Assembly: GCA_052327205.1 (NCBI GenBank) | Contig: CM126224.1 | Location: 28,706,001-28,770,000 of the forward strand | From: Somniosus microcephalus | Lineage: Eukaryota | Length of the DNA: 64,000 nt | Direction of reading: 5' to 3' | Shown here: piece after piece, positions 1 to 64,000 of the stretch | How positions within the stretch are numbered: position 1 is the first letter of the stretch | Layout: each line of letters starts with the position of its first letter | The notes under the pieces: model-generated | The model's database searches: none | What the model was told of the DNA's origin: nothing | The model's input: the letters and a program-made list of their open reading frames with translations, nothing else | Translations under genes and position numbers: made by a program

Positions 1-2077
1 TAAAATTTGCTGGAAATATTTTGTGAATATTTTATTTTAGTCTTGGCATTGTGCAATTCTATTTGTAATTTTGTCCATCTTTTTACATAAGTAACTTCAT
101 TTTTTAATTTTGGCTGATTTTTGAAATTTATGCAACAAAATGAATACTTAAAATAATTCTTATTTAAGAATTGGCTATAGTTTGTGTTTTTAAAAAAACT
201 AAACACAGACTATTATTTACTTACTTAATAGCGCCCTCTGTAGATATTTTGAGAGATGCTTTGCCATAGAATGTTTTTCTTTGTAAGGAAATGATTTATT
301 GTTATGCATCTATTATTGAGGTTGTGCGTGCTGTACATTGTGTATAAGGGAAGTATTAACAAGTTTGGTTTTTATGACTGATACGTTATTAGAAAAGGCA
401 AATTTCTATTTTTGATGGCTTAATTTTTATTAATCACAAGACATCGAATTCAATATATTTTGTTTAAATTATTCAGCTAATTTAATATGTGCCGCATGAT
501 AGGCAACACAATAAGTTCCCAGAGGAATCTTGGTGCTTTGCCATAGGGTAGGAAAATTGGTGTCCAAATATCTGACTGACTATGACATTCATGCACCTTG
601 CTACAAACCGTTGCAGAGCAGCATTGGCAGTAGCCTGGTACATCAGGTCTCCTGCGACGTTCTTGGCTGGAGAATGGTGCCAAGTCTCGGGTGAGGGAAA
701 AAGGTTGTAGAAAAAGCTTTTACCCTTCTTGGTACTTTGGACGAGTTTGCTTGTCGGCAGAAACGTTTCCTATTTTGAGACATCAAAAGTTGTCCAGGAT
801 TGTCAATCTACAAAGTTTTGGGCTTTCAGTTGGTTGGAAGACTGGCCATAAAACCAGTTTTCAGTGCATGGAAACTCATTTGTTTAAACAAAATGGTGAG
901 TTGAAGCCTACAAGAAAAAAGAGGGTTTAAAGTTGTATTTTTAGAGAGAGAAAAGGGTTAGAAAAGATAGCATAGGTTTTGCAAATAGGAATGAAGCGAA
1001 TTGGGGAAATTGAGATGACTAGGCAAGCAGAATTAAAATATATACAATTTTATTTTATTTCTGTCATGTTAATATTACAAAAGTAAAGCTAGACCTGAAA
1101 TTTGAGTAACTTTATTACTGTAATTCTGATCATTTCCACAGTGTATGAAATGAAAGCTTGCAGAGCTGTTTGGTTCGGAGAGACAGTCACTTTCCTGGAT
1201 CTGTCAGTGGTCCAAGGATTATTAAACTGCAATTGTTTTCACTTGCAGAGTTGTCTCTGAACTGTTTTCCTACTTCTGAGGAATGCTGCATAGATACAAG
1301 CTGTTCAGTTCAAGAATGTATTGTACCTGGTAGTGGTGCTGTTTTTGTGTTTGGCAACCTCGAGAGTTGGGTTGATTTTTGTCAGTGTTTCAGTTATGGA
1401 AATAGTATTAGACCAGTGGGGAAATATTTTTGCTAGAACAGTTTTGTTATTGCAGTTAAGAGTCCATTTACTTCTGACCTTATTCCTTACCAACTTGGTT
1501 TTGGTCAGCAGCGGAATAGAGTTTGTTCCCTTACTAGCTCCTACCTGCACATATTTCTTCTTCTTTGTGATTAGTTACCTCATCTTCCAGGTACGACTCT
1601 ATTACCAAGGCTGTCTATTGTATTCATGTATAATTGGGCACAATTCTAATTGGAATAGATACTAAACCTGCTGTCTGTCTGAGGACATTCCAGCCATTTG
1701 ACCAGTCAGTACCATAATATGTGACCAGAGTTCTTCTATTTACTGATTTGGGAAAAAATGGTTCCAACCTAAATGGTTAAAGTTTGCTAAAACATGGATT
1801 CATTGTATTTTTATAGGAGGACGTTTTACAAAATGCACCCCTAAAACAAATAATGAAAATTTGGTAACATGTGGATGAAAAGTAAGACACCATGATACTG
1901 AATTTATAAACACAATAGTGTTGTCATGTCACTCAGTGGAATATTTTTCATCCATTTTAACTGCATCCAATGTAACAAGTGTTTTTATAACTACATACTT
2001 TGAAGTACGTACTTTGAAATACATAGTCCTATGAAATGGTTAAATGTTGGTCAAAATGTTCATCTGCAGTATAACTA

Positions 2078-2520
2078 CAGCTTTGGCTCAGTGGTAACAC
2101 TGTCGCCTCTGAGTCACAAGGTTGTGCATTTAAGCCCCACTGCAGAGACGTGAGCACATAATTTAGGCTGACACTTCAATGCAGCACTAAAGGAGTGGCA
2201 GAGATGCAGTCTTTTGGATGAGATGGTAAACTGAGGCCCCTTTCACATGGTCATAAAAGATCCCATGGCACTATTTGAAGATGAGCATGGAAGTTCTCCT
2301 GGTGTCCTGGCCAATATTTATCCCTCAACCAACATCATTAAAACCATATCTGGTCATTTATCTCATTGATGTTTGTGAGACTTTGCTGTGTGCAAATTGT
2401 CTGTCACATTTCTGTACATTACGAGAGTGACTACACATCTAATGTACTTCATTGGCTGTGTAGCGCTATGTGACATCCGCAGACCGTGAAAGATGCGAGT
2501 ATAAATGCAACTTTGTTCTT
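2078..2520 (+). mobile_element. tRNA-derived DeuSINE (SacSINE1-like), near full length
   Basis: tRNA-like head (GGCTCAGTGGTAACAC...), Deu-domain-like core (AAGATCCCATGGCACTATTTGAAG...CCTGGCCAATATTTATCCCTCAACCAACATC) and L2-type tail ATAAATGCAA; family recognised from memory. Confidence 0.8.
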
Positions 2521-3201
2521 AACTAAAATTAGAAATGTTTAAAAACATAGGGAGCCTGAATTTGCAGTCGGAGGCATCCCGTGGGCGAATGCCTCCGAAC
2601 CGTAAGAAAAGTATGAACCTACCTGATGGTCCCGTACCTACGAAGACTCATGCTCCTGGGCCTCCAGGCGTAGGCCTGCGTAGAGGCCCATGGATCCCAG
2701 GGGTACATGCGTTTCGCAAGCGCCCCCGGGACCACGTGGGCCGGCCCAACCAATCAGAAAGGGGGATCCCAATTATGCTCATACGGAATTCCCATAAGCT
2801 TAATAGGAATCACATAAAAAGCACAAATTTCACACAACTCAAATAAAAAGAAATCATTACATAGTCAAAATTAATTAAAATACAATGTAATTAAACATTT
2901 AAAACAAAAAATAATTTGTTGAAAAATCAACGTAAACATTTTTGAAGGGTCCAAAAATAACCTAAGCTAATTTTAAAGGTTTTTTTAAGTTTAAATGATT
3001 AAAAAAAATTTTTTTATTTTAATATTTATTTCAACCCTTACGCTGGTAAAAGAAGGCCCTATGCCTGCTTTTACCGGGCATAAGATTTTTTGGGGCATTC
3101 GCTGGGCAGTAGTCGCGCAAACAGCCCAACTCTCCATCAGCGAATGTCCATTTCCTGGGGATGCGGTGGATCTGTCAAGCTGACACTTGACAGATCGCAA
3201 G

Positions 3202-3458
3202 TGTTAAGTATGTGTATTGTATTGAACAATTAACACAAAGACTTAAACGTATAACTCAAACAGGTCTTTACTGGTTGGAGGTAGGGACTGCACGTAGGTC
3301 TTTACTTCATGCCCACAGGCGGGAACTGAGGGGAGATCAGTACCCACAGTACTATTTATACCCCTATGGCCAGGAGTGGTACTGCGTATCACTACGCCCT
3401 ACAAGTAGTGCAGTCCTGTCCATAGGTTCAAAGTAGCACACATATTACATACACAACA
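3202..3458 (-). repeat. 3' LTR (257 bp)
   Basis: Direct repeat of 6523-6779; the only difference I see is C3402 vs T6723; TGTT...AACA termini. Confidence 0.97.
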
Positions 3459-3471
3459 TTCCTCCCTTCTT
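3459..3471 (-). promoter_or_regulatory. Polypurine tract AAGAAGGGAGGAA
   Basis: 13 purines on the - strand directly abutting the 3' LTR. Confidence 0.9.
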
Positions 3472-3569
3472 AGCTTTACAGTCATCTCCCCATTTAACAT
3501 AACGTAATAACATATATACATATATGACTTCAGGTTTACATAACAGAATAACATAGATAACTTCATGTC

Positions 3570-3766
3570 AAAACAGATCACAGATTCAGTCTCTGCGGAA
3601 AACAGTTCACAGATTCAATCTCTGTGGTGTAGTCGGTTCACGTTGCTGGAGTGACTCATTCAATAGTCCTTCCATGGATTTAACAGTTTGAACTTCCGAA
3701 CTGAATTGGCTCCTTTCGGAGGGACCACGTGTGTGATCTGGTAGAGGTAATAATGGTTCAGATGGG
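3570..3766 (-). pseudogene. Vestigial integrase C-terminal tail of pol (…REPTTPQRLNL*), last 29 bp tandemly duplicated
   Basis: Pro/Ser-rich stretch ending PQRLNL-stop just before the PPT, resembling Mag-type pol ends; out of frame with the main ORF; duplicate units at 3570-3598 and 3599-3627. Confidence 0.6.
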
Positions 3767-5959
3767 TCATCTTCTGTTTCGACTTTTCCTTTTCTGCTTC
3801 TTGGAGACTTTCTGGGCTCCACTGTCAGCTGCCTGCTGCATGCGCAGTTCCTCCTTCTCTTCCTCCTTTTTCCGTAGTAGAGCCACCTTCTCCCGATGTT
3901 CCGTAGACTTTCGGTGCTCCTCCATGATTTCTGTATGGTGGGAGTCGAAGTTACAAGTTGGGCAGGACAGGACATAGTAATATTCGGTGTCGTCCTGATC
4001 TAGGCCAGCGAGAGGGTCTTCTATTTCCTCCATACCCAGCTGGGCGTTAGCCAGCTTTTGTTCCAAGTCCAGACATCTTTCCTGAAGAGACTTCTTCATG
4101 CGTACCTCTTCATCCAGCTTTTTCTGGGCTTTCAGCAAGTCGTTTACTAATGACCTCATTTGAGATTTTACTACTTCAACTTCTTTTGGAGATTGATTGA
4201 TCGGACTATTCAATCCCTCTACTGGAGCAGCTGTTTCAGCGGTCTGTTGTTCTACGTTGACGTGAGTCAGCGTACTTTTGGCATCCAAGGGCTGCTCTGT
4301 TGCAGTCATCTCAGTCTGTGTTGCCACCTCAGCTCTTCCAATAACCTTTGAGAGCTCCGAACCCCTTTCGTTTGAATATTGAAGTTCGTGTTCAAGTTTT
4401 TCCCATTTCAGAGTCCTGTCCTTCAGCATATGCAGGAGTTGGCTGACCGTTAACTCCTCTGACATCAGACGTTTTGTGTGCTCCTGCTCCATTTTCTCCA
4501 TCAGCTGCTTCTGTTGTCTTTCCAGATTCTCCAACTCTATATCAAAGAACTCTTTCGTCGCATTCAACTCTTGCTCAAAACGGCGAAGCATTTGTTCTAA
4601 TTGCTGTTGTAGTTTGAAATGGAGTTGAGTTCGAGCCCGGTGTCCCTCAGAAATGGGCACATCAGTAGACTTGCCAGACTCAGAATCCACAGTTAAACTA
4701 TGTTGTTGTTGCTCAGTGGAATTCTGTGCTGAAACTTTGTCTTTTGCACCTGAGTTGGGCTTACCATCATCCGTTCCAGAGTCTGGGCCGACTATCTTCA
4801 CCGAGTTCTCACTCGTTATTGTTTGTAGGAAATGCCAGTCCATATTCATTTTCCTAATCCACTCCCGTCCTAGTAGTGGAGGACCTCCTTCAGATATCAC
4901 ATATAAGTCCATTATTTGACTGTCTTCGCCCTTGTGGACCACTGCAACCTCTATTTTCCCGATGGGGTACACTCTTTGCCCCGTGTATGTTTTCAATATA
5001 ATCCCCGTATCCTGTAGGGGAATATGTTGGAATAACTTTCCGTAATCTTTCTTATTTATGACCGTCAATGCCGATCCAGTGTCCAATTCCAGTTTTACTT
5101 GGACTCCTTCTATCTGAAGAGTGACCCAAATTGTCTGGAGGTCTGCACCCTTACCAGCGTTGAGTACTCTTAAGCTAGCCAGTTCATTACTGCTAGCGTC
5201 TGAATCGGACTCCTGTTCGGTCACCTTGTGTACCTTTGCGTATTTTCCTTGCGGTGACTTCTTGTTGCTGGTCTTCTTCCCTGACCTGCATACTCTAGCT
5301 ATATGTCCAAGCCTACCACAAGTTCTACATTCTTGGTTTTTAAACCAACACTGGTTCTGATCATGCGTTGTCTTTCCACAACGATAACATTTGCCAGAAC
5401 TCACACCCAATTTGTGTGCACTGAGCTCCGGTGACCGTAGCTGCATTACTGCCGTGCCTCTCGCTGCGGCTTCGTGTGCTGCTGCCATAGTGACCGCCTT
5501 CTCAAGCGTCAGCTCATTCTCCTCGAGCAGTCGCTTTTGTGTATCCTGTTTAAATAAACCACACACAAATTTGTCTCGAAGTGCCTCTGTCAGTCCCGTT
5601 CCAAACTGGCAATATTTCGCTAATTTACGCAATTCCAGCAAATATTCAGCATTGCTTTCATGCTGTAGCTGCCTTCTGTCGTAAAATTTAAATCGTTCCG
5701 CTAGCATCAGCGGCGTGGGGTTTAGATGATCTTTCAGGACAGTAACAATCTCATCGAACGTCTTATCCGCCGGTTCATCTGGTGATAACAGGTGTTTCAA
5801 TTGCCCGTATGTCTTCGCACCCATTAAATTTAATAATGTTAGAGCTTTATCTTGGTCACGAATTTTATTGGCCTTACAATAATTTTTTACTCTTTCAACA
5901 TATATGGCCCAATCTTCGAGGTCACTATCAAAGGTGCTAATATTCCCGTGTTTAGGCAT
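3767..5959 (-). CDS. 730-aa chimeric polyprotein: Gag (2x CCHC) - aspartic protease - linker - STK10/SLK-like coiled coil - OPTN-like coiled coil - DNAJC21-like C2H2 zinc finger and basic tail
   Basis: Uninterrupted ORF. Mag-type Gag N-terminus (DWAIYVERV...[11 protein letters not shown]), knuckles [14 protein letters not shown] and [14 protein letters not shown] (aa191-224), protease LDTGS...LLGREWI (aa292-368). C-terminal half matches remembered host proteins (see findings). Confidence 0.93.
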
Positions 5960-6511
5960 TGTAGATTTGCAATTTCTCAGATTTTATTTTCTTTACTTGT
6001 TATCAAAGATGGCGGCTTCCCGCTCTTGCCGTCGTCCTCCGCCCACAAAATGGCGGTTTTCCCGCGCTTGGCGGTCTTCACCCGTCCCCCGACGCCGTCT
6101 CCCTTCAGCCCCCGAGTGCGGCCCTTATCTTCGCCGCGATCGATAGCCCGCGCTGTGCACCGCGGCTCTCGCACCTTGAGCTTCTGCAGCCGCCGCGCCT
6201 TTCAGTCCGAATGCGGCCCTTATCTTTGGTCCCGATCGCTGGCCCGCGCTGCGCCTCGCACTTGAAGCGGCTCCCGGCCTCTGGCTCACCCGCTCGCGCG
6301 GCTCTTGCTCGCTCCCTCCCGGGCTCTGGCTTACCCACGAGGTTATGGAGGCTTCAGGGTCCTAATGCCTGTCGCTTCCAGTCGCTGGAAGCTGTCAGGA
6401 TTTCTGCTGCCCTTCAGTTTTGAGTGGGGTGTTGAGGATTGAAACCTCTCTTCAACGTCCTGTCTTTGGACGAAGCCGCCGTGGAATAACTGCCGCAGGG
6501 TAAGAACCTGA

Positions 6512-6521
6512 CTCGTCGCCA
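6512..6521 (-). promoter_or_regulatory. Primer-binding site TGGCGACGAG, complementary to the 3' end of tRNA-Ser(GCU)
   Basis: One nt inside the 5' LTR; vertebrate tRNA-Ser(GCT) ends CTCGTCGCCA. Confidence 0.85.
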
Positions 6522-6522
6522 G

Positions 6523-6779
6523 TGTTAAGTATGTGTATTGTATTGAACAATTAACACAAAGACTTAAACGTATAACTCAAACAGGTCTTTACTGGTTGGA
6601 GGTAGGGACTGCACGTAGGTCTTTACTTCATGCCCACAGGCGGGAACTGAGGGGAGATCAGTACCCACAGTACTATTTATACCCCTATGGCCAGGAGTGG
6701 TACTGCGTATCACTACGCCCTATAAGTAGTGCAGTCCTGTCCATAGGTTCAAAGTAGCACACATATTACATACACAACA
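6523..6779 (-). repeat. 5' LTR (257 bp) with TATA box (TATAAATA at 6681-6674) and AGTAAA poly(A)-like signals
   Basis: Direct repeat of 3202-3458; motifs read on the - strand. Confidence 0.97.
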
Positions 6780-7439
6780 GCAAGTTCCAGGTGTTCACGC
6801 GTGCGCATCGCGTGCGGAAATCTGGGACTTGCGGGGCATTTACGGCCAGCATACACGGTGCGCACACGGTCATAGGCCCCGGAAAATCAGGGCCAGGGTG
6901 TGTCCATGTTTGATCCAGAATTTAAAACTCTCTTCAGAGAAACTAATGCAGTAATAGAAAGTATCTCAAAATAAATGTGCAACTTCTTGCAAGGTGCAAA
7001 ATATATAACTTTTTATTTTTTAATTGGTGTATAGTTTATCAATGTGTAATGGTTTAAAGTCAATTAAATTATTGGAAGTATGCCGCCTTGCTTGTTTGAT
7101 CTACAGATGAAAATCACTATGAAATATTCTGTAAACCCTATGTACTCAATTTTTAACGCACCATCTTCAATCAATACTCTTTTGAGGCTAAGCAATTACA
7201 GAAGTTAACCATTAATGAATTGATAGTCTTGTTTCGTTGCCACGTTTGCAGAATTTAATGTCACTATTCAATTTCTTCACACCAGTGCTAATTTGAACTC
7301 AAAACAAGACCTTTGATTTTATCCTCTGAAACCTTTGCAATTAAATGGTGACTTGCTGCTCGTGGACTTCTCCACTATATTTCAGTTATTAGATGACTGA
7401 GAAAAATATTAAATTGGCTATCTTTTCCTCAAAATTAGA

Positions 7440-7750
7440 TGTAGTGTAAGCTCCCTCTTTGCTCTAACTGCGCATTTTAACCAATCCTCTGGATGATCTG
7501 CAACAACGCCATTGAAGCATTCCCATTCCATCTCCTTGTGACCTCTCCAAAAGAGATTGTCATTTTACATTGAAAGTTCCGACTGTATTCAGTGAACTTA
7601 TGCCTGCTTTGAACTGGATTCAGATGTGCAAAATTCATTTCATATGGAACCTTTAACCAAAGAGAGGATTGCTATTCCAATTAGTCTTGGGTGGATTCAA
7701 ACCCAGGAACCTGAGGTAAAAGGACAATGTGCAAACCCACTGGGTCCCAG
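7440..7750 (-). mobile_element. Old degenerate tRNA-derived SINE
   Basis: - strand tRNA-like head ...CCTTTTACCTCAGGTTCCTGGGTTTGAATCCA (B-box-like); boundaries approximate. Confidence 0.4.
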
Positions 7751-8454
7751 AACCAAACATACAGGTATTGTCAAAGAATAGTGGTGTAACCCCAGAACAT
7801 GTTGAGAGCAGAATAGGTCACTCTCAAATCCCAACCAAGTGGAAAAAAACTGATTATAATAATTATTAAAACTGCCTAAAATGCAGTATTTCTTCCCATT
7901 ACATCTGCACTATCCTTGAAGTGGATACTCTAGTCTGTGTACAGTGCTATCACTGGCTGATTTTCCAAGAGATGTACTTTCACAGTACAGGAAAGAATCC
8001 TTCCCTTCCCAAGATGAGTTGTTTTAAGTGAAACCCTAAGCATGAAGGTCAGTTGAGACTGGGAACTCTGGTCTCCTGATTACTGTTGTTTCTGCATTGC
8101 ACTTTTGATCCTGATGGTGTGCCAAAGTTTCCATTGTGCTGGTACCAGAATTGCAGTAAATGCTGTTGGTGCCAGCTTGGTGTTTCAGAGTGTTGATGTA
8201 AGCAAGTAGTTTTCCATGGATTTTACTTTGCTGCAGCTAGCATCATTGACCATCTTTTATTTACTTTAAAAAGGTGGCCTTTTGGCCTTTTGTACTATCG
8301 TTATATCTCCTACAGCTTTAAAAGAGCTCTGTCAGCTTCCCCCAATTTGCACTTTGAGTGGCCAGTACTTGCTGGTAGGTCCGTCTTCCACTACAGCACC
8401 AATAGTATCATTAACCTCGTGGCAAGTGCTATAAACATTAAATTCCAACACATG

Positions 8455-9469
8455 GGCCTGGATTTTGTGGTCAGCGACAAACGAACACTTACACTTGGCC
8501 ACAGTATTTCTGTGAGCTTCTGCACTGGAACTTGCGGTTGTTAGAAAGCCAAAACAGCACGGCGCCCTCTAGAGGGGGGTCTGGGGTCTGTGTGAACACG
8601 ACAAGCGACGGTATGTCTCCTTAACCATTCAGATTGAAGAATCCTTACTGAGACATGCAGAGTCTAAACCAGGATGTGTAAGTTAGAATATCTAGTTCCA
8701 TGTCAAATCATGTAGAGAAAGTAAAATAAAGAGAGGGAAGGAAAGATGGGATTAAGAGAGAGAGATAAAAGACAAAGAAAAAGTTTTTAAAAAAAAATTT
8801 AAATTTAAAAAAAAAAACAAAACTCTAATAATTAAAATCTGAAGGAATGAGACTCCACGCTTGCAAAAGTTAATTTTCAGTGCCAGCGAGGTTGTTTGGC
8901 AGTAATTAGTTAAAACTTCACTTCCACTTGAATGGACAAGCCCTAACTTTTTCTGGCAAGTTTAGCGGGTATCTCGCAGCTAAGTACGGCAACTTCACGC
9001 CATTCCATGTATTTTAATGCCGAGTCTCTCAGCAAGATCGTGTTATTGCGCAGCTTCTGGAGGAAGTTGTTGTCCGATTTACAGGAAACTTTGTGCTATC
9101 CGGCACCGACGGGACCGAGCTGTCCCATCAAGACTGCCGGACAAACCAGCGCTAATGTTAAAACATACGGAAGCTTTTGAGCTCCGTATCTAGCAACAAA
9201 CCCTGTTGACAGCTTCTAAACAGTCAGCCATAGCTTGCAAGCGTCTCTGTAGCTAAGCAACAGCTTTAGCTAGACCTTGCAGAGCCTGACTGGTGGGAAA
9301 AAAAAAAAGCAACGAAAAGAAAAAAAACTTTCTGAACCAACTCCTGAATTTTGCCGGTGGCTCGAGCATTCCGGACAGTTAACCTCCGGATAAACCAAAG
9401 TTTCCTGTACTCCTTAATAATGGTGAGTGCTGTTGGCCTCACCATTATTTCTACTGCAAAATCTGGGCC
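8455..9469. mobile_element. Harbinger-like MITE containing a nested TA-target MITE
   Basis: TIRs GGCCTGGATTTT / AAAATCTGGGCC; related in opposite orientation to 33064-33826. Confidence 0.7.
9082..9407 (+). mobile_element. Tc1/mariner(pogo)-type MITE, copy 1
   Basis: TIR CAGGAAACTTTG...CAAAGTTTCCTG flanked by TA on both sides; homologous to 13355-13672 and 14305-14658; strand is relative orientation only. Confidence 0.85.
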
Positions 9470-10177
9470 AATACCATTGGAGCTACTAAAATGATCAGAC
9501 TGGTTACTATTGTTTTTGACCTTTAATACATGAAATTCACCCTACATGAAATAATCTCAGTCTTTGGTGGGTTTGCATATGTTATTTGGCGGCACTTTTC
9601 TTTGATTTTGGGAGAAGGTGTAACTACCATTAAAATACATCTCTTTTGAAAAATATCTGGAAAGGATCAGCCTGAACTGGTGGCTTCAGTACAAGAAAAG
9701 GGAGCGCTACATTCTTGCATGTACAATTTTTATCTAACAATGTTGTTAAATTAACACAGTGGCTTAAAATGAATGCCTGCATTTCCCATTATCCTTCGCC
9801 AACAGCAATATCTCTCCCACAGGTAAACATTGACCAATGATACATTCTGATATTGTTTTTCTATGGCTAGATTTTGGCACTGCCACTGTTCTTAATACCA
9901 CAGGAGTGAAGAAAGTACAGCTCCACAAATTCTTTCAGTATTTCCAATAGATGTTTCACCATTGATTTATTACATCTTTGGTCTTGGTCATTATTTGAAT
10001 TTGCTCTTCAGCAAAAAAAAACCTAGACTTTGAAATTCTTACAGTACATTAAAGAGCTTTGTATGAGCCATTTCAGTACTTTACTTGGAATAGAGTGTAT
10101 GATTTTTTTGTAATAATTGCCTCTTTCCCTTATCTTCCATCACTCCAACCCCCCCCCCCCCAACCTGTCACCAAAAC

Positions 10178-10570
10178 ACTACAACAACTCGCATTGATAT
10201 AGAATCTTTTTAATGGAGAAAAAAACATCCCAAGTTGCATCACAGACATGTAAATAGATGCAGGGCCAAAGGAGAGGATATTAGTAGGGGCACACAGGAG
10301 CTTGGTCGAAGAGGTGGGTTTTCAGGATGATCTTGAAGGAGAGGGGTAGGTGGAGAAGCAGCTGAATGGTAAGGTAAAGGGAAGGGGTGCACAAAAAGGC
10401 AAGAGTCAGGAATGGAAATTTGGGGCGGCGGGGAGAAACGTCTGGAGCTGGAGGAGCTTCTGAACATGGGGCGGGATGAGGCCATGAAAAGATTTAAACA
10501 AGGTTGAGAATTTTTAATTGGCGCCATTGGGCGACTGGGAGACATTGTAGATCAGCGAAGACAGGGGTGA
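10178..10570 (-). mobile_element. Degenerate L2-type LINE 3' fragment
   Basis: ACAACAACTCGCATT tail and purine-rich body typical of reverse-oriented shark L2 fragments. Confidence 0.45.
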
Positions 10571-12278
10571 CATAACAAAGGTGCTATGGAATTCATCCCT
10601 ACTACACCAATAGTCACACTTCCAGTTTAATATCACTTTTGTTCACTATTGTAACCGATTTTCTATTTAGTCTGCTACTCTACTCTTTGTTCAATGTGCC
10701 CTTAATTTCATATTCTCTCTATTAGCTTTTATTGGGGTAAATTGACAATCTAATACAAACTGTTATTGTGCTGTGACAGTGAAAATGTTTGGTTTTAGAT
10801 TTCACTCTGCAGAGTGGCCTACCTTATGCTGACTAACCTGGAAGAAACTGTTCAAAATGTTCTTCTGTTCTTTTCAACATTTTGGATATTTATTTGAACA
10901 TTTTTTATGTCTACCTTAGCTGTGATTTTAAGGCCCTTTTAATGTAGAATAATGCACAGCCCAGAGTTGTGTTGTCAATTTGGACAATTGATTCCAGTTA
11001 CTGTTTCTGAGAATCTGCTTTCATGAGATGAACTGATTGAACAATTTGGAAGCTCGATTAGAATTATGTTGTGGCCCATATAACTGGCATCAGAAAGTGA
11101 ATTACAGATACTCCTCCTGTTGTCAGGTGTGAATTATAGATACTGTATATGACGAGGCCTGCAACAACTGTCTACTATGTGTTGTCCACATATTCTTTGT
11201 TGTGTTGTAATTGTTTTAAATAACCTTGGTATTAAGCAAAGAGAGACAAAATTGTTTGTTTTGGCTTTGGCAGTTCGCTGTCATTTCCAATATAGTTGAA
11301 GACTAATTTTTAAATGTGTTTACAGCATTGTTGTGGCACCATACTGGCAGCAGTATGTATGTGGCATCTGTGTTGACAGCCTGACCCAAGGTCTATAACT
11401 TTGGAAGCTGAGGGACAGAGTTTGGATGTAATAGTGATACAGAGCTAAAAGTTGGAGAAACACAGAGCTGAAATTAGAGATAAAGCTAGAGAATATTAAG
11501 AGCAGAGATAAGCTACAGGCATAAAGCAGAACCAATAAAGAAAAAAGCAGCAATGGAGGGATAAAAATATAATTAATCAACGTGCAATGGAGAAATGTAA
11601 AGAAAGTGAAATGGAGCAGAAGCAAAAAAAGCCAAGGAAGTTGGTTTTAAAAATATTTGGAAAGAGGATGAGGCATAGGTGACCTCACTGTGAACTGCCA
11701 TTAGATCAACCTGTTGGCCAGTATATTGACGAGTATGGCATACATGCATAAATACATCTGTAATGAATGATGCACCCCATAAACATCTGGAATTCATTAG
11801 TTATTTTGGATAGTGACAACTTATTTCTTTCTATAACTTGGTCTAGGTTATTTTCTGTTGTGGAGAGTTGGTTGTACAGGTGAGGAAAATAAGGTAATGC
11901 AGAATAATGGGTGCATAATATCAAAGATACAACATTGCAGTGGGCTCCTTATGTCGAAAATCTGCAAATAATGCAAACGAACCTACATATTCTGATGCAA
12001 TAATGTGCAGTTACAAGCACATAATTTTGTTGAAAAAAGTTCATAAGAATAGTTCTTTTTTGGAGATCCAGTATATGCACCAACTTCACTGTATAATTAA
12101 TATAATTATGTTGAAAAATGAAAGATTTGTAAATTGCCGATAGCATTACTTTTAAAAGCTTATTTCCGGAAAATCTCTGAGTGGAGTTCAGCTATGCTGG
12201 TTCAGTGACAGGATTTGATTAGACGTCTTTATCTTATGGTCAGTTGAAAATACACTTCTGCTTTGTTCTCTCTTTCAG

Positions 12279-12398
12279 CCTTACAGTCAGCCAAGTTGGC
12301 CAGAACTTTACATTTGTACTCACTGACATTGACAGCAAGCAGAGGTTTGGATTCTGTCGCTTATCTTCTGGGGCCAAAACTTGCTTCTGTATCCTAAG
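12279..12398 (+). CDS. DENND1A: DENND1A coding exon (uDENN region), 120 bp, phase 2-2
   Basis: ttctctctttcag|C ... AG|gtgaga; encodes (S)LTVSQVGQNFTFVLTDIDSKQRFGFCRLSSGAKTCFCIL(S), nearly identical to DENND1A rather than DENND1B as I recall them. Confidence 0.95.
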
Positions 12399-13354
12399 GT
12401 GAGACCACAAAGGGTATATCCAACCATGGAAAACAACATTAGCCTCTGGTTTGTGACAAACATCACATTTTAGCTGACAGACAGGATTCTCGTATCCTTT
12501 CCCAACAGGTCATTGTACTAAGGGGTCAGCCCTAAGTGCATTGTTTTGGGGACAAGGACCCTCTGTGATTATGAGGCTCTTTCGTGTATAGTAGTTTCAA
12601 ATTTGTATTGGGCAATGGCCCCTTTTTAAATAAATAACGCAGGCTTCTTGGTATTGTTTAATCCTGCACTACACTTTGCTGAACCTACTTGCCTTCAGTA
12701 AAAACTGAAAAATTATAAGGACATTGTCTTCTATGTAATTATGCCCTATTTAGTTGATTTAATCCCTGTACAGACTCTGATCTATATTTAGGTTGGAGCA
12801 ATATGCATTCTGTACAGGACAGACCTATATTCCAGCTTGCAATGTTATCTTTTATTGCGACGTTGCGTTCTTAGAATAAAATGGACATGAAACAGATGTA
12901 AGTAAGTAAATATTTCAGCAAAGTTATAATGCTTTGAATTTGACACACAAATAAGGAGCAAGCTTTAAAGCTCTATTAATAACACCCAAAACTTAGTAAA
13001 GTACTGAAGACATTTACAGGATCAAACTGCTAGTGAAAGAATTGAACTGTTGGAATTCGCAATACTAGTTCCTAATAAAACTGTGTCAAATACTTCTGGT
13101 TGGTTTATTTTATGAAACATTATCAGAAAGAGATTCTGAAAGTTTAAGATCTGGCAGTAGCTCAAATTAGTTTCCTAAATTCTACAGCTACTGTAGCATT
13201 GCGACTTTAAAAACAATGATAAGAATACATTTGTTTCATTGTTTTGTGGCAAAAAATTGTGATTGCCAAAATTAGTTGCATAAAATGTGAAATATTTTTT
13301 CAATCTGGATGAAAAGGTAAATAAACAGCTAAGGATAATGTTTGATTAATAGTA

Positions 13355-13672
13355 CAGGAAACTTTGTATTATCCGGAGGTTAACTGTCCGGAATGCTCGA
13401 GCCACCGGCAAAAATCAGGAGCCGTTTCGTTAGTTTTTTTTCTTTTCGTTGCTTTTTTTTCCACCAGTCAGGCTCTGCAAGGTCTCGCAAGCGTCTCTGT
13501 AGCTTAGCAACAGCTTCAGCAAGGTGCGCCCGACTGTTTAGAAGCTGTTGCTAAGCAACAGTGTTTGTTGCCAGATACGGAGCTCAAAATCTCTGTTTCA
13601 ACATTGCCGCTGGTTTGTCCGGCAGTTTTGATGGGACGGCAACAGGTCGGTGCCGGATAGCACAGTTTCCTG
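13355..13672 (-). mobile_element. Tc1/mariner-type MITE, copy 2 (inverted relative to copies 1 and 3)
   Basis: TA|CAGGAAACTTTG ... AGTTTCCTG|TA; internal sequence is the reverse complement of 9082-9407. Confidence 0.85.
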
Positions 13673-13892
13673 TAATACTGTTTTTTGGTTAGTTACACAT
13701 TATCACATTATGAGCTTGTAATAATAATATCACAATTGCCAATCCTTCAGTGATTATTGAGTATCGCTGCATAAAGCCATCATCTGACGTGACACTTGGT
13801 ACTAGCAAAAATGAAACAAAATGAAAATAGAATAAAACTGTCACCATCAACTCCACAGTGAATTTTTTTTAACAAAAAAACTAGATTTATGA

Positions 13893-14987
13893 GTATGACT
13901 TCTAATCAGACCCTCCCTATCCATTTCTAAGAAGACTGTATTGAATCCCTTCATTTTAAAAAAAAAAATCTCAATTACGTCTCCTCTGAACTGGGGTTTC
14001 TTCAAAGTGAAAAATACCAACCCTTGTGCCCTATCTTTACAACCAGAGCGGTAAGATTTGATACAATCTTGGTCACCATGCTCTGCACCTTCTCCAGAGT
14101 CTCAATATTTTTCACGATGTACAGGGACCAAAACTGAACACGATACTCAAAGTGTGAATGTATAAGAGCCCACTAATGCATAAGCATAGTCCTCTTTGTT
14201 TTGTACTTGATGGTCCTAGCAATACAACCTAAAATCCTAATTGTTGTGCTTATAGTCTTCTCGCACTGTACGCAATGCTTTTCACACTGTACGCAATGCT
14301 TTTACAGGAAACTTTGCGATATCCGGCACCGACGGGACCGAGCTGCTGCCGATCTATCAAAACTTCCGGATAGACCAGCGCTAATGTTGAAGGATACGGA
14401 GGTTTTCATCTCCGTATCTGACAACAAACACTGTTGATTAGCAACAGCTTGTAAACACTCGGCCCGTACCTTGGAAGCGTCTCTGAAGCTGTTGCTAAGC
14501 TACAGAGACGCTTTCCAGAGCCTGACTGTTAATAAAAAAAAATAAAAAAAATAAAATGCTAGGAGAAGGAAAAAAAACCTAACCAAAACGGCTGCTGATT
14601 TCTGCCGTTAGATCGAGGTTTCCGGACATACAACCTCCAGATAAACCAACGTTTCCTGTAATGAGTAATTGACTCTTAGCCCAAGTCTGTTTAAATATTT
14701 AACCTTTAATGTGTACTCCTAATTTCAAGTGCATAACACCTAAATGACACCTACCATACATGGGGCCATTCACCTAACTTTCTAAATCAGCTTTTTAACC
14801 ACGGTGTGCATATTTGTAATACCGTATGACTTCTAATCAGACCCTCCCTATCCATTTCTAAGCAGACTATATTGAATCCCTTCATTATTTAAAAAATCTC
14901 AATCACGTCTCCTCTAAACTGGTGTTTCTTCAAAGTGAAAAATACTAACCCTTGGGCCCTATCCTTATAACTAAGAGCGGTAAGATT
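13893..14987 (-). mobile_element. Old CR1-like LINE 3' fragment, interrupted by MITE copy 3, with a ~165-bp duplicated segment
   Basis: - strand remnants of HFEYRVQFWS...LEKVQS; 13893-14058 repeated at 14824-14987. Confidence 0.6.
14305..14658 (+). mobile_element. Tc1/mariner-type MITE, copy 3
   Basis: TA|CAGGAAACTTTG ... GTTTCCTG|TA; same orientation as copy 1. Confidence 0.85.
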
Positions 14988-15399
14988 ATATAATTATATA
15001 TTATTCAATTATTTATATAACTGAAAGTTGTGTGTGTTACACATTAAATGTGTACATTATATTTTAAATTTGTAGCATGAATAAATTGTCAGGCTTTTCT
15101 GATTGACTCAAGTAACCACTATCTGTTAACTTAACCGTGCCATTTTGCTCAAATATAGTCATTTCTAAAAACCTATTAATGGGAAACGAGGAACTACGTA
15201 CAGCTAATCAAGTTGCTCAGATTGTTATCTAGTATTAGTAGCTACCATAAAATCTATATATGTACCTCATATTGCTCAATTGAAAAAAAACTGCTTTCAG
15301 GCATCATTTTGATTTCTGACTCATAAATATATAAATGACATTTACTTGGAATATTAAAACTTGTATCTAGGGCATGTTCATAATACCACACTTCAAAAT

Positions 15400-15642
15400 G
15401 TATGTCACATTCTTCGTCACACTTACTTGGCTGGCAGCAGTGTGACTGTTGGTTTTTCCCACTTTCCACATATTGGCGAATTGGGAGATATGGGCCCAAT
15501 TCCAGTACGGACCGCAGTAAGATTGCCCATAGGACCCTTACAACCAACCGACATAGGAAACGATCATCCCATTAGTCCAGGTTGGATTCGAATCCAGGTC
15601 CTAGTGGTGAAAAGCTGGTGTTTAACCTACTTCACCACTCTG
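15400..15642 (-). mobile_element. Old tRNA-derived SINE
   Basis: - strand head with B-box-like GGATTCGAATCC; extent approximate. Confidence 0.45.
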
Positions 15643-15993
15643 TTTGCTAGATGTAGTCTTCTGATTGGAAGTCAGATCCAGGGAAAAAAATAATTCTCTC
15701 AGGACAGCTGCCACCACAGTTTGTCATTTCCCTGGTGCAGTTGATCAGGTAAGCTGCTACTTTGCTTGAAGTCCACAGGATTTAATTTGAAAGTTCTGTT
15801 CCCTGCTCCCTGGCTCCTCTGTGTTTTGATGCTAGATCTTTTTACTGTGTTCCTCTCCGCAGTTTGGACAGGGACCACACTAACCATTTAACAAATGCAC
15901 TCTGGAGCTCAAACTACATATGAACAACACCACGGAAGATCAGTTAGAATATGTAAATTGATTTACAATTCCAAGGAATTTTCAGTAGTTTGT

Positions 15994-16024
<31 letters not shown>

Positions 16025-18755
16025 TGAAAATGATAGGCAGGTAAATAAATAAGACACAAGTTAGTAATCTGCAGTTAATGACATGGCAATACCACACTGA
16101 AGTGATAAGATGATATAAACCAAGAGAGCAAAGGTCACGTGATGTTTTATTGAAAACATTATCTCAATCTAAGTGTTTGTTGTTTTCTATGATGACAAGA
16201 AACCTAGTGTTTTTTTTTCTTCGCTTGTGTTTTTTTTGCTTTGTGCTCATGATGGTGGACAGCGATGGAAGCTAGGCATTTGCGATTGGATCGGGAGATT
16301 TGATGAGTAATGATACTGTACTTGTGATTTGACAAGCTTGTGATTTGAGGCTTTATTTTACAGACTGATGCAGAGGAGTGTTGGAGGATCTATTTATAGT
16401 TCAGGGTGATTGTAAATCCTATTGTGTTAGGCCATTCACTGCAGCACAAAATAAAATTGTATTATCAATTCCACCGTACAATTCTAATGTGTAATCTGTC
16501 CAGAGTCCAGTGCTATAAATGTGTACATTTGGAACACAGTTTGAAATTTAATAATACATTATCCTTATTAGTGTCATGCCCAAGTTACATATAAAGAAAC
16601 CTAAATTCAAATAATATTCCTAGAGCCTTCAAAATGTTTTCTTTTGAAAATGCCAATAAATAATGATTGGATAGTCACGTGCAATTATCATCAATTTCCA
16701 TCGTCTGGGATACAAAAGCAGCAGAAACTCTGTACTGCTCTTTATATGATGTCCATTTTATTAATTCTTTGTTAAGTGCTTGTTTACTAATTTCTGCTAC
16801 TTTTTTTGATTAAAAAATGTTGTGGCGACTCAGCCTTTTAATCATTACATTCTGTTCTAGTCTGCCATGCAATGTACTTTTACAGAGGAGAACTTTCTTG
16901 TTTAACCATCAGCTATGTCGTGCTGTCATTATTGATGCTGGGAGCTTATTTTATTTTACTATTCCACACTTGGCATTTTAATTGGATTATTGCAAGTCTT
17001 AAAAACTATGTGGCTCTCAGTGGGTTGCTTCAGAAGTTAGGCTGTTTAACAGCAATGTTAAAAGGTAGCATCCATCTTATGTGGTAATGACAAACAGCAT
17101 TCTGTGTTATTTCATAAATTGATGAATCCAGTATTTTAAATGTTTTTTGGTATTTTGTAGCTTTCGGTTGTTCCTACACCTATTCCAACCAAGAGGTTGA
17201 CTTGACCCGTGATTATTTCACTTCCCCACCAGGGTCCTTGTCATTGCCTCCTGGCAGCCCAGTTGAGCTCAAGAACTCAGTTTGTGAGAATCATGGTTGT
17301 GAGCCTAGGTACGAACACCCTGCAGTATACCGGTCACATGTACCATTTAGCTGCTTGACTTCTGTGATCTTATGGTTTGAATATTTAATTGGAATTGGGC
17401 AGTGTAATTGGAAACCCTTTTCAGAAACACTTTTAAATGGTTTCTAAATAATAATTAAGGCAGCATCCAGGTAGCTGACCATGTGATATTGATTTGATGT
17501 AATTATGTGACGTCGAGTAATTGGTACCCACTCTACATACTCATGCAATCTGCTGCACAAGTTATCATCTTGCCTTCATTTGAACTGGCGTGAAAAAGTA
17601 AGATTGTCTTTGTTTATGTTGTGCGTTTGTATCTCTTGACCGCCTTTCTCTACTGTGCTATGTTTCCCAGCACTCAAATCATTGTCCTCTGTCCCTTGTT
17701 CCTCCTACTCATGGCCCTGTTCGCCCCTGAAGCTGATGTGTTCTATCAATGAACCCTCACCAATCTGTTCCCTGGCACCCACCTCTTTCTATGCTTTGTC
17801 CCTCACCCCTCTATGTGCTGTGCTTTCTGCCCTCACCTGTTGAGCTCTGCTCCATGGCTTTCCCATGGTCTGTTCCCTGCCCCCTTAATGTTATGCTTTA
17901 TTTCCAAGGCCCCACTGTTTCCTATTCTCGGTCCCCCTCCCCATCTCTCTCCTATTTTGCAGTCGATTCCCTCCCACTGTGCTCTGTTTCTTCCCACCCT
18001 ACTTGCTGTATCCCTTGTAAATGGGTATACAAAAGTGTTTGTCTTGCGTATTTATCACTTGTGAATTGTCAAGAATGTATGTAAAAGAAGGGAAGCTGTT
18101 TTTTCTGATCTTGATAACCTGGCTGTTCACTCAAGAGAAAGAGCCAGGGATTTACAAGCAGCTGCCAATCTACACAAACTTCCTTCAACAAGTAGCCTCT
18201 AATTGACCTCAGGCTGGTCTGACTTAAACTAGTACCCCACAGGGAATACCTGAGAAATGGCCTTAAAGGGCACGTGGGGTTAAACAGGCTTCCTTCATTG
18301 CATCTAAATACCACACCCCAGATTACCCATGAGCAATGCCACAGGACAAAAGCCATTTGCCTTTAAATGAGACACTTTTATAAGACCATGTTTTTTTTTA
18401 AAAAAAGGTTGCCCTGAAATATATGGTCAAGTTCATGTTTCTTCTCATTTCAAGCTGAACTGAAAGGTACGGAATAAACAAGTTAAAACCAAAATTACTC
18501 AAGACTTCAGTTCATGCAATAATGAGATGTTTAGTTTTGAGAATACTTCATGTTCCAGCCTTCTCATTTAAGTTGGAAAAATTTAAATAATCTGATTGGG
18601 TAGTTCATTCCTCTGACTATTTTCACTGCTACATCAACTGTGTTTCTGGAGCAAGATCAGTATTAGTGTCATGCTCTATGTATTTGGATTTAAGAAGATC
18701 ATAGTAAATGTTAAAAGTAGAATACTATTACCCTTTTTATCTTCTCAAGTAAAAT

Positions 18756-18959
18756 TCCAAAGATGTGCCGGTTAGGATGATTGGCTATGATAAATTGACC
18801 CTTAGTGTTAGGGGGATTAAATACGTGAGGTTACAGGGATAGGGTGGGATATGTGTTGGTGTAGGAGTTATGATGGTCGGGTGGGATATGTGTCAGCGCA
18901 GGCTCGATGGGCCGGAATGGCCTCTATCTGCACTGTGGGGTTTCTGTGATTCTGTGATT
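18756..18959 (+). mobile_element. 5'-truncated HE1/V-SINE
   Basis: Matches the 3' half of 47354-47663 and ends in the CR1-type tail GGGCCGGAATGGCC...GATTCTGTGATT. Confidence 0.8.
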
Positions 18960-21900
18960 ACATATTGTTTTTCAAATGTGCCCATTGTAATCAAAAATAC
19001 TTGAAAGCAACCTATTACTGTGACCTAAATAGCTTTTAGTTGGTAAAGAAAGGCAAATTTCTATCAGGAAATACAAATTTTCAAAATTGTAAATATTTTT
19101 GTAACCATGTTTAATTTAAATTTAAATATTTTATGTTAAGAGTTACATTGTCCATAGTTCTGGAATTCTAAAAATTCTGCTAAGTCAGTATTTAGAGGGG
19201 TGTGCATTTTGGTTAGCTGTGGTATGTGTATATTAGTATCATTTATATATTAACAGATTGGGAGTTTGGGGCTCTTTAAATAGCATTTATCAACATTCAG
19301 CGTGCTCTTGCCAGTGCTTGATTTAAGCATCTGGTGTCTTGTGATTGTTTTCAATTAACAAATACACAATAGTTGGCATACGTACTCCAAACGAAATGTT
19401 ATATGTAAACAACTGAATGAAAAATGTACCAAAGGTTGGCTTTGATAATTGAGAGGAAATTTTATAAATAAGTTCACTTTTCCCCTTTACTGTATATAAG
19501 AGCCAGTGAATTCCCTTAAGCAGTTCTTTTTACTAGTACAGGTAACTGCTGTCATAAATTGAGAAGGCTTCTACATTTTTTTTTGGATGATGGTAGCACA
19601 GGATCGTATTGTAAAAGGTGCAGGAACAGTAGGTACCTCCATCTGTGACATATCTGATGTACAGTATTCAGTGGAAGTGTTAATCTGGTTAGCAGAATAT
19701 GTTACACTTAGTGTCACTCTCTTTATTTGGAATGCTCTTTTTGTTTTTGTCTGTGTGCTATCCTATGTTTTCTTTTCCACTGGGCCTCTTTCTCCGAGAG
19801 CAGAGGGTGCAAAGTGAGAATTTTTTTTAATTGAGCAGAAACATGTGGAAGATCAGGGATATCTCGGGGGATTACTGAAAAATTCTGAATTTGTACTTAT
19901 TGCAGTCTGTGTTTGGAACAGGGTCTGCTGGGAATAAATGTAGTTAGTGTGACCTCTGACCCAAGAAACTGTTGACATGGATGACAGCCAGAAACTGGCC
20001 ACAGAACGCCTTTGTTAAGCTCATTCATTGCTCCTTGAAAATTCTAGTCAGTGTAAGTTGCCAGCTCAAATCTAAGGAATGCAGAGCCCTCGTTCCCATG
20101 CTTTGGAAACAGAGGCTGCCCCTTAACCAGCAAGACTTCTTTAATGGGAGTATGTAGCCGTAAGCTGAATTGAAATTGACAGTTTCCTGGCTTAAGATTG
20201 CCAACTGGCAAACCAGTGAAACGTGGGGACAAACAAGGCCCTTTAGGGACCCAGGCCACTGTTTGCATATAGACAGCACAACATTAACTCTTCAGCCATT
20301 GTTGTGTCCCTCAACATTTAAACCGATGCAGTGCTAGAGATTTCTGGCCACACTTTTAAGAAAAGGAAGCCACTTTGCTAAAATTGGAAATGTTAAGGGT
20401 TTTACTGAAGGAAAAAAACGTTAGAATTCTACAAAGCTATATTTTGGTTTGATTAAAAGCTTTTGAGATGGAAACTTTGTATGAAGCTAGAACTTAATGA
20501 CATAAAAGCCGTAGAATCAATTAATGGCCACCTAAAGAGATTCAACTGTGTCAAACTAAACAGAACATACCAGAAATTCTAATATTAAGGACTGTGTTGT
20601 TTTACCAATCTGAAAATAAATGCATTAAATTTACTGCATTCTGAGCACATTTTGTGTATTGACTTGAAGGGTTTATTTTGGCCACTTAGAGTGTATATCA
20701 TCGTCCTGTTGAATGGTGTCTGCACCTCTATTTATTACTGTACTTATAGCTAATCTGTATGATGGAGTAATTATGCATTTTATTATAATTGGGTATTAGC
20801 AAAATGTCATTGCTCAGTATCTGCCATATGAAATGTCTTTGAAGCTCTGGAGTGAAGAAATTCTGCACCATGAATATTTGCATGTCGTTAATGAGGTGCA
20901 AGAACAAGAACAGCACAACTGCAGCACTGAAGTTAGCATTCAGTCCTAGAACTGAGTCAGTGAAAGAATTTTGAAGAACAGTGTGATTGAGTTTTTCCCT
21001 TTGTTTCACAATGGTATGGCCCTGCAATGCACACTTTTAAGTTTAATCATTAAAAGTTTTCATGAGTTAGAAAATAATTTCAGTAATTGGTAATTTATCA
21101 TAATGAAAATATTGACCTTGACAGAAGAATGTGAATTATGAGGTAAATGTCACCTTTATGAAGCCTAGTTTGAATTCTGGAAATAAGCTGTTGTATTAAA
21201 GGACAGAATTAGAAAGAATATCATAATACGGCAGGGTATTCAGCAACATTTATTAAACCAGCTGGGTGTTCGTGCTATTAGAATTGCAATGTTTTGATAA
21301 GTCCTGTAAGTAAGAGCTTTTGACACACATCATACCAGTGGAATCATTTCAGTTTAAAAAACTTTTGGATTGAAATCTTGTGATAAAACCAAACAAGGAT
21401 TTACCTCACAAATCATCAGCTATTTTACAAGAACAGTGGGTGGTTTTAGAGATTTTGAACAGGATCTAATGCAAGGGAATATGTCCAAGATACTGCTCGT
21501 CTGATAGGATCTGTTGATTTTCCAGTTCTCGGGTCTTCTGTGGCATGCATTAAATAGGATTCCTAGCATTTAATATATTAATACATTAAGCACTAAGATT
21601 TAAGTATATTTAATTTAATTTGAGATTGTCTTTATTATTTAAAATGTGTTGCTCCAAATGAGTCTGCTATGGTGCACGTTTTGGTAAAAGGTATATTTAG
21701 GATCTACTTTGAAAGACTGGAGAATTGGAAAACTGGGCAAATGTAATAAGATCTATCATACTTTTGCTCTGAAGTGCTAAATTACTATGATACATACAAT
21801 GACCCTTAACTGGCCACATTTATTGATCCTGTAGGTTTTAATTGTGCAGCTGTTTTTGAATTAGTATGGAGTTTATTAATATTGTTAGCTAAATAACGAA

Positions 21901-22273
21901 GAGTATGGTTTAAGGCCAAGAAGGAAATCTAATGGACCCTTAATCTAAGCCCTTTGATGTACCGCCACCTCTAATATCACAAGACTTGCTATACTTTCCT
22001 TTCGAATAGACAGTATACATATAAGCCCACTTTATAGCAGCTTTGCCCTCTCCCAGTTGCACATGTAATTGTGCAATCCTGAAAGGCATATACTTTACTA
22101 TTTCCATTGGCTTTATGGACCCCAATCATGAGGCAATAGTGTACCATCAAATATTTTTTTTAAAGTCAAGAAATATGCAGTTGGTCATTGTATAACTGTT
22201 ACTGTCAGTACAAACTTGAATAGGAAACATATACAACTTCTGTAGATGGTATAATTTAGGCAATCAGCAATAT

Positions 22274-22349
22274 GGGGAAGATTTTCAACTTACTGTCTCG
22301 GCATAAAACTGGCACTCCAAACCAGCACACCTAGTTGAAAATGTACCCC
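22274..22349. mobile_element. Minimal ~76-bp TIR element
   Basis: GGGGAAGATTTTCAACT ... AGTTGAAAATGTACCCC (15/17 inverted match), possible ATG duplication. Confidence 0.55.
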
Positions 22350-25300
22350 ATGACATTAAATCAACTGTTGTTAATTAATACAATGGCGAATACATGTGCG
22401 GATTCAGAGGTGGACAATAATGTTCAGCCTGAGGCAGGATAAGTCACAGTAGATATATGGTATTCTGTTGTAATATAGCAAAATAAAATGTTATTGGAGT
22501 TTTGTTCAAGAAACTAGATAAAAAGAAACTATATAAAAACCAACAGTGTGCTAAAACACACAAGAAATGACAGGAATCGGGAACAAATCCAACCATAATG
22601 GAAGAACCCAAGTTAGAAGAGTTCAGAAATATTTGTGTCAATGAAAAATGTAAAGAATGTCATATTTCTGATGACACAAGATAAGTACACGACAAGAATT
22701 GTGTTCCTGGGTTAATATTGTGGTAACCTATGAGCTGCCTTGCCTGAGGACAGTGCTTACTGGATATGATCTAGTGTACTACAAGTGTAGTCTGTGGGCC
22801 CATTTTGCTGTGTATGAATAGTAGAAAAGAGAAGCACATCAACTCGAACAAGCGCTGTTCAGATGGAAGCGCTGAATCTTCTTGGATTGTGTGGAAAAAA
22901 ATTTACAGGGTGAGTTTGACTGACATTTGTGAACAAATTACTTTGACATATTGCTTATTCAGTTTGAATTTGCCTGTACACCATAAAATGAGGTTTTCAG
23001 AAGTTGCGGAAAACATTGAATATTTCAAACATAACAAGAAAAGGGTTTGCGTTCTTAGTTGCAGCCATCGGCTATATTTTCCCTTTTAAAGAAAATAGCC
23101 ATGACTTGTTCAGAACTAATGCATTTCATTTGATATTCAAATGTATTTTTTAGCTACAATATTTAACCAGAACAAACTCCAATTACAATAGATGGATCAC
23201 CAACTTCCCAAACACAAGGGATTGGAATTTCTGAAACTACCATTATTATGGTGCAGAAATTCCAGGAAATGATGGCGTGTGTGACTTATGCCATTACGTA
23301 ACGCCATGCCATAATTTGCTGGGCCTTTGTGATGCTCCACAGAGACCCTCCTCAAAAAAAGTTGAACTGCTAATTGTCATAGTTCTGCCCCCATTAAAAT
23401 CAACAGCGAGATTGAGTTTGCTGAATTAATGCCACTGTGACCACCACAGCCACTTAGACCATTGCAGATTGGTGCTGGTGGGCTCAGTATGTTTGTTGCG
23501 AAAACAGGAATTGTAGTTTAAATTTGAAAAAATTGTGTTGCCCTCATTAGGTGTTTATTTTATTATTCAGTGGTGCCGTTCTGACTGTGTCTACGGTCAC
23601 TGGTGCAAAGTGCAAAGCAACAAAAATTACATATATATGACGAGAGTGGGTTGCCGATTCCTAGTTTTAAACTACCACCCGAATGTGACTCTATGTAATT
23701 CGGATCGTTAATCCTTTTGCGTTGAGAATGTGGTCGTTAGTGATCACAATGTGCCCATTTACACCTTATTAAAATCCAAGTAGTAAATCAGAAATGGCAC
23801 TGGGATTACAGACTGCTTGAGCAACTGAAGACTAAAAGCCTCTGCTTTCCGTGCTGTTTGTACAGCCTCAATAGGAATGGGCGAGGATCACTGTTCCATC
23901 TAATGAACTAACCAGACAGATATAAAAACAGTCTTTAAGGCGAATTAGCTCTTTCTAATTTGAATTTGTGCTTGTTTCTGCCCATCAGTTCAACCTTCAA
24001 ACATCTATTTTAAACATTTCCGAGCCTGAGTAACATCTCATTTTACTTTGGCCATTGGCCGCACTGCTCCTGAACTCCCGTTATGCTTCCTGTGATGTAT
24101 CCTAATTATTTTTCCAGCAAGTTGTGGCTTAAATCCGCCGCTGGAGGATTGGGGAGCATATCTGTCTAACTTACGGCTTTCGCCCCCAATATGGCCATTG
24201 CACCGAGTTCCAGGTTGGAGTCCCAGGACTGTCACTCAAGTGCACACACCTCAATTCAACAATTTTGTCAGTTCCTGGCAGGGCTAACAGTTCAAGCACA
24301 ATGTAAAATGATGAGATGGAGAGAAGAAAGGCTATTAATAGAGTATCGTGCAACATTGTTCTCGCTGGCCAATCACAGTGTGTATTTGGCAGTGGCTCTG
24401 GAAAAGCGCATGGCCCAGACTTGTTTCCCCTCCAGGATGTGTGATGTGACAGGGCCTTAAAGGGTGGAAATCCGAGTCCTCAAATGTAAACATGAAGGGA
24501 ATCCCATTTATGTAAAATGTATCTAATTATATAGCCAGTGGCATGACAACAAATCAATTTAAAAAAATGTTTTCAAATAGTAATTAGTATCTTGTTTTTG
24601 GTTGGAGGATCTTCCAAGGTCTGTTGCAGCATTGTGGCATCACCCCAGTAGATATGACAATTGTAGAAAGGAACTGTCTTTCAAAAAATGAATTTGATAC
24701 ATTTTATTTAATATTACATATGCAATGAGTTTAAAAAGGAATTGTCCAGTCTTGCGTGCACTGTAGACTAGCATCTTCTAGCTGTTTTCAGGTAAAAGTA
24801 CAAATTTTAACTTAATTTTTTTCTTACTGGATTAATTGAAAAAGATATAACTTATAGAGTGTCTTAAGTATATTCCTTTAATTCTAGATATTGTTTTTTC
24901 ATATTACTTATGTTGGTGCTTTTTAGAATAATGATTGGGTTAACAAGTACAAGTTTTGAGGAGTGATTTATGACTAGCACACAACCGCGTGTCTTTTTTT
25001 ATAAAGGCTTCACTCGTAAAATGTCACTTTGAGTTTGGAATTTCTTTTTGAAGGATTAAAATGCGCCATTTTTCTTGAAATGTTTAGCACCCAAAATGTA
25101 TGGCACAGTAGCAGCCAGGAAGTACCAGTCGTTGTTTACAATGGACTCTTGGATTCACACTCTTTCTGTAGAAGCACTCAAGCAGTAAGCACTCCACAGT
25201 CTGTTTGGCACAGTAGCAGCTCTCAGCCGGCCCCTGCCCTCCTGCTGTTAGATGGGGCAAAGGATGTGCCAGAACCCAGGTCGTAACAGAACGAGACCTG

Positions 25301-27383
25301 CCTGCAAATCTGCTTGTAGTTAGCATGGGGCCTTTTGGCACTGTGCTGTAGCAGATTGATTTAGTTGCAATCCTTTTTGTTTAATATTTTCCATCTGGCA
25401 ACAATGCCCAATAAAGGCAGACGCAGAGCAGGGTTTGACATATAGTGAATCTGGAAGTTAAATGCTTCAAAATCGTTGATCTGAAAAACCCTTTCAGATT
25501 AATAGTAGACTGTAGTTTTCAATTTTTTGTACGAACAATTATAATTAATACAATCAGTTCCTTGCTAGACACTTTATTTTGAAATTGGAAAAACTTTGTG
25601 GGAGTATGTTCTCAAATTTGTATGCAGTTTGAAAGCATGTTGGTCCTTCAGAAATTGTTAGACTTTACTCAGTTATATTAAGTTTAATAAAAAAATATAT
25701 ATTTTTAGGAATTATGTTAATTAGCATACTTTTCCCAAGGTAGTATTTCTAACAACTTCTTCTGTTTCGGCCCTTCCATGGTGTTGCACTGTTCTGTAAT
25801 CGAGAGGGCCTGATGTCATGCAGCTTGCAGTCTACCAGTATTAGCATTTAGAAGGTACACAGCAAATTGAATAGGCCTCTTGATTCTCTCCTCCGAGAAA
25901 TCGCTCTCTCAGATGGAAAAGTTGAGATTGGGAGTGACGCCAGTGAAGAATCATGTGGGACTGAACTTGTATTCTACCACTTGGTGGCGCAGCCTGTTAG
26001 TATACCAATCCACTGCACTCCCAGCTCCTGATCCATTCTTGGGGGCAAAATAAGTAGCACTAGTTTATAATTGGCTGTCCTATACTTGGAGGGTGTAAGA
26101 ATTGCCATCCAATGCAGACTTAACAGCAAACTTGTATGTATTTTCATATTTAACTTGCAATCAATAATATAGGTTACTGTGCATTTATCAGTATCTCGCT
26201 AGTTGAATTTGTTTGGAAGACTACTGGAAGACTTGTAATGTTTTTCTTATGAAAGTTTTACGAATCTACCAATAGACTGTTGGAATAATTCTCTCCAATC
26301 TAAAGGCATTTTTTTAAATTAAAAAAGTGTATGAACTTTGGATGTGAACAACTAGTATTTGTGGTTGTCATGGAAGAATGGCGGAAGGATGTCAGTGCTG
26401 TTATTGGCTGCATACTGTTCTTGTGATTTGTTTTTAAAGCTTGAATACATGTGCCCGTCTGGTAGTCACGATTTTTCGTCACACTTTTCCATCAGCATTG
26501 ACTATTGTAAGTTGCTCGGTCAATATTACGTTTTGCTATATCATCTGCTAGGATGTAGTTGCAGGCTGTGGCCACAGGTGGCTCTGTGGAGTGAATAACT
26601 AATCTTTACTCCAACTTCATTGCCATCTTGTTTTATTAAAAAAACATTCAACTGACTGGATATTGCCGCAGGCAGCAACTTGTGTGTATGTCAAAAAATT
26701 TTTTTTTTTATACACCTTTATTTATACTTCCTACAGTGATTTTTGGATTAAGTAAATAGGTACATTTCAAATGTGAAAATATCAGTTTTGGTACCACATG
26801 TTGCACACCTTGCCAAGCTGCATATTGTTAATTGGACTAATGATGCGTGAACAAAGGAGAGCCAATCCCAATACTTGTGCTGAAACGCTATTTCTATGGG
26901 AACCAGCAACTATAGTGCTATTTAACAAATTGTTCAATTAAATATAATCTTTCAAAAGTTAGCACTAAAAATTCCCTTAATTAAAAATATATTCCCTTCC
27001 ACAATTTGATTTTTGCATGCATCTTTAGCTTGGGTGAGAAGATGGACAGGTTATCTACTCTCAACACACTTCTAATGCTCTCTTGGTTCACCAACCAAGA
27101 GACAAACAGCAGCAGCTTGGAGTGAATTGCAGCTCTGATATTCCCATCTCTTCTTGGGTAGGTATCTCGATTCTGCTCCAGACGGCAAGGCTGACAGCAG
27201 GCAATTCTTGTGTGAAGAATTGTGGGGAGAGGTCTGCATCATGTTACTCCATATTGTACCAAAACTATTCTAAAACTTCCAAATTTTAAATAATGCACCA
27301 TTAGTGGCACATTTAGGTTTATTTCACTTGTGGAAAAAGTATATTATAATTCTTATAATTGTACTTTTACTCATTCGCATACT

Positions 27384-28900
27384 AAAGAAACTAAGGAAGA
27401 GGTAGCACTAATGTGTGTATAAGCATTCAATAGAAAAGGGAATCGTGCCAGAGGATTGGCAGACAGCTAATGTTATTCCTATATTCAAAAACAGAGAGAG
27501 AACAAATCCAGGGAACTATAGACCAGTTGACTTAACGTCCGTGGTAGGAAAGATTTGGAATCTTTACTCAAAGATGTAATAGAAAAACTATTAGAAACCG
27601 AAAATATAATAGAGAATAGTCAGCACGGATTTCAAAAGGGAAGGTCATGCTTGAGCAACCTTATTAAATTTTTTGAAGAAGAAACAAAGAGTAGACAAGG
27701 GTAATGCAGTGGCTGTACTATACAGAGACTTTCAAAAGGCCTTCGATAAGGTACCGCTTAGTAGACTCGACTAAGATCAGAGCATGTGGAGTCGGGACAA
27801 GTAGCAGAATGGATAGCAAGCTGGCTACAAAACAGAAAAGAGAGTAGGTGTTAAAGGTAGTTACTCAGACTGGTGGAAGGTGGGAAGTGGTGTTCCACAG
27901 GGATCGGTGCTGGGACCACTGTTCACTATTTACAGAAATGATTTGGACTTGGGAATTGGAAGTACAATATCAAAATTTGCAGTTGACACCAAATTGGGGA
28001 GTATAGTTAATACTGAGGAAGACTGTGACAAAATGCAAGAAGACATCAACAAACTTGCAGAATGAGCGTGGAAATGGCAAATTAATTTCAGTACAATTAA
28101 GTGCGAAGTGGTACATTTTGGTAGGAGGGATAAGGAGGCCACCCACTCCTTGGAAAATAAGAATTTAAATGGGGTAGAGGAGCAAAGGGACCTAGGGGTA
28201 CAGATTCACAAATCATTAAAAGTAGCAATGCAGGTTAACAAAGCCATAAAAAATGTAGACAAAACACGGGTTCATTTCTAGAGGAATAGAATTCAAAAGC
28301 AGAGAAGTTATGTTAGACTTATGTAGAACCTTGGTTAGACCACACAGAGACTCGTGCTCAGTTCTGGTCTCCATATTACAAAAAGGATACAGTAGCACTG
28401 GAGAAGGTGGAAAAAAGATTTACAAGAATTATACCAGAACAGAGAGGTTATAACTATCAGAAAAGACTGAATAGACTGGGGCTTTCTTCCTCTGGAAAAG
28501 AGAAGGCTGCAAGGTGACCTGATAGAGGTCTTTAAAATTATGAAAGGGTTTGTTCGGGTGGATGTTGAGGAGACGTTTCCATTTGTGGGGGAGTCAAAAC
28601 TAGGGGCCATAAATATAAGATAGTCGCTAATAAATCTAAAAGCAATTCAGGAGACATTTCTTTACTCAGAGTGGTTAGAATGTAGAACTTGCTATCACAT
28701 GGAGTAGTTGAGGCGAGTAGCACAGATGCATTTAAGGGGAAGATAAATAACTACAAGAGGGAGAAAGGAATAGAAAGATTTGTTGATAGGGTGAGATGAA
28801 GTAAGGTGCGATGAGGCTCGGGTTGTACATAAACACCGGCATAGGCCAGCTGGGCTGAATGGTCTGTTTCTGTGCTGTAAATACTATGTAATATGTAACG
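27384..28900 (+). mobile_element. 5'-truncated, decayed CR1 LINE (RT remnant and 3' tail)
   Basis: NYRPV-LTSVVGK, QHGFQKGRSC, SGVPQGSVLGP, KFAVDTKLG motifs with frameshifts; CR1 3' stem-loop and tail. Confidence 0.92.
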
Positions 28901-29088
28901 TTATGTAATATCAGATAGTATAAAATAAGGATTAAGAGACTTTTAAAAAGCTGATCTTTGTACAAATGCAATTTAGAAATTATGTTTATGAAATATTTGG
29001 TATTGTTTTCATAACTGAGCAATAATTTTTGATTTAGTTTAATTATTTAATTTAGTGGTACATTAATAACATAGATTACATCATAAAT

Positions 29089-29339
29089 TGGAGAAAATGA
29101 GGAAAAACCTTTTTACACAGCGTGTGGTTAGAATCCTGAATGCACTGCCTGAAGGAGGCAGACTCAATCGTGGGTTTCAAAAGGGAATTGGATAAGTGCC
29201 TGAAGGAAAAAAAATCTGCAGGGCTACGGGGAAAGGGCGGGGGAGTGGGACTGACTGAAGTGCTCTCTTGCAGAGAGCTGGCACAGACTCGATGGGCCGA
29301 ATGGCCACCTCCTGTGCTGTAACCATTCTATGATTCTAT
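29089..29339 (+). mobile_element. CR1 LINE 3' end
   Basis: FTQRVVR remnant, GGGCCGAATGGCC stem-loop, ATTCTATG tail. Confidence 0.85.
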
Positions 29340-32300
29340 AATCAGACACAAAAAACAGTGTAGGAATTATGTTTAAAGTCAAAACCCGCATGGCTAAGAG
29401 TTCCTATATAGTTCAATCACACGTACTAAACAAGAGATGGTCACACTTATTTAAAATAGAACAGTAGAATTTTTTTTTAGCAAGATATTTTCTTGGCCTA
29501 ACAATGGTGTTCATTTGATCAGTTTTTTTCTCCAATTTCTGATGTAATATTAATACCATTTGAAGGTACACCATAAGTAGAAAATTTTAAGTTACGTCTG
29601 AAATTGCCCAAAATACTTCCCAGCTGCAATATATTTGAGTTAGAGGTTGTAGGTGACCACAAAGAGTCCCACTGTGGTCGACAGCAGAGCTGTTCTCTGT
29701 CTGGCTCTGCTTTCAGACTCAATTTATAACTTCCCAATTAAGCTTTCTGTAAACTTTGACAAGAGGGACTCAAAAGCTGTGTTTGCTTCAAGGGCTTCCT
29801 TTGTACGCCTTTAACCAGTATGATTCGGAACTAGCAGCGGAAGAGTATCTGTAACTTTTGCTGCCATCACTTCATAGATTTTCTTAACCCTTTCAGATCT
29901 ACGGTATATTACACATCTGGTTAGTGTCATGTCAGAAGTTTTAAATACTACTGACAAACCAATGAATCCCTTGGGTGACATGTATATTTTATTACACAGT
30001 TTATTAATAATGTTGCAGAAGTTCACAAATTCCGTGCCTAGCTGTCATATTGTTTGTTCCATCTATATGCACGATGAACCAAATTCAGAATCAATTTAAT
30101 GTTAATATATTTATTAAAACATCTATCTGAAGATGTCCTTTTTCTTAAATGGATGGGTGAATGTTTGCAAAAGGCCGTTGATGACTTGCTAATTCACCAG
30201 TGCATTATGTTCAGATGATTGGTGTGAAATTTTAATAATGAATTCTGTCAATTGTAAGAAAATTCCACAAAAAGTGGATTGAGAACATTTTATGAACCCA
30301 CATTTTGAGTACAAAGTTGTGTTTTTCCCTCATAACATTTATGCATAATCATTTAACATTTTTTAATAATTGCGGTATTTTTGTACAGAAGCTAAGACTG
30401 TAGGTAGAAATCTGTTTCTTATGCAGTGAGGACAATAAAGTCCGCAGCACATAGAAACATCAGAGAGCAGCAGACTTTTAAATACAGTAAAGTCATTCAT
30501 GAAAAGCCAATTAAAAATGTTGCTGACACATTTATGTTCTGGCTACACCATTAGTTTTACTGTGCCATTTAGAAGAGTAGGAAATCTTAGCAGTAAGCCG
30601 GTCTTTTATTTTTCACTAATGTTATATAATTATGGTTCATGTGTTTTTATAACATAAAGCCCAGTTTATTTTACATCTTAATTTAGAATCCAAATCAATA
30701 GTCTTATTGTAGGGTTAGTAACCTGCAACTAGTATTTTCACAGTTTAGTATGTTGTGATGGAAAGCATTTAAGTTGCAGTGTTAAATTTGTGCAAAGTAT
30801 ACAAAAAAGGACAGCAATCTGTTTTCATAGATTAATATTTACAGCACATCCTATTTACACGGATTTAACTCTTATTACTAAATTTCTATTTCAGTATTTC
30901 TGAAAACAAAAATAAGGGACAGAGATGCAGGAAAGGAATTGATTGTTTAAATGTTCTCCCAATTGTGTAAAGAAAAAAAAAAGTCGTCTTCCCGCTCAGG
31001 TTCGTCTGTATTCTAAAAAAGCTGTGTATATGTTTTTCTTTCTCTCTCTCTGTGCTAAGCAAGAAGTACTTTGTTTATTTGGTGCCTCATCACCTCATTG
31101 AAATGTCTCAAAGAAAAGCACGAAGTGAATTACTTTTTCTGGAGTGCAGTGACTGTTGTCATGTAGACAACCTTTTGATCAAATAGCTAATTTTAATGGA
31201 CAAGGAATCCATGTAGCTGCCAGTGCCCATGATTAACATCCCTATCCACTCCAGAAATAAAAGTTCAATTCTCATTATTTTAAATTCGCTAAAGTCACTC
31301 TTTAATTTTAAAAACATATAATGGTTATGTAGAATTGTCATTGGAGTTATTTTTTCTTGTAAAAGGTAGGATAATTAGTGTCTTGTTTATAAACAGTGAA
31401 TAACCAGATAGTCACAGGAGAGCTAATGGGCACAGTGCACTGTGGTCCCTGTACAGAAGAGCTGATATGCTAGTATGCTGAAGGCACGAAAAGCAAACCT
31501 ACGTGGCAAAAAGCAACCAGGCATATGATGGTGTCTTAGCCTTACATTTGACTGTTTATGACCTATATCGCTGTAAAATTGTCACCTCAGATTTTGAAAG
31601 GAACATTTTGTCCTGTTAAGTGACAAGTGCACTCATCACAGTTAAAGTCAAAACATACAAAATATTGTGACACATCACATTTTGACCTTTTCTCCTTTTC
31701 ACTTCGCTGTATTTATTGGTACTTTTATGCCTAATCTTGCTTTCTGAACTTCTGAACTTGAAATCATTGCCGAGGTCTTTATTGCTTTGATTCTTTTAAT
31801 GTCCGTAGCATTAGTCCTCTTTCTGTGCAGTGCTCTGGGCTATTTCAGCACAGAACACTTCTCTTCCTTTATTTAACCTCTGACCTAAGAAAAATATGAG
31901 TTAATCAAAAGTTCTAAAGGGAGCTAAGAGGAAGGGGAAGTGTTTGGTTACAAATTAAATATATGTGTGTCATTGGTCATAAATTCAGGGTAGTGCTACC
32001 AGTTGTGCTACTTAAGCTGCATGTGGTGAAGGCTGTTTTGGTTATAAATTTGAAACCCAGAATATGTTCTCTGAGCTTCCTATAGTTAAGTGTTGGTTGC
32101 ACCATGTTGTCTGCACAAGTGTTTCCCTAAGTAAATTTAGAACGATGTAACCAGGTTTGGCAGTCTCAAGTTACAAAGGATTTCAATTGGAAGAAAATTC
32201 TGGACTTTAGTGGAGTGAAATGTGATTTAGTTGATATTAAATAGTTACTCCCTTCATACCATTATGTTTATTTTAAAAATAATGGTCCACTTTGAATCCT

Positions 32301-33063
32301 GCTTGACTCCAAATGAATGTAAAAATCTGATACAGCAATGAACCTGAGACCCAATAACCAGATAAAGGTTCAGTATTTGTGGATTGTTGCTAGCCTGGTT
32401 GTGCTCGCAGCAAAGCAAAGCCATGAGATTTTTTGAGGCACTTAAAATGCATGTTGCCCACTCTGCAAAGTCAAACAATGAGGCAGATGAAGTGGCTGGA
32501 ATGTAGGAATCGGTGATTCGACATGAGGAAGTTTGATCGAGTTTGCTGCCAAGTTATGCTGATATACAATTGCATTTCCATCAGCATCAACTCAAGCTGT
32601 TGAAGCAGGTTTTGTTTAAATTCCCATTGATTTGGCACAAACGGCATGCTCAGAGTATATTGCATTTCAAGGTGCTGATTTCAGATTCACTATGACCAAT
32701 AGTATTCAATATAATGATTACATGTTATTCCAGAATGGAGATCAAATGCAGCCCAGGTTGGGCTAAGGATGTGCAATTCTAACCATAACTTCCCAAAAAA
32801 ATAGCCTTTGGGAGGAATGAAGATATATATTTTTTTAATTAGCATAATACATGTATCTTAAGATTCTTTCAACTGTCGATAGTAACCCACTGTCTCTAAG
32901 TAATAAATTGTATCTCTAGAGCGCCTTGGGCATTTTTCTACGTAAAGGCGCTATATAAATGCAAGTTGTTGTTGTTTTGCACTCTTCATATACAGGAAGA
33001 CATCTCAAAGTGCATTAAGCAGTGGATGCCAAGCGGTAGACAAAAGGGAAGAACGGAGGTATC

Positions 33064-33826
33064 AGCCCGGAATTTGCGGTTGTTATGACGGCGAAACTGT
33101 CAGTGTTTGCTGTCATTACAACTGTGAAACTGACGGCAACTTCTGGCGTCTGCACATGTGCAGTTAAACGTCGAAATCCAGAAGTTGCTGTCAGTCATTT
33201 CCTGCTCCTCCACAGGGCGCGCTCTTGAACTCCCCGCAGCGAGCAATCAATTGAAATCACTGAACTGATGAGAACGTCAGCTTTTATGCTCTAATATCGT
33301 TGTTTTAAAGAAAACCTAAAAAGCTTTGTTCAGTGAGGTGTAATTGGTTTTTTAACGGCGTACTGAGTCAAAACTACTGCTTCACAACCGTTCTGGCCCT
33401 GAAAAGCTAATTTTATGTTTGTGAAATGCTAAATTTTTCCATTATGATAAAAATTACATGGTTTTTAACATAATATTTTTATTCTTTGAAATTTGTTTGA
33501 TATTTTAGCCTCTACCTTAATCCCATGTGTATGTCCCAATCTTTATTTTGCTCTTTGTAAAATGTATTAAAAGTGAAGGATAATCAGTGCATTTTACTTC
33601 CTGGTTTGCTATCTGTAAGAATTCTTCAATGTAATTGGCTGCTTAGCCAGCTTGATGACATCACTGTTGCTGGATGCTGGAGATCCCCTAGACTTGGCGC
33701 CAGATTCAAATTAACGACGGGAGAGGTGAAATCCACGCCACCGAGATCGCTTGATCTTTGTGGGCAGCTTTCTTTGATGTCAGTGGCGAGCGCCATCACT
33801 TTGCTGCTGACTGCAAAATCTGGGCC
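33064..33826. mobile_element. Harbinger-like MITE
   Basis: TIRs AGCCCGGAATTT / AAAATCTGGGCC; internal similarity (reverse) to 8455-9469. Confidence 0.7.
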
Positions 33827-36800
33827 ATTATTTGTTTTCTCCCTAGCAAACATTTGGGAGTGTTGCAAAAATAAAACACTTCTAAGATTTTCTGATTTCC
33901 TTTTTACTGTACCCCTGAGTTGTGTGAGAGAGCTACCTGCACTCTGTTCAGTTATCGGCAAGTGCTCCAGGAAACATTAACTTGGCTGCATCTACTCCCT
34001 GCCTTCCATTTATCAGCTTATGGGGAACAAAAAGATTGTTATAGCCAGTTTCAGAGCAAAAGTTGATTCTTTCCCATTACTTTGATCTCTGTATGCAAAT
34101 AGAAATTGCAACCAGGCAACAGGGTAGAAAAAAGTAGATGCTATCCTTTTAAGAAATGTGCATAATAGGCTGTCAGGTGATCTACTCTGTTTTATTTGAG
34201 GCCCTTGTTCTTGGCATGCCTGTAGTTTGTTTTACTCCCATCAGCAGGAGATTAGCTCTCTCACCTTCCACACCAGAAGATATTCTAACTTTTTTTGCTC
34301 CCAAGCTATTTAAATCCTCCCTTGTGGTCTTTGTACTTGCAGGAAGGAAGTTTTCTTCAAAGTTTTATCAAGTGTTTTAGTTGTAATTTAATCTTTTAAA
34401 GTTCTCGTGTTACTTTCCATTGATGGCTTTTTGTGTGGCAGCCCACACTACTCTACTTTGATCAGAACAGTACGTACTTAAAGTGCCCACCTATCCATGC
34501 CAGCTTCTGGCTTACATCAAGTGCCATGGAGCCATCGCAGTGACTGACTCTTTTTGCTATCTTCTGTCACTGTACAACTGTTCAAGTCATTTAAAGATAT
34601 GCACAAGATTGATGTTTCTTTGCATTCTATAGCATTTTCTTTGCCCACTTTTGTACATATTACGACAGTCTCCGTGCTGACACGAGACCTAATCGCCAAA
34701 CTTGTATCGTCAATACAATATTGGTGTTGGTAGACTGAAACCAAATCGATCATATTTTGTTTTTATAAAATCACTTAAGCACCAAAAGCAGCCAGTCTTC
34801 TGCAGTACTCCTGAATTCTCTGATTTCACCTCCAGTACAGAAGCTTATTTTTATGTTGTGGTTTGATATTTTTAGCCTCACTAAATTGGGTATACTACCT
34901 GATTTACTGTGTTGTAATGAGTTTTGGCTCATTACTCTCTGTTGGCTGTTTGAATTACTTGCTAAAACTGTATTTTCCCAAATGGAACATTTAAAACATT
35001 TTCACATTTTAATAAAAGTGATTTTTAATGAATAAATCTGTGAAATAATTGTGCTTTATAAATGTACTATTGTCACAAAGTATTTTAGAACTGGGAAAGT
35101 AAAACATTCAACTTAAAAATTCACCAAAAACTTGATTAAAATCTAGAATGTTATATTTCTTATTTTCAAGAAAATCATATAAATAAACAAAGCTGAATAT
35201 TATAAAGGAAGTTGACTAAAATTCAGAGCATTTTGTTTAACAGGTATAATATAACCAACAATTCCAACATTGTGTCCCTTAAAGTATATTACAATGTTAG
35301 TTTTAATTTCAAGTAGATTCAGACACTTTTAAAATATTTTTCTATTCTTTACCTCTATAGTTGTCGTTATTTAATGATTAAATCTACACTTTGCAGCAAA
35401 TGAATTTCTTCATACAATTAAACTTATGAGAAATATATATGTAAAAAGTTCATAGGCTTTTTTTTAAATTGAAAGACAACACAAAACTGTAAGGAGTTTC
35501 TGAACAAAATTAGCAATAGCATTTAACATGTATAAGGAGGAAGAAGTTCTAAAGATTATACAGTTATGCGAAAGAGCATTGATGCCAAGATACATAAAAA
35601 CAATCGTGCAATTAAAGGCATCTTAAAACACAAAATTCCTGGGTGGTTTTTAATTCATTTACAAAAATTATAATTAACAATATTCCTGTTGTTTTTTTCT
35701 TTGTGCTGTTCTCCTGTCTGACAGGAATGATGCACGTAATATTAGACGATGGCTAAGCATCTGTTTGATGGTGTTTCCTAGTCTAGGCCCTTGGGAGATT
35801 TAAATTACTGTATAAAAGTTACTGCTGTTGAAAAGCATTTCCGAGGTTATAACTTTTTTGTTTATGTTGACACTTCTGTCTGAATCGATTTTGAAGGAAA
35901 CATATTTAACATCTACACTTCTATTCATTTTCTGTTGCCCATGTATTTACAGAGCAAAGTTTTTTTTTCACCTGATGATTGACCAAGTTAATTTGCAATC
36001 CAGATTTGATGTCCTTGCTGACTGTTGCTTCAGGTCTTAATAGCCTACATGCTTTACTTAATGGACCAATACAGGAAACTCTCCTGGCTGAGTAACAAGA
36101 TAAAGTTCAGCTGTGAAATCTGGCCTCCCAATAGAGGAAGTGGTTGATCTTTAAAGTGACGCGCACACTGAGATTGGTTTATAGACCACTGCATTGGCGT
36201 CGTTTGATACTGGTCAATCAGTGCAGGCACTGCAGTAAACTACACACACGAGACCAAAATGACCAGAAAAAAAGGATGCCACTACTGGAAAAGAACCAGC
36301 TGATTCACAACTGAAAAAGTCTTTCAGTTTAACATTTTGCTGCCTTTGCATGACAAATGAAATTGTTGAGCCCTTTGTCCTGTAAAGTCAAATACCCAGT
36401 AAATATTTATGTTGTCAATCTTGTTTTATAAAATATACATATGATTAAAGAGTAGGGTACTGCAGAATGCTTCATAAGAATGACCTTACATTTGTTATGA
36501 GTTGTATTTTTCATATTTCACATTGCCTTGAAAGATGATAATTTTGTGACTCAAAGGAATTTACAGGGATGCCATTTTTACTACAGTAATCAGGCAAAGC
36601 TGTAAATGGATTGAATTAAATATTTAGAATAAGTCTTCAAGATAATACTTTTATCATTGAATAAACAGAACTCTTTAGTTTTAATTTTAAAATGAGTTTG
36701 TTGTGTAGCATTTAACTTGAGATAAAATCCAGTGCATTTTGTTCCATTGAAAGGAAAAGTAAATTGAGAGCAAAATAAGACAATATTTAGCATTCACCAA

Positions 36801-36925
36801 AACTCTTTGGTAAAACCAGATATCATTATTGTTTGTATAATGTAGGTTTTCTGCAGCGTTTTCAGTTAATAAAAATCTTACATTAATTTTCCAAAAATCC
36901 AAATTTGCACCCAGTATGACATATT

Positions 36926-37679
36926 GGCCCCGAAATTAGGATCGGGGGCTTGCCGCGCGTGCAAGCCCCCGATGTGCACTTACCCAGCGCACCGACAGCT
37001 GAAGCCTGGGACTGCTTGGAATTCCTGTCACTGGCCCGGTTCAGCTGTCGGCGCGCTGTGCTTGCCTGATCCAGCGGCGTAGTTAGTGCGATGTGCCGGC
37101 TGGGATCAGGTGAGCACTGGGCAGCCAATCAGGGGAGGGGAAACTTCATTCATGAGTTTGATAGTAAGAATTGTTACTCATGAAAACTACGGGTGCCCAA
37201 AACTCTACTTAAACTTTAAATAAAATTTTAAAAAACATCCCACTAATTAAATGAACTATAAATAACTTTAAAAAACTATTTTAAACAATTAATCAAATTT
37301 TTGAAAAAAATAATTTTTTAAGAAATCAGGTCTAAAAATAAACTTACCTTGCTGTAAAGTCCTTAAAAACAATAAAGCTGTGGAAAAAATGTTATAATTT
37401 TAAATAATAGACCACTTACCTTAAAGAATCAAGTCCTTACGTCTCCTTTTTACATTTCTAAAAAGTTCAGGCCCTTACACACGGGCAAACCTGTCAAAAA
37501 GAAGGAAGTTCAACGCGTGCGCGCAGAGTCCTGCGCGCACGCATTGGACCTGTGAACCCCTTGGAGGAAATGCCGGTTTCCCGCGCATGCGCTGTGCATG
37601 CTGAAATCCGGCACTTCCAACGGGCCCACGCATGAGTACCCCGTCCGTACTCACGTGTTGGGACCAGAATTACTGGCCC
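36926..37679. mobile_element. Harbinger-like MITE (CpG-rich arms, AT-rich core)
   Basis: TIRs GGCCCCGAAATT / AATTACTGGCCC; reverse-complement homologue of 42741-43516. Confidence 0.8.
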
Positions 37680-38538
37680 AATATTTTCCATTCTAATTAA
37701 CTTGATCACCTCTATAATTCTGCTTGTATAATGTCCACTATCTTGTTTTATATATACACTGTCAGATCTCCCATGGCCTTGCTCAAGATGATTTATGCTA
37801 TGTAATTCAATAAGTCAAACTGTTTTTATTGCAGATCCCTCTCCCGTGGCATTACACACTGGGTGTTGAGACCAAGTATAGACTTCAGGTGAAGTAGGGT
37901 TGGAGAGCAGTGGATAATTAGACCAGGCCTCTCGGATGCAATTCAGTCAGCCTTTTAAAGTTGTGCGCCCTTTCCTGATTGTTATGTAAGATGTAGATTT
38001 TATCTTTTTTTAAAGGTAATTAGCAAAATGCACAGCAATTTAGTGAAGAAGGATTGAGTTGGTTGCAGCTTAGAGATTCTCTGTGGTACAGGCCGAGGAG
38101 TTGGAAAATGTCAAACTGAGGCACGACAGTGCCAGCACTGGTGGGAGGGTGTAACTACTATGCAAAACATCGGTAGTTTATAAATATGGACGCAGAAATT
38201 TATAATGGAAAAAGGTAATGGGTACCTTTTTAAGATTTGTAATATATAGACAGATATACACGTGTTAGTGATTTTTTTGGGCTATAATATGATTATATGC
38301 ATATTGGTGTGGAAATTGTGTTCTTAAATACTATTAAAAGTGAGTTCAAATCTGCAGTTAATTTTATTTCTTGCCTTTATTTTAAAGCGCAAGTTATGGA
38401 GGAAGATTTTGCTGGTAGGGGCAGGTGGGAGCAATGGGAAGGGGATTTGCAAGAACTGGGTGTAGTAGTGGGAGGTTTTGTGACGCTGGTGTTGGGAGAG
38501 TGGTCCTGGGAATTCAGAGCAGGGGTCTGAAAATGCAA

Positions 38539-38808
38539 GAAAGAAAGAAACATGCCTTTCACGACCTCAGGACGTCCCAAAGTGCTTTACAGCGAAAGAA
38601 GCACTTTTGAAATGGAGTCACTGTTGCAATATAGAGACAATTTGCACACAGCAAGGTCTCATAAACAGCAATACGATAATTACCAGATGATGTGTTTTAG
38701 TGATGTTGGTTGAGGGGTAAGTATTGGTCCGGACACCGGGACAATCTTACTTGCTGCTCTTTGAAATAGCGCCATGAGGTCTTTCACATCCACCTGAGAG
38801 AGCAGACG
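38539..38808 (-). mobile_element. DeuSINE (SacSINE1-like) fragment
   Basis: Reverse complement of the core and tail of 2078-2520. Confidence 0.75.
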
Positions 38809-41800
38809 TGTGCGAGCATTGGGGGTTGCACAGGAGGGAGATGGAAAAGATACAAGGGAGTCTAGTTCTGATAGTGGAAGGGGTTGGTGGGGTGGAAGTA
38901 AGAGACTTCTTAAAAGGTTTTTCAGAGTAGTAACTAGGGGAAATAATATTTATATTATTTAAAATATAGCTGAGCATTTATTTTAATTCCATACAGGTTA
39001 ACTCTAGTCACTGTCAGGAAAATGCTTTAAAATAATCTGCCGGCCCACCGAAATAAACCTCAAGCCAACCTTGAGCGCAGCTTTTGGTGCAGAGGTCACA
39101 GTGGGAGAGTGGCATTGATTTCATAAAAGGGCTTGCCCAGTAACTGCTGAGCAATAAGATGGGGTTCTCCACTGCTCAGCAAAAATCACAAAGTTGAGTA
39201 GATAATCGACAGGGGGGCGAGGCAGGCAGCATAGAATTTCCATGATGGGTGTCACAATGCCACCTACTTTGGAGACTGTGCTGGGACAGCTGAGGTAAGT
39301 AAGCAACAGTGCCTTCTACCTTGAAGGCCACCTTGGCAAGCTGAATCAGAGGTAAATGATTGGTGTGATGGAAATAGCTTGAGAGAAGTAGATGTGACAA
39401 GGAAGTGTTACAGAAGTAATTGTTACTTTAGAAGCGCATGCATGAGCAAGATTTATTATGTGAGAGCGGTGAGTTTTGTATGAAGAAACGCAGAGAACGA
39501 ATGCAAGAAACATAGTGCATCAGGCACAATGGGGAAGATAAAGATAGATACAAGGGGACCTGAAAAAGAAAGTAAGTCAAATTCGATTTTAATCAGCAGC
39601 ATGTTTTAAAATGCCTGCACTTCACCTTTCTCGGCCTGCTTAATGTTGAAGTAGGTTTCCAGCTGGTTAGTGTAACAACTGGCTTTGTAGGTGGCAAGTG
39701 CTCAGCTCTGTGGCACAGTTTAATGGTAAGAGTTTTAACTAAATTGCTGGTAAGTAGAGCATGTACTGGTTATATGAGCAGCTGTTACATTTGGAAACAT
39801 TCTTCGCTTGTAGGCAGGTTGAGCAAAGCAGCACATGCCACCTTAAAACATATCACGTTTAATTGGAGTTTCCTAGTGTCATGCCCATACCATTATAAAG
39901 CAGCGTATCTTCTGACATACCCAAAGCAATGCCATGGAAGAATCACCAATAGTATTATAAAAATGGCATATCTGCACTCTTTCCAAAGCACACTTGACAA
40001 AGGGCAATTATATGCACATTTTTTTGAGCTGATTGGCTCATATTCTAATTTTTCCCACTTCATTGCTTTGCAAATTTATTAATTCTGATTTGACCATGTG
40101 TAACTTATTTTTAGTAAAGAGAAGGCAAGGCAATCAAATCAGTTGATACTTTTGGAATTTTTTTGGTCCACCATTTTTCCCCTCAGCCTGCTGACAGAAG
40201 TTTCTATCCTAGTGAAAACATGAAAAAATACACACATCATGAATAAGGTTACCAGTAACATTGTCTTTTATGCCTTTTTAGTGCCTTCAGTAACTTTTTA
40301 CTTTTTCTGCGTTATCGGTGTGTCAGCTGAAGAGATTTACTAATTACACTTGCACCGTTAATTCTGGGGATGGTTGTAATCGGAGTGTCTATATTGCGAG
40401 GAATTTCCAGCGTACATCAGTATGATGCTTTCTGTACAGCTGAAGTGTAATCTTTGCTCATGCTGTAAACAGGGTTTCTGAGTTCCTCCCACCCACCCCC
40501 CCCGCCACACATGATTTGCAAACGAGCTGGAGGGCGAATTTTAAAAGCTTTTTGAGGTAAAGTTTCAGATGTTTCGGAGCTCTGGGGGGGTGTTGTTTGG
40601 ATGAGTATGTGTTGAAAGAACCTGTCGCCTTCCAAGCTGCTGGTTGGATCCAGTTAAGTCGTGGCAGATCCAGTTACATGTCTCCCTTGATGTCCTGCAG
40701 AACGCAACAACATCAACTTCCTGAGCCACATTGCAATCGCTGAGCGTTAATTGGTGAAGCCATGTTTCTCAAAAGGTGGCTTGATCACACAGCATTAGTT
40801 ACCCGAGCCACACTTTTGAGGGGTCTGGGTTTGAATCGCTGGCTATTAAGCCAATCAAACTACTACTTTTGTGAGTTGGCCTGTACGTAGGTATAATATC
40901 AGCCTCCTCGCCACACGTTATTAGAAGCTGGACATTGAAAGGATGTTACCTGCATAGTATAGGTTGTAATATCTTAATTAACGTTTCCCTTAGCAACTGC
41001 AGCTAAATAACCAATCTTTATGTAACCAGCAAATGTTTTGTTCTTTGAAAATTTCAAAGCAGCTTGAGTGTCGAATCAGTTTTTTCTCCTCTGTTATAAG
41101 AAATTGATAATAGCTTTAATGTAAAACTTGAGTTCAAAAATTCTTAATTTGTGTCGTTTCATATAATTTGGAAAAACTTTGCAGCTTATTTCTGGCACAC
41201 TCTGAATGATCAGTTATGAGAATTTTCCTCAGATGAAAGTACTAAAATTAACGGTTTATGTTAGGTTTTTATAGAAAAAACAATAATTATTTCATGCTTT
41301 TGCACTATACTGCAAGGGGGTGGGCCTTACAAGCAGCAGGTGCTGGCACACATACTCTCTCTGTCAAGTAAAACGAAGCACTTGATAACAGTTGGAATGT
41401 GAAACTTTACTTGAATAAAGCTGCTGAAATTCATTCTCCAGCTGTTTTTCAAATAATTTAGAAAAAGAAAGGAACCCAATTCCTGTTGCACTGTAGGGAA
41501 GAGTATTCAAGTTGCACATTGAAAGCGTTATCCTGATGTATGCTGGGAGATTTTGTGCATTCTCACGCTGTAGCATCCAGTGAATTACCGACAGAGCTTT
41601 GAGGAAAAAAAAATACCAGCCGAGAGTCTGAGCTTTTAAGCAAGACTGAAGCCTCGATGTGAAAACTTTAAGGGTATTAACAGATACAAAAGAAAATTCT
41701 CTGGGTAACTTTAATCTTTCTGAAATATGTAATTTTTAATGTTTTAATAGTTTGTAACCTTATTTTCGACAATAGAAATTTCAGCTACTATAGAAAAATT

Positions 41801-42740
41801 GATGAAGGGATTCAATTTCTTCTTGAGTGGCTAAGCTTCTTCTGGCTAGGCTTCCCCTTTCTAACAAATTAATGAGTTCATCCCAATTAATAAATGTGCA
41901 TATTAGTCAATTGGCATATAAATTTGCATTGAGCTCAAATAAATAATTTAACTGCAAGAATTTGAATATCAGCCAATTTGCACTGCAAGACTGAGTAGTT
42001 TGAATACAAGAAATTTGCACATAATGTGTTAGAACAGACTGTTACAGGGAAGTGACACAGGATATGTGTTGTCTCCCGTGGCATTGCTCATGGTGAGTCA
42101 TTTTATAACAATAGGGGTGTTATATCATGTAACATAACGCATAAATATCGGGCCACTGATTTACAATGACTAAATGAGTCAAATTCAGCATTTATTCCTG
42201 TGCATCAGGGGACTTTTACCAGTGGTTTGGGTATAAAATTCCATGATTCTGTCTATTTTCCTGTGAAGACTGTAAATAAGTGGCTCTTATTATTACTAAT
42301 AGTTATTTATCATTTTCCTTTGGCTATTATCTTTTTTCAAGCTCAGGAAAATAGTAGGTAATGTGTAGCAGATTGGGTAAGTGGGAGGATTAGCACATTG
42401 CAATGCATTAAAGAAATTGAGAGATACACGCAAGGGACATTTCTGTTTGATTGAAAAGCTTTCCAGACTTTAGATAATGCCCAGATAGTTTCATAACTGA
42501 GTAGATTCTGTTGCGTTTGTTTAAACAATTGAAGTAATTGCTGATCGGTTACAAAGTTCTTTCTGATTGTTTACATGGAGCTGCCATGCTAAGTGGTACT
42601 TGAAGATTACTTTTTTTTTACTGATTTCTGTTTTCCACTGGAGATCAATTTGTGAAGCGCTGTATACATTTATTATATAGAGAGTAACAGCTGCCTGAAT
42701 ATGTCAAAGAAATGCATTTGGTTCACACTGTGAACATAAT

Positions 42741-43516
42741 GGCCCAGAAATTTGGGTCTCCACGGGTGAGTACGCACGGGGTACTCATCCGTAAGCCCAA
42801 TGGAAGTGCCGGTTTCCTGCATGCACTGCGCATGCGCGGGAAACCGGCACTTCCGTTCCCCTGAAAGCAGGGGTTCAGAGGTGGATCGCGTGCGCGGGGG
42901 AGGCTGCGCGCGCGCATTGAACTTCGTTTTTTTTTTAACAGGTTTTCCCGGGAAGGTAAGTCTGCAGAAGTTAGAAATGTAAAAAGCAGGCGTAAGGCCT
43001 GCTTTTTACAAGGTAAGTGGTGAATTAAGTAAAATTAAAACATTTTTTCCACAGGTTTATTATTTTTAAATACTTTAAAGCAAGGTAAGTTTATTTTTAG
43101 CCCTGTTAGAAAATAAAATTATTTTTTTCAAAAATTTAAATTATTGTTTAAAATAGTTATTTCATGTAATTTATAGTTTATTTAAAAAATGTGATGCTTT
43201 TTAAAAATTTATTTGAAGATTTAATGATTTTTGTAAGAAGAAGGGGCCCGTAGTATTTCTAAGTTTGACAGCACTTCCTGTCAGACTTATGAATGGAGCA
43301 TTCCTTGCTCCGATTGGCTCTCCATGGCCCACGTGATCCCAGGGGACGCATCGAACTAACTGCGCCCCTGGGATACGCAAGCACTGCGTGCCGGCAGTTG
43401 GAGCAGGCCCAGGATCGGAATTCCACGCGGGCCCACAGCTCAACGGCCGGCGCGCAAGGTAAGTGCGGGTCGGGGGCTTGCACCCGCGGGAAGCCCCCAA
43501 CCCGAATTTCTGGGCC
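42741..43516. mobile_element. Harbinger-like MITE
   Basis: Perfect TIR GGCCCAGAAATT / AATTTCTGGGCC; homologous to 36926-37679 in opposite orientation. Confidence 0.8.
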
Positions 43517-43870
43517 ATTCTGATTCACAAGAGTAAGAGCTCTTGCCACAACTCCGCTTTTCTATATTTCAATTAGGAATCTTGTGTGGGTTTTTGTTTG
43601 TGTATTTGATGGGGTTTTCCTATTGGAATTTGGAATTGACCATTATCACTGCCAATATCTTGATATTCCAGCTATTGCCTTTATTGTAAATAAGCTGCTG
43701 CGTTTATCATAGAAGCTCGGATTTTGATAGGACAAGCTTTCTGTACTATGAGGAGTTGACTTTACAAAGTTTGTTTTAAAACTGGTAACAGTCCCTTCAT
43801 CAGACAGTGAATTCCTCCAACTGATGTCCAGAAGCATTTCTGTGTCCTGTGATGTCAATTCAGTAAAGTG

Positions 43871-44223
43871 TCAGTCTGGCTCTGTTGTTAACGCTCCTCG
43901 TTGAGGCAGAAGGTTGTGGGTTCAAGCCTCACTGTGGACTGGAGCATACAATCAAAGCTGACGCTTCATATGTGAGCTTATACTGAGGGTCCTGTCTGCC
44001 TGCTTGGGTGGATGTAAAAAGACAGGAAGTTCACCTGGCTAACACTCCTGCCTCAAATCAACACCAGCACAAGCAAATTGGGTAGTCATTTATTCATTTA
44101 CTGTTTATGGGACGTATAATAAACACCAGTGACTGCACTTTAAAAGTAACCCATTGAATGTAAAGTGCATTGGGAAGTCCTGAAGATGTGAAAGGTGCTG
44201 TATAAATGCAAGTTTCATTCTTT
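43871..44223 (+). mobile_element. Degenerate DeuSINE (SacSINE1-like)
   Basis: GGTTGTGGGTTCAAGCC head and GTGAAAGGTGCTGTATAAATGCAAG tail, as in 2078-2520. Confidence 0.7.
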
Positions 44224-46559
44224 CCTCAGAATCCTTCTCCAAACTTCAGTTGAATTTCTTCAGCATTAGTTGCTCAAAATATCCATATTGTTAAATCATC
44301 ATAATGGTATAAACTGGGGGCGGAGGTGTGGCGGTGTGGGAGAGAGAGAGAGAGTGGGCGGTGGAGTTATGGATGGAGACTGCATACGCCATTTCTCCAT
44401 CTATAATGCACGTCATTCTTCATTTTGTTCAGGCGGGTGGTGGGGCCTCTTGCCCGCTATCTTCAGCTGGCAGGCAAGCCACTGCGACTTCCTGCTCGGG
44501 CTGCTGAGTAAAAATAGCAGTCGGGTCCCGATGACATCATCAGGACTTGACATACGTATGTAAAAAAAAAAAAGGACGCCACCAGTCGTTGCCATCAGTT
44601 GAGCAGGTTAAAATCTGGAACGGTTAGCTCCCGGTGGCTCCAGGGTGGGTAACTGACCTGACCGATTTTTAACTGCACCCACCCGGTTTCTGCAGGGCAG
44701 GTTGGTCAAAATCACTTCCCATGTGTTTAATTCATATCAGTGATAGATGTGATGTCTCACCTAGAAAGATATTTGACATAGCGCTAAACTGTCATAACTG
44801 TATCTGATATATTAAAATGTCAGGCTTCACTGAAGTTGGATACATAAAAAATGTGTTTATAACATGTACCACAAAAATGTATTGCCTGCTGCGTATGTGC
44901 TGGACAGAAATTAAGCTACATTTAATTTTTTGCAGTTCAGTGTTCTTACTAATATTAGAAATTATACTTCACTTTATTTTGGTTTTAGAGATACTACATT
45001 ATTAAGCTTGCTGCTTAATTATTGTAATCAGCTCAGGATTGGTTGCCAAGACCAAGATTGGTTTGCAGAAGGTTAATTCATTAATTAGCCTTCTGCAAGC
45101 GCTAAGTGCATCGAGCACTAGCAGAGCACTGGAAATATTTCAGTTTAATGGTATAGAAGAAACTATATTTTGGTCATGCAAAGGAACCTGTATCATTTCC
45201 AGTTCAGACAGAGCCAGTTTCAAAAATAGACAGTTCACATAATCAAAACCTTGCTAACAAAACAATTTTACTAAAAGAGTTCAGACATTGTATTGCACAT
45301 GCTCACCAAACAGAGGTGTTAAATCTACCTTGTGATTTTAATGGTTTCTTTAGCTTCTGGTTGTAGTGGTCTGGTGCGCCATAGAATGGTAAAATGCAAG
45401 TGTGCAGCCATCATTTCCCACACACTTAAGTTCCTGATCTTGGCTTTGCTCTCAGAATGTGGAGGCCAAGTCACCTTGGGACACTATTATATACCTTCTC
45501 AAGCCCAACTAAAGAGTTGCATTGCCAGAGTGCTTGGGAACAGGTTGATTGCCCGATCTTTCTGCCGAGGAATGCTATGGGAAGACTCACTGAAGAAATA
45601 ACAAAATGAACCCAAAATGTGAAAAAAAAGATAGACCTTTGTGCCCAAGAATGATGGTGTATTCGGTGAAGTCGTAAACTGGACTTTACTGTACTTAGAA
45701 GGAAAGCAAAGTGCTGTAACATAGATTTTTCTTAGTTTTATCATCGATCTTAGTTTTTTTACCTTTTAAATTTCAGGTGAGAACTGGTGTTCTCAGGTTC
45801 TTACTTTAAAGGCTAAAACTTTGGTTTAATACAGCTTTAAGCACATCTATTGTACATACTAATGTGTGTTTGCAATGCAGTGCACCCTAAGCAGCACCTC
45901 ACTGCTGCTTAGTTCTAGTGCCAGTAGAACTTGTTAACGTTTACATCAGTATTTTTAGTATTTTCATTTACATTTTATTTGGTATTGAGGTAACCAATTC
46001 CCGCTTACTACTGGAGGCAGTCACAGGTCATATATTGCAAAATGTATATTGATTAGCAGTCTAGTCACAGCTCATGTATTACATAATGCTCGTTGTTTGG
46101 CAGAGCAAAATGTTTTTATAATTTTGTGAGATGTATTATCCAGGAAAGTATTACAAGGGCTGCCAGCCAATTTCTGACTGAAGGGTGGTGAGAGCTGGTT
46201 CAGATCTGGATTATCAGTTTAATGAACTGACTTATAGGCCTTGACCAAATTGTAACAATTAAACTGCATTTCAGGTTGAAATTTTGTTATGGTTGTGTAC
46301 ATTTCAAAATTTGTAATTTTTATAGTGCTTGTTGGATTTCTAAATTATAAATTTAACTTGAATTTGACACATCAATCATTAGAATAGATATGTTGCAAGT
46401 TTGAAGCTGTATTTTTCTGCTGATGCTGTATTTGATTTGTATTTTAATACTGCACTCTAATGTTGCTAAAATTGACACAACCACTTTTACCCTTGATGTT
46501 TTCTCCCTCATTTAAACTTGTGCCAGAAGTAAAGTTGACTGTTTTGTATTTATTTTCAG

Positions 46560-46629
46560 CTATTTACCTTGGTTTGAAGTTTTCTACAAGCTTCTGAACA
46601 TCTTAGCAGAGTACACTGCCAAAGGACAG
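46560..46629 (+). CDS. DENND1A: DENND1A coding exon, 70 bp
   Basis: tattttcag|C TAT...CAG|gtactg; encodes YLPWFEVFYKLLNILAEYTAKGQ; phase joins the 12279 exon. Confidence 0.95.
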
Positions 46630-47234
46630 GTACTGTTGTTCTTCAATATTTCAATATAAGGTGCCATAATTAAAAGGCAGTACCTGAGATATTTCAATCT
46701 TGTTATTCAAATAAATTTCTAGCTAAAAAGAACATTTGAAAAGTATTATTTTCATTTGTCTTTTAAAAATGCACAAGTTTAAAATGATAATTCAACAGGG
46801 AAGAGGTTTATCAAACCACAAAATCCATTTTTGGTTATTTTGAACAGTATAAATTAATTCAAAACTTTAGTGTGGTAATTATGTAATGGTTTGGAGCTTG
46901 GTTTATCTTTTTTCATTTTATTGATTTAGGATTTTAATAAGCTGGTGTAAGATTAAATTCAGGAAACACTAAACTATTTTTCTCTCAGGCCCCTGTGAAT
47001 GCTGTCTGTAGTACACTACAGCACATTGCTTTAAAATGCAATCTTGTGCCAACTTTTTTCTGACACTTTCCTGATAACTGGTAGCTAAACTATTTAACTT
47101 GGTGATATTGGATAGGTTTTGCCCTGTAGTTCACTCATCTAGAAATGTCACTTATCAAACTATATAGACATGCACATCTTTTAAAAAGAAATGGTCTTCC
47201 GAAGATATATTTTTGTGTCTGTGGAATGTTTCAG

Positions 47235-47315
47235 GACTGTCAGTGGAAGGAATTACTGGAAACGTTATATAACCTTCCTCTTCCAGAACCAGGCTCAACT
47301 GTTCACTTAAGTGTG
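47235..47315 (+). CDS. DENND1A: DENND1A coding exon, 81 bp
   Basis: tttcag|GAC...GTG|gtaagt; encodes DCQWKELLETLYNLPLPEPGSTVHLSV. Confidence 0.93.
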
Positions 47316-47353
47316 GTAAGTGGAATGTACTGCTGTACACTTAATTCTGCACA

Positions 47354-47663
47354 GGGGGGCACGGTGGCATAGTGGTTAGCACTGTTGCCTCACAGCGCCA
47401 GGGACCCGGGTTCAAATCTGGCCTCGGGCGACTGTCTGTGTGGAGTTTGCACATTCTCCCTGTGTCTGCGTGGGTTTCCTCCGGGTGCTCCGGTTTCCTC
47501 CCACAGTCCAAAGATGTGCAGGTTAGGTTGATTTGGCTATGATAAATTGACCCTTAGTGTTAGGGGATTAAATACGTGGGGTTACGGGGATAAGGTGGGA
47601 TATGTGTCGGTGCAGGCTCGATGGGCCGAAATGGCCTCTATCTGCACTGTAGATTCTGTGATT
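47354..47663 (+). mobile_element. Full-length HE1 (V-SINE)
   Basis: tRNA head GGCACGGTGGCATAGTGGTTAGC...GGTTCAAATC, V-domain TGTGTGGAGTTTGCAC...GGGTGCTCCGGTTTCCTCCCAC, CR1-derived tail. Confidence 0.9.
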
Positions 47664-48577
47664 TATATATAATAGAGATACAGTGGGAAAATTCTGTAAC
47701 TCTGTTGTGTTTGGGTTTTAATTATCTGTGTCTATCTAAAGGATGTATTCACACGCCACCTTCAGCATCGCAGAGAACTGGTTTGCACTTCACCATGCCA
47801 CTTAGGATGGTGCACAAACAGAAGCAATGTCTGATTGAATCCATTTGCAAACCCCCAGCACTTGAGGGTATGAGGGTGGAGCTGCAGTTTGTAGATGCAG
47901 TGTGAATGCTGTCTTTCGCAGTTTGAGATCCAAGGAGCAGAGCAGGGCATGGCTGGAACTTTGAAAACAGAAGAGGGCAAAAGTGGAAGTGCATTGAAAA
48001 TTAGACTGTGTTCTCTTTACCCCCCGCCCCTGTCTATGATTTCAGTAAGAAGAATTCACTATCACCCTGTCTTGTTTCTGTTATTTGAAGTGTGTCAAAT
48101 TGGTTATTCCTCTTGAAGATAATCAAAAAAGTCATGTTAATTACACTACTCTTACATTTACCAAACTGTCCTGTGTACACTCATTATGATCTCATAAACC
48201 ACTAACATCAACTTTCTTGCTGGTCTGTGAATGCGTGGTAAGTTTATAAAGTTCAAATTGATTTAAAAAAAAAGTAACTTTTAGTAATTAGTTAAGAATT
48301 TCTATTCTTTTGGAACGCTACATTATTTCAATTGACCTTACTCTCTGCATAGATAGGTTACAAGTGCAGTCTTTATCTATATACTCTATTACATATTAAG
48401 CATCTTGTATGTAGCACGCACTTCCTGTTTGCGTCAAATTTCTTGTCATGCATTAGTCATCATACTTTAGCGTATTCTCTGACTGAACGTGAGCAAAATC
48501 ATGGGAGACCTGCTAGTAAATTTTAAAAAAATTATCTGTGCGCATGCAGACATTTTATTGTCCCATTGGAACCATGT

Positions 48578-50025
48578 TACATAAGAACATAAGAAATAGG
48601 AGCAGGAGTAGGCCAATCGGCCCCTCAAGCCTGCTCCGCCATTCAATAAGATCATGGCTGATCTGATCCTAACCGCCAATCTACTATCACTGAACCATCT
48701 CCTGAATCTAACAGAATTAGACACACGAAATAGGAGCAGGATCAGGCTACACGGCCCCTGGGCCCGCTCCGCTACCCACAGGGCCATGACCGATCCGAAC
48801 CTAGACTCATGTCCAAATTCCTGCCCGTTCCCCGTAACCCTTTATTCCCTTTACTTCTCGGAAACTGTCTATTTCTGTTTTAAATTTATGTAATGATGTA
48901 GCTTCCACAGCTTTTTGGGGCAGCATATTCCATGGACCTACCACCCTCTGAGTGAAGTAGTTCCTCCTCATCTCAGTTTTGAAAGAGCAGCCCCTTATTC
49001 TAAGACTATGCCCCCTAGTTCTAGTTTCACCCATCATCGGGAACACCCTCCCCGCATCCACCCGATCCAACCCCTTCACAATCTTATATGTTTCAATAAG
49101 ATCGCCTCTCATTCTTCTGAACTCCAATGAGTAGAGTCCCAATCTACTCAACCTCTCCTCATATGTCCACCCCCTCATCCCCGGGATTAACCGAGTGAAC
49201 CTTCTTTGTACTGACTCGAGAGCAAGTATGTCCTTTCTTAAGTATGGACACCAAAACTGTACGCAGTATTCCAGGTGCGGTCTCACCAATACCTTGTACA
49301 ACTGAAGCAATACCTCCCTATTTTTATATTCTATCCCCCTAGCAATGAAAGCCAACATTCCATTGGCCTTCTTAATCACTTGCTGCTGCATACTAACCTT
49401 TTGAGTTTCGTGCACCAGGACCCCCAGATCCCTTTGTACTTCAGTACTTTCCAGTTTCTTGCCATTAAGATAATAACTTGCTCTACGATTTTTCCTGCCA
49501 AAGTGCATAACCTCACACTTTCCAGTATTGTATTCCATCTGCCAAATCTCTGCCCACTTACTTAGCCTGTCGATGTCCCCTTGCAGGTTTTTTATGTCCT
49601 CCTCACTCACTACTTTCCCTCCCATCTTAGTATCATCTGCAAACTTTGATATGTTACACTCGGTCCCCTCCTCCAAATCGTTAATATAGATTGTAAAGAG
49701 TTGGGGACCCAGCACCGACCCCTGCTGAACACCACTAGTTACTGATTGCCAGTCTGAGAATGAACCATTTATCCCAACTCTCTGCTTTGTTAGATAGCCA
49801 ATCCTCTATCCATGCCAGAACATTACCCCCAATCCCGTGATTTTTTATCTTAAGCAATAATCTTTTGTGTGGCACCTTGTCAAATGCCTTTTGGAAGTCT
49901 AAATACACTACGTCCACTGGTTCCCCTTTATCCACCCTATATGTTACTTCCTCAAAGAACTCTAGCAAATTTGTCAAACATGACTTCCCCTTCATAAAAC
50001 CATGCTGACTTTGTCCTATTAAATG
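48578..50025 (-). mobile_element. 5'-truncated young CR1 LINE; RT ORF remnant (302 aa open at 48807-49715)
   Basis: LDFQKAFDKVPH, LGPQLFTIYINDL, KFADDTK, RPHLEYCVQFW motifs; ACATAAGA-type tail. Confidence 0.95.
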
Positions 50026-52710
50026 ATGATTACCAGTATACCTTACCTGTCATTGACCCATATTAACCACTTGACCATTAAAGTGCCTGTTACCAGGGAT
50101 TAATTCGTATGACTCTGTTCTGATTCTTGCTCTGCAATCAGCCTCCAATCCCAGCGTGTAATTGCTGGCCCAAGCAGGCATTTGCCTTCCTGCTGGTTCC
50201 CTCCCAACCAGGCAGCCTGTGGCTTCCCTATTGGATTCCTCCCAGTCCCAAAGTCCCTATGTGTTCTCTCCTAGCCTTCCCGATCACTTTGTCCCAAGTC
50301 CAGGCCTTGGTCCTTCCCAGATCCAGGAAGATCCAAACATATCAACTTGCTCACTACTGGCCTGAGGGAGTCTCTGCCCTCCCTGTTCAGTCCCTTTCTG
50401 TCCTCCCTACTCAGTCTCTCCGCCCCCCCCCCCCCCCCCCAAACTTGCACTGTCCCAGTCCCAGGCAGGCCTCCGCATTCCAGATCCTGGCCTCATGCAC
50501 TCGTTTGTTTGGAATGAAATGGGGGGGTGGGATTTTAATCGGAGGGGGCTCGGAATGGCACATAGGTACATATCTGCTCCCACATGGAGATGAGAGAATT
50601 TCTACAGCTATCAAATCATTAGAGCCTCGAGTCTGGATCCAGGTCTCTGGGCTTTTGTGTAATTTAACCAGGTTATTTACTTGCTTTCTAGTGATGATAA
50701 AATTTACTGCCCTGCATAATTCCTATCCCAGTACAAATGATGTGATTTCACAGTTTATATGCAGTTGCTGCTGATCTGTAATTGAAAATGATTTTTCATG
50801 TGAGAGAAATACCATTATTTTCATAATTACTTGGTAATTTTTATTGAATCACATCAGTCACATAGTAATTGTAATATGAGAAATAATTGTAGACTTCCAA
50901 CTGCATCTTGAGATCTGCCTTGTACCACAAGAATCTGACATTCTGTTATACTTGTAACGATTTTGTCTTTCTGCTGCTTTTAGACAATTAGTCACCTGTG
51001 ACATGTCCCCTTTACAGACCAGTGACGTGTATCTAAACAACTTAATCGTCTCCTCAAATTCTTGCCCAGTGATAACCGCAAGCAGCTGATGCTGAGCAGT
51101 CCTTCTCTAATGTTAATCGACAGGTAGCAGTTGTTTGTCCTTGCCAGGTCATTGGCTGGCTGTGGAGAAGACCCAGCTCTACCAAGCAGAGCTTTCGTAG
51201 GAACAGCATGCCTGTGTGACCTAAAGGGCAGGTTGTCTCGGAGGCACTGTGGTCTGATGGGATAGTTCAGCTCATTTCAGGCATTTCATACTCATGGTTC
51301 AAAAGAATGCTTCTAGTCTGCCCTCTGCTTAAACATTTCATGGGCAATGGAGCAGGAAAGGATATCAAAGAACAGCTTATGGATGGCTTTGTTTCCTTTA
51401 GCTGTTCAGTTGCTGTGGGAGCATTTGAACTGAGCAGTTCAGTTGATGCAGCTAGACAGTTGAAATGGAAAGGGATGAAAAAATGGTTCAAAATTTTTGA
51501 AATATTGTTGTCTGCAGGAGACTGGGATCAAATCCAAGTCGGGAGGAGATTCTGAGCGAAGGTATTTTGAACAGCTGTCGAGAGTGCTAAAATGAGAACG
51601 AACTGTCTCAATTCAGTTCCCAGTGGCACAAAAACTAGCATCACAATTCCAAATTCATGGGTGAGGAAGCTAGTGCGAGATTAGAAAAGAGACACAGAAA
51701 ACGGGTAAAAGTGACACAACTCCACATGGAAACAATTCCATCACAATTTGTCAGAGCAGCAAAGTTTTTCTGAAGTAATGATAAGACAGTAACTTATTTT
51801 TTTTCTCTGTCATATTTCAAATCTTCATTTTCATTACCTTTTTCTTCCCCTTCCTTCTTACTTGCTTCCCTGAACCCTCTAATTTTGAAGGTGCTGATTC
51901 ATGCTTGGGGATATGGCAGCTGGCTTTTTGATTTCCTTATCTAATGAGTCATTTTTCCTCTGTGAGCCTGGAAAGTGAATGTGAATGGTTTACGTGACAC
52001 TGTGGGTATCACAGCTGAACCTGATCCTGTCCTCGCCCGACATTCATAGATGTGCACTTCCCACAAGTGTACCTGGCTAGGATCAAGAGCAGTAACGTTG
52101 ATTGATGGGTTTCGCTCTGCAGCTTGACGATGCTGAGACCAGTTATAACAAACCTACCATCAGCCCCTGATGAGGGATTGAACCTGAAATCTTGTTTTTC
52201 AGATGTAACAGCGGTTTCAAAAAGCTATGAATTCTATTTAATGATTGAAAAGGTGCACAGATGAAAACGCTATTCTGCATTTGTACAATTTTAATGAAAT
52301 AATAGCTATTTGGCTAGAACTGAGGAAGTGTGGCAGATGCATTATACCATGCTATATTTTTGTATATTATATATAAATATAGGTCACGGAACTTTAAAAA
52401 TACCGCCTACTGTTCCACACACAGTCACTTTTATTACATTGCAGTGACTGGGGCTCCTCTCATACTCCTTGCAACCAAAATGCAGTAAATCATGGTGCTA
52501 GTATAATTTATATTTTAATTTTAGCTCCATAGCTTGGCATCAATACAAACAGATTAAATTTACAAATTTAAATTGATTGTTATAAGTAACCAAAGCCTTA
52601 TTTCTGTATTATGGCTGATAGCACAATACAGAATTATACTTTCAGTTTTGTGCATTTTCTGTAAACCGCATTTTATGAAAACAATTCTAAATATCCTTTT
52701 CTTTTGGCAG

Positions 52711-52764
52711 CATTCGTACTTTACTACACCCGATAGCCGAGAGCTTCCTAGCATACCTGAAAAT
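52711..52764 (+). CDS. DENND1A: DENND1A coding exon, 54 bp
   Basis: cttttggcag|CAT...AAT|gtaagt; encodes HSYFTTPDSRELPSIPEN. Confidence 0.95.
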
Positions 52765-53590
52765 GTAAGTATATATCTCTGGTGATCAGCTTTTCAGTAG
52801 ACTAGACTTAATTACGCAATAGTATACTCTGTAAATTTTGAGACTCCACACAGATTTATTCTCAGTGCTGTGTTTCATGTACCAAGTGCTCTAAGAAGGG
52901 AATTGGGATATTGCAGCTGACAGTTTTTGATGGCTGCACTGTATCTTCAGTTCATCAATCAGATCCCTTTGTGTGTAAAGATAGGTGAATATCCTTAACC
53001 CTTGACTGTTTAATTTTATTATCTTCCTATTCTATAACTTTGTAGCATTTACTGTATATCTACACTAAGTGTGCCAGTAAGAAAAAGTTTACTAACTATT
53101 GTAATGGGTCGTACATTAAGAACAACAGAAACATGTTTTTTTACAAAGAGATTATTTCATAAAATGCTGTAATCTTGTTATTTATTTTTATGTTTATATT
53201 TTCCTCTGGTACCCTTGGGGGTAAAGTGATAAGAATATTTGTTCCTAATAGGTCCTCATGCTTTGAGAACTAAGGACTAATATTTTTGCATAATTTGATC
53301 TATCTGAAGTATTAAAGTAACCAGCTGACTTGGAATAGATTGGGTCAGAAAAAGTTTATTATTTTTATAAATGGATTTGCTTTTATGAACATTTATATTT
53401 AGTGTGATTTTGCATTTATGAATACCTTCCAGCAAACTAAGTGACTGACTTAAAAGCACTTCATTGGTTGTGAAGTGCTTTGGGACATGATAATGCACTG
53501 TATAAAACATGCTATCTTTCCTTCTGTCTTTCCCTTCTTCTTCTTTCCTCTCCCCCCTCTTGTGTTCTCCCTCCTCCCGTCACCCTCTCC

Positions 53591-53950
53591 CTCCTCCCCT
53601 CGCCCCCTTCCCTCCTCCTCCCCTCGCCCCCTTCCCTCCTCCTCCCCTCGCCCCCTTCCCTCCTCCTCCCCTCGCCCCCTTCCCTCCTCCTCCCCTCGCC
53701 CCCTTCCCTCCTCCTCCCCTCGCCCCCTTCCCTCCTCCTCCCCTCGCCCCCTTCCCTCCTCCTCCCCTCGCCCCCTTCCCTCCTCCTCCCCTCGCCCCCT
53801 TCCCTCCTCCTCCCCTCGCCCCCTTCCCTCCTCCTCCCCTCGCCCCCTTCCCTCCTCCTCCCCTCGCCCCCTTCCCTCCTCCTCCCCTCGCCCCCTTCCC
53901 TCCTCCTCCCCTCGCCCCCTTCCCTCCTCCTCCCCTCGCCCCCTTCCCTC
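53591..53950. repeat. Perfect tandem repeat, 15 x 24 bp (CTCCTCCCCTCGCCCCCTTCCCTC), running into a gap
   Basis: Directly visible. Confidence 0.95.
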
Positions 53951-54218
53951 NNNNNNNNNNNNNNNNNNNNNNNNNNNNNNNNNNNNNNNNNNNNNNNNNN
54001 NNNNNNNNNNNNNNNNNNNNNNNNNNNNNNNNNNNNNNNNNNNNNNNNNNNNNNNNNNNNNNNNNNNNNNNNNNNNNNNNNNNNNNNNNNNNNNNNNNNN
54101 NNNNNNNNNNNNNNNNNNNNNNNNNNNNNNNNNNNNNNNNNNNNNNNNNNNNNNNNNNNNNNNNNNNNNNNNNNNNNNNNNNNNNNNNNNNNNNNNNNNN
54201 NNNNNNNNNNNNNNNNNN
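53951..54218. other. Assembly gap (268 N)
   Basis: Run of N. Confidence 1.
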
Positions 54219-54374
54219 TCGCCCCCCCCCCCTCCTCCCGTCACCACCCCCCTCTCCTCCAGTCGCCCCCTCTCCCGTTTTTGCCCCCTGCTCCTTCCGG
54301 TACATTCTCTCTCTCTCCTCACTTATTAATCTCTCTCAGAGCCATTTTTTGTCCTACAGAATATTAAATGAAAG

Positions 54375-54965
54375 TGAAAACAGAAAATGCTGGAAATACT
54401 CAGCAGGTCAGGCAGCATCTGTAGAGAGAGAAACAGAGTTAACGTTTCAGTTCGATGACCCTTCGTCAGAACTAGAAAAAGTTAGAGATGTAACAGATTT
54501 TTAAGCAAGTGTAGGGGCTGGGAAAGTGAGGAGGGGGAGGAAAGAGCAAAAGGGAAGGTCTGTGATAGGGTGGAAGGCAGGAGAGATTAAGAGACAAAAG
54601 GGATGATGGTGCAAGGCAAAAGGAGATGGTACTGGGACAAGTTAAGAAACAAAAGATGACTCTAGGTGAGGTGTAAATGGCAATGGCAGAATCATCAACA
54701 GCTGCCATGTGAGAATTTTTTTTTTTTAAATGGCTGAGGTTATGGCCTGAAATTGCTGAACTCGATGTTGAGTCCAGAAGGCTGTAAAGTGCCTAATCGA
54801 AAGATGAGGTGCTGTTCCTCGCGCTTACGTTGAGCTTCATTGGAACAGTGTAACAGGTCGAGGACGGAGAGATCAGAGTGGGAGTGGAGCGGAGAATTAA
54901 AGTGACAGGCTTACGGATTAAACGGAGGTGTTCCGCAAAACGGTCACCCAATCTACGTTTGGTCT
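54375..54965 (-). mobile_element. Penelope-like element 3' fragment (GIY-YIG endonuclease C-terminus and pseudo-LTR)
   Basis: - strand reads TKRRLGDRFAEHLR...CHFNSPLHSHSDLSVL...EEQHLIFRLGTLQPSGLNIEF; terminal GATGCTGCCTGACCTGCTGAGTATTTCCAGCATTTTCTG. Confidence 0.85.
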
Positions 54966-54966
54966 A

Positions 54967-55235
54967 ATTTTTTTAAAATTCGTATATGGGATGTAGGCGT
55001 CGCTGGTAAGGCCAGCGTTTGTTGCCCATCCCTAATGCCTTTGAGAAGGTGGTGCTGCGCCGTCGTCTTGAACTGCTGCAGTCAGTGTGGTGAAGGTACT
55101 CCCACAGTACTGTTGAGGGAGTTCCAGCGACGATGAAGGATCGGCGATATACTTCTAAAGTCAGGATGGTGTGTGACTTGGAGGGGAACTTGGAGGTGGT
55201 GCTGTTCCCATGCACCTGCTACCCTTACCCTTCTA
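54967..55235 (-). mobile_element. Non-LTR retrotransposon 3' end (CR1/L2-group)
   Basis: Resembles a recurrent elasmobranch LINE tail (…CACCTTCTCAAAGGCATTAGGGATGGGCAACAAA…); family not certain. Confidence 0.55.
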
Positions 55236-57195
55236 TAATTAAATCAAAGTATCCTGGTGCCAAGTAAATCAGCTTCCTATTACTGGCTTCCCAGGAGTAG
55301 AGAGTCCTTTCATTTCATTGTGGATTTTAATGAGTACTATATGCAGACATACACATTGCTACTCAGAACTTCAGCTTTTTTTTTTTTTTATAAAGAGAGT
55401 CAACAACATTTGAAGTATTAATATGAAAATGATAGGGCAGTGGCTAATGCACAGTATGCGTTCTCAAACTGTCAGCTATCATTAGATTGAAAGATAAGGA
55501 TAGTGTGGAGGGAGTACTTTTCAGTATAAAGAGTTGCCCAGTTTGGGAAAACTCAGTACTGGCTGAGTATACAGCAGTAGCCATCGGATCCTGACTATTC
55601 CCAGCTCAGGCAACTCTAGATTGGTAGCCTGGCTGGATCCAAATAATCAATTTGCAGCTTTTTGCTGCACACCTGCTCCTTGATGTGCCAGTCACAGTGT
55701 TGGAGCAGTTCTCTGGCCAAGAGCCTGTAAATGGTGAGTTTCCACAGGGAAAGAGTGTCTGTAGAAATCAGCACCTTAAATTAAAATACCATTGAAAGTG
55801 CTTCTCCCAGGTTACCATCCTCTTAACCATTAAAGCACCTTATTTTGATGTTTATCTTTACAATTACTCTGTGGGATGCTTAATTGTTCATCAATCATTA
55901 AGCACAAAAATTGTAGAAAAGCACACCCGAAAGTGAATTAATGTAATAATGAAAACCTTTTGCCCAGCCACTCAAGTTGTTAATAAAAGACAACAAAACA
56001 GTGATGGAAAACACCATAGTGTATGTTAGTCAATACATCTATGGTTTAATTATATTAAGATGTGTCTACTCTCCTGCATAATTTAACTTTCTCTTATAAT
56101 GTAATATTACACATGTATTCCAAAAAATTGGAGCATAAACAAAGTAGATATTTATAAATTCTTCAAATTAATTCTCAATTTTTAAGGAGAATTGCTTCAT
56201 TGTGAACTTGGCTAGGAATCCAGGAGACATGTGGACACACAAAACAATCTGCCAGTAATTTAAAATCCATATGTACTTATGTGTCGATGATAAGATTGTG
56301 TAATATAGATCCCACACGTTGAAAGTGCTTTGCAGTATTGAAGTACGGCTCTGTAGTCCAATAATATCTAGATGACAAAAAACTATTACGTGTGTTCGTG
56401 TAACGCAGGAATTAAACATATGGCAAGTAGTATTCACCATTTCAATGGGATGATGATGTACATAATGCCCAATATTGATTTTCTTATACAGAAGTACAAG
56501 GGTCTTCTTAGAAGATGAGTGAGGAGAAAAGGGGCCACATTAATATTTTTTAATTAAATCTATTTACTTGATTTTTTTTGCAGACTCATCCAAAAAGACA
56601 CAATCTCTAGTAAATATCTCTTTAAATAAAAATTAAAAACATGTGTTTCTAAAATGGAAATAAATGCTCAGAATGAGTTCTGCGTGTTACTTATAATTTA
56701 TTTTCAATCAAAAATTTACTGCTTAAAATAAGAAAATAACTTCCATTACTATTGAGGAATATGATGGTATAATTATACATTACAGTTTTATTTTTCTGTC
56801 AAATGTAAAATGCCCCAAGTTGTTTGGATTATGTTTCTCCATTAGGCTGCTTTAGCATGTTTCTGTTTTTTGCATACCGATGTGCTTTCAAAAAAAACCA
56901 TGTACATTAATAGGGAAAGAAAAGTTACAATATTTGTTTGCTAAAGTTAGTGTGTGAAAGAGTAGATAGTACCAGAGTTGGCTGAAGCTGCTTTTTACGG
57001 TCTCCACAGCAATATTTTATTTTCCGCTTGTCTTGCTGGTGCTTCAGGAATTTCAGAATTTGTTTATGGTGCGTCATATACAAGCTACTTTTTCTGTATC
57101 TTTGTCTGAGACTGAAAAAAATCTGAGATGCTTCAGCCATGTTGATGATTTGTTCTTCACTTCTGAATTCATGTGGAACGAAGTTGGAGCTGTAC

Positions 57196-57330
57196 TTCAC
57201 AGAATCACAGAAACCCCACAGTGCAGATAGAGGCCATTTCGGCCCATCGAGCCTGCACCGACACATATCCCACCCGATCCCCGTAACCCCTACACCAACA
57301 CATATCCCACCCTATCCCCGTAACCCCGTA
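57196..57330 (-). mobile_element. HE1/V-SINE 3' fragment
   Basis: Reverse complement of the 3' end of 18756-18959 and 47354-47663. Confidence 0.8.
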
Positions 57331-58309
57331 CTTGTAGGTAATGTTTCCTGATCACTGTCTATGCAGATTTCCGTTCCCTCCACATGAGGGCCATTGGCAC
57401 TATTGGAACAAACCACTGATTTACTGTTTGCGGCCCACAATCCTTTCTTGATCTGTCGTGTTAAGCTTAACTACTGGAAATCAGGAATAGCGTCCCTGCT
57501 GCTTTTTTTGCCCCCATCAAAAATTGTGGCTTAACTGGAGGCAGTGCAAGATACACCAACCACAAATGTGTTTAGCATTGCTAAGGATCGGGGGCTTTTA
57601 AACTTAAAAGGGGGAAATTGTGGGCCTAATTATAAACAACTCTGGGAATTCAACTGCAGGTCCAATAGAAATAAACACAAGTATTTAAACTCAAACTTTT
57701 TAAAAATAGATGCTGTAACCTGCTCTGATGAGTACGCTGTATTTTTAAAATCTTGACTCTGACTTCCACAAGGCATGTGAAATACAGATATAGACTGGTT
57801 GTAATGCTCATTTGCCTTGTGAGGTAGAAATGTTAGTTGTAGCTGGGGTTAATGTGGATGACTTTAGGCTTTTATGAGTATGAGAGAATGCTTTTTCTTT
57901 CTGTCTCTTGTTTCTCCAGGCAATGCTGATTGGTGAGGGCAGCTACCATGTCAGAGGAATAACATCTATTATTTTAAAGTGACCATTGAGATCCTTGGTA
58001 AAAATATGCAATCTGATTGTGTGCTTAGTGAAAACATGTTTGGGGACAATTTTGAGCATAGACTGTGGCAGCATCATATCCTATATACAGTTGGATTGAC
58101 CTGCCTCTGTATTTAATTTGAGTGCCCCATTAAACATTGGAATACTGTGCAACTTGCATAGGGAATATTTTGACACCTATGACCTAATAGAGACATTTTA
58201 AATTAAATCAGAAACTTTAAAAGCAAAGTTTGTATAGTTTCTCACAGTCACCTAAACCCAAAATTTAGGTTTATAACTTTGAGGTTTTTTTTTTAAGTTT
58301 AATGTATAC

Positions 58310-60350
58310 ATAAGTACATAAGAAGGAGCAGGAATAGGCCACTTGGCCCCTCGAGCCTGCTCCGCCATTCAATAAGATCATGGCTGATCTTGGGCTCAAA
58401 GCCAGTTCTCTGCCCGCTCCCCATAACTCTTCAGTCCCTTATCTTGCAAAAATCTGTCTATATCCACCTTAAATGTATTTAATGACCCAGCCTCCACGGC
58501 TTTTTGGGGCAGAGAATTCCACAGATTTGCGACCCTCATCTCAGTTCTAAAAGGGCGACCCTTTATTCTAAAACTGTGCCCCCGCATTCTAAATTTCCCC
58601 ACGAGGAGAAACATCCTCTCTGCATCTACCTTGTCGAGCCCCCTCAGTATCTTATATGTTTCAATAAGATCACCTCTCATTCTTCTGAATTTCAATGAGT
58701 ATAGGCCCAACCTGCTCAACCTTTCTTCATAAGTCAACTCCCTTATCTCAGGAATCAACCGAGTGAATCGTATCTGAACTGCCTCCAATGCAAGTATATC
58801 CTTCCTTAAATAAGGAGACCAAAACTGTATGCAGTACTCCAGGTGTGGTCTCACCAATACCCTATACAGTTGTAGCAGGACTTCCCTGCTTTTATACTCC
58901 AACCCCCTTGCAATAAAGGCCAACATTCCATTTGCCTTTTTGATTACTTGCTGTACCTGCATGCTAACTTTGTGTTTCATGCACAAGGACCCCCAGGTCC
59001 CTCTGAACTGTAGCATTTTGTAATCTCTCTCCATTTAAATAATTTGCTTTTTTATTTTTCCTGACAAAGTGGATAACCTCGCACTTTCCTACATTATACT
59101 CCATCTGCCAAATGTTTACCCACTCATTAGCCTATCTATATCCCTTTGCAGATTTTTTGAGTCCTCTGCACAACTTGCTTTCCCACCCATCTTTGTATCA
59201 TCTGCAAAATTGGCTACATTACACTCAGTCCCTTCATCCAAGTCATTAATGTAGATTGTAAATAGTTGAGGCTCCAGCACCAATCCCTGTGGCACCCCAC
59301 TAGTTACAGTTTGCCAACCGGAAAATGACCCATTTATCCCGACTCTGCTTTCTGTTAGTTAGCCAATTCTCTATCCATGCTGATATATTTCCCCCAACTC
59401 CGTGAGCTCTTCTCTTATGCAGTAACCTTTTATGTAGCACCTTATTGAATGCCTTCTGGAAATCCAAATACACCACATCCACTGGTTCACCTTTGTCCAC
59501 CCTGCTCGTTACCTCCTCAAAGAACTGCAGCAAGTTTGTTAAACATGATTTCCCTTTCATAAAACCATGCTGACTCTCCTTGACTGCATTATGATTTTCC
59601 AAATGCCTTGCTACTGCTTGCTTAATGAAGGACTCCAGCATTTTCTCAACAACCGATGTTCGGCTAACTGGTCTATAGTTTCCTGCTTTCTGTCTCCCTC
59701 CTTTCTTAAATAGGGGTGTTACATTTGCGGTTTTCCAATCTGCTGGGACCTCTCCAGGGTCCAGGGAATTTTGGTATATTGCAACCAATGCATCCACTAT
59801 CTCTGCAGCCACTTCTTTCAAGACCCTGGGATGCAGGCCATCTGGTCGAGGGGACTTGTCATCTTTTAGTCCCATTGTTTTACCAAGTACTATTTCCTTA
59901 GTGATGGCGATTTGTCTTTAGTTCCCCCCTCCCTGTGGCCCCTTGATTATCCATTATTGGGATGTTGTTAGTGTCTTCTACCGTGAAGACAGATACAAAA
60001 TATTTGTTCAGAGTCTCTGCTATTTCTCCGTCCCCTATTATTAATTCCCCATTCTCATCCTCTAAGGGACCAACATTTACTTTAGCTACTCTCTTCCTTT
60101 TCATATACCTGTAGAAGCTCTTACTTTCTGTTTTAATATTTCTTGCCAGTTTACTCTTATAATTCATCTCTTTTTAGTCATCCTTTGCTGGTTTTTAAAA
60201 ATTTCCCAATCCTCTGACCTCCCACCAATCTTGGCAACATTGTATGCCTTTGTTTTCAATTTGATACCATCCTTTACTTCCTTAGTTAGCCACGGATAGT
60301 GCTCCCTTCTCTTAAAATTTTTCTTTCTCACTAGAATATATTTTTGTTGA
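58310..60350 (-). mobile_element. 5'-truncated CR1 LINE with frameshifted ORF2
   Basis: ORF pieces 60164-60358, 59898-60167, 59300-59875 and 58396-59034 with CR1 RT motifs; CR1 3' tail at ~58310-58395. Confidence 0.95.
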
Positions 60351-61204
60351 CTGTACAATGTTTATGGTTTTTCATTTTTTTAAACTATATTTCTGGTCGT
60401 GATTACTGACAGGATCCATGGTATTCTTGATCTGCAACAATGTTGGCAAAAGACTATTCATGCCTTGTGAAAGTGACAAAAGGATGTTAATGATTTTTAA
60501 TCTACTGTTGATTGCCAGATTTACTGTGGTCATAATACTATAATATACTCTGAGGCAGTCTTTTCCAAAATCTATTATTCAATGTGGGAATTTGAACAGC
60601 ATGTTTGGTAGGTAAGGCTTTGATAGTAAAGACATTTATATGTATCATAAGGAATGTGTTATGGATTTCTGTCCTGGGAATTTGTAACTAGAAAACGCAG
60701 CAGTATCAACAATTTTAAAAGCAGTAGCAAGTTTTACTGGCACAAACATCCATTGGATACACTACTGTTTCAGAGCTTGGCACCAGCATTTTTAATAAGA
60801 TTCCCGAATGACTTCATGTCAGCCTTCAATCAAACTTTTGGAGGTGCTCGTTCATCTGGTTTTGACTCTGTACAGTGACATCTTTGTGGAAATAAGTGAC
60901 ACTGACACAGTAAGGAGGAAGCTGATTTGTATAAGAGACAGCTGGAAAATTCCACTAGCCATGGGTGAGTTTCTTTCCAGGAGCTGAAAAACAAAACTTG
61001 CAATGCTGGTTGTCCCACTATTTTGAATTCCTCATAATGTTTCTTCCTCTCAAAGATAGAGACCACATGTTCCACTGTCTCAGCTACTTCCTCCCCACAC
61101 GTGGACTCTTTCCCCTGCACCCTACCCACCATATCACTCTTCTGTATCATTGTCTCCCCCCCCCCCCCCCCCACCCAGTCCTTCTATACACTTGACCCAT
61201 TCTG

Positions 61205-62435
61205 AACCCGACTCAGTATCATAGAACTACACCTCTTGACCCAGTGCACGCTGACATTGTTAATGGTTCCCTCTCCTTAGGCTTTGTCCTTCACCCTTCA
61301 ATACTGTTGCCATCACCCCTCAACCCCAGAAAAAATACCTCTGATTCCCCCCCCCCCCCTCCTCTACAACTATTGCCCTATCTACAACCTTCCCTTCCTC
61401 TCTAAAGACATTGAACGTCATCGCCATCTAGTTGGAGCCCATCTCTATCATCACTCACTATTCAAATCCTTTCGATCTGTATTCATCCTGCCCACAGTAC
61501 AGAGACTGCTCTGACCAAAGTCACCAATGTAAGCACAACCGCAGAGTGCTATTCCTCCTCATCCTCCCTGATCTCTCTGTGGTGTTCAACCCAGGCAACC
61601 ACTCCATCCTCCTTCACTGTCTCACCTCCGCCACTGCCATAGCTTGGTTCTACTCCTACTTGTCCCAACAAAGGCAGTAGATCTCCTGTAATAACTTCTC
61701 CATGAGTCCGTACATGGTCACCTTGAGTGTGCTCCAGACCTGCATTTTTAGTCCCCTTCTCTTCATTTTATATGCTTCCCCTCAGTAACATCAATCATAA
61801 GTATCAGGCCAGCTTTTAGATGTATGCTGACGACACCTAGTTCTACTTCTCTGCCAATACCCTCAACTGCTGGACCACACTGCACTGTGAGATTGCTTAA
61901 CCAACCTCAAAACCTGGATGAGCAGAAACTTCATTCAGCTAAACATCGGCAAGACCAAAGACATCCTGTACAGCTTCTGCCCAAAACTCTGCATCTTAAC
62001 TCTCTGACCCTATCCCTGGCATCTCGCTCAGATTGAGCCTGACAGTGTGCAACCTCAATGTTTTGTTTGACCCCGAGTTGAGATTCAAACCCCACCTCCT
62101 AGTCACTATTAGCACTACCTATTTCCCCCTCTGCATTGTATGCCTTTGCCCCATCTCGCCCTCGATACCAGTGAAACACTTTTGTTACCTCCCAGACTCG
62201 ATGACTGTAATGCTCTCTTTGTTGGCTTCCTAAGTTCGGCCCTTCACAAGTTGCAACTTATTCGATATCTTGTTGCCCAAGTCTTATCCCACACTAAGTC
62301 CTGCTGCTCTATCACTTCCGTTATTGATAACCTTCATTGGTTCCCTGCGCCCCCGCCCCCCCCCCCCCCCCACCCCCCACAATGCATTCATTGTAAAGTC
62401 ATTGACCTCATCCATAAGGCCCTCCACAACCTCCC
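61205..62435 (+). mobile_element. Decayed L2 LINE RT fragment
   Basis: Remnants LLILPDLSVVF, AWFYSYLSQ, MYADDT, RLDDCNAL, LHWFP. Confidence 0.8.
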
Positions 62436-62447
62436 CCTTCTTCTGCA

Positions 62448-62880
62448 ATCTGCAAAGGTCACTCCATTATTTAAAAAGAGAAAGCAGAAAACTACAATCC
62501 TATCAGCGTATCTTCAGTTGTGTAGAAGTTACTGGAATCTAGCAACAGGGATATGTCTGTATGGACTTCTAAAAGTAATTTGATCAGATTCCGCACAAGA
62601 GATTATTCGCAAAAATGCGAGCGCACGGAATTGGAAGAAATCTTGTGACCTGGGTTGGTAATTGGTTGTGTGGTAGGAGACAGAAAGTGGGGGTAAAAGA
62701 TTTGTTCTCTGGGCAGGATTGGACAAGTGGCGTTCTCCAGGGATCTCTACTGGGGCCTCAGCTTATCACCATTTATTTCAATGACGTAGATGAAGGAATA
62801 AAGAGTTGTATAATCCAAGTTTGCAGATGACACCAACTTAGGAGGCAGAGTAAGTTGTGTGGGTGGGACCAGGAAGTTGA
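62448..62880 (+). mobile_element. Decayed CR1 RT fragment
   Basis: AKVTPLFKK, SGVLQGSLLGPQL, KFADDT remnants. Confidence 0.8.
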
Positions 62881-63624
62881 GTGAAAAGTTACTTTGCGTG
62901 ACTATTTTTCCTTTTTAAAAAGTATCGACTAGTCAAGAGATAAAAGAAGAGACTAAAGAAATCAAATACTTTTTTGACAATGAAGGTCCACATTCGTTTC
63001 TATTAGCAGAGTACTTAGAATTAACAAATGATCTCCTTAACTTGGATTTGAGAAATCTCTGAATTTTTTTTTGTTAAAGAGCAGCTTTATTTTAGAGTAG
63101 CTCTACCATCTCCTGTCTCCAAGTACACAATTCTATTCAATTTGAAAGAATCCAATATTTACCTGATGTATAATTAGTAGTAAAATCTAACCAGGAAAGT
63201 ATTCTCTGATCACCTTCCTTTATCCATTAAATACTGCACAATACTGTGACTTGTATGTCTGTCAGAGTGTAATGTGTTTCTACAGGGGTTCTCTGATTCA
63301 AACGAGACAATGGATATTGAATTTTGAAATATTGAATATAGTATATAAATGTGGTTGTATGGATATGGGCACTTGTAAGACTTCCAAAGTACTTCGCAGA
63401 TATATCCATGGTGAAAGAATGGCTTTTCTTCCTAATGGTACTGGAGGGATACTTAAACTAGTGACTTAATGAAATTCATCACAGCCAGGACCCAAGACCA
63501 CTCCCTGGCACTCGTTGCAATCTCCCTTCCTGGCAGGGCAGATACCTGTTTGCTTCCTTCACTTTCACTGTCCTGTTGTGTTCATGAAAATCAGGAGGCA
63601 GATCAGGGTGATTCTTTTGAATGA

Positions 63625-63730
63625 ATGAATGACTTACATTTATATAGCGCCTTTCACGACCACCGGATGTCTTAAAGCGCTTTATAGCCAATGAAGTACT
63701 TTTGGAGTGTAGTCACTGTTGTAATGAGGG
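63625..63730 (-). mobile_element. DeuSINE/L2 3' tail
   Basis: ACTTACATTTATATAGCGCCTTTCACGAC...GTAGTCACTGTTGTAATG, reverse of the SINE tail. Confidence 0.7.
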
Positions 63731-64000
63731 AAAATTTCAGTGTATTGTCTGTGGAATCACACTTTTTGGACCTATCCCTTCTCACCATCCCAGACAAGAT
63801 GGTTATTTGCCGGATGTGGGAGGAGGTGTGATATAAACCACCCTGATGGCTAATGAAAGGAACAGGCTGAGGGTTGCCATTTCCTAGTTCTAAATTACAT
63901 CATGTCATAATATCCGCAAATCAGAAGATTCACTCTTTGGTACTACTTTCAAAGAACACACTTTTTAAATCATGTAACCGTTAGAAATTAGGTTATTTAT

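Follow-up and report, generated by a model that had tools for sequence, protein, structure and literature searches.

A non-autonomous Gypsy element of Somniosus microcephalus with pol replaced by spliced host sequence, most likely beginning with an STK10 circular RNA

The window analysed here, the whole 64,000-nt stretch of contig CM126224.1 from Somniosus microcephalus, contains an LTR element whose single ORF continues beyond Gag and protease into sequence resembling several host genes. This raises the question of what has taken the place of pol, how it was acquired and whether the element makes use of it.

Boundaries, domains and relatives of the element

A reading based on the sequence alone had described an intact element with LTRs, target-site duplication, primer-binding site and polypurine tract around one ORF of 730 aa, and all of these boundaries were re-found (Table 1). 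The two LTRs have TG..CA ends and differ by 1 mismatch, the primer-binding site starts with TGG one base past the 5' LTR, and the ORF (5959-3767, minus strand) is organised as Gag-protease-cargo. The absence of reverse transcriptase (RT), RNase H and integrase was confirmed by a Pfam search of the ORF, in which none of the three domains was found; PKK scored above the cut-off, and the zinc knuckle and aspartyl protease were seen as weak matches below it. The window element is a young non-autonomous Ty3/Gypsy LTR retrotransposon. Matching 5-bp duplications of their own flank 19 of the 20 fetched loci, which are independent insertions and point to secondary retroposition, and the arrangement is therefore not an assembly artefact; two of the 20 (L006 and L008) are apparently one insertion present twice.

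Table 1. Features of the element in window coordinates, listed from its 5' to its 3' end.
Feature	Position	Strand	Basis
Target-site duplication GCAAG (right), 5 bp	6780..6784	.	
5' LTR, 257 nt	6523..6779	-	LTR comparison
Primer-binding-site-like motif, common to autonomous relatives	6512..6521	-	
Gag, aa1-230, two zinc knuckles, omega 0.22	5270..5959	-	Pfam, codon analysis
Aspartyl protease (aa279-380) with intact catalytic D293-T-G; omega 0.28 across subfamilies	4820..5125	-	
STK10 exon 9 in two pieces with an in-frame deletion between them (aa383-438); host identity 86-88%	4644..4814	-	
Parts of STK10 exons 11 and 12 encoding the PKK coiled coil (aa438-498); host identity 91-94%	4467..4648	-	
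Spliced OPTN segment of four exons without the three introns (aa496-645); host identity 81-92%; 21 nt deleted internally, frame kept	4023..4474	-	
Short remnant of STK10 exon 8, flanked by OPTN and the zinc-finger piece	4017..4034	-	
DNAJC21-type piece: C2H2 finger aa664-688, acidic helix, Lys/Arg-rich ORF end	3767..4018	-	
End of STK10 exon 8 and start of exon 9, downstream of the stop and out of frame; the permuted lap's second half	3655..3780	-	
Remnant of integrase C-terminal tail, out of frame in the window copy	3607..3654	-	
Polypurine tract, adjoining 3' LTR	3459..3471	-	
3' LTR, 257 nt	3202..3458	-	LTR comparison
Target-site duplication GCAAG (left), 5 bp	3197..3201	.	

Autonomous relatives are present in the same genome, with 10,877 matches to a protease-RT junction pattern, and Pfam recognised RT, RNase H and integrase in one of them (L177), the parent domain order being protease-RT-RNase H-integrase. 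The autonomous parent has a Mag-like look. The 5' part of L023, a copy of the founding type, has 97.8% identity to two autonomous parents (L170 and L171). The Gag-protease half of the window element resembles a different autonomous subfamily more than it does the founding one: its Gag is 93% identical to that of L201, the closest autonomous copy sampled, and Gag and protease are 93-94% identical to L201 versus 79-83% to the founding backbone.

A first look at the genome gave ~15,800 finger-bearing candidate relatives, and the superfamily numbers roughly ten thousand candidate copies. The family is transcribed, as seen at family level from 10,425 and 10,529 reads assigned to it in two RNA runs; run X23 was strongly sense-biased and run X24 weakly stranded, the latter counting against the explanation that we favour below. 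A sequence-index search listed runs under four organism labels that contain 46-83% of the words searched, with no RNA run listed as a match.

Host sources of the cargo

The coiled coil at aa438-498 had been assigned to STK10 or SLK. The STK10 assignment stood, with up to 81% identity to the shark STK10 protein, whereas SLK was ruled out as donor by best hits and exon identity favouring STK10; the STK10 part also starts at aa383 rather than 438, and its pieces are separated by two in-frame deletions. Host STK10 is split by introns, which are precisely missing from the cargo. In L023 the cargo is 98-99% identical to the host STK10 exons but permuted relative to the host, in the order 9(part)-10-11-12-8-9(part), and in simpler relatives the exon 12 donor is joined exactly, base for base, to the exon 8 acceptor. 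This joint was found in 18 distinct fetched loci; in the window copy OPTN replaces it, and the permuted STK10 order is still there. Exons 8-12 add up to 1,245 nt, which is divisible by three, and are stop-free. Entry and exit of the lap lie at one site of host STK10, as expected for exactly one lap of a circle, and this site shares 12 nt and 7/8 nt with the two ends of the parent pol.

From these joints, a back-spliced STK10 circular RNA, copied through one full lap of 1,245 nt, is a more likely source of the founding cargo than a linear mRNA, and the most likely one. For a linear source, the exons would have had to be duplicated in tandem or trans-spliced, or template switching would have had to occur twice by chance on the mRNA. 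Other origins of non-colinear joints are warned of by Dong et al. 2016 (PMC4897178), and the circle is deduced here from DNA joints rather than seen as host RNA; a linear source nevertheless seems quite improbable, given that each host exon occurs once across 200 kb of the host locus with no tandem duplication, that the joint uses donor and acceptor to the base and that entry and exit coincide. Entry of a circle into an already deleted element is unsupported, since no element with an empty protease-to-tail deletion was found in the genome at the one junction searched. A literature search found no paper on circSTK10. Element copies match host STK10 at the exon 12-8 joint, so that RNA reads there cannot be assigned to the host.

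The proposal that aa500-640 derive from central optineurin proved correct, the match covering the slightly longer stretch of four host exons given in Table 1. Host OPTN is intron-split, the captured part is up to 72% identical to the shark OPTN protein, and its joints show microhomology of 9 and 8 nt.

The third piece had been read as the zinc finger and Lys-rich segment of DNAJC21. In the host genome, aa646-730 match two exons of an intron-containing locus present in single copy, with 81% and 89% identity, and this locus encodes a JAZ-type finger, a Lys-rich exon and a second finger downstream. A protein search with aa646-730 gave no hit at E<=10, likewise with the tail of a sister copy, and PDB sequence searches with the zinc-finger region gave weak or generic zinc-finger hits only. 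A first Atlas search gave leads under 0.9, and a further Atlas lead pointed to clusters with PF12171, some also with PF21884. Upstream exons of the donor locus were not found beyond a 500-N stretch, patterns for the N-terminal and upstream exon came back empty, and the host exon at the entry of the zinc-finger piece was not found. By name the donor is presumably DNAJC21, which as donor gene is supported, not proven, by the exon matches. The PF21884 locus of the genome was also considered and is not the donor; it reads like what we take to be DNAJC2. An intermediate form of the finger is present in L188.

OPTN and the zinc-finger piece were added after STK10, by serial insertion, and intermediate cargo stages are still found in the genome alongside the autonomous parents. 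In the history of the window lineage, 10 of 11 junctions are in frame. The idea of serial capture of co-packaged mRNAs by template switching thus fits the spliced RNA, the microhomology at most junctions and the intermediates, except that the founding cargo is likely circular rather than linear mRNA. Similarly, all pieces had been called sense, intron-free and in native frame; the introns are indeed absent and the pieces within the ORF are in frame, but the STK10 exon 8-9 piece after the stop is not.

Selection on the cargo and its possible role

In the codon analysis, Gag and protease gave the low omega values listed in Table 1, and the cargo ranged over 0.67-1.27. STK10 showed mild constraint (omega 0.67, p=0.006) and OPTN did not differ from 1 (omega 0.74, p=0.15), apart from a window at aa564-588 (omega 0.26, p=0.004). 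Observed amino-acid changes in the coiled coils were close to expectation with stops excluded (68 vs 70, 84 vs 88 and 49 vs 53), and a plain NG86 ratio of 0.53 against the host overstates constraint, most of which was taken away by a spectrum-preserving test. Since both coiled-coil values are near neutral, their exact sequence matters little. Conversely, among 13 cargo windows the zinc finger alone exceeded 1 significantly, with omega of 5.0 (p=0.004) or 11.6 (p=0.0006) in a window picked after the data were seen. It carries 32 amino-acid-changing steps in 25 codons vs ~15 expected (p=1.6e-4), and its 8 invariant sites include all four ligands (p=0.006). A simple count test gave p=0.04-0.12, and with all 21 haplotypes the significance was gone (p=0.29 and 0.41), many single-copy haplotypes coming from protein-identity searches, which admit only silent variants. 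Codon comparisons of the finger thus show signs of rapid adaptive change, and part of the cargo likely works for the element now. Within the cargo, a strong protein-level signal is confined to the finger (omega ~5-12).

That selection keeps the frame open, as had been suggested, agrees with tests on stop codons. The 104 sites at which the window lineage differs from the host exons include no stop (chance 0.025), and the corresponding chances in two other lineages are 0.002 and 0.019. The ORF is intact in 28 and broken in 7 of 35 further copies, which were top-scoring hits and therefore biased to young copies (99% identical), and no stop is common to copies. Basic C-terminal ends, with 9-12 Lys/Arg in the last 20 residues, occur in 11 of 16 ORFs vs 6 such residues in two founding-type copies; these tails arose twice, by two routes. 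Single-sequence AlphaFold models of the product gave three long helices, one spanning the STK10-OPTN joint, and no confident finger.

On balance, we favour a non-autonomous Gypsy in which Pol has been replaced by spliced host RNA, the STK10 circle first, and in which the Gag-protease-cargo protein is likely a stand-in for Pol. RT would have switched at microhomology to a co-packaged STK10 circle, gone round it once and switched back on running out of template; OPTN and the zinc-finger piece would have been inserted later at microhomologies, with in-frame deletions trimming the cargo. Autonomous helpers would supply RT and integrase in mixed particles. The selection patterns suggest that an open frame is maintained to let translation run through to the C-terminal finger and basic tail, a module that would take over the nuclear-import or nucleic-acid-binding role of the integrase tail, and that the coiled coils downstream of the protease would act in spacing or oligomerisation while tolerating changes of sequence. 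In HIV-1 a leucine zipper behind the protease raises Gag cleavage (PMC3291649), an analogy that may be counted in favour of the stand-in model. Besides the near-neutral coiled coils, the finger result with all 21 haplotypes and the frame bias of microhomology given below, two further observations count against it: no constraint was detected in the protease against one close helper (19 vs 20.3), and in a sister subfamily (L121) ~17 OPTN codons are read in a shifted frame before the frame returns. A more far-reaching version, that the Gypsy lineage assembled a novel accessory protein out of host fragments, with an in-frame circRNA scaffold, swapped coiled coils and an arms-race finger of fixed fold and changing surface, and thereby reached, as a parasite of the autonomous element, a copy number similar to that of its helper, is put forward tentatively.

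Alternatively, the cargo could be stop-free filler that matters at the RNA level, translation to near the 3' LTR avoiding long-3'-UTR decay or coupling to packaging, with the protein irrelevant. The near-neutral coiled coils and the compensated frameshift would fit, as would the exchange of donors between subfamilies, with ORFs ranging from ~990 to 730 aa, and the several routes by which frame is restored behind the finger. However, invariant zinc ligands with a fast-changing surface and two independent gains of basic tails are not predicted, and an empty protease-to-tail deletion, absent at the one junction searched, would do the same; we consider this explanation unlikely. It is improbable that the cargo is a host decoy, released OPTN and STK10 coiled coils binding host partners and blunting autophagy or innate signalling against the particle. 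Native frames and the mild constraint in STK10 and at OPTN aa564-588 are in its favour, but the captured OPTN stretch is without the N-terminal NEMO-family and C-terminal domains, its first ~90 captured residues are lost in the window subfamily, and the cargo is not the same among successful subfamilies. Microhomology between coiled-coil genes carries a frame bias of 0.45 at 4 nt and ~0.8 at 8-9 nt, which favours coiled-coil donors even without selection; together with copy youth and the stops that do occur in single copies, this could keep frames open in a neutral passenger, a reading that is disfavoured and has very little probability in view of the stop-free differences from the host, of short-homology deletions (bias 0.45 or less) that are in frame too and of the lack of any shared stop. 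Host domestication, with a single fixed locus, decayed LTRs and strong purifying selection, is ruled out by the many young copies, the near-identical LTRs and the omega range of the cargo.

Relation to known captures

Multi-gene LTR capture and circRNA pseudogenes have each been published already, separately. Tan et al. 2016 (PMC5131818) described LTR-mediated retroposition in animals, including a mouse locus combining four genes and one repeat. As here, template switches at microhomology put host RNA in place of part of the internal ORF, in sense and often in frame, several genes can be combined, and further rounds occur as non-autonomous elements; in the relevant passages copies are few and no circular RNA is mentioned. 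The window element likewise has intron-less host sequence between LTRs, microsimilarity at the switches and secondary retroposition. The shark family differs from those cases in that its cargo is fused to a Gag-protease that looks functional, in the ~ten thousand candidate copies of its superfamily, in its surviving intermediates and in one domain apparently under positive selection. The claim that no vertebrate Gypsy with multi-gene cargo had been described therefore needs narrowing: the mouse retrocopy is in print (PMC5131818), but it does not represent a Gag-fused Gypsy family of high copy number. Our literature search found no description of the shark family. In maize Bs1 an LTR element also carries three host-gene pieces forming a chimeric ORF, but in a plant, at one to five copies per genome and with no circular-RNA source mentioned in the passages concerned (PMC5131818, PMC13317346).

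Dong et al. 2016 (PMC4897178) reported 33 copies of circRFWD2 in mouse, with LTRs enriched at their flanks; in these copies a non-colinear back-splice joint is fixed in the genome, as in the present family; the mechanism was left open in the passages concerned and the copies were called pseudogenes. The relatives studied here have an exact donor-acceptor non-colinear joint and no genomic exon tandem within 200 kb, and in the shark, unlike in the mouse, one can see the parent element, the two switch points and the complete lap, which is in frame with Gag-protease. Because these are kept in one genome, the template-switch model is directly checkable, and the family bears on the mechanism of circRNA retroposition.

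Acutely transforming retroviruses have defective genomes in which Gag is fused in frame to host sequence, and they need a helper. The shark element shares these features but has no env, is a germ-line Gypsy and carries structural coiled-coil fragments, not an active oncogene. It offers exon shuffling caught in progress inside a mobile element, with the intermediates kept, and a captured vertebrate domain on which positive selection appears to act in the element and not in the host.

A shark genome preprint (10.1101/2024.09.09.611499) reports intron-less, single-exon OPTN copies flanked by LINEs or LTRs, which it treats as host retrogenes, its main text, in the part concerned, containing no STK10, DNAJC21 or circular RNA. 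Duplicate lists of this sort would be inflated by OPTN-cargo copies of the present kind. Annotation of shark genomes will label thousands of these ORFs as duplicates of OPTN, STK10 or DNAJC21, which may distort claims of gene expansion.

Structure, copies and expression of the element

All parts of the element as first described are present: in addition to the LTRs and the single ORF, it has a GCAAG target duplication, a primer-binding site and a purine tract. Pfam detected knuckle, protease and PKK signals in the ORF and none for RT, RNase H or integrase, in agreement with the sequence-only reading of a Gag-protease ORF lacking these domains.

Coordinates of the element and of other features in the window
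Feature	Position	Strand	Remarks
LTRs, 257 nt each	6523-6779 and 3202-3458	minus	one difference
Single ORF, 730 aa	5959-3767	minus	
GC-rich repetitive leader	5980-6340		variable among copies; source of most short joints in RNA reads
LINE-type fragments	48807-49805, 58396-59034, 59300-59917	minus	presumably CR1/L2-type LINE reverse transcriptase, by look
Tandem repeat	53450-54370		~24 nt unit, purine/pyrimidine-skewed, around run of N

When the 6.45-Gb genome (G000) was searched at the DNA level with the element, 29 loci matched end to end at 98-100% identity (36 scored among 3,123 candidates). The 730-aa ORF was found in 17 of 20 fetched loci and 19 had their own matching 5-bp duplication, with 0-4 differing sites between the two LTRs within a copy. 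After 16 further loci were added, the ORF was intact in 28 of 35 copies besides that of the window, a share that is biased upward because these are the best-scoring matches, and stops were never common to different copies. RNA reads from two runs covered all 30 bins of the element (10,425 out of 16.7 million in one run, 10,529 out of 14.4 million in the other), and over the cargo they were strongly sense in run X23 and weakly so in X24; the signal is at the family level and the runs need not come from one animal.

Host donors and the founding STK10 capture

The cargo matched two shark proteins best, optineurin at up to 72% and STK10 at up to 81%; in the host genome, STK10 maps to C8 and OPTN to C17. 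The window cargo is 81-94% identical to their exons, with introns absent to the base. Both genes of the proposed STK10/SLK and OPTN cargo were thereby recovered as best matches, but the STK10 part starts at aa383 and not at aa438, and two in-frame deletions interrupt it. In host STK10 (L057) the intron behind exon 10 opens with GC, not GT. Compared with the element copies and with the proteins of other sharks, host OPTN at L073 (G000:C17 about 85,884,780-85,885,365) has one additional base at each of two places near an exon border, which may be an assembly error or a broken allele.

Protein searches gave no match for the third cargo piece, with either the window tail or the tail of a sister copy. 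Less diverged sister copies contain a clear JAZ-type finger, and a splice-acceptor pattern led to a single intron-flanked locus on C1. The first of its two matching exons shares 98% identity with these copies; against the window, the two exons reach 81% and 89%. Further downstream the locus has a second exon with a finger, while a search for exons upstream of it, past a stretch of 500 N, found none. Atlas leads were clusters with PF12171, some additionally with PF21884. The donor is presumably DNAJC21, as had been suggested from sequence; the findings are consistent with this name but do not prove it. Exons with PF21884 at L021 and L022 (G000:C17 about 58.36 Mb) belong to a gene that presumably is DNAJC2, and it was rejected as the finger donor.

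A search with an STK10 stretch missing from the window gave 95 matches among 129 candidates, and about 80 of these matches lack introns. These relatives, the founding type, are Gag-protease-STK10-integrase-tail ORFs, with cargo 98-99% identical to host STK10 exons in the order 9(part), 10, 11, 12, 8, 9(part). The exon 12-to-8 joint, found at 18 distinct fetched loci, makes exact use of splice donor and acceptor; across 200 kb of the host locus there is a single copy of each exon, and exons 8-12 total 1,245 nt and read in repeated laps without a stop. Autonomous parents, in which RT, RNase H and integrase were seen, gave 10,877 pattern matches in the genome; for two of them, identity to the founding type is 97.8%. 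The microhomologies between parents and host STK10, 12 nt at the protease end and 7/8 nt at the integrase tail, fall on one and the same host site, and therefore the founding cargo is one lap. Reverse transcriptase would have jumped to a co-packaged STK10 circle, copied one round and jumped back. An empty deletion element predating the capture was not found at the one junction searched. CircRNA pseudogenes flanked by LTRs, which the STK10-lap elements resemble, have been described with the mechanism left open (PMC4897178, in part).

Later captures and sister subfamilies

OPTN takes the place of the back-splice region in one set of relatives, with 9- and 8-nt microhomologies (4,812 first-look candidates), the finger is inserted in exon 8 without OPTN in L097 and L110, and further relatives carry OPTN plus finger. 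Since finger-only, OPTN-only and combined relatives all exist, OPTN and the finger were probably captured on separate occasions and then brought together by recombination. First-look counts for the finger tail, 15,808 and 21,271, are candidates and not copy numbers. The window type shows additional in-frame sequence loss and ends in a Lys/Arg-rich stretch; behind its stop it retains the STK10 lap's second half together with the integrase tail. In Gag and protease it shares 93-94% identity with another autonomous copy but only 79-83% with the founding backbone, so that the cargo cassette must have changed backbone. Serial capture of mRNAs by template switching, as initially proposed, agrees with the absent introns, the microhomologies and the intermediates, although the founding template appears to have been circular.

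Sister subfamilies carry further coiled coils (Myosin_tail_1 by Pfam). In L091-L100, L146, L147 and L156 such a coil, presumably cingulin-like, lies inside the STK10 lap ahead of the back-splice joint, together with the finger. A very abundant subfamily (L048:1900-6800, L121-L135, L151) has an extra coiled coil, which we take to be RAI14/UACA-like, and a compensated frameshift within OPTN, and L048 additionally has a ~30-codon tandem repeat. L188 is an apparent recombinant: its first half resembles the window type, and its second half comes from an older sister whose zinc finger is intermediate.

Literature searches found no description of this STK10/OPTN/finger Gypsy family. Multi-gene capture by LTR elements, as in the present family, has been described; examples are a mouse locus with four genes and maize Bs1 (PMC5131818, PMC13317346, both in part). 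The main text of a shark genome preprint (10.1101/2024.09.09.611499) reports intron-less OPTN copies near repeats, taken as retrogenes.

Selection on the cargo and its proposed role

Codon models with 10-12 representatives gave omega values of 0.22 for Gag, 0.28 for protease, 0.67 for STK10 (p=0.006), 0.74 for OPTN (p=0.15) and 1.27 for the whole finger piece (p=0.26). In a permutation test that kept the mutation spectrum and forbade stops, amino-acid changes were far under the neutral level in Gag (29 vs 52) and at that level in the cargo (68 vs 70, 84 vs 88, 49 vs 53). The cargo frame is kept open beyond chance: for three lineages that are partly related to one another, p(no stop) is 0.025, 0.002 and 0.019. 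By our own count 10 of 11 junctions are in frame, although microhomology by itself would give an in-frame junction in 45-80% of cases.

The main rival explanation is that the cargo is stop-free filler needed at the RNA level, with which the near-neutral coiled coils would agree. The finger (aa664-688) points instead to the protein: it is the sole segment of 13 significantly above omega 1 (5-12, p=0.0006-0.008 by alignment and model), albeit picked post hoc, its amino-acid change is twice that of the remaining cargo with silent change not higher, its zinc ligands are invariant (4/4, p=0.006) and the intermediate finger is preserved. A count test gave p=0.04-0.12, and significance is gone with all 21 haplotypes, whose single-copy members were retrieved by a search route that favours silent variants. 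The earlier proposal of selection to keep the fusion translated is supported; the coiled coils evolve close to neutrally, and a strong signal at the protein level is limited to the finger.

The findings are best explained by a non-autonomous element with one predicted protein, which would co-assemble with helper Gag-Pol. The change-tolerant coiled coils may act as a spacer or oligomeriser behind the protease; in HIV-1, a zipper in this position raises processing (PMC3291649, in part). Two routes led to basic C-termini. The finger and basic tail could do a protein-level job, for instance in entry into the nucleus or in binding nucleic acids.

Follow-up and report, generated by a model that had tools for sequence, protein, structure and literature searches.

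How did part of a host kinase gene come to lie inside the long open reading frame (ORF) of another genetic element, and does it serve a function there? The locus that raises this question lies in a 64,000-nt stretch of shark DNA, the whole of which is referred to here as the window. A sequence-only reading of the window had described positions 4466-4648 as a captured coiled-coil fragment of STK10, had preferred STK10 to SLK as the donor, and had proposed that the fragment spans an exon-exon junction and was captured through RNA without the kinase domain, with an implied role in binding STK10/SLK.

The STK10 fragment and its host donor

The fragment corresponds to amino acids 438-498 of a 730-aa ORF (window 4648-4466, minus strand), for which Pfam gave a PKK match above the cut-off (E = 4.3e-10). 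A homologue search with the fragment returned 420 matches; among the best 120, the named ones were STK10 and the unnamed relatives were kinases with STK10 architecture, and the top 24, mostly STK10 of shark, ray and chimaera, were 75-81% identical. Host stk10 was placed at G000:C8:167,279,477-167,166,244, and exons were numbered by counting along the alignment to this gene. Compared with the spliced exons 11 and 12 of host stk10, the fragment aligned without gaps, with 167/183 nt and 52/61 amino acids identical. The joint between the two exons falls at window 4562|4561 (FEQELN|A), in the motif near which the earlier reading had expected a junction, and the 1,029-nt host intron 11 is missing at the exact splice joint, in support of an RNA-mediated capture. 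SLK was rejected as the donor: two SLK-like paralogous loci (G000:C8:2.27-2.29 Mb and C30:27.48-27.49 Mb) matched at the protein level at 43-63%, and no DNA match of the fragment was found at either. The kinase exons 1-7 are absent from the element, as had been claimed.

The proposed bounds are those of a real stk10 piece but proved too narrow, since stk10 pieces also lie outside them, at 4814-4737, 4740-4644, 4031-4016, 3775-3750, 3747-3693 and 3702-3655. In total, eight stk10 pieces were found in the element, in the exon order 9, 9, 11, 12, 8, 8, 9, 9. Two further observations concern stk10 in this genome. The donor of host intron 10 is GC, not GT (G000:C8:167,193,682). At G000:C3:354,658,406-354,658,948, the 3΄ coding part of stk10, from outside exons 8-12, is present without introns and with 96% identity; this copy is likely an ordinary processed pseudogene.

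The carrier element

The carrier is a young, non-autonomous LTR element of Gypsy type, 3.58 kb in length, that encodes Gag and protease without reverse transcriptase (RT) or integrase. Its features are as follows, in the direction of the ORF.

6780..6784, no strand: target-site duplication (TSD), upstream copy, 5 bp, identical to 3197-3201
6523..6779, minus strand: 5΄ LTR, 257 nt, TG...CA ends, 1 mismatch in 257 to the 3΄ LTR
6512..6521, minus strand: primer-binding-site (PBS)-like decamer, from sequence, the same in the autonomous parent and all stages
3767..5959, minus strand: ORF of 730 aa, Gag-protease fused in frame to host cargo (ORF call)
5285..5392, minus strand: two CCHC zinc knuckles of Gag, aa 190-225 (Pfam zf-CCHC, E = 0.003, below cut-off)
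4841..5125, minus strand: aspartic protease with intact DTG, aa 279-373 (Pfam gag-asp_proteas, E = 0.002, below cut-off)
4737..4814, minus strand: stk10 exon 9 piece, 88% to host
4644..4740, minus strand: second stk10 exon 9 piece, 86% to host
4562..4648, minus strand: stk10 exon 11 piece, 94% to host
4467..4561, minus strand: stk10 exon 12 piece, spliced to exon 11, 91% to host
4023..4474, minus strand: spliced optineurin cDNA, four exons, aa 496-645, 81-92% to host optn
4016..4031, minus strand: stk10 exon 8 remnant preceding the third cargo (host alignment; reads and a contig that skip 3776-4015)
3776..4015, minus strand: third cargo with C2H2 finger (two exons of a DNAJC21-like host gene matched)
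3655..3775, minus strand: stk10 exon 8 end spliced to exon 9 start, then exon 9 to the entry site of the predicted circle
3607..3654, minus strand: remnant of the parent's integrase C-terminal tail
3459..3471, minus strand: polypurine tract (PPT), from sequence
3202..3458, minus strand: 3΄ LTR, pairs with the 5΄ LTR
3197..3201, no strand: TSD, downstream copy, 5 bp, identical to the upstream copy

The paired LTRs, TSD, PBS-like sequence and PPT are thus all present, as for a Ty3/Gypsy LTR retrotransposon. The ORF at 5959-3767 (minus strand) is the only long one in the region; its first 381 aa represent Gag, with the two CCHC knuckles, and the aspartic protease, and the stk10 stretch at 3655..3775 now sits behind its stop codon. 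The best PDB sequence matches of the zinc-knuckle part were retroviral Gag/NC, and in a search of 1.84 billion proteins the best 150 included matches to the Gag-protease part. Pfam detected no RT, RNase H or integrase in the ORF of the window, whereas the ORF of the autonomous parent (stage S0, below) carries all three. The parent, with protease, RT, RNase H and integrase (PR-RT-RH-IN) in one ORF and 5-bp TSDs, resembles in general outline the Mag-like Ty3/Gypsy elements, in which gag and pol form one ORF, Gag has two CCHC knuckles and the TSD is 5 bp; in contrast to these, RT, RNase H and the integrase core are missing from the element in the window.

The element is abundant. A genome search with the fragment gave 16,202 first-look candidates, and the 150 that were scored were all 100% identical. 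A 25-nt joint specific to the form in the window (stage S4) occurred in 3,943 exact copies genome-wide (control, 0), which is a lower bound on the copy number of S4. Among the first 30 copies with this joint on contig C1, the ORF was open to its normal end in 22 and broken in 7, and one copy lacked the 5΄ part.

A series of stages in the genome

We compared copies from across the genome and distinguished the following stages, the order of which, S0 to S4, we infer from nested joints rather than from a tree. S0 is the autonomous form of 5.26-5.28 kb, with an ORF of 1,317-1,322 aa that encodes PR-RT-RH-IN (three copies examined); it was found by protein search, and a DNA search of the genome that skipped common words returned nothing. 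In S1 (3.84-3.88 kb; 848-aa ORF in 6/6 copies), stk10 stands in place of pol: in frame, the region for RT, RNase H and most of integrase has given way to exons 9΄-10-11-12-8-9΄. In S2, a deletion that keeps the frame reaches from exon 9 into exon 11, and the back-splice joint is retained (seven copies translated). In S3, spliced optn stands in place of the back-splice region (4/10 fetched copies annotated); S3.5 has in addition a DNAJC21-like piece inside the exon 8 remnant; and S4, the form in the window, has undergone three further deletions, all in frame, and carries a stop codon behind the third cargo.

The LTR pairs of all stages are ~99% identical. Judged by copy markers, S4 is the largest stage, with 3,943 exact joints versus 834 and 166 for the other markers. 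The inserts of S1 have kept 99% identity to the host, and the cargo of S4 has diverged from it by 6-19%; a larger number of replication cycles in the S4 lineage may be the reason for this greater divergence. The stk10 piece of S4 is 94-95% identical to that of S3.5 and 91-92% to that of S1. The corresponding values against S0-S3.5 are 77-80% for gag and 75-83% for protease, and dS is 0.95 for gag and 0.18 for the cargo. These values suggest that the backbone of S4 (gag-protease and LTR) was likely swapped in from another Gypsy family, and no autonomous donor of the S4 gag was found among 150 scored of 110,824 candidates.

Some individual copies deviate from this series. In two S3.5 copies (L142 and L144), protease is 86-87% and gag 94-95% identical to S0, likely by recombination with a related family. 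A 4.07-kb parent-type copy (L094, G000:C2:328,564,501-328,571,000) has an internal pol deletion, with stk10 at neither joint. The S1 copy L092 (G000:C12:213,033,001-213,039,500) sits in a ~43-nt tandem satellite.

The circularly permuted stk10 insert and its joints

The fragment in the window is what deletions have left of an insert of 1,259 nt that was circularly permuted and contained a back-splice junction. The ends that the fragment has today arose by these secondary deletions and do not mark the joints of the capture. In S1, the insert begins in the 3΄ part of exon 9, continues through exons 10, 11, 12 and 8, and ends in the 5΄ part of exon 9. At the host locus, exon 12 ends with ...AAGAAAGAG|gtaaaa and exon 8 starts with aacag|CACCCT; the 12-to-8 joint lies at exactly this donor and this acceptor in 10/10 S1 loci, a few of them with point changes. 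Genome-wide, 834 exact copies of the back-splice joint were counted (reversed control, 0). The non-colinear joint is carried by the S1 and S2 copies; the window copy has lost it and keeps the permuted order.

Exons 8-12 total 1,245 nt, a multiple of three, and contain no stop. In 6/6 full copies, the S1 insert is one block of 1,259 nt, that is, the 1,245-nt circle plus 14 nt, with 1,245-1,249 of the 1,259 nt matching the circle and no bases from outside exons 8-12. The predicted circle is entered and left at the same site in exon 9. The microhomology that the sequence-only reading had raised for the junctions was found at the capture joints. At the 5΄ joint, a 12-nt word is common to the start of the parent's pol and exon 9, and this word is the longest exact match between the parent coding sequence and the circle; at the 3΄ joint, 7/8 nt are common to the parent's integrase tail and the exon 9 site. 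Similarly, the optn joints share 9 nt and a 13-nt imperfect overlap, and the joints of S2, S3 and S4 likewise fall on short shared words. An empty acceptor joining the two parent sites directly gave no match in the assembly.

Two distant Gypsy elements are present in stk10 introns 7 and 1 (G000:C8:167,208,300-167,212,400 and 167,260,780-167,264,900, respectively). Their gag-protease identity is 65-70%, and they do not belong to the family that made the capture.

Optineurin and DNAJC21-like cargo

Amino acids 496-645 of the ORF correspond to shark optineurin (15/15 matches). The optineurin cargo of the window maps to four spliced exons of host optn on G000:C17. The S3 form contains optn from six spliced exons, with 86-99% identity per exon piece, the lowest value (86%) belonging to a piece that holds a 21-nt deletion. 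This S3 insert (host G000:C17:85,879,057-85,890,333) starts 8 nt past an exon start and ends at or beside the end of the sixth exon; it may derive from a second circle, copied in such a way that the back-splice joint was left out, or from a piece of linear mRNA. In the host assembly at G000:C17:85,884,790-85,885,370, the optn frame is disturbed at an exon joint compared with other sharks and with the element copies, probably by a homopolymer assembly error.

Amino acids 646-730 carry a C2H2 finger. In this third cargo, the segments 3926-3815 and 3809-3767 correspond to two exons of a host gene that resembles DNAJC21, with 77% and 89% identity, respectively; the identities of the same exons to S3.5 copies are 93-95%, or 86% in one copy across a small duplication. 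A degenerate pattern built from a short DNAJC21 motif occurred at 166 genomic places (control, 0), and of 10 places fetched, nine were element copies and one was the host exon at G000:C1:4,792,918. A second C2H2 exon lies downstream in this host gene, and protein-atlas leads for the third cargo pointed, with a low recognition score, to zf-C2H2_jaz/zuotin/DNAJ clusters. The third donor may be DNAJC21, the architecture of which comprises a J domain, a zuotin homology domain and two C2H2 fingers. Neither the J domain nor the exons upstream were found in 240 kb (a 500-N gap lies beside the exon, next to G000:C1:4,793,861). These 240 kb also yielded no exon that would encode the initial half of the zinc finger, and the 89 nt at 4015-3927 are therefore unplaced in host DNA. 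With aa 643-730, a homologue search gave 0/67 candidates at E ≤ 10, and sequence scans of Pfam and PDB were uninformative. A Pfam PF21884 match was rejected as belonging to another locus (G000:C17:58.36 Mb), probably DNAJC2.

Selection on residues and on the reading frame

We analyzed whether the residues of the cargo or its reading frame have been maintained. A functional cargo, in which the STK10 and optineurin coiled coils would dimerise the protease, bind STK10/SLK or disturb optineurin-type autophagy or antiviral signalling, is unlikely in our estimation. The three captures are helical or coiled-coil-rich and stand in their native frame, the coiled-coil piece outlasted every deletion, S4 is the largest stage counted, and simple dN/dS ratios against the host were 0.57 for all cargo, 0.37 for the STK10 pieces and 0.26 for the exon 11-12 piece, all of which would agree with a function. 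However, when the same base changes were re-dealt at random, in a neutral test of little power, the observed amino acid changes did not fall significantly under the neutral expectation: 23 vs 26.2 for STK10 (P = 0.12), 28 vs 28.9 for OPTN (P = 0.43), 12 vs 12.4 for DNAJC21 (P = 0.52), and 8 vs 10.1 for the 58 codons of the coiled coil (P = 0.14). Among 30 S4 copies picked by the DNA joint, the ratio of nonsynonymous to synonymous cargo variants was 48:16 for shared and 51:21 for single-copy variants (P = 0.70), a comparison that was also without signal for gag-protease (P = 0.70) and is therefore weak; in the STK10 part, the shared variants were 21 nonsynonymous and 6 synonymous. Moreover, the cargo was cut and replaced again and again, and the success of S4 goes along with a different gag and LTR. 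The implied STK10/SLK-binding role of the coiled coil is thus unsupported. A comparison of dN/dS between the window and copies L001-L020 was dropped, these copies having been picked for 100% identity in the STK10 piece and sharing branches.

The reading frame exhibited a different pattern. As read from translations, 11 of 12 rearrangement joints were in frame, the exit from DNAJC21 being the exception, in a sample that is biased in that the stages were found with protein queries and the S3 copies were chosen for a long ORF. Among the available 7-nt matches, 165/381 (43%) would be in frame (binomial P ~7e-4, calculated by hand). All four indel types shared between S4 copies were net multiples of three, and 2/4 single-copy indels were not. 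The 294 cargo codons contain no stop, and at least one stop appeared in 79%, 69% and 49% of simulated runs for the three cargoes.

The in-frame joints and the absence of stops are the observations that speak against a pure passenger, a reading that we consider improbable. Under it, the frame would be unselected and the in-frame joints would result from codon-biased microhomology, young age and the way in which the stages were discovered. Matches between coding sequences are indeed in frame in 43%, not 33%, of cases, all stages are young by their LTR pairs, the stages were ascertained by protein search, and S4 tolerates a stop ahead of the old end. Taken together, the sequence comparisons suggest that the cargo is likely filler, with the frame and not the residues under selection. 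An open frame may, for instance, let translation proceed almost to the 3΄ end of the RNA and thereby favour its stability or its packaging in cis.

Transcription of the family

Two RNA runs with the same species label as the searched genome were mapped to positions 3540-6790 at 93% likeness; the reads are counted at the level of the family and are not assignable to the window copy. In run X7, 13,866 of 16.65 million reads fell on the element, and in run X8, 12,673 of 14.40 million, with a weak strand bias. The depth of X7 at 4521-4629 was 657 in sense and 14.5 in antisense, and its first mates lay mostly on the plus strand; in most stranded libraries, first mates on this strand correspond to RNA of the same sense as the element. 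At the level of the family, transcription thus proceeds in sense. Positions 3776-4015 are absent from a few reads and from one contig, which represent a sister form lacking the third cargo.

A proposed template-switch model for the capture

We propose that the fragment is the remnant of one turn of back-spliced stk10 exons 8-12, probably copied from a circular RNA by template switching, and we consider this explanation as a whole, with the in-frame filler reading of the cargo included, to be likely. RT would have jumped from the integrase tail onto a co-packaged predicted circle at a short match, and minus-strand synthesis would have rounded the circle once, ending where the enzyme's RNase H had previously cleaved the RNA. 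RT would then have returned to the start of pol at the 12-nt match. Alternatively to a limit set by RNase H, the shared entry and exit site may reflect two parent sites that resemble one host word. Later switches would have added the other genes and likely also the gag-protease and LTR of another Gypsy family. Gag-protease would be encoded by the element itself, with RT and integrase supplied in trans. With slightly more confidence than doubt, we extend this model to the whole family: an LTR element would have packaged a host circRNA and taken one RNase H-limited turn of it into pol, founding a lineage of thousands of expressed fusions that sample host RNAs under frame selection.

The permuted order could also derive from linear RNA, with RT template switching kept, if stk10 was transcribed with an exon repeat, was trans-spliced, or had an allele with tandem exons 8-12. 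The same 12-to-8 joint is expected from such an RNA, and element transcripts carry the same joint as the host circle, which is predicted from DNA; furthermore, no inverted repeats were found between introns 7 and 12 or 13 of stk10, which would be in keeping with a linear source. Nevertheless, we regard this origin as distinctly unlikely in view of the host exons, each of which is single in the 140 kb examined, of the insert, which comprises exons 8-12 only in one turn plus 14 nt, and of the 381 matches of at least 7 nt that offered RT other exits. DNA-level capture, or a single domesticated host gene, would accord with the long open frame and transcription but is already refuted: the pieces of all three genes lack their introns precisely at the splice sites, and the element has paired LTRs and a TSD and exists in thousands of copies.

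Comparison with known systems

LTR-mediated retrocopies in metazoans were described by Tan et al. 2016 (PMC5131818). There, as in the present family, internal ORFs of an LTR element have been exchanged for pieces of host mRNA, microsimilarity occurs at the joints (here 12 nt, 7/8 nt, 9 nt and an imperfect 13 nt), several parental genes contribute to one locus, the products are recopied as non-autonomous elements, and they are transcribed with the element (here, family-level sense reads in X7). Unlike the retrocopies described there, the first cargo of the present family is circularly permuted and fused in frame to Gag-protease, and thousands of copies coexist with intermediate stages. The word 'circular' does not occur in the main text of PMC5131818.

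Dong et al. 2016 (PMC4897178) reported 33 copies of pseudogenes derived from mouse circRFWD2, with MMERVK10C LTR sequences in the flanks of a circRFWD2 pseudogene; the mechanism of circRNA retrotransposition was called mysterious, and the main text contains no joints with a parent element. The two cases share a genomic non-colinear back-splice joint, many copies and LTR sequence. The features by which circRNA retrocopies are recognized in PMC4897178, namely a joint at exact splice sites and no sequence from outside the exons, were found here, the circle being predicted from DNA. Unlike circRFWD2 as presented in the main text of PMC4897178, the parent, both switch points, the one-turn length and the in-frame fusion are visible, 834 exact joint copies exist, and the element is of Gypsy type, not ERV-K. 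LTR flanks may suggest LTR-mediated circRNA retrotransposition, according to a review (PMC5408686).

Maize Bs1 is likewise an LTR element, and its hybrid ORF includes exon sequence from three host genes; it is a plant element with one to five copies per Zea species, versus thousands here, and circular RNA is not mentioned where it is described in PMC5131818 and PMC5408686. In a literature search with most subscription papers outside its coverage, we found no paper on this retrotransposon family, none on a circRNA of STK10, OPTN, DNAJC21 or SLK, and no case closer than Tan 2016, Dong 2016 and PMC5408686.

If the model is true, the family would represent a base-resolved record of circRNA retrotransposition. 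The presence of the parent, both switch points, the one-turn length and the later stages in one genome makes the template-switch model testable, and the series bears on the mechanism that Dong et al. 2016 left open. It also exhibits serial exon shuffling inside a mobile family with thousands of transcribed copies. In practice, 834 genomic back-splice joints and thousands of stk10 and optn pieces will interfere with the detection of circRNAs and the annotation of genes in this shark.

Other features of the window

Two decayed LINE-like RT fragments, ~78% alike, lie on the minus strand at 48797-49861 and 58386-59875, with a Pfam RVT_1 match for 59300-59875. In addition, a 24-nt tandem array with proline-rich ORFs, partly masked, occupies 53494-54300.

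What the first reader, a model, noticed from the sequence alone, without database searches (positions are those of the whole stretch)
4040..4462. Captured optineurin central coiled coil with a TQT (LC8-type) motif
aa500-640 begin [10 protein letters not shown] ([13 protein letters not shown]), contain AEVATQTE (OPTN: SEIETQTE) and [43 protein letters not shown] (OPTN: [43 protein letters not shown]). The LIR, TBK1-binding, UBAN and ZF parts are absent. OPTN is an autophagy receptor and innate-immunity adaptor, so a truncated piece on a retroelement could act as a decoy (speculation). VATQTE (4327-4310) fits the dynein light chain LC8-binding TQT consensus that several viruses use.
Basis: partly seen in the sequence, partly recalled or inferred. 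Interest (0 to 1): 0.75.

Follow-up and report, generated by a model that had tools for sequence, protein, structure and literature searches.

The report
Shark retrotransposon carrying optineurin mRNA piece
A jumping gene with at least 3,900 copies in a shark genome carries a spliced middle piece of the host's optineurin message fused to its own capsid protein; the predicted dynein-light-chain site in it came along from the host gene, and the piece is likely kept mainly as readable filler rather than as an immune decoy.

Summary
The capture is real. Window 4023-4474 (minus strand) is spliced optineurin (OPTN) mRNA: parts of four host exons, three exact junctions, 72% identical to sawshark OPTN 226-384. 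It sits in frame in a young Gag-protease LTR element that lacks RT and integrase; its diagnostic junction occurs 3,907 times.

The founder took one turn of a back-spliced STK10 circle; OPTN 131-428, with its LIR, overwrote part of it (861 copies); this class then deleted the LIR. Sister classes without OPTN also spread (884 copies).

TQT is inherited, not virus-like convergence: 10 of 13 shark and ray OPTNs have it, and human SEIETQTE is already a predicted, unverified LC8 site in two papers' supplements. It is intact in 86 of 88 copies, but no more than other 8-codon windows.

The frame is strongly kept (6 of 6 shared indels in frame). Amino-acid constraint on the OPTN piece is weak (omega 0.54, CI 0.30-0.98; gag about 0.14).

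Verdict: likely passenger cargo; an LC8-clamped Gag tail is possible (0.2); a decoy is unlikely. LC8 binding was not tested. The scan reported this family three times before, on other DNA.

The parts
6523..6779 (-). 5' LTR, 257 nt, TG...CA
   Evidence: 1 mismatch to the 3' LTR
3202..3458 (-). 3' LTR
3197..3201 (.). 5-bp target-site duplication (second copy 6780-6784)
   Evidence: 27 of 30 best-scoring copies have a 5-bp TSD
6512..6521 (-). primer-binding site, one base from the LTR; same 10-mer in classes A, B and C (tRNA-Ser assignment recalled, not tested)
3459..3471 (-). polypurine tract
3767..5959 (-). single 730-aa ORF: Gag, protease, host-derived cargo; no RT, RNase H or integrase
5240..5959 (-). 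Gag with two CCHC knuckles (aa188-225)
   Evidence: zf-CCHC E 0.003, below cut-off; omega 0.12-0.15 against classes A-C
4841..5125 (-). aspartyl protease (LDTG)
   Evidence: below cut-off here; above cut-off in sister classes; omega 0.23-0.26
4644..4814 (-). two scraps of host STK10 exon 9
   Evidence: 86-88% to host
4467..4648 (-). host STK10 exon 11 and part of exon 12 (PKK coiled coil), spliced
   Evidence: PKK E 2.5e-8, above cut-off; shark STK10 84%; 91-94% to host exons
4023..4474 (-). spliced OPTN piece (sawshark aa226-384), three exon junctions near 4365, 4194 and 4077; predicted helix-disorder-helix
4455..4484 (-). STK10 exon 12 to OPTN junction that removed the LIR, with short shared sequence; defines this class
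   Evidence: 3,907 exact genome matches, 0 for the reversed control
4310..4327 (-). VATQTE, predicted LC8 site inherited from host OPTN
4016..4033 (-). OPTN to STK10 exon 8 junction (8 shared bases) and 18-nt exon 8 scrap
3776..4015 (-). insert of unknown origin: acidic patch, C2H2-like (matrin/U1-type) finger, basic end
   Evidence: searches give weak leads only; no source among loci held
3655..3775 (-). STK10 exon 8/9 remnant, out of frame, around and after the stop; keeps the permuted exon order of the circle

Best explanation
The stretch is a spliced OPTN mRNA piece inside a non-autonomous LTR retrotransposon, likely picked up by template switching during reverse transcription, and likely kept mostly because the element needs an unbroken reading frame from Gag to near its 3' end. 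Shown: the element, its copies, the exon junctions, the short shared sequences at the joins, the intermediate classes, in-frame indels and transcription. Inferred order: (1) RT, RNase H and integrase were replaced by one turn of an STK10 exon 8-12 circle (class A). (2) OPTN 131-428 overwrote part of it (class B); a titin-like Ig stretch did so independently (class C). (3) Further deletions removed the LIR and the distal coil, and the cargo moved onto another Gag-protease backbone (class D, this window). Inferred: RT and integrase come in trans from a helper that I did not find. Inferred: an early stop would leave a long 3' UTR and cost RNA stability or translation-linked packaging. The weak constraint on the helical pieces would reflect tolerance of the fusion by Gag rather than an OPTN-specific job. 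TQT rides along and probably can bind LC8.
For: Cargo is interchangeable: A carries STK10 only, B OPTN with LIR, C titin-like Ig domains, D OPTN without LIR, and all spread, with 884 (A+C), 861 (B) and 3,907 (D) exact junction matches. All 6 indels shared among 60 D copies inside the coding span are multiples of three, about 1 in 700 by chance; frameshifts are private. 45 of 55 fully covered copies are open. Omega is near 1 for STK10 exon 9 (1.19 in D, 0.93 in B) and for the same OPTN segment in B (1.2), against 0.12-0.15 for gag. The TQT window is invariant in 59 of 59 copies, but so are 23 of 139 OPTN windows. A TQI variant stands at two independent insertion sites, and 3 of 12 B copies lack TQT. 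Joins show 4-9 shared bases, as Tan et al. describe.
Against: The OPTN piece in D has omega 0.54 (CI 0.30-0.98; one-sided p 0.015, uncorrected, 1 of 9 regions tested). Among shared D variants it looks as constrained as gag (N:S 7:9 vs 9:10) while STK10 (19:5) and the tail (10:3) look free, though these counts are linked haplotype blocks and overlap the other test. PKK is also below 1 (0.57 in D, 0.34 in B). Two separate deletions trimmed OPTN on both sides yet spared helix-TQT-helix. D is the largest class. Nothing here tests RNA decay, and I did not test whether cargo-free Gag-protease copies exist.
Confidence: 0.58

Rival explanations
1. The OPTN helix-TQT-helix module was co-opted as a dimerisation tail on Gag-protease: LC8 would clamp two chains, helping protease dimerisation, particle entry or transport, and giving class D its lead.
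For: Omega 0.54 in D; TQT intact in 86 of 88 copies; the 8 motif codons have no amino-acid change while neighbours changed (E541G, T542R, K551M, I552T, A554T). The motif fits each position preference of PMC6607443. Helices flank a disordered stretch. D has about 4.5 times the exact matches of B.
Against: The motif is inherited. Its invariance is matched by 17% of OPTN windows. OPTN-free classes spread. D also has another Gag-protease and LTR, which could explain its numbers. The AlphaFold model runs helix 1 through the TQT at low confidence, while LC8 needs an extended strand.
Confidence: 0.2
2. The benefit is at the RNA level: host-like sequence shields the element from small-RNA silencing, or the copies disturb host OPTN and STK10 through small RNAs.
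For: The idea is described for plant elements (PMC13317346, passages). The family is abundantly transcribed, and run X24 shows much opposite-strand signal. A and B are 96-100% identical to host exons, apart from one exon with a 21-nt deletion.
Against: The most numerous class has drifted to 81-94% from the host. This reading alone does not explain in-frame indels. No small-RNA data were seen.
Confidence: 0.12
3. One reading: a truncated OPTN acts as a decoy or dominant negative against host autophagy or TBK1 signalling.
For: Real OPTN coil, open frame, sense RNA, weak constraint. It could pair with host OPTN through the coil (inference).
Against: No LIR, TBK1-binding, UBAN or zinc finger. The class with the LIR is smaller, and its LIR region varies in 4 of 12 copies. 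The piece is buried in a Gag fusion. 22 amino-acid changes on the D branch, among them L519W and V533G in helix 1.
Confidence: 0.07
4. The permuted STK10 exons come from a genomic tandem duplication or exon repetition in a linear mRNA, not from a circle (rival to the founding step only).
For: Non-colinear junctions can have other sources (PMC4897178). No circular RNA was observed directly.
Against: The 140 kb of host locus fetched has each exon once. The join uses the exon 12 donor and the exon 8 acceptor exactly. The captured stretch equals the rotated 1,245-nt circle at 1,249 of 1,259 bases and ends 14 nt past its start.
Confidence: 0.08

Closest known systems
LTR-mediated retrocopies in metazoans (Tan et al. 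2016, PMC5131818; 12 passages seen)
   Same: Partial spliced mRNA replaces internal ORFs between LTRs; microsimilarity at joins; several parent genes; sense transcription; further rounds as non-autonomous elements; often in frame.
   Different: The passages seen describe a few to tens of cases per species. Here one lineage reached thousands of copies, keeps an active-looking Gag-protease fused in frame, and its intermediate stages coexist.
Maize Bs1 (as described in review PMC13317346, passages; the primary paper PMC2899935 was not held)
   Same: LTR element carrying pieces of three host genes in one chimeric, transcribed ORF.
   Different: Vertebrate host, a circular-RNA founder, serial overwriting and several Gag-protease backbones. 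Translation is reported for Bs1 but was not tested here.
circRNA-derived pseudogenes, e.g. 33 mouse circRFWD2 copies near LTRs (Dong et al. 2016, PMC4897178; part 1 of 2 read, whole main text)
   Same: Reversed-order exon junction at true splice sites, multiplied in an LTR context.
   Different: Here one full turn plus 14 nt, in frame with Gag-protease, 884 exact junction copies. That paper calls the mechanism unknown. The window's own class has lost the junction and keeps only the permuted order.
Human OPTN SEIETQTE, predicted LC8 site (PMC5746249 supplement file 9; PMC6607443 supplement file 2; one row each seen)
   Same: Same aligned motif; TQT anchor with E at +2.
   Different: Prediction only (LC8Hub 0, Mentha 0, no DYNLL1/2 interaction listed). 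Here it is displayed on a retroelement fusion.
Acutely transforming, replication-defective retroviruses with gag-onc fusions (recalled, no call)
   Same: Spliced host sequence fused to Gag in place of pol; helper-dependent.
   Different: No env seen, germ-line spread, and no sign of a selected signalling activity.

Membership tests
Non-autonomous LTR retrotransposon | Two LTRs TG...CA, TSD, PBS, PPT | tested here: met
Non-autonomous LTR retrotransposon | No RT/RNase H/integrase, yet many dispersed young copies | tested here: met
   median LTR identity 99.6% in 52 of 60 copies with a measurable pair
Non-autonomous LTR retrotransposon | Autonomous helper sharing LTR ends, PBS and PPT | not tested
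   Searches are swamped by the non-autonomous copies; no helper identified
Ty3/Gypsy (Mag-like, name recalled) | RT phylogeny and RT-RH-IN order | not testable with these tools
   The element has no RT or IN; Gag with two CCHC knuckles, protease and 5-bp TSD are only consistent
LTR-mediated retrocopy (Tan 2016) | Intronless host exons replacing internal ORFs | tested here: met
LTR-mediated retrocopy (Tan 2016) | Microsimilarity at switch points | tested here: met
   4-9 shared bases at 6 of 6 deletion or capture joins for which both donors are held; no chance simulation was run; joins to the parent pol and to the tail insert could not be checked
LTR-mediated retrocopy (Tan 2016) | Sense co-transcription with the element | tested here: met
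   Family level only: X23 about 20:1 one strand, read as sense if the library is of the usual type; X24 weak bias; runs labelled organism B
circRNA-derived retrocopy (Dong 2016) | Downstream donor joined to upstream acceptor | tested here: met
   Classes A and C; the window's class keeps only the permuted order
circRNA-derived retrocopy (Dong 2016) | The circular RNA exists in the host | not testable with these tools
   Element transcripts carry the same junction at about 99% identity
LC8 client motif | TQT anchor with permissive flanks (polar -4, large -3, non-aromatic -2, D/E/P +2) | tested here: met
   E, V, A, T, Q, T, E against passages of PMC6607443; LC8Pred itself not run
LC8 client motif | Disordered setting next to a coiled coil | tested here: inconclusive
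   Motif sits at the low-confidence end of helix 1 (block pLDDT 54), disorder follows
LC8 client motif | Measured or modelled binding | not tested
OPTN decoy / autophagy-receptor mimic | Carries LIR, UBAN or TBK1-binding site | tested here: not met
   LIR present only in class B

The most novel reading that the evidence does not exclude
A vertebrate retrotransposon built a new module from host RNAs: after a circular-RNA founder and serial overwriting, selection trimmed OPTN down to a coil plus its LC8 site, which now clamps Gag-protease dimers and made this the dominant class. It would also be the first functional sign that OPTN's predicted LC8 site is real.
Probability: 0.18. Interest if true: 0.85.

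Novelty: new variant of a known kind. Interest (0 to 1): 0.6.

Why it matters
The family is an unusually complete natural record of how LTR elements capture, overwrite and trim host RNAs, including a circular RNA whose route back into genomes was called unknown in PMC4897178. Thousands of copies allow a direct test of what selection keeps in captured cargo: frame, protein or RNA. About 4,800 exact-junction copies (classes B and D) carry OPTN sequence and the family is transcribed, which may affect the host gene and will confound OPTN and STK10 annotation and expression counts in this lineage. The TQT points to a conserved, predicted but unverified OPTN-LC8 link that is easy to test.

Tried and rejected
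PDB sequence search of the cargo: 0 hits.

Pairwise dN/dS used a wrong splice donor, because the assembled host exon 6 has an extra base. Its OPTN values were dropped and redone exon by exon; its gag and protease values do not involve the host and stand.

A Fisher test of fixed cargo changes against single-copy changes was not significant (p 0.55; p 0.70). Codon-position bias was not significant either (16:22:27, p 0.25). The untranslated STK10 remnant changed at 13 of 109 sites against 0.08 at cargo positions 1+2: suggestive, small.

Tail origin: two weak hits among 1.84 billion representatives, C2H2-type leads at 0.93 with low recognition, no source among loci held. A region fetched as host stk10 on C26 was another element copy.

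No RNA holder was listed by the index itself; the RNA runs came by species label.

Paper searches: nothing on this family among the papers listed for LTR retrotransposon+captured+host gene+shark (8 of 10 listed) or optineurin+retrotransposon+transduction+gag (13 of 13), titles and abstract starts only. Optineurin+LC8+TQT gave 0; OPTN+DYNLL1+LC8+motif gave 3 reviews, listing only; some searches gave the precedents cited or nothing. The library lacks most subscription journals, and bioRxiv supplements are closed.

Full report
THE ELEMENT. Window 3202-6779 (minus strand) is an LTR element with 257-nt LTRs differing at one base, a 5-bp target duplication, a primer-binding site and a polypurine tract. 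Its one ORF of 730 aa holds Gag with two CCHC knuckles and an aspartyl protease (both below the Pfam cut-off here; protease above it in sister classes), then cargo. There is no RT or integrase. A DNA search of the own genome returned 30 full-length copies at 97-99% from 36 of 3,123 candidates scored, and 27 of those 30 have a 5-bp TSD. The 30-nt junction specific to this class matches exactly 3,907 times, with 0 for the reversed control. That the host is a shark is inferred from the best hits.

All 22 proteins passing the threshold among 527 candidates are OPTN. Residues 496-646 match sawshark OPTN 226-384 at 72%. The host optn gene lies on G000:C17, and the element carries parts of four of its exons joined without introns at 81-92% identity, so the source was spliced RNA. 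LIR, TBK1-binding, UBAN and zinc finger are outside the piece; the TBK1-binding family occurs only in two host genes.

HISTORY IN THE SAME GENOME. A search with OPTN found intronless pieces of about 300 aa in ORFs near 1,000 aa (71 of 23,777 candidates scored). With these sort into classes. Exon numbers are counted from the tblastn series; exon 1 lay outside the region fetched.

Class A: Gag-protease plus STK10 exons in the order mid-9, 10, 11, 12, 8, 9, at 98-100% to the host gene on C8. Exon 12 ends at its donor and joins exon 8 at its acceptor. The five exons sum to 1,245 nt, have no stop in frame through two turns, and copy L088 equals the rotated circle at 1,249 of 1,259 bases, one turn plus 14 nt. 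I infer capture of a back-spliced circle; a reverse transcriptase that destroys its template would have to leave after one turn (inference).

Class B: part of STK10 deleted and OPTN 131-428 inserted, LIR included, six exons at 96-99% except one with a 21-nt deletion. Class C: the same STK10 deletion with titin-like Ig domains instead (the donor gene was not located). Class D, the window: it shares B's STK10 deletion and the 21-nt OPTN deletion, so it descends from B (inference), and adds deletions that removed the LIR and the distal coil, plus a 240-nt insert of unknown origin. Six joins with both donors in hand show 4-9 shared bases. Exact junction counts are 884 for A+C, 861 for B and 3,907 for D; these are floors.

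D's gag differs from A-C at dS 0.85-1.1 and its protease at 0.5-0.57, but its cargo differs from the host at dS about 0.2. Stem lengths are 0.29 for gag-protease and 0.07 for PKK, and copy L152 has a third backbone (midpoint-drawn, no formal test). The cargo therefore likely moved between backbones.

EXPRESSION. Two raw RNA runs labelled organism B, which may be a relative rather than this species, gave 15,584 of 16.65 million and 14,541 of 14.40 million records on the element at 92% likeness, with almost no depth outside the LTRs. X23 is about 20:1 on the strand that means sense in usual stranded libraries; X24 is only weakly biased. Reads pool all copies and some class B. Organisms A-D hold 0.47-0.81 of the words in their best runs. 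Translation is not shown.

SELECTION. I fetched 60 further D copies, the first 65 places listed less 5 already held, all on C1. All 6 shared indels inside the coding span are multiples of three (+24, +9, +30, net -18, -39, -3); frameshifts are private; 45 of 55 fully covered copies are open.

Amino-acid constraint is much weaker. With a spectrum-adjusted expectation over 88 copies (L152 dropped for its other backbone, L006 as a probable duplicate of L008), omega is 0.54 for OPTN (N 32.5, S 21.5; CI 0.30-0.98; one-sided p 0.015, uncorrected among 9 regions), 0.57 for PKK and 1.19 for STK10 exon 9. In 12 B copies it is 1.2 for the same OPTN segment, 0.64 for the LIR part and 0.34 for PKK. Restricted to the D branch it is 0.61 (p 0.08). 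Tests against single-copy changes are not significant. Gag is 0.12-0.15. Host-branch changes are included in the counts and bias them slightly down.

THE TQT. It is intact in 27 of 30 best copies, 59 of 59 of the further sample and 86 of 88 pooled. A TQI variant with a second shared change stands at two distinct insertion sites, so it spread at least once without TQT in cis. Three of 12 B copies lack it. An invariant 8-codon window is not rare: 23 of 139 in OPTN. The motif is the host's: 10 of 13 chondrichthyan OPTNs have TQT and the eel has SQT. Human SEIETQTE is listed as a predicted, unverified LC8 site in supplements of PMC5746249 and PMC6607443. The flanks suit LC8 by the passages of PMC6607443, which also warn that many anchors do not bind. 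The model is helix 2-59, disorder 59-91, helix 96-144 (mean pLDDT 75, pTM 0.32), with TQT at the uncertain end of helix 1.

READING. Most likely (0.58) the OPTN piece is passenger cargo in a frame that must stay open, with mild constraint on helical parts. An LC8-clamped dimerisation tail (0.2) is the live rival, RNA-level camouflage or interference is possible (0.12), and a decoy is unlikely (0.07), because the adaptor sites are absent and the class that lost the LIR is the larger.

KNOWN AND NEW. The process is known: LTR-mediated retroposition (PMC5131818, passages), Bs1 (PMC13317346, passages) and circRNA-derived pseudogenes (PMC4897178, main text). The scale, the in-frame Gag fusion, the single-turn circle and the surviving intermediates make a new variant. 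I found no paper on this family, by listings only. The scan itself reported the family three times on other DNA, after I had reached the same reading; none of its findings holds the LC8/TQT words. Interest 0.6, carried by the family history more than by the TQT.

Noticed in passing
L070:9346-9539 (G000:C17, host optn, the exon holding TQT): The assembled host exon has one extra base that shifts the frame, and two A-to-C differences that spoil TQTE; element copies and other sharks read through. Two of 12 class B copies share one of the changes. Assembly error, gene conversion or a broken allele.
   Followed up: partly
L100-L102, L104, L105: Class C carries about 1 kb of titin/obscurin-like Ig domains in frame inside STK10 exon 8; donor gene not located.
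   Followed up: partly
L100:5437-5906: Extra in-frame insert after the protease with a CPTCN finger and an acidic EYYY patch, resembling motifs in the window's tail; E 0.35 only.
   Followed up: partly
G000:C8:167.19-167.20 Mb (host stk10 exons 8-12): The 1,245-nt circle has no stop in frame through two turns, so it could be translated endlessly.
   Followed up: no
L103:4271-4945: Intronless STK10 C-terminal piece (aa753-977, 97%) beside a LINE-like frame: probably a separate processed retrocopy.
   Followed up: no
L152: Class D cargo and LTR on a third, distant Gag-protease backbone.
   Followed up: partly
L130, L161, L179: Copies that lost Gag-protease but keep cargo and LTRs; the sample was chosen by the cargo junction.
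   Followed up: no
window:4456 and 4466: RNA reads with loose ends here (118-206 per run) point to other upstream partners for the OPTN piece; one fits class B by eye, the other is unidentified.
   Followed up: no
L102:6008-8255: Another LTR element with RNase H and integrase frames is nested inside a class C copy.
   Followed up: no
window:2500-3196 and 6780-7000: The element sits inside an older dispersed repeat (66-75% to stretches of other loci); joints across the element are seen in DNA run X3.
   Followed up: partly
window:48807-49805, 58396-59917: LINE-like (CR1-type, name recalled) RT and endonuclease-region fragments.
   Followed up: no

Follow-up and report, generated by a model that had tools for sequence, protein, structure and literature searches.

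The mechanism by which LTR retroelements capture pieces of host genes is already known, both from the maize element Bs1 (PMC13317346) and from animals (Tan et al., 2016; PMC5131818). In Bs1, an LTR retroelement, pieces from three host genes have been fused in one open reading frame (ORF) and retrotransposed again (PMC13317346), and there are one to five copies of the element per genome (PMC5131818). The LTR-mediated retrocopies of animals contain partial mRNA pieces from several parents, with microsimilarity at the junctions and secondary retroposition, and 'two or three' retrocopies are reported to be under constraint at the protein level (Tan et al., 2016; PMC5131818). Captured host pieces in LTR elements are usually seen as passengers, or only as future host genes. 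The element described here carries one captured domain, a zinc finger, that combines residue-level constraint with accelerated change of its surface inside a selfish lineage.

This element lies in the window, by which we mean the whole 64,000-nucleotide stretch of DNA that was analysed. Like Bs1, it is a non-autonomous LTR element whose ORF joins pieces from three host genes; unlike Bs1, it belongs to a family with about 11,000 finger-bearing copies in which intermediates co-exist, and selection on the captured domain could be tested at single residues. It shares with the retrocopies of Tan et al. the partial mRNA pieces, the several parents, the junction microsimilarity and the secondary retroposition. 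Those retrocopies are low in copy number and were judged as host genes, whereas selection here appears at the level of element replication and alters the captured surface. What is new is that a captured domain has been held in its fold yet remodelled at its surface within an element lineage. The finger resembles the first finger of DNAJC21/Jjj1 and fingers of the JAZ/ZNF346 and U1C types in descent, spacing and a predicted hairpin-helix-kink-helix (PMC6710477; PMC9775027). It differs from the DNAJC21/Jjj1 and JAZ-type proteins in having a single finger, a reversed basic surface, a lost match to PF12171/PF12874, and neither the J domain nor the ZHD, both of which are present in the host DNAJC21 (P0126). 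Among the papers listed by a literature search, none deals with this element family or with the capture of DNAJC21.

The element and its captured host sequences

The element is an LTR retrotransposon of 3.6 kb that encloses a 730-amino-acid ORF on the minus strand (5959-3767), with the finger as the C-terminal part; the segment 4027-3767 (minus) holds the last 86 codons and the stop. Its two 257-nt LTRs, the 3' LTR at 3202..3458 and the 5' LTR at 6523..6779 (both minus), differ by one mismatch and are bordered by identical target-site duplications, GCAAG, at 3197..3201 and 6780..6784. A polypurine tract, recognized from the sequence, adjoins the 3' LTR (3459..3471, minus), and a primer-binding site adjoins the 5' LTR (6512..6521, minus), its 10 nt being identical in all LTR-paired copies listed; we take it to match tRNA-Ser. 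The ORF encodes, in order, Gag, two CCHC knuckles, protease, STK10, optineurin and the DNAJC21 finger, so that host-gene pieces occupy the place of reverse transcriptase, RNase H and integrase. Gag and a linker (5138..5959, minus) include the knuckles at amino acids 191-224 (read from the sequence; zf-CCHC E 0.003), and the aspartic protease (4835..5137, minus) has a DTG motif, with weak Pfam matches that fall below the cut-off here and exceed it in the sister copy L048. An LTR pair, a target-site duplication, a primer-binding site, a polypurine tract and gag plus protease, with reverse transcriptase, RNase H and integrase all missing, characterize non-autonomous Ty3/Gypsy elements, and the window element is a young, high-copy, non-autonomous Gypsy-type LTR element. 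We presume that its family belongs to the Mag-like clade. Integrase-bearing relatives have their 3' end in common with the window element, and two of them (L204 and L212) survive in the genome. Judged by eye, the surroundings (about 2540-3196 and 6785-6900) suggest that the element is nested in another, GC-rich repeat. Elsewhere in the window, ORF pieces at 48807-49805 and 58396-59917 presumably represent reverse transcriptase-like sequence of CR1-type LINEs.

Captured STK10 pieces (amino acids about 383-498; 4466..4813, minus) are 81% identical to shark proteins and include the PKK coiled coil (Pfam PKK over the cut-off, E 2.5e-8). They are followed by an optineurin coiled-coil piece (amino acids about 495-646; 4022..4477, minus; 69% identity, E 8e-51), which is joined to the DNAJC21 piece by a short STK10 stretch, MEEIED, placed by alignment at 4016..4033 (minus) and agreeing in peptide (MEE) with the optineurin end. 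The DNAJC21 piece (3781..4015, minus) lies within the earlier STK10 capture, as comparison of finger-bearing copies with the finger-less precursors L207, L208 and L210 revealed (insertion limits about 4015-3781). RNA reads that skip 3775-4016 (10 and 28 reads) agree with these limits.

The preliminary description had derived the finger from DNAJC21, and this origin is now established through a sister copy. A search with the sister finger retrieved shark DNAJC21 (71% identity, E 3.5e-17), DNAJC21 being the top match and nearly all of the 120 matches listed, and the sister DNA aligns without a break to the window DNA through the finger stretch. The window finger itself, compared pairwise with shark DNAJC21 (P0126), gave 43% identity over 51 amino acids (E 7e-10), the residues of the tail matching P0126 440-450. 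It is too diverged for blind searches to detect DNAJC21: the protein was absent from the database search with the window piece (0/122 candidates at E<=1) and from the three matches, unrelated or generic, among 1.84 billion proteins, while the PDB sequence search with the finger returned one unrelated match (E 3.8) and the Pfam search of the piece nothing over the cut-off. When the genome was searched with the Pfam jaz finger, 29 of the 30 loci fetched were sister elements. The captured finger corresponds to the first of the zinc fingers in host DNAJC21.

Two other sources were rejected. The C-terminal finger of optineurin itself has CCHC ligands at x3 spacing, and the match to optineurin stops at amino acid 646; a one-step swap for the finger of another gene is contradicted by the presence of intermediates and by synonymous sites held in common. 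In its own genome, the host DNAJC21 gene was traced to two upstream exons, with none later in the next 200 kb, which contains two N runs, and a direct DNA search for the host finger exon was swamped by element copies. The gene breaks off after the two recognized exons beside a 500-N run (G000:C1:2646797-2647297; L149). Exons found by a ZHD family search were DNAJC2-like and not DNAJC21 (those on C17 we take to be DNAJC2).

The splice variant c.983+1 of human DNAJC21 places an intron inside the finger (PMC6710477); by our computed numbering this is codon 328, within finger 316-338. The element runs on without interruption at this position, which makes spliced RNA the likely source, and the DNAJC21 piece was likely copied from spliced mRNA by template switching. 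Our reading of STK10 is that it may have entered as looped-back RNA, the order of its segments in L205, L208 and L210 having been judged by eye. Finger-less precursors (L205, L207, L208 and L210) survive in the genome with STK10 only, or with STK10 and a longer optineurin piece. In a sister subfamily (L024, L025 and L028; duplicates L188-L190), which bears the most host-like finger, optineurin is replaced by a myosin-tail-type coiled coil (Pfam Myosin_tail_1 over the cut-off) that we assume to be cingulin-like. Relative to the older copies L091, L106 and L173, dS is about 0.5 across gag-protease (5959-4835) and about 0.1 across the captured part, indicating that the cassette moved to another backbone. 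Long open frames occur in some finger-bearing copies (1413 amino acids at G000:C3:66244449 and 1167 at C9:8745303; usually 740-990), and copies of the G type (L057, L060, L084 and similar) have lost most of the post-finger helix by an in-frame deletion, with finger and basic tail kept.

Constraint and change within the finger

The best database matches are to cartilaginous fishes, which suggests that the genome, of 6.4 Gb, is shark-like. Copies were drawn from it with a 22-mer from just upstream of the finger, which has 3,985 exact matches (control 0). The main sample took in 90 copies, from the first 91 places less a tandem neighbour, 60 of them at full length; it is unbiased for the finger and misses subfamilies with an altered 22-mer. 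To these were added 25 jaz-selected loci, 20 DNAJC21-selected loci and 12 of an intermediate type. The 20 top matches of a first genome search, four duplicate loci and the host exon L036 were left out, as was L187 from most counts because it contains two elements. The finger was located in 136/136 sequences.

Codon alignment and a predicted hairpin with a kinked helix place the C2H2 finger at amino acids 664-688 (3896..3970, minus). The exact C-x2-C-x12-H-x5-H spacing that had been described is present in the translated ORF, with ligands C666 (3964-3962), C669 (3955-3953), H682 (3916-3914) and H688 (3898-3896). The full motif was found in 89 of the 90 sampled copies, the remaining one having a private Cys change. 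It had also been suggested that the ligands, named in advance of our test, would be more conserved than their neighbours among copies. This is the case: shared variants, defined as present in two or more of the 90 copies, affect 17 of the 21 non-ligand codons and none of the four ligands (Fisher p 0.0055). With 28.8 non-synonymous steps, the chance of sparing all ligands was 0.005, or 0.010 without codons 670-672, which may represent one multi-base event. Eight positions are invariant (L664, C666, P667, C669, H682, K684, S685 and H688), and the same eight are conserved in 117-120 of 120 host DNAJC21 proteins. Private mutations do strike ligands (1/10); in a small control, five of eight Cys/His elsewhere in the captured region were invariant. 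Conservation of the fold of the finger is thus supported.

Both gag (shared-variant omega 0.29) and protease (shared-variant omega 0.37; ML omega 0.35, LRT 31) are under purifying selection, which argues that the ORF acts in cis. For the STK10 and optineurin pieces, counting gave omega 0.68-0.74 and maximum likelihood gave 0.93 (LRT 0.1) and 0.78 (LRT 1.75) respectively, neither different from 1. As these two neighbouring captured pieces look neutral, they provide an internal control, and the finger would appear to be the exception among captured pieces that mostly need only stay in frame. When the window copy was compared with six older copies, the dN of the finger was 0.30-0.43 and its dS 0.07-0.16, with dS over all captured parts at 0.10-0.15; the excess of finger dN was significant in these six tests, which have one branch in common (p 8e-7 to 0.004; 0.0002-0.049 without codons 670-672). 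The highest dN of any 25-codon window outside the finger was 0.21. Along the lineage towards the window type, a test picked after the data were seen and comprising 25 codons and five copies, finger omega was 4.55 (LRT 5.35, p 0.02). The corresponding family-wide value over 14 haplotypes was 1.39 (LRT 0.6), or 1.96 for non-ligand codons (p 0.12), neither different from 1; single steps between subfamilies were mostly not significant, and the G lineage had no acceleration of finger change. Because the lineage was chosen post hoc, the pairwise tests overlap, the single steps are weak and family-wide omega is near 1, positive selection on the finger is suggested and not established. The purifying selection on the fold that had been put forward holds for the ligands, which are fixed; the residues between them have changed at an accelerated rate, beyond mere tolerance.

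The host core Phe (673) is lost in the intermediate types and in most copies, and the two newest types have a new Phe at 671 (codons 671 and 673 lie in 3949-3941). The codon for Phe 671 differs at all three bases, and none of the 100 matches listed holds an intermediate. The exchange is akin to the aromatic swap known from ZFY fingers. Inspection of the codon table by eye gave no sign of a single mutation signature of the editing type.

One explanation for the data is that the finger is neutral filler that must only be kept in frame; chance, a few multi-base events and recombination between subfamilies would then account for the retained ligands and the burst of change. The neutral behaviour of STK10 and optineurin and the family-wide omega of the finger would fit this model, as would the existence of finger-less precursors and the plain traces of recombination, for example in L102, which combines the gag and optineurin of the window type with a different finger. 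It is opposed by the retention of ligands at positions named in advance, with its p of 0.005-0.01, and by the 12- and 5-residue spacings, which are intact in 89/90 copies despite three short deletions or duplications near the finger across subfamilies. Furthermore, the finger and its surroundings differ little at synonymous sites (0.06-0.10 over amino acids 600-706), and so the finger has no deeper genealogy. We give this explanation a small chance of being correct.

Surface charge and possible roles of the finger

AlphaFold with the host alignment predicted a hairpin, a helix, a kink and a helix (pLDDT 88.5), and single-sequence prediction produced the same fold (best pLDDT 89.3; the other four of five models 69-78). 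A fold search returned nothing at E<=0.001, the nearest structures being generic U1C and JAZ-like fingers (TM 0.5-0.7, E 1.1-4). The CX2CX12HX5H spacing together with the predicted fold would assign the finger to the JAZ/zf-met type, for which Atlas feature matches of 0.91-0.92 are weak leads. Fingers with this spacing bind dsRNA mostly by electrostatics, through two helices with a kink and a positive surface (PMC9775027, citing Burge 2014).

RNA binding, which had been anticipated from the finger type, is not supported in the window subfamily. The net charge of the finger is +3 to +6 in 120/120 host proteins and -3 in the window type, and PF12171 and PF12874 are absent from the window-type finger at E<=1, whereas sisters and host score over the cut-off. 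Five of the six host basic residues are gone, and six surface positions that are 99-100% fixed in hosts have been replaced. Across the element finger types, charge runs from +3 to +6 (host-like) through +1 to -1 and on to -4 and -3 (window). Four of the six changes at Lys codons are Lys to Glu, a bias that is borderline (p 0.025-0.077), as Lys-to-Glu substitutions are transitions. In the helix that follows the finger, charge has been gained (host -4, window +1), and thus the basic patch may have moved and not vanished. One of the host-like subfamilies, itself young, is more basic (+6), and the copy-number success of the types is confounded with the swap of the gag-protease backbone, shortening and the change of tail.

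We propose, tentatively and at slightly less than even chances, that the finger has been kept folded but disarmed, selection having held the fold and stripped the basic RNA face. The element polyprotein would be made and be important in cis, as may be judged from the omega of about 0.3 for gag and protease, and every Gag molecule would carry the finger along. An unfolded finger, or one that sticks to host RNA or to pre-60S ribosomes, would lower particle output, and the copies to spread best would be those whose finger is intact but disarmed. The weakest step is that the basic tail may serve as a nuclear-import or nucleic-acid patch in place of the cut-off end of pol.

A more far-reaching proposal, which we regard as doubtful, is that the retrotransposon has domesticated the host finger, with the metal site kept, the core rebuilt, the charge reversed by positive selection and a new interaction aiding expansion from hundreds to thousands of copies, all stages being present in one genome. 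Since natural sequences of host-like, intermediate and derived fingers exist side by side, the disarming or repurposing of a host domain by a parasite is directly testable. Another possibility is a new function or an arms race: the acidic face would bind a new partner, such as a helper polymerase or integrase or a factor of chromatin or import, or evade a host restriction factor, with repeated surface change as the outcome. Change did go on after the basic residues were lost: the nearest intermediate type (2,709 copies) differs from the window type by six non-synonymous and no synonymous changes. Phe was gained at 671 after Phe 673 was lost, and among the dated types LTR divergence is lowest in the window type. 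Such a function is nevertheless unlikely, as the candidate partners remain hypothetical, the fold search yielded only generic fingers with E>1, and the G lineage, whose surface is different, spread widely.

The basic C-terminus, copy number and family RNA

The ORF ends in a basic stretch of 11 residues, and the tail as a whole (amino acids 717-730, net +9; 3770..3811, minus) is made up, according to the junction alignment, of a DNAJC21-native stretch (P0126 residues 440-450) and five STK10 codons read out of frame. This is not the point where integrase would end, as had been thought: the C-terminal remnant of pol lies about 130-160 nt further on, in a different frame. Past the stop, an STK10 remnant and then a pol/integrase C-terminal remnant can be read out of frame at 3607..3780 (minus), a reading based on the ORF at 3607-3999, which has a pol-type end and aligns to the integrase-bearing L204 and to STK10. 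The pol end is displayed by the integrase-bearing relatives and an STK10-only precursor, and later copies end in frameshifted versions of it that become ever richer in Arg. In most current copies the stop comes earlier, after the DNAJC21 basic stretch and five out-of-frame STK10 codons. In most copies sampled the last 14 residues have a net charge of +7 to +10. A basic C-terminus thus persists through successive replacements, which would fit an import signal like the C-terminal NLS of Ty1 integrase (PMC2490736), and on this evidence a putative NLS in the tail is plausible. Purine-rich acidic codons give Arg when read out of frame, so that some of the basic tail can arise without selection. It is very improbable that the finger has kept RNA binding, for instance for the packaging of element RNA, and that the tail is an integrase-like NLS, despite the invariant Lys-Ser kink, the resemblance of the model to U1C and JAZ fingers, the basic last 14 residues and the Ty1 precedent, given the reversed finger charge, the Arg that out-of-frame reading yields by itself and the two CCHC knuckles, the usual packaging module, which Gag retains under purifying selection.

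The subfamilies form a stepwise series from the host-like finger to the window type. Exact-pattern counts gave 397 host-like, 4,857 intermediate, 2,709 near-window and 3,247 window-type copies, that is, about 10,800 altered fingers against 397 host-like; the patterns are unequal in length, and the host-like share of 3.5% is therefore approximate. LTR divergence was below 1% in all dated types (70 pairs among 79 loci), with a median of 0.4% in the window type, the lowest, and 0.8% in the others, type I being undated.

Family RNA was abundant in two runs, X7 and X8, from a single study. Their source, organism B, may differ from the window species. In these runs 19,269 of 16.7 million records (X7) and 17,541 of 14.4 million (X8) matched the element at >=90%. 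These reads show RNA at the level of the element family, and not of this copy or its protein. Over 3735-4623, X7 reads in one direction outnumbered those in the other by a factor of about 9 to 30, consistent with sense transcription if the library was of the usual stranded kind, and X8 was near even. RNA reads also extend into the left flank of the element.
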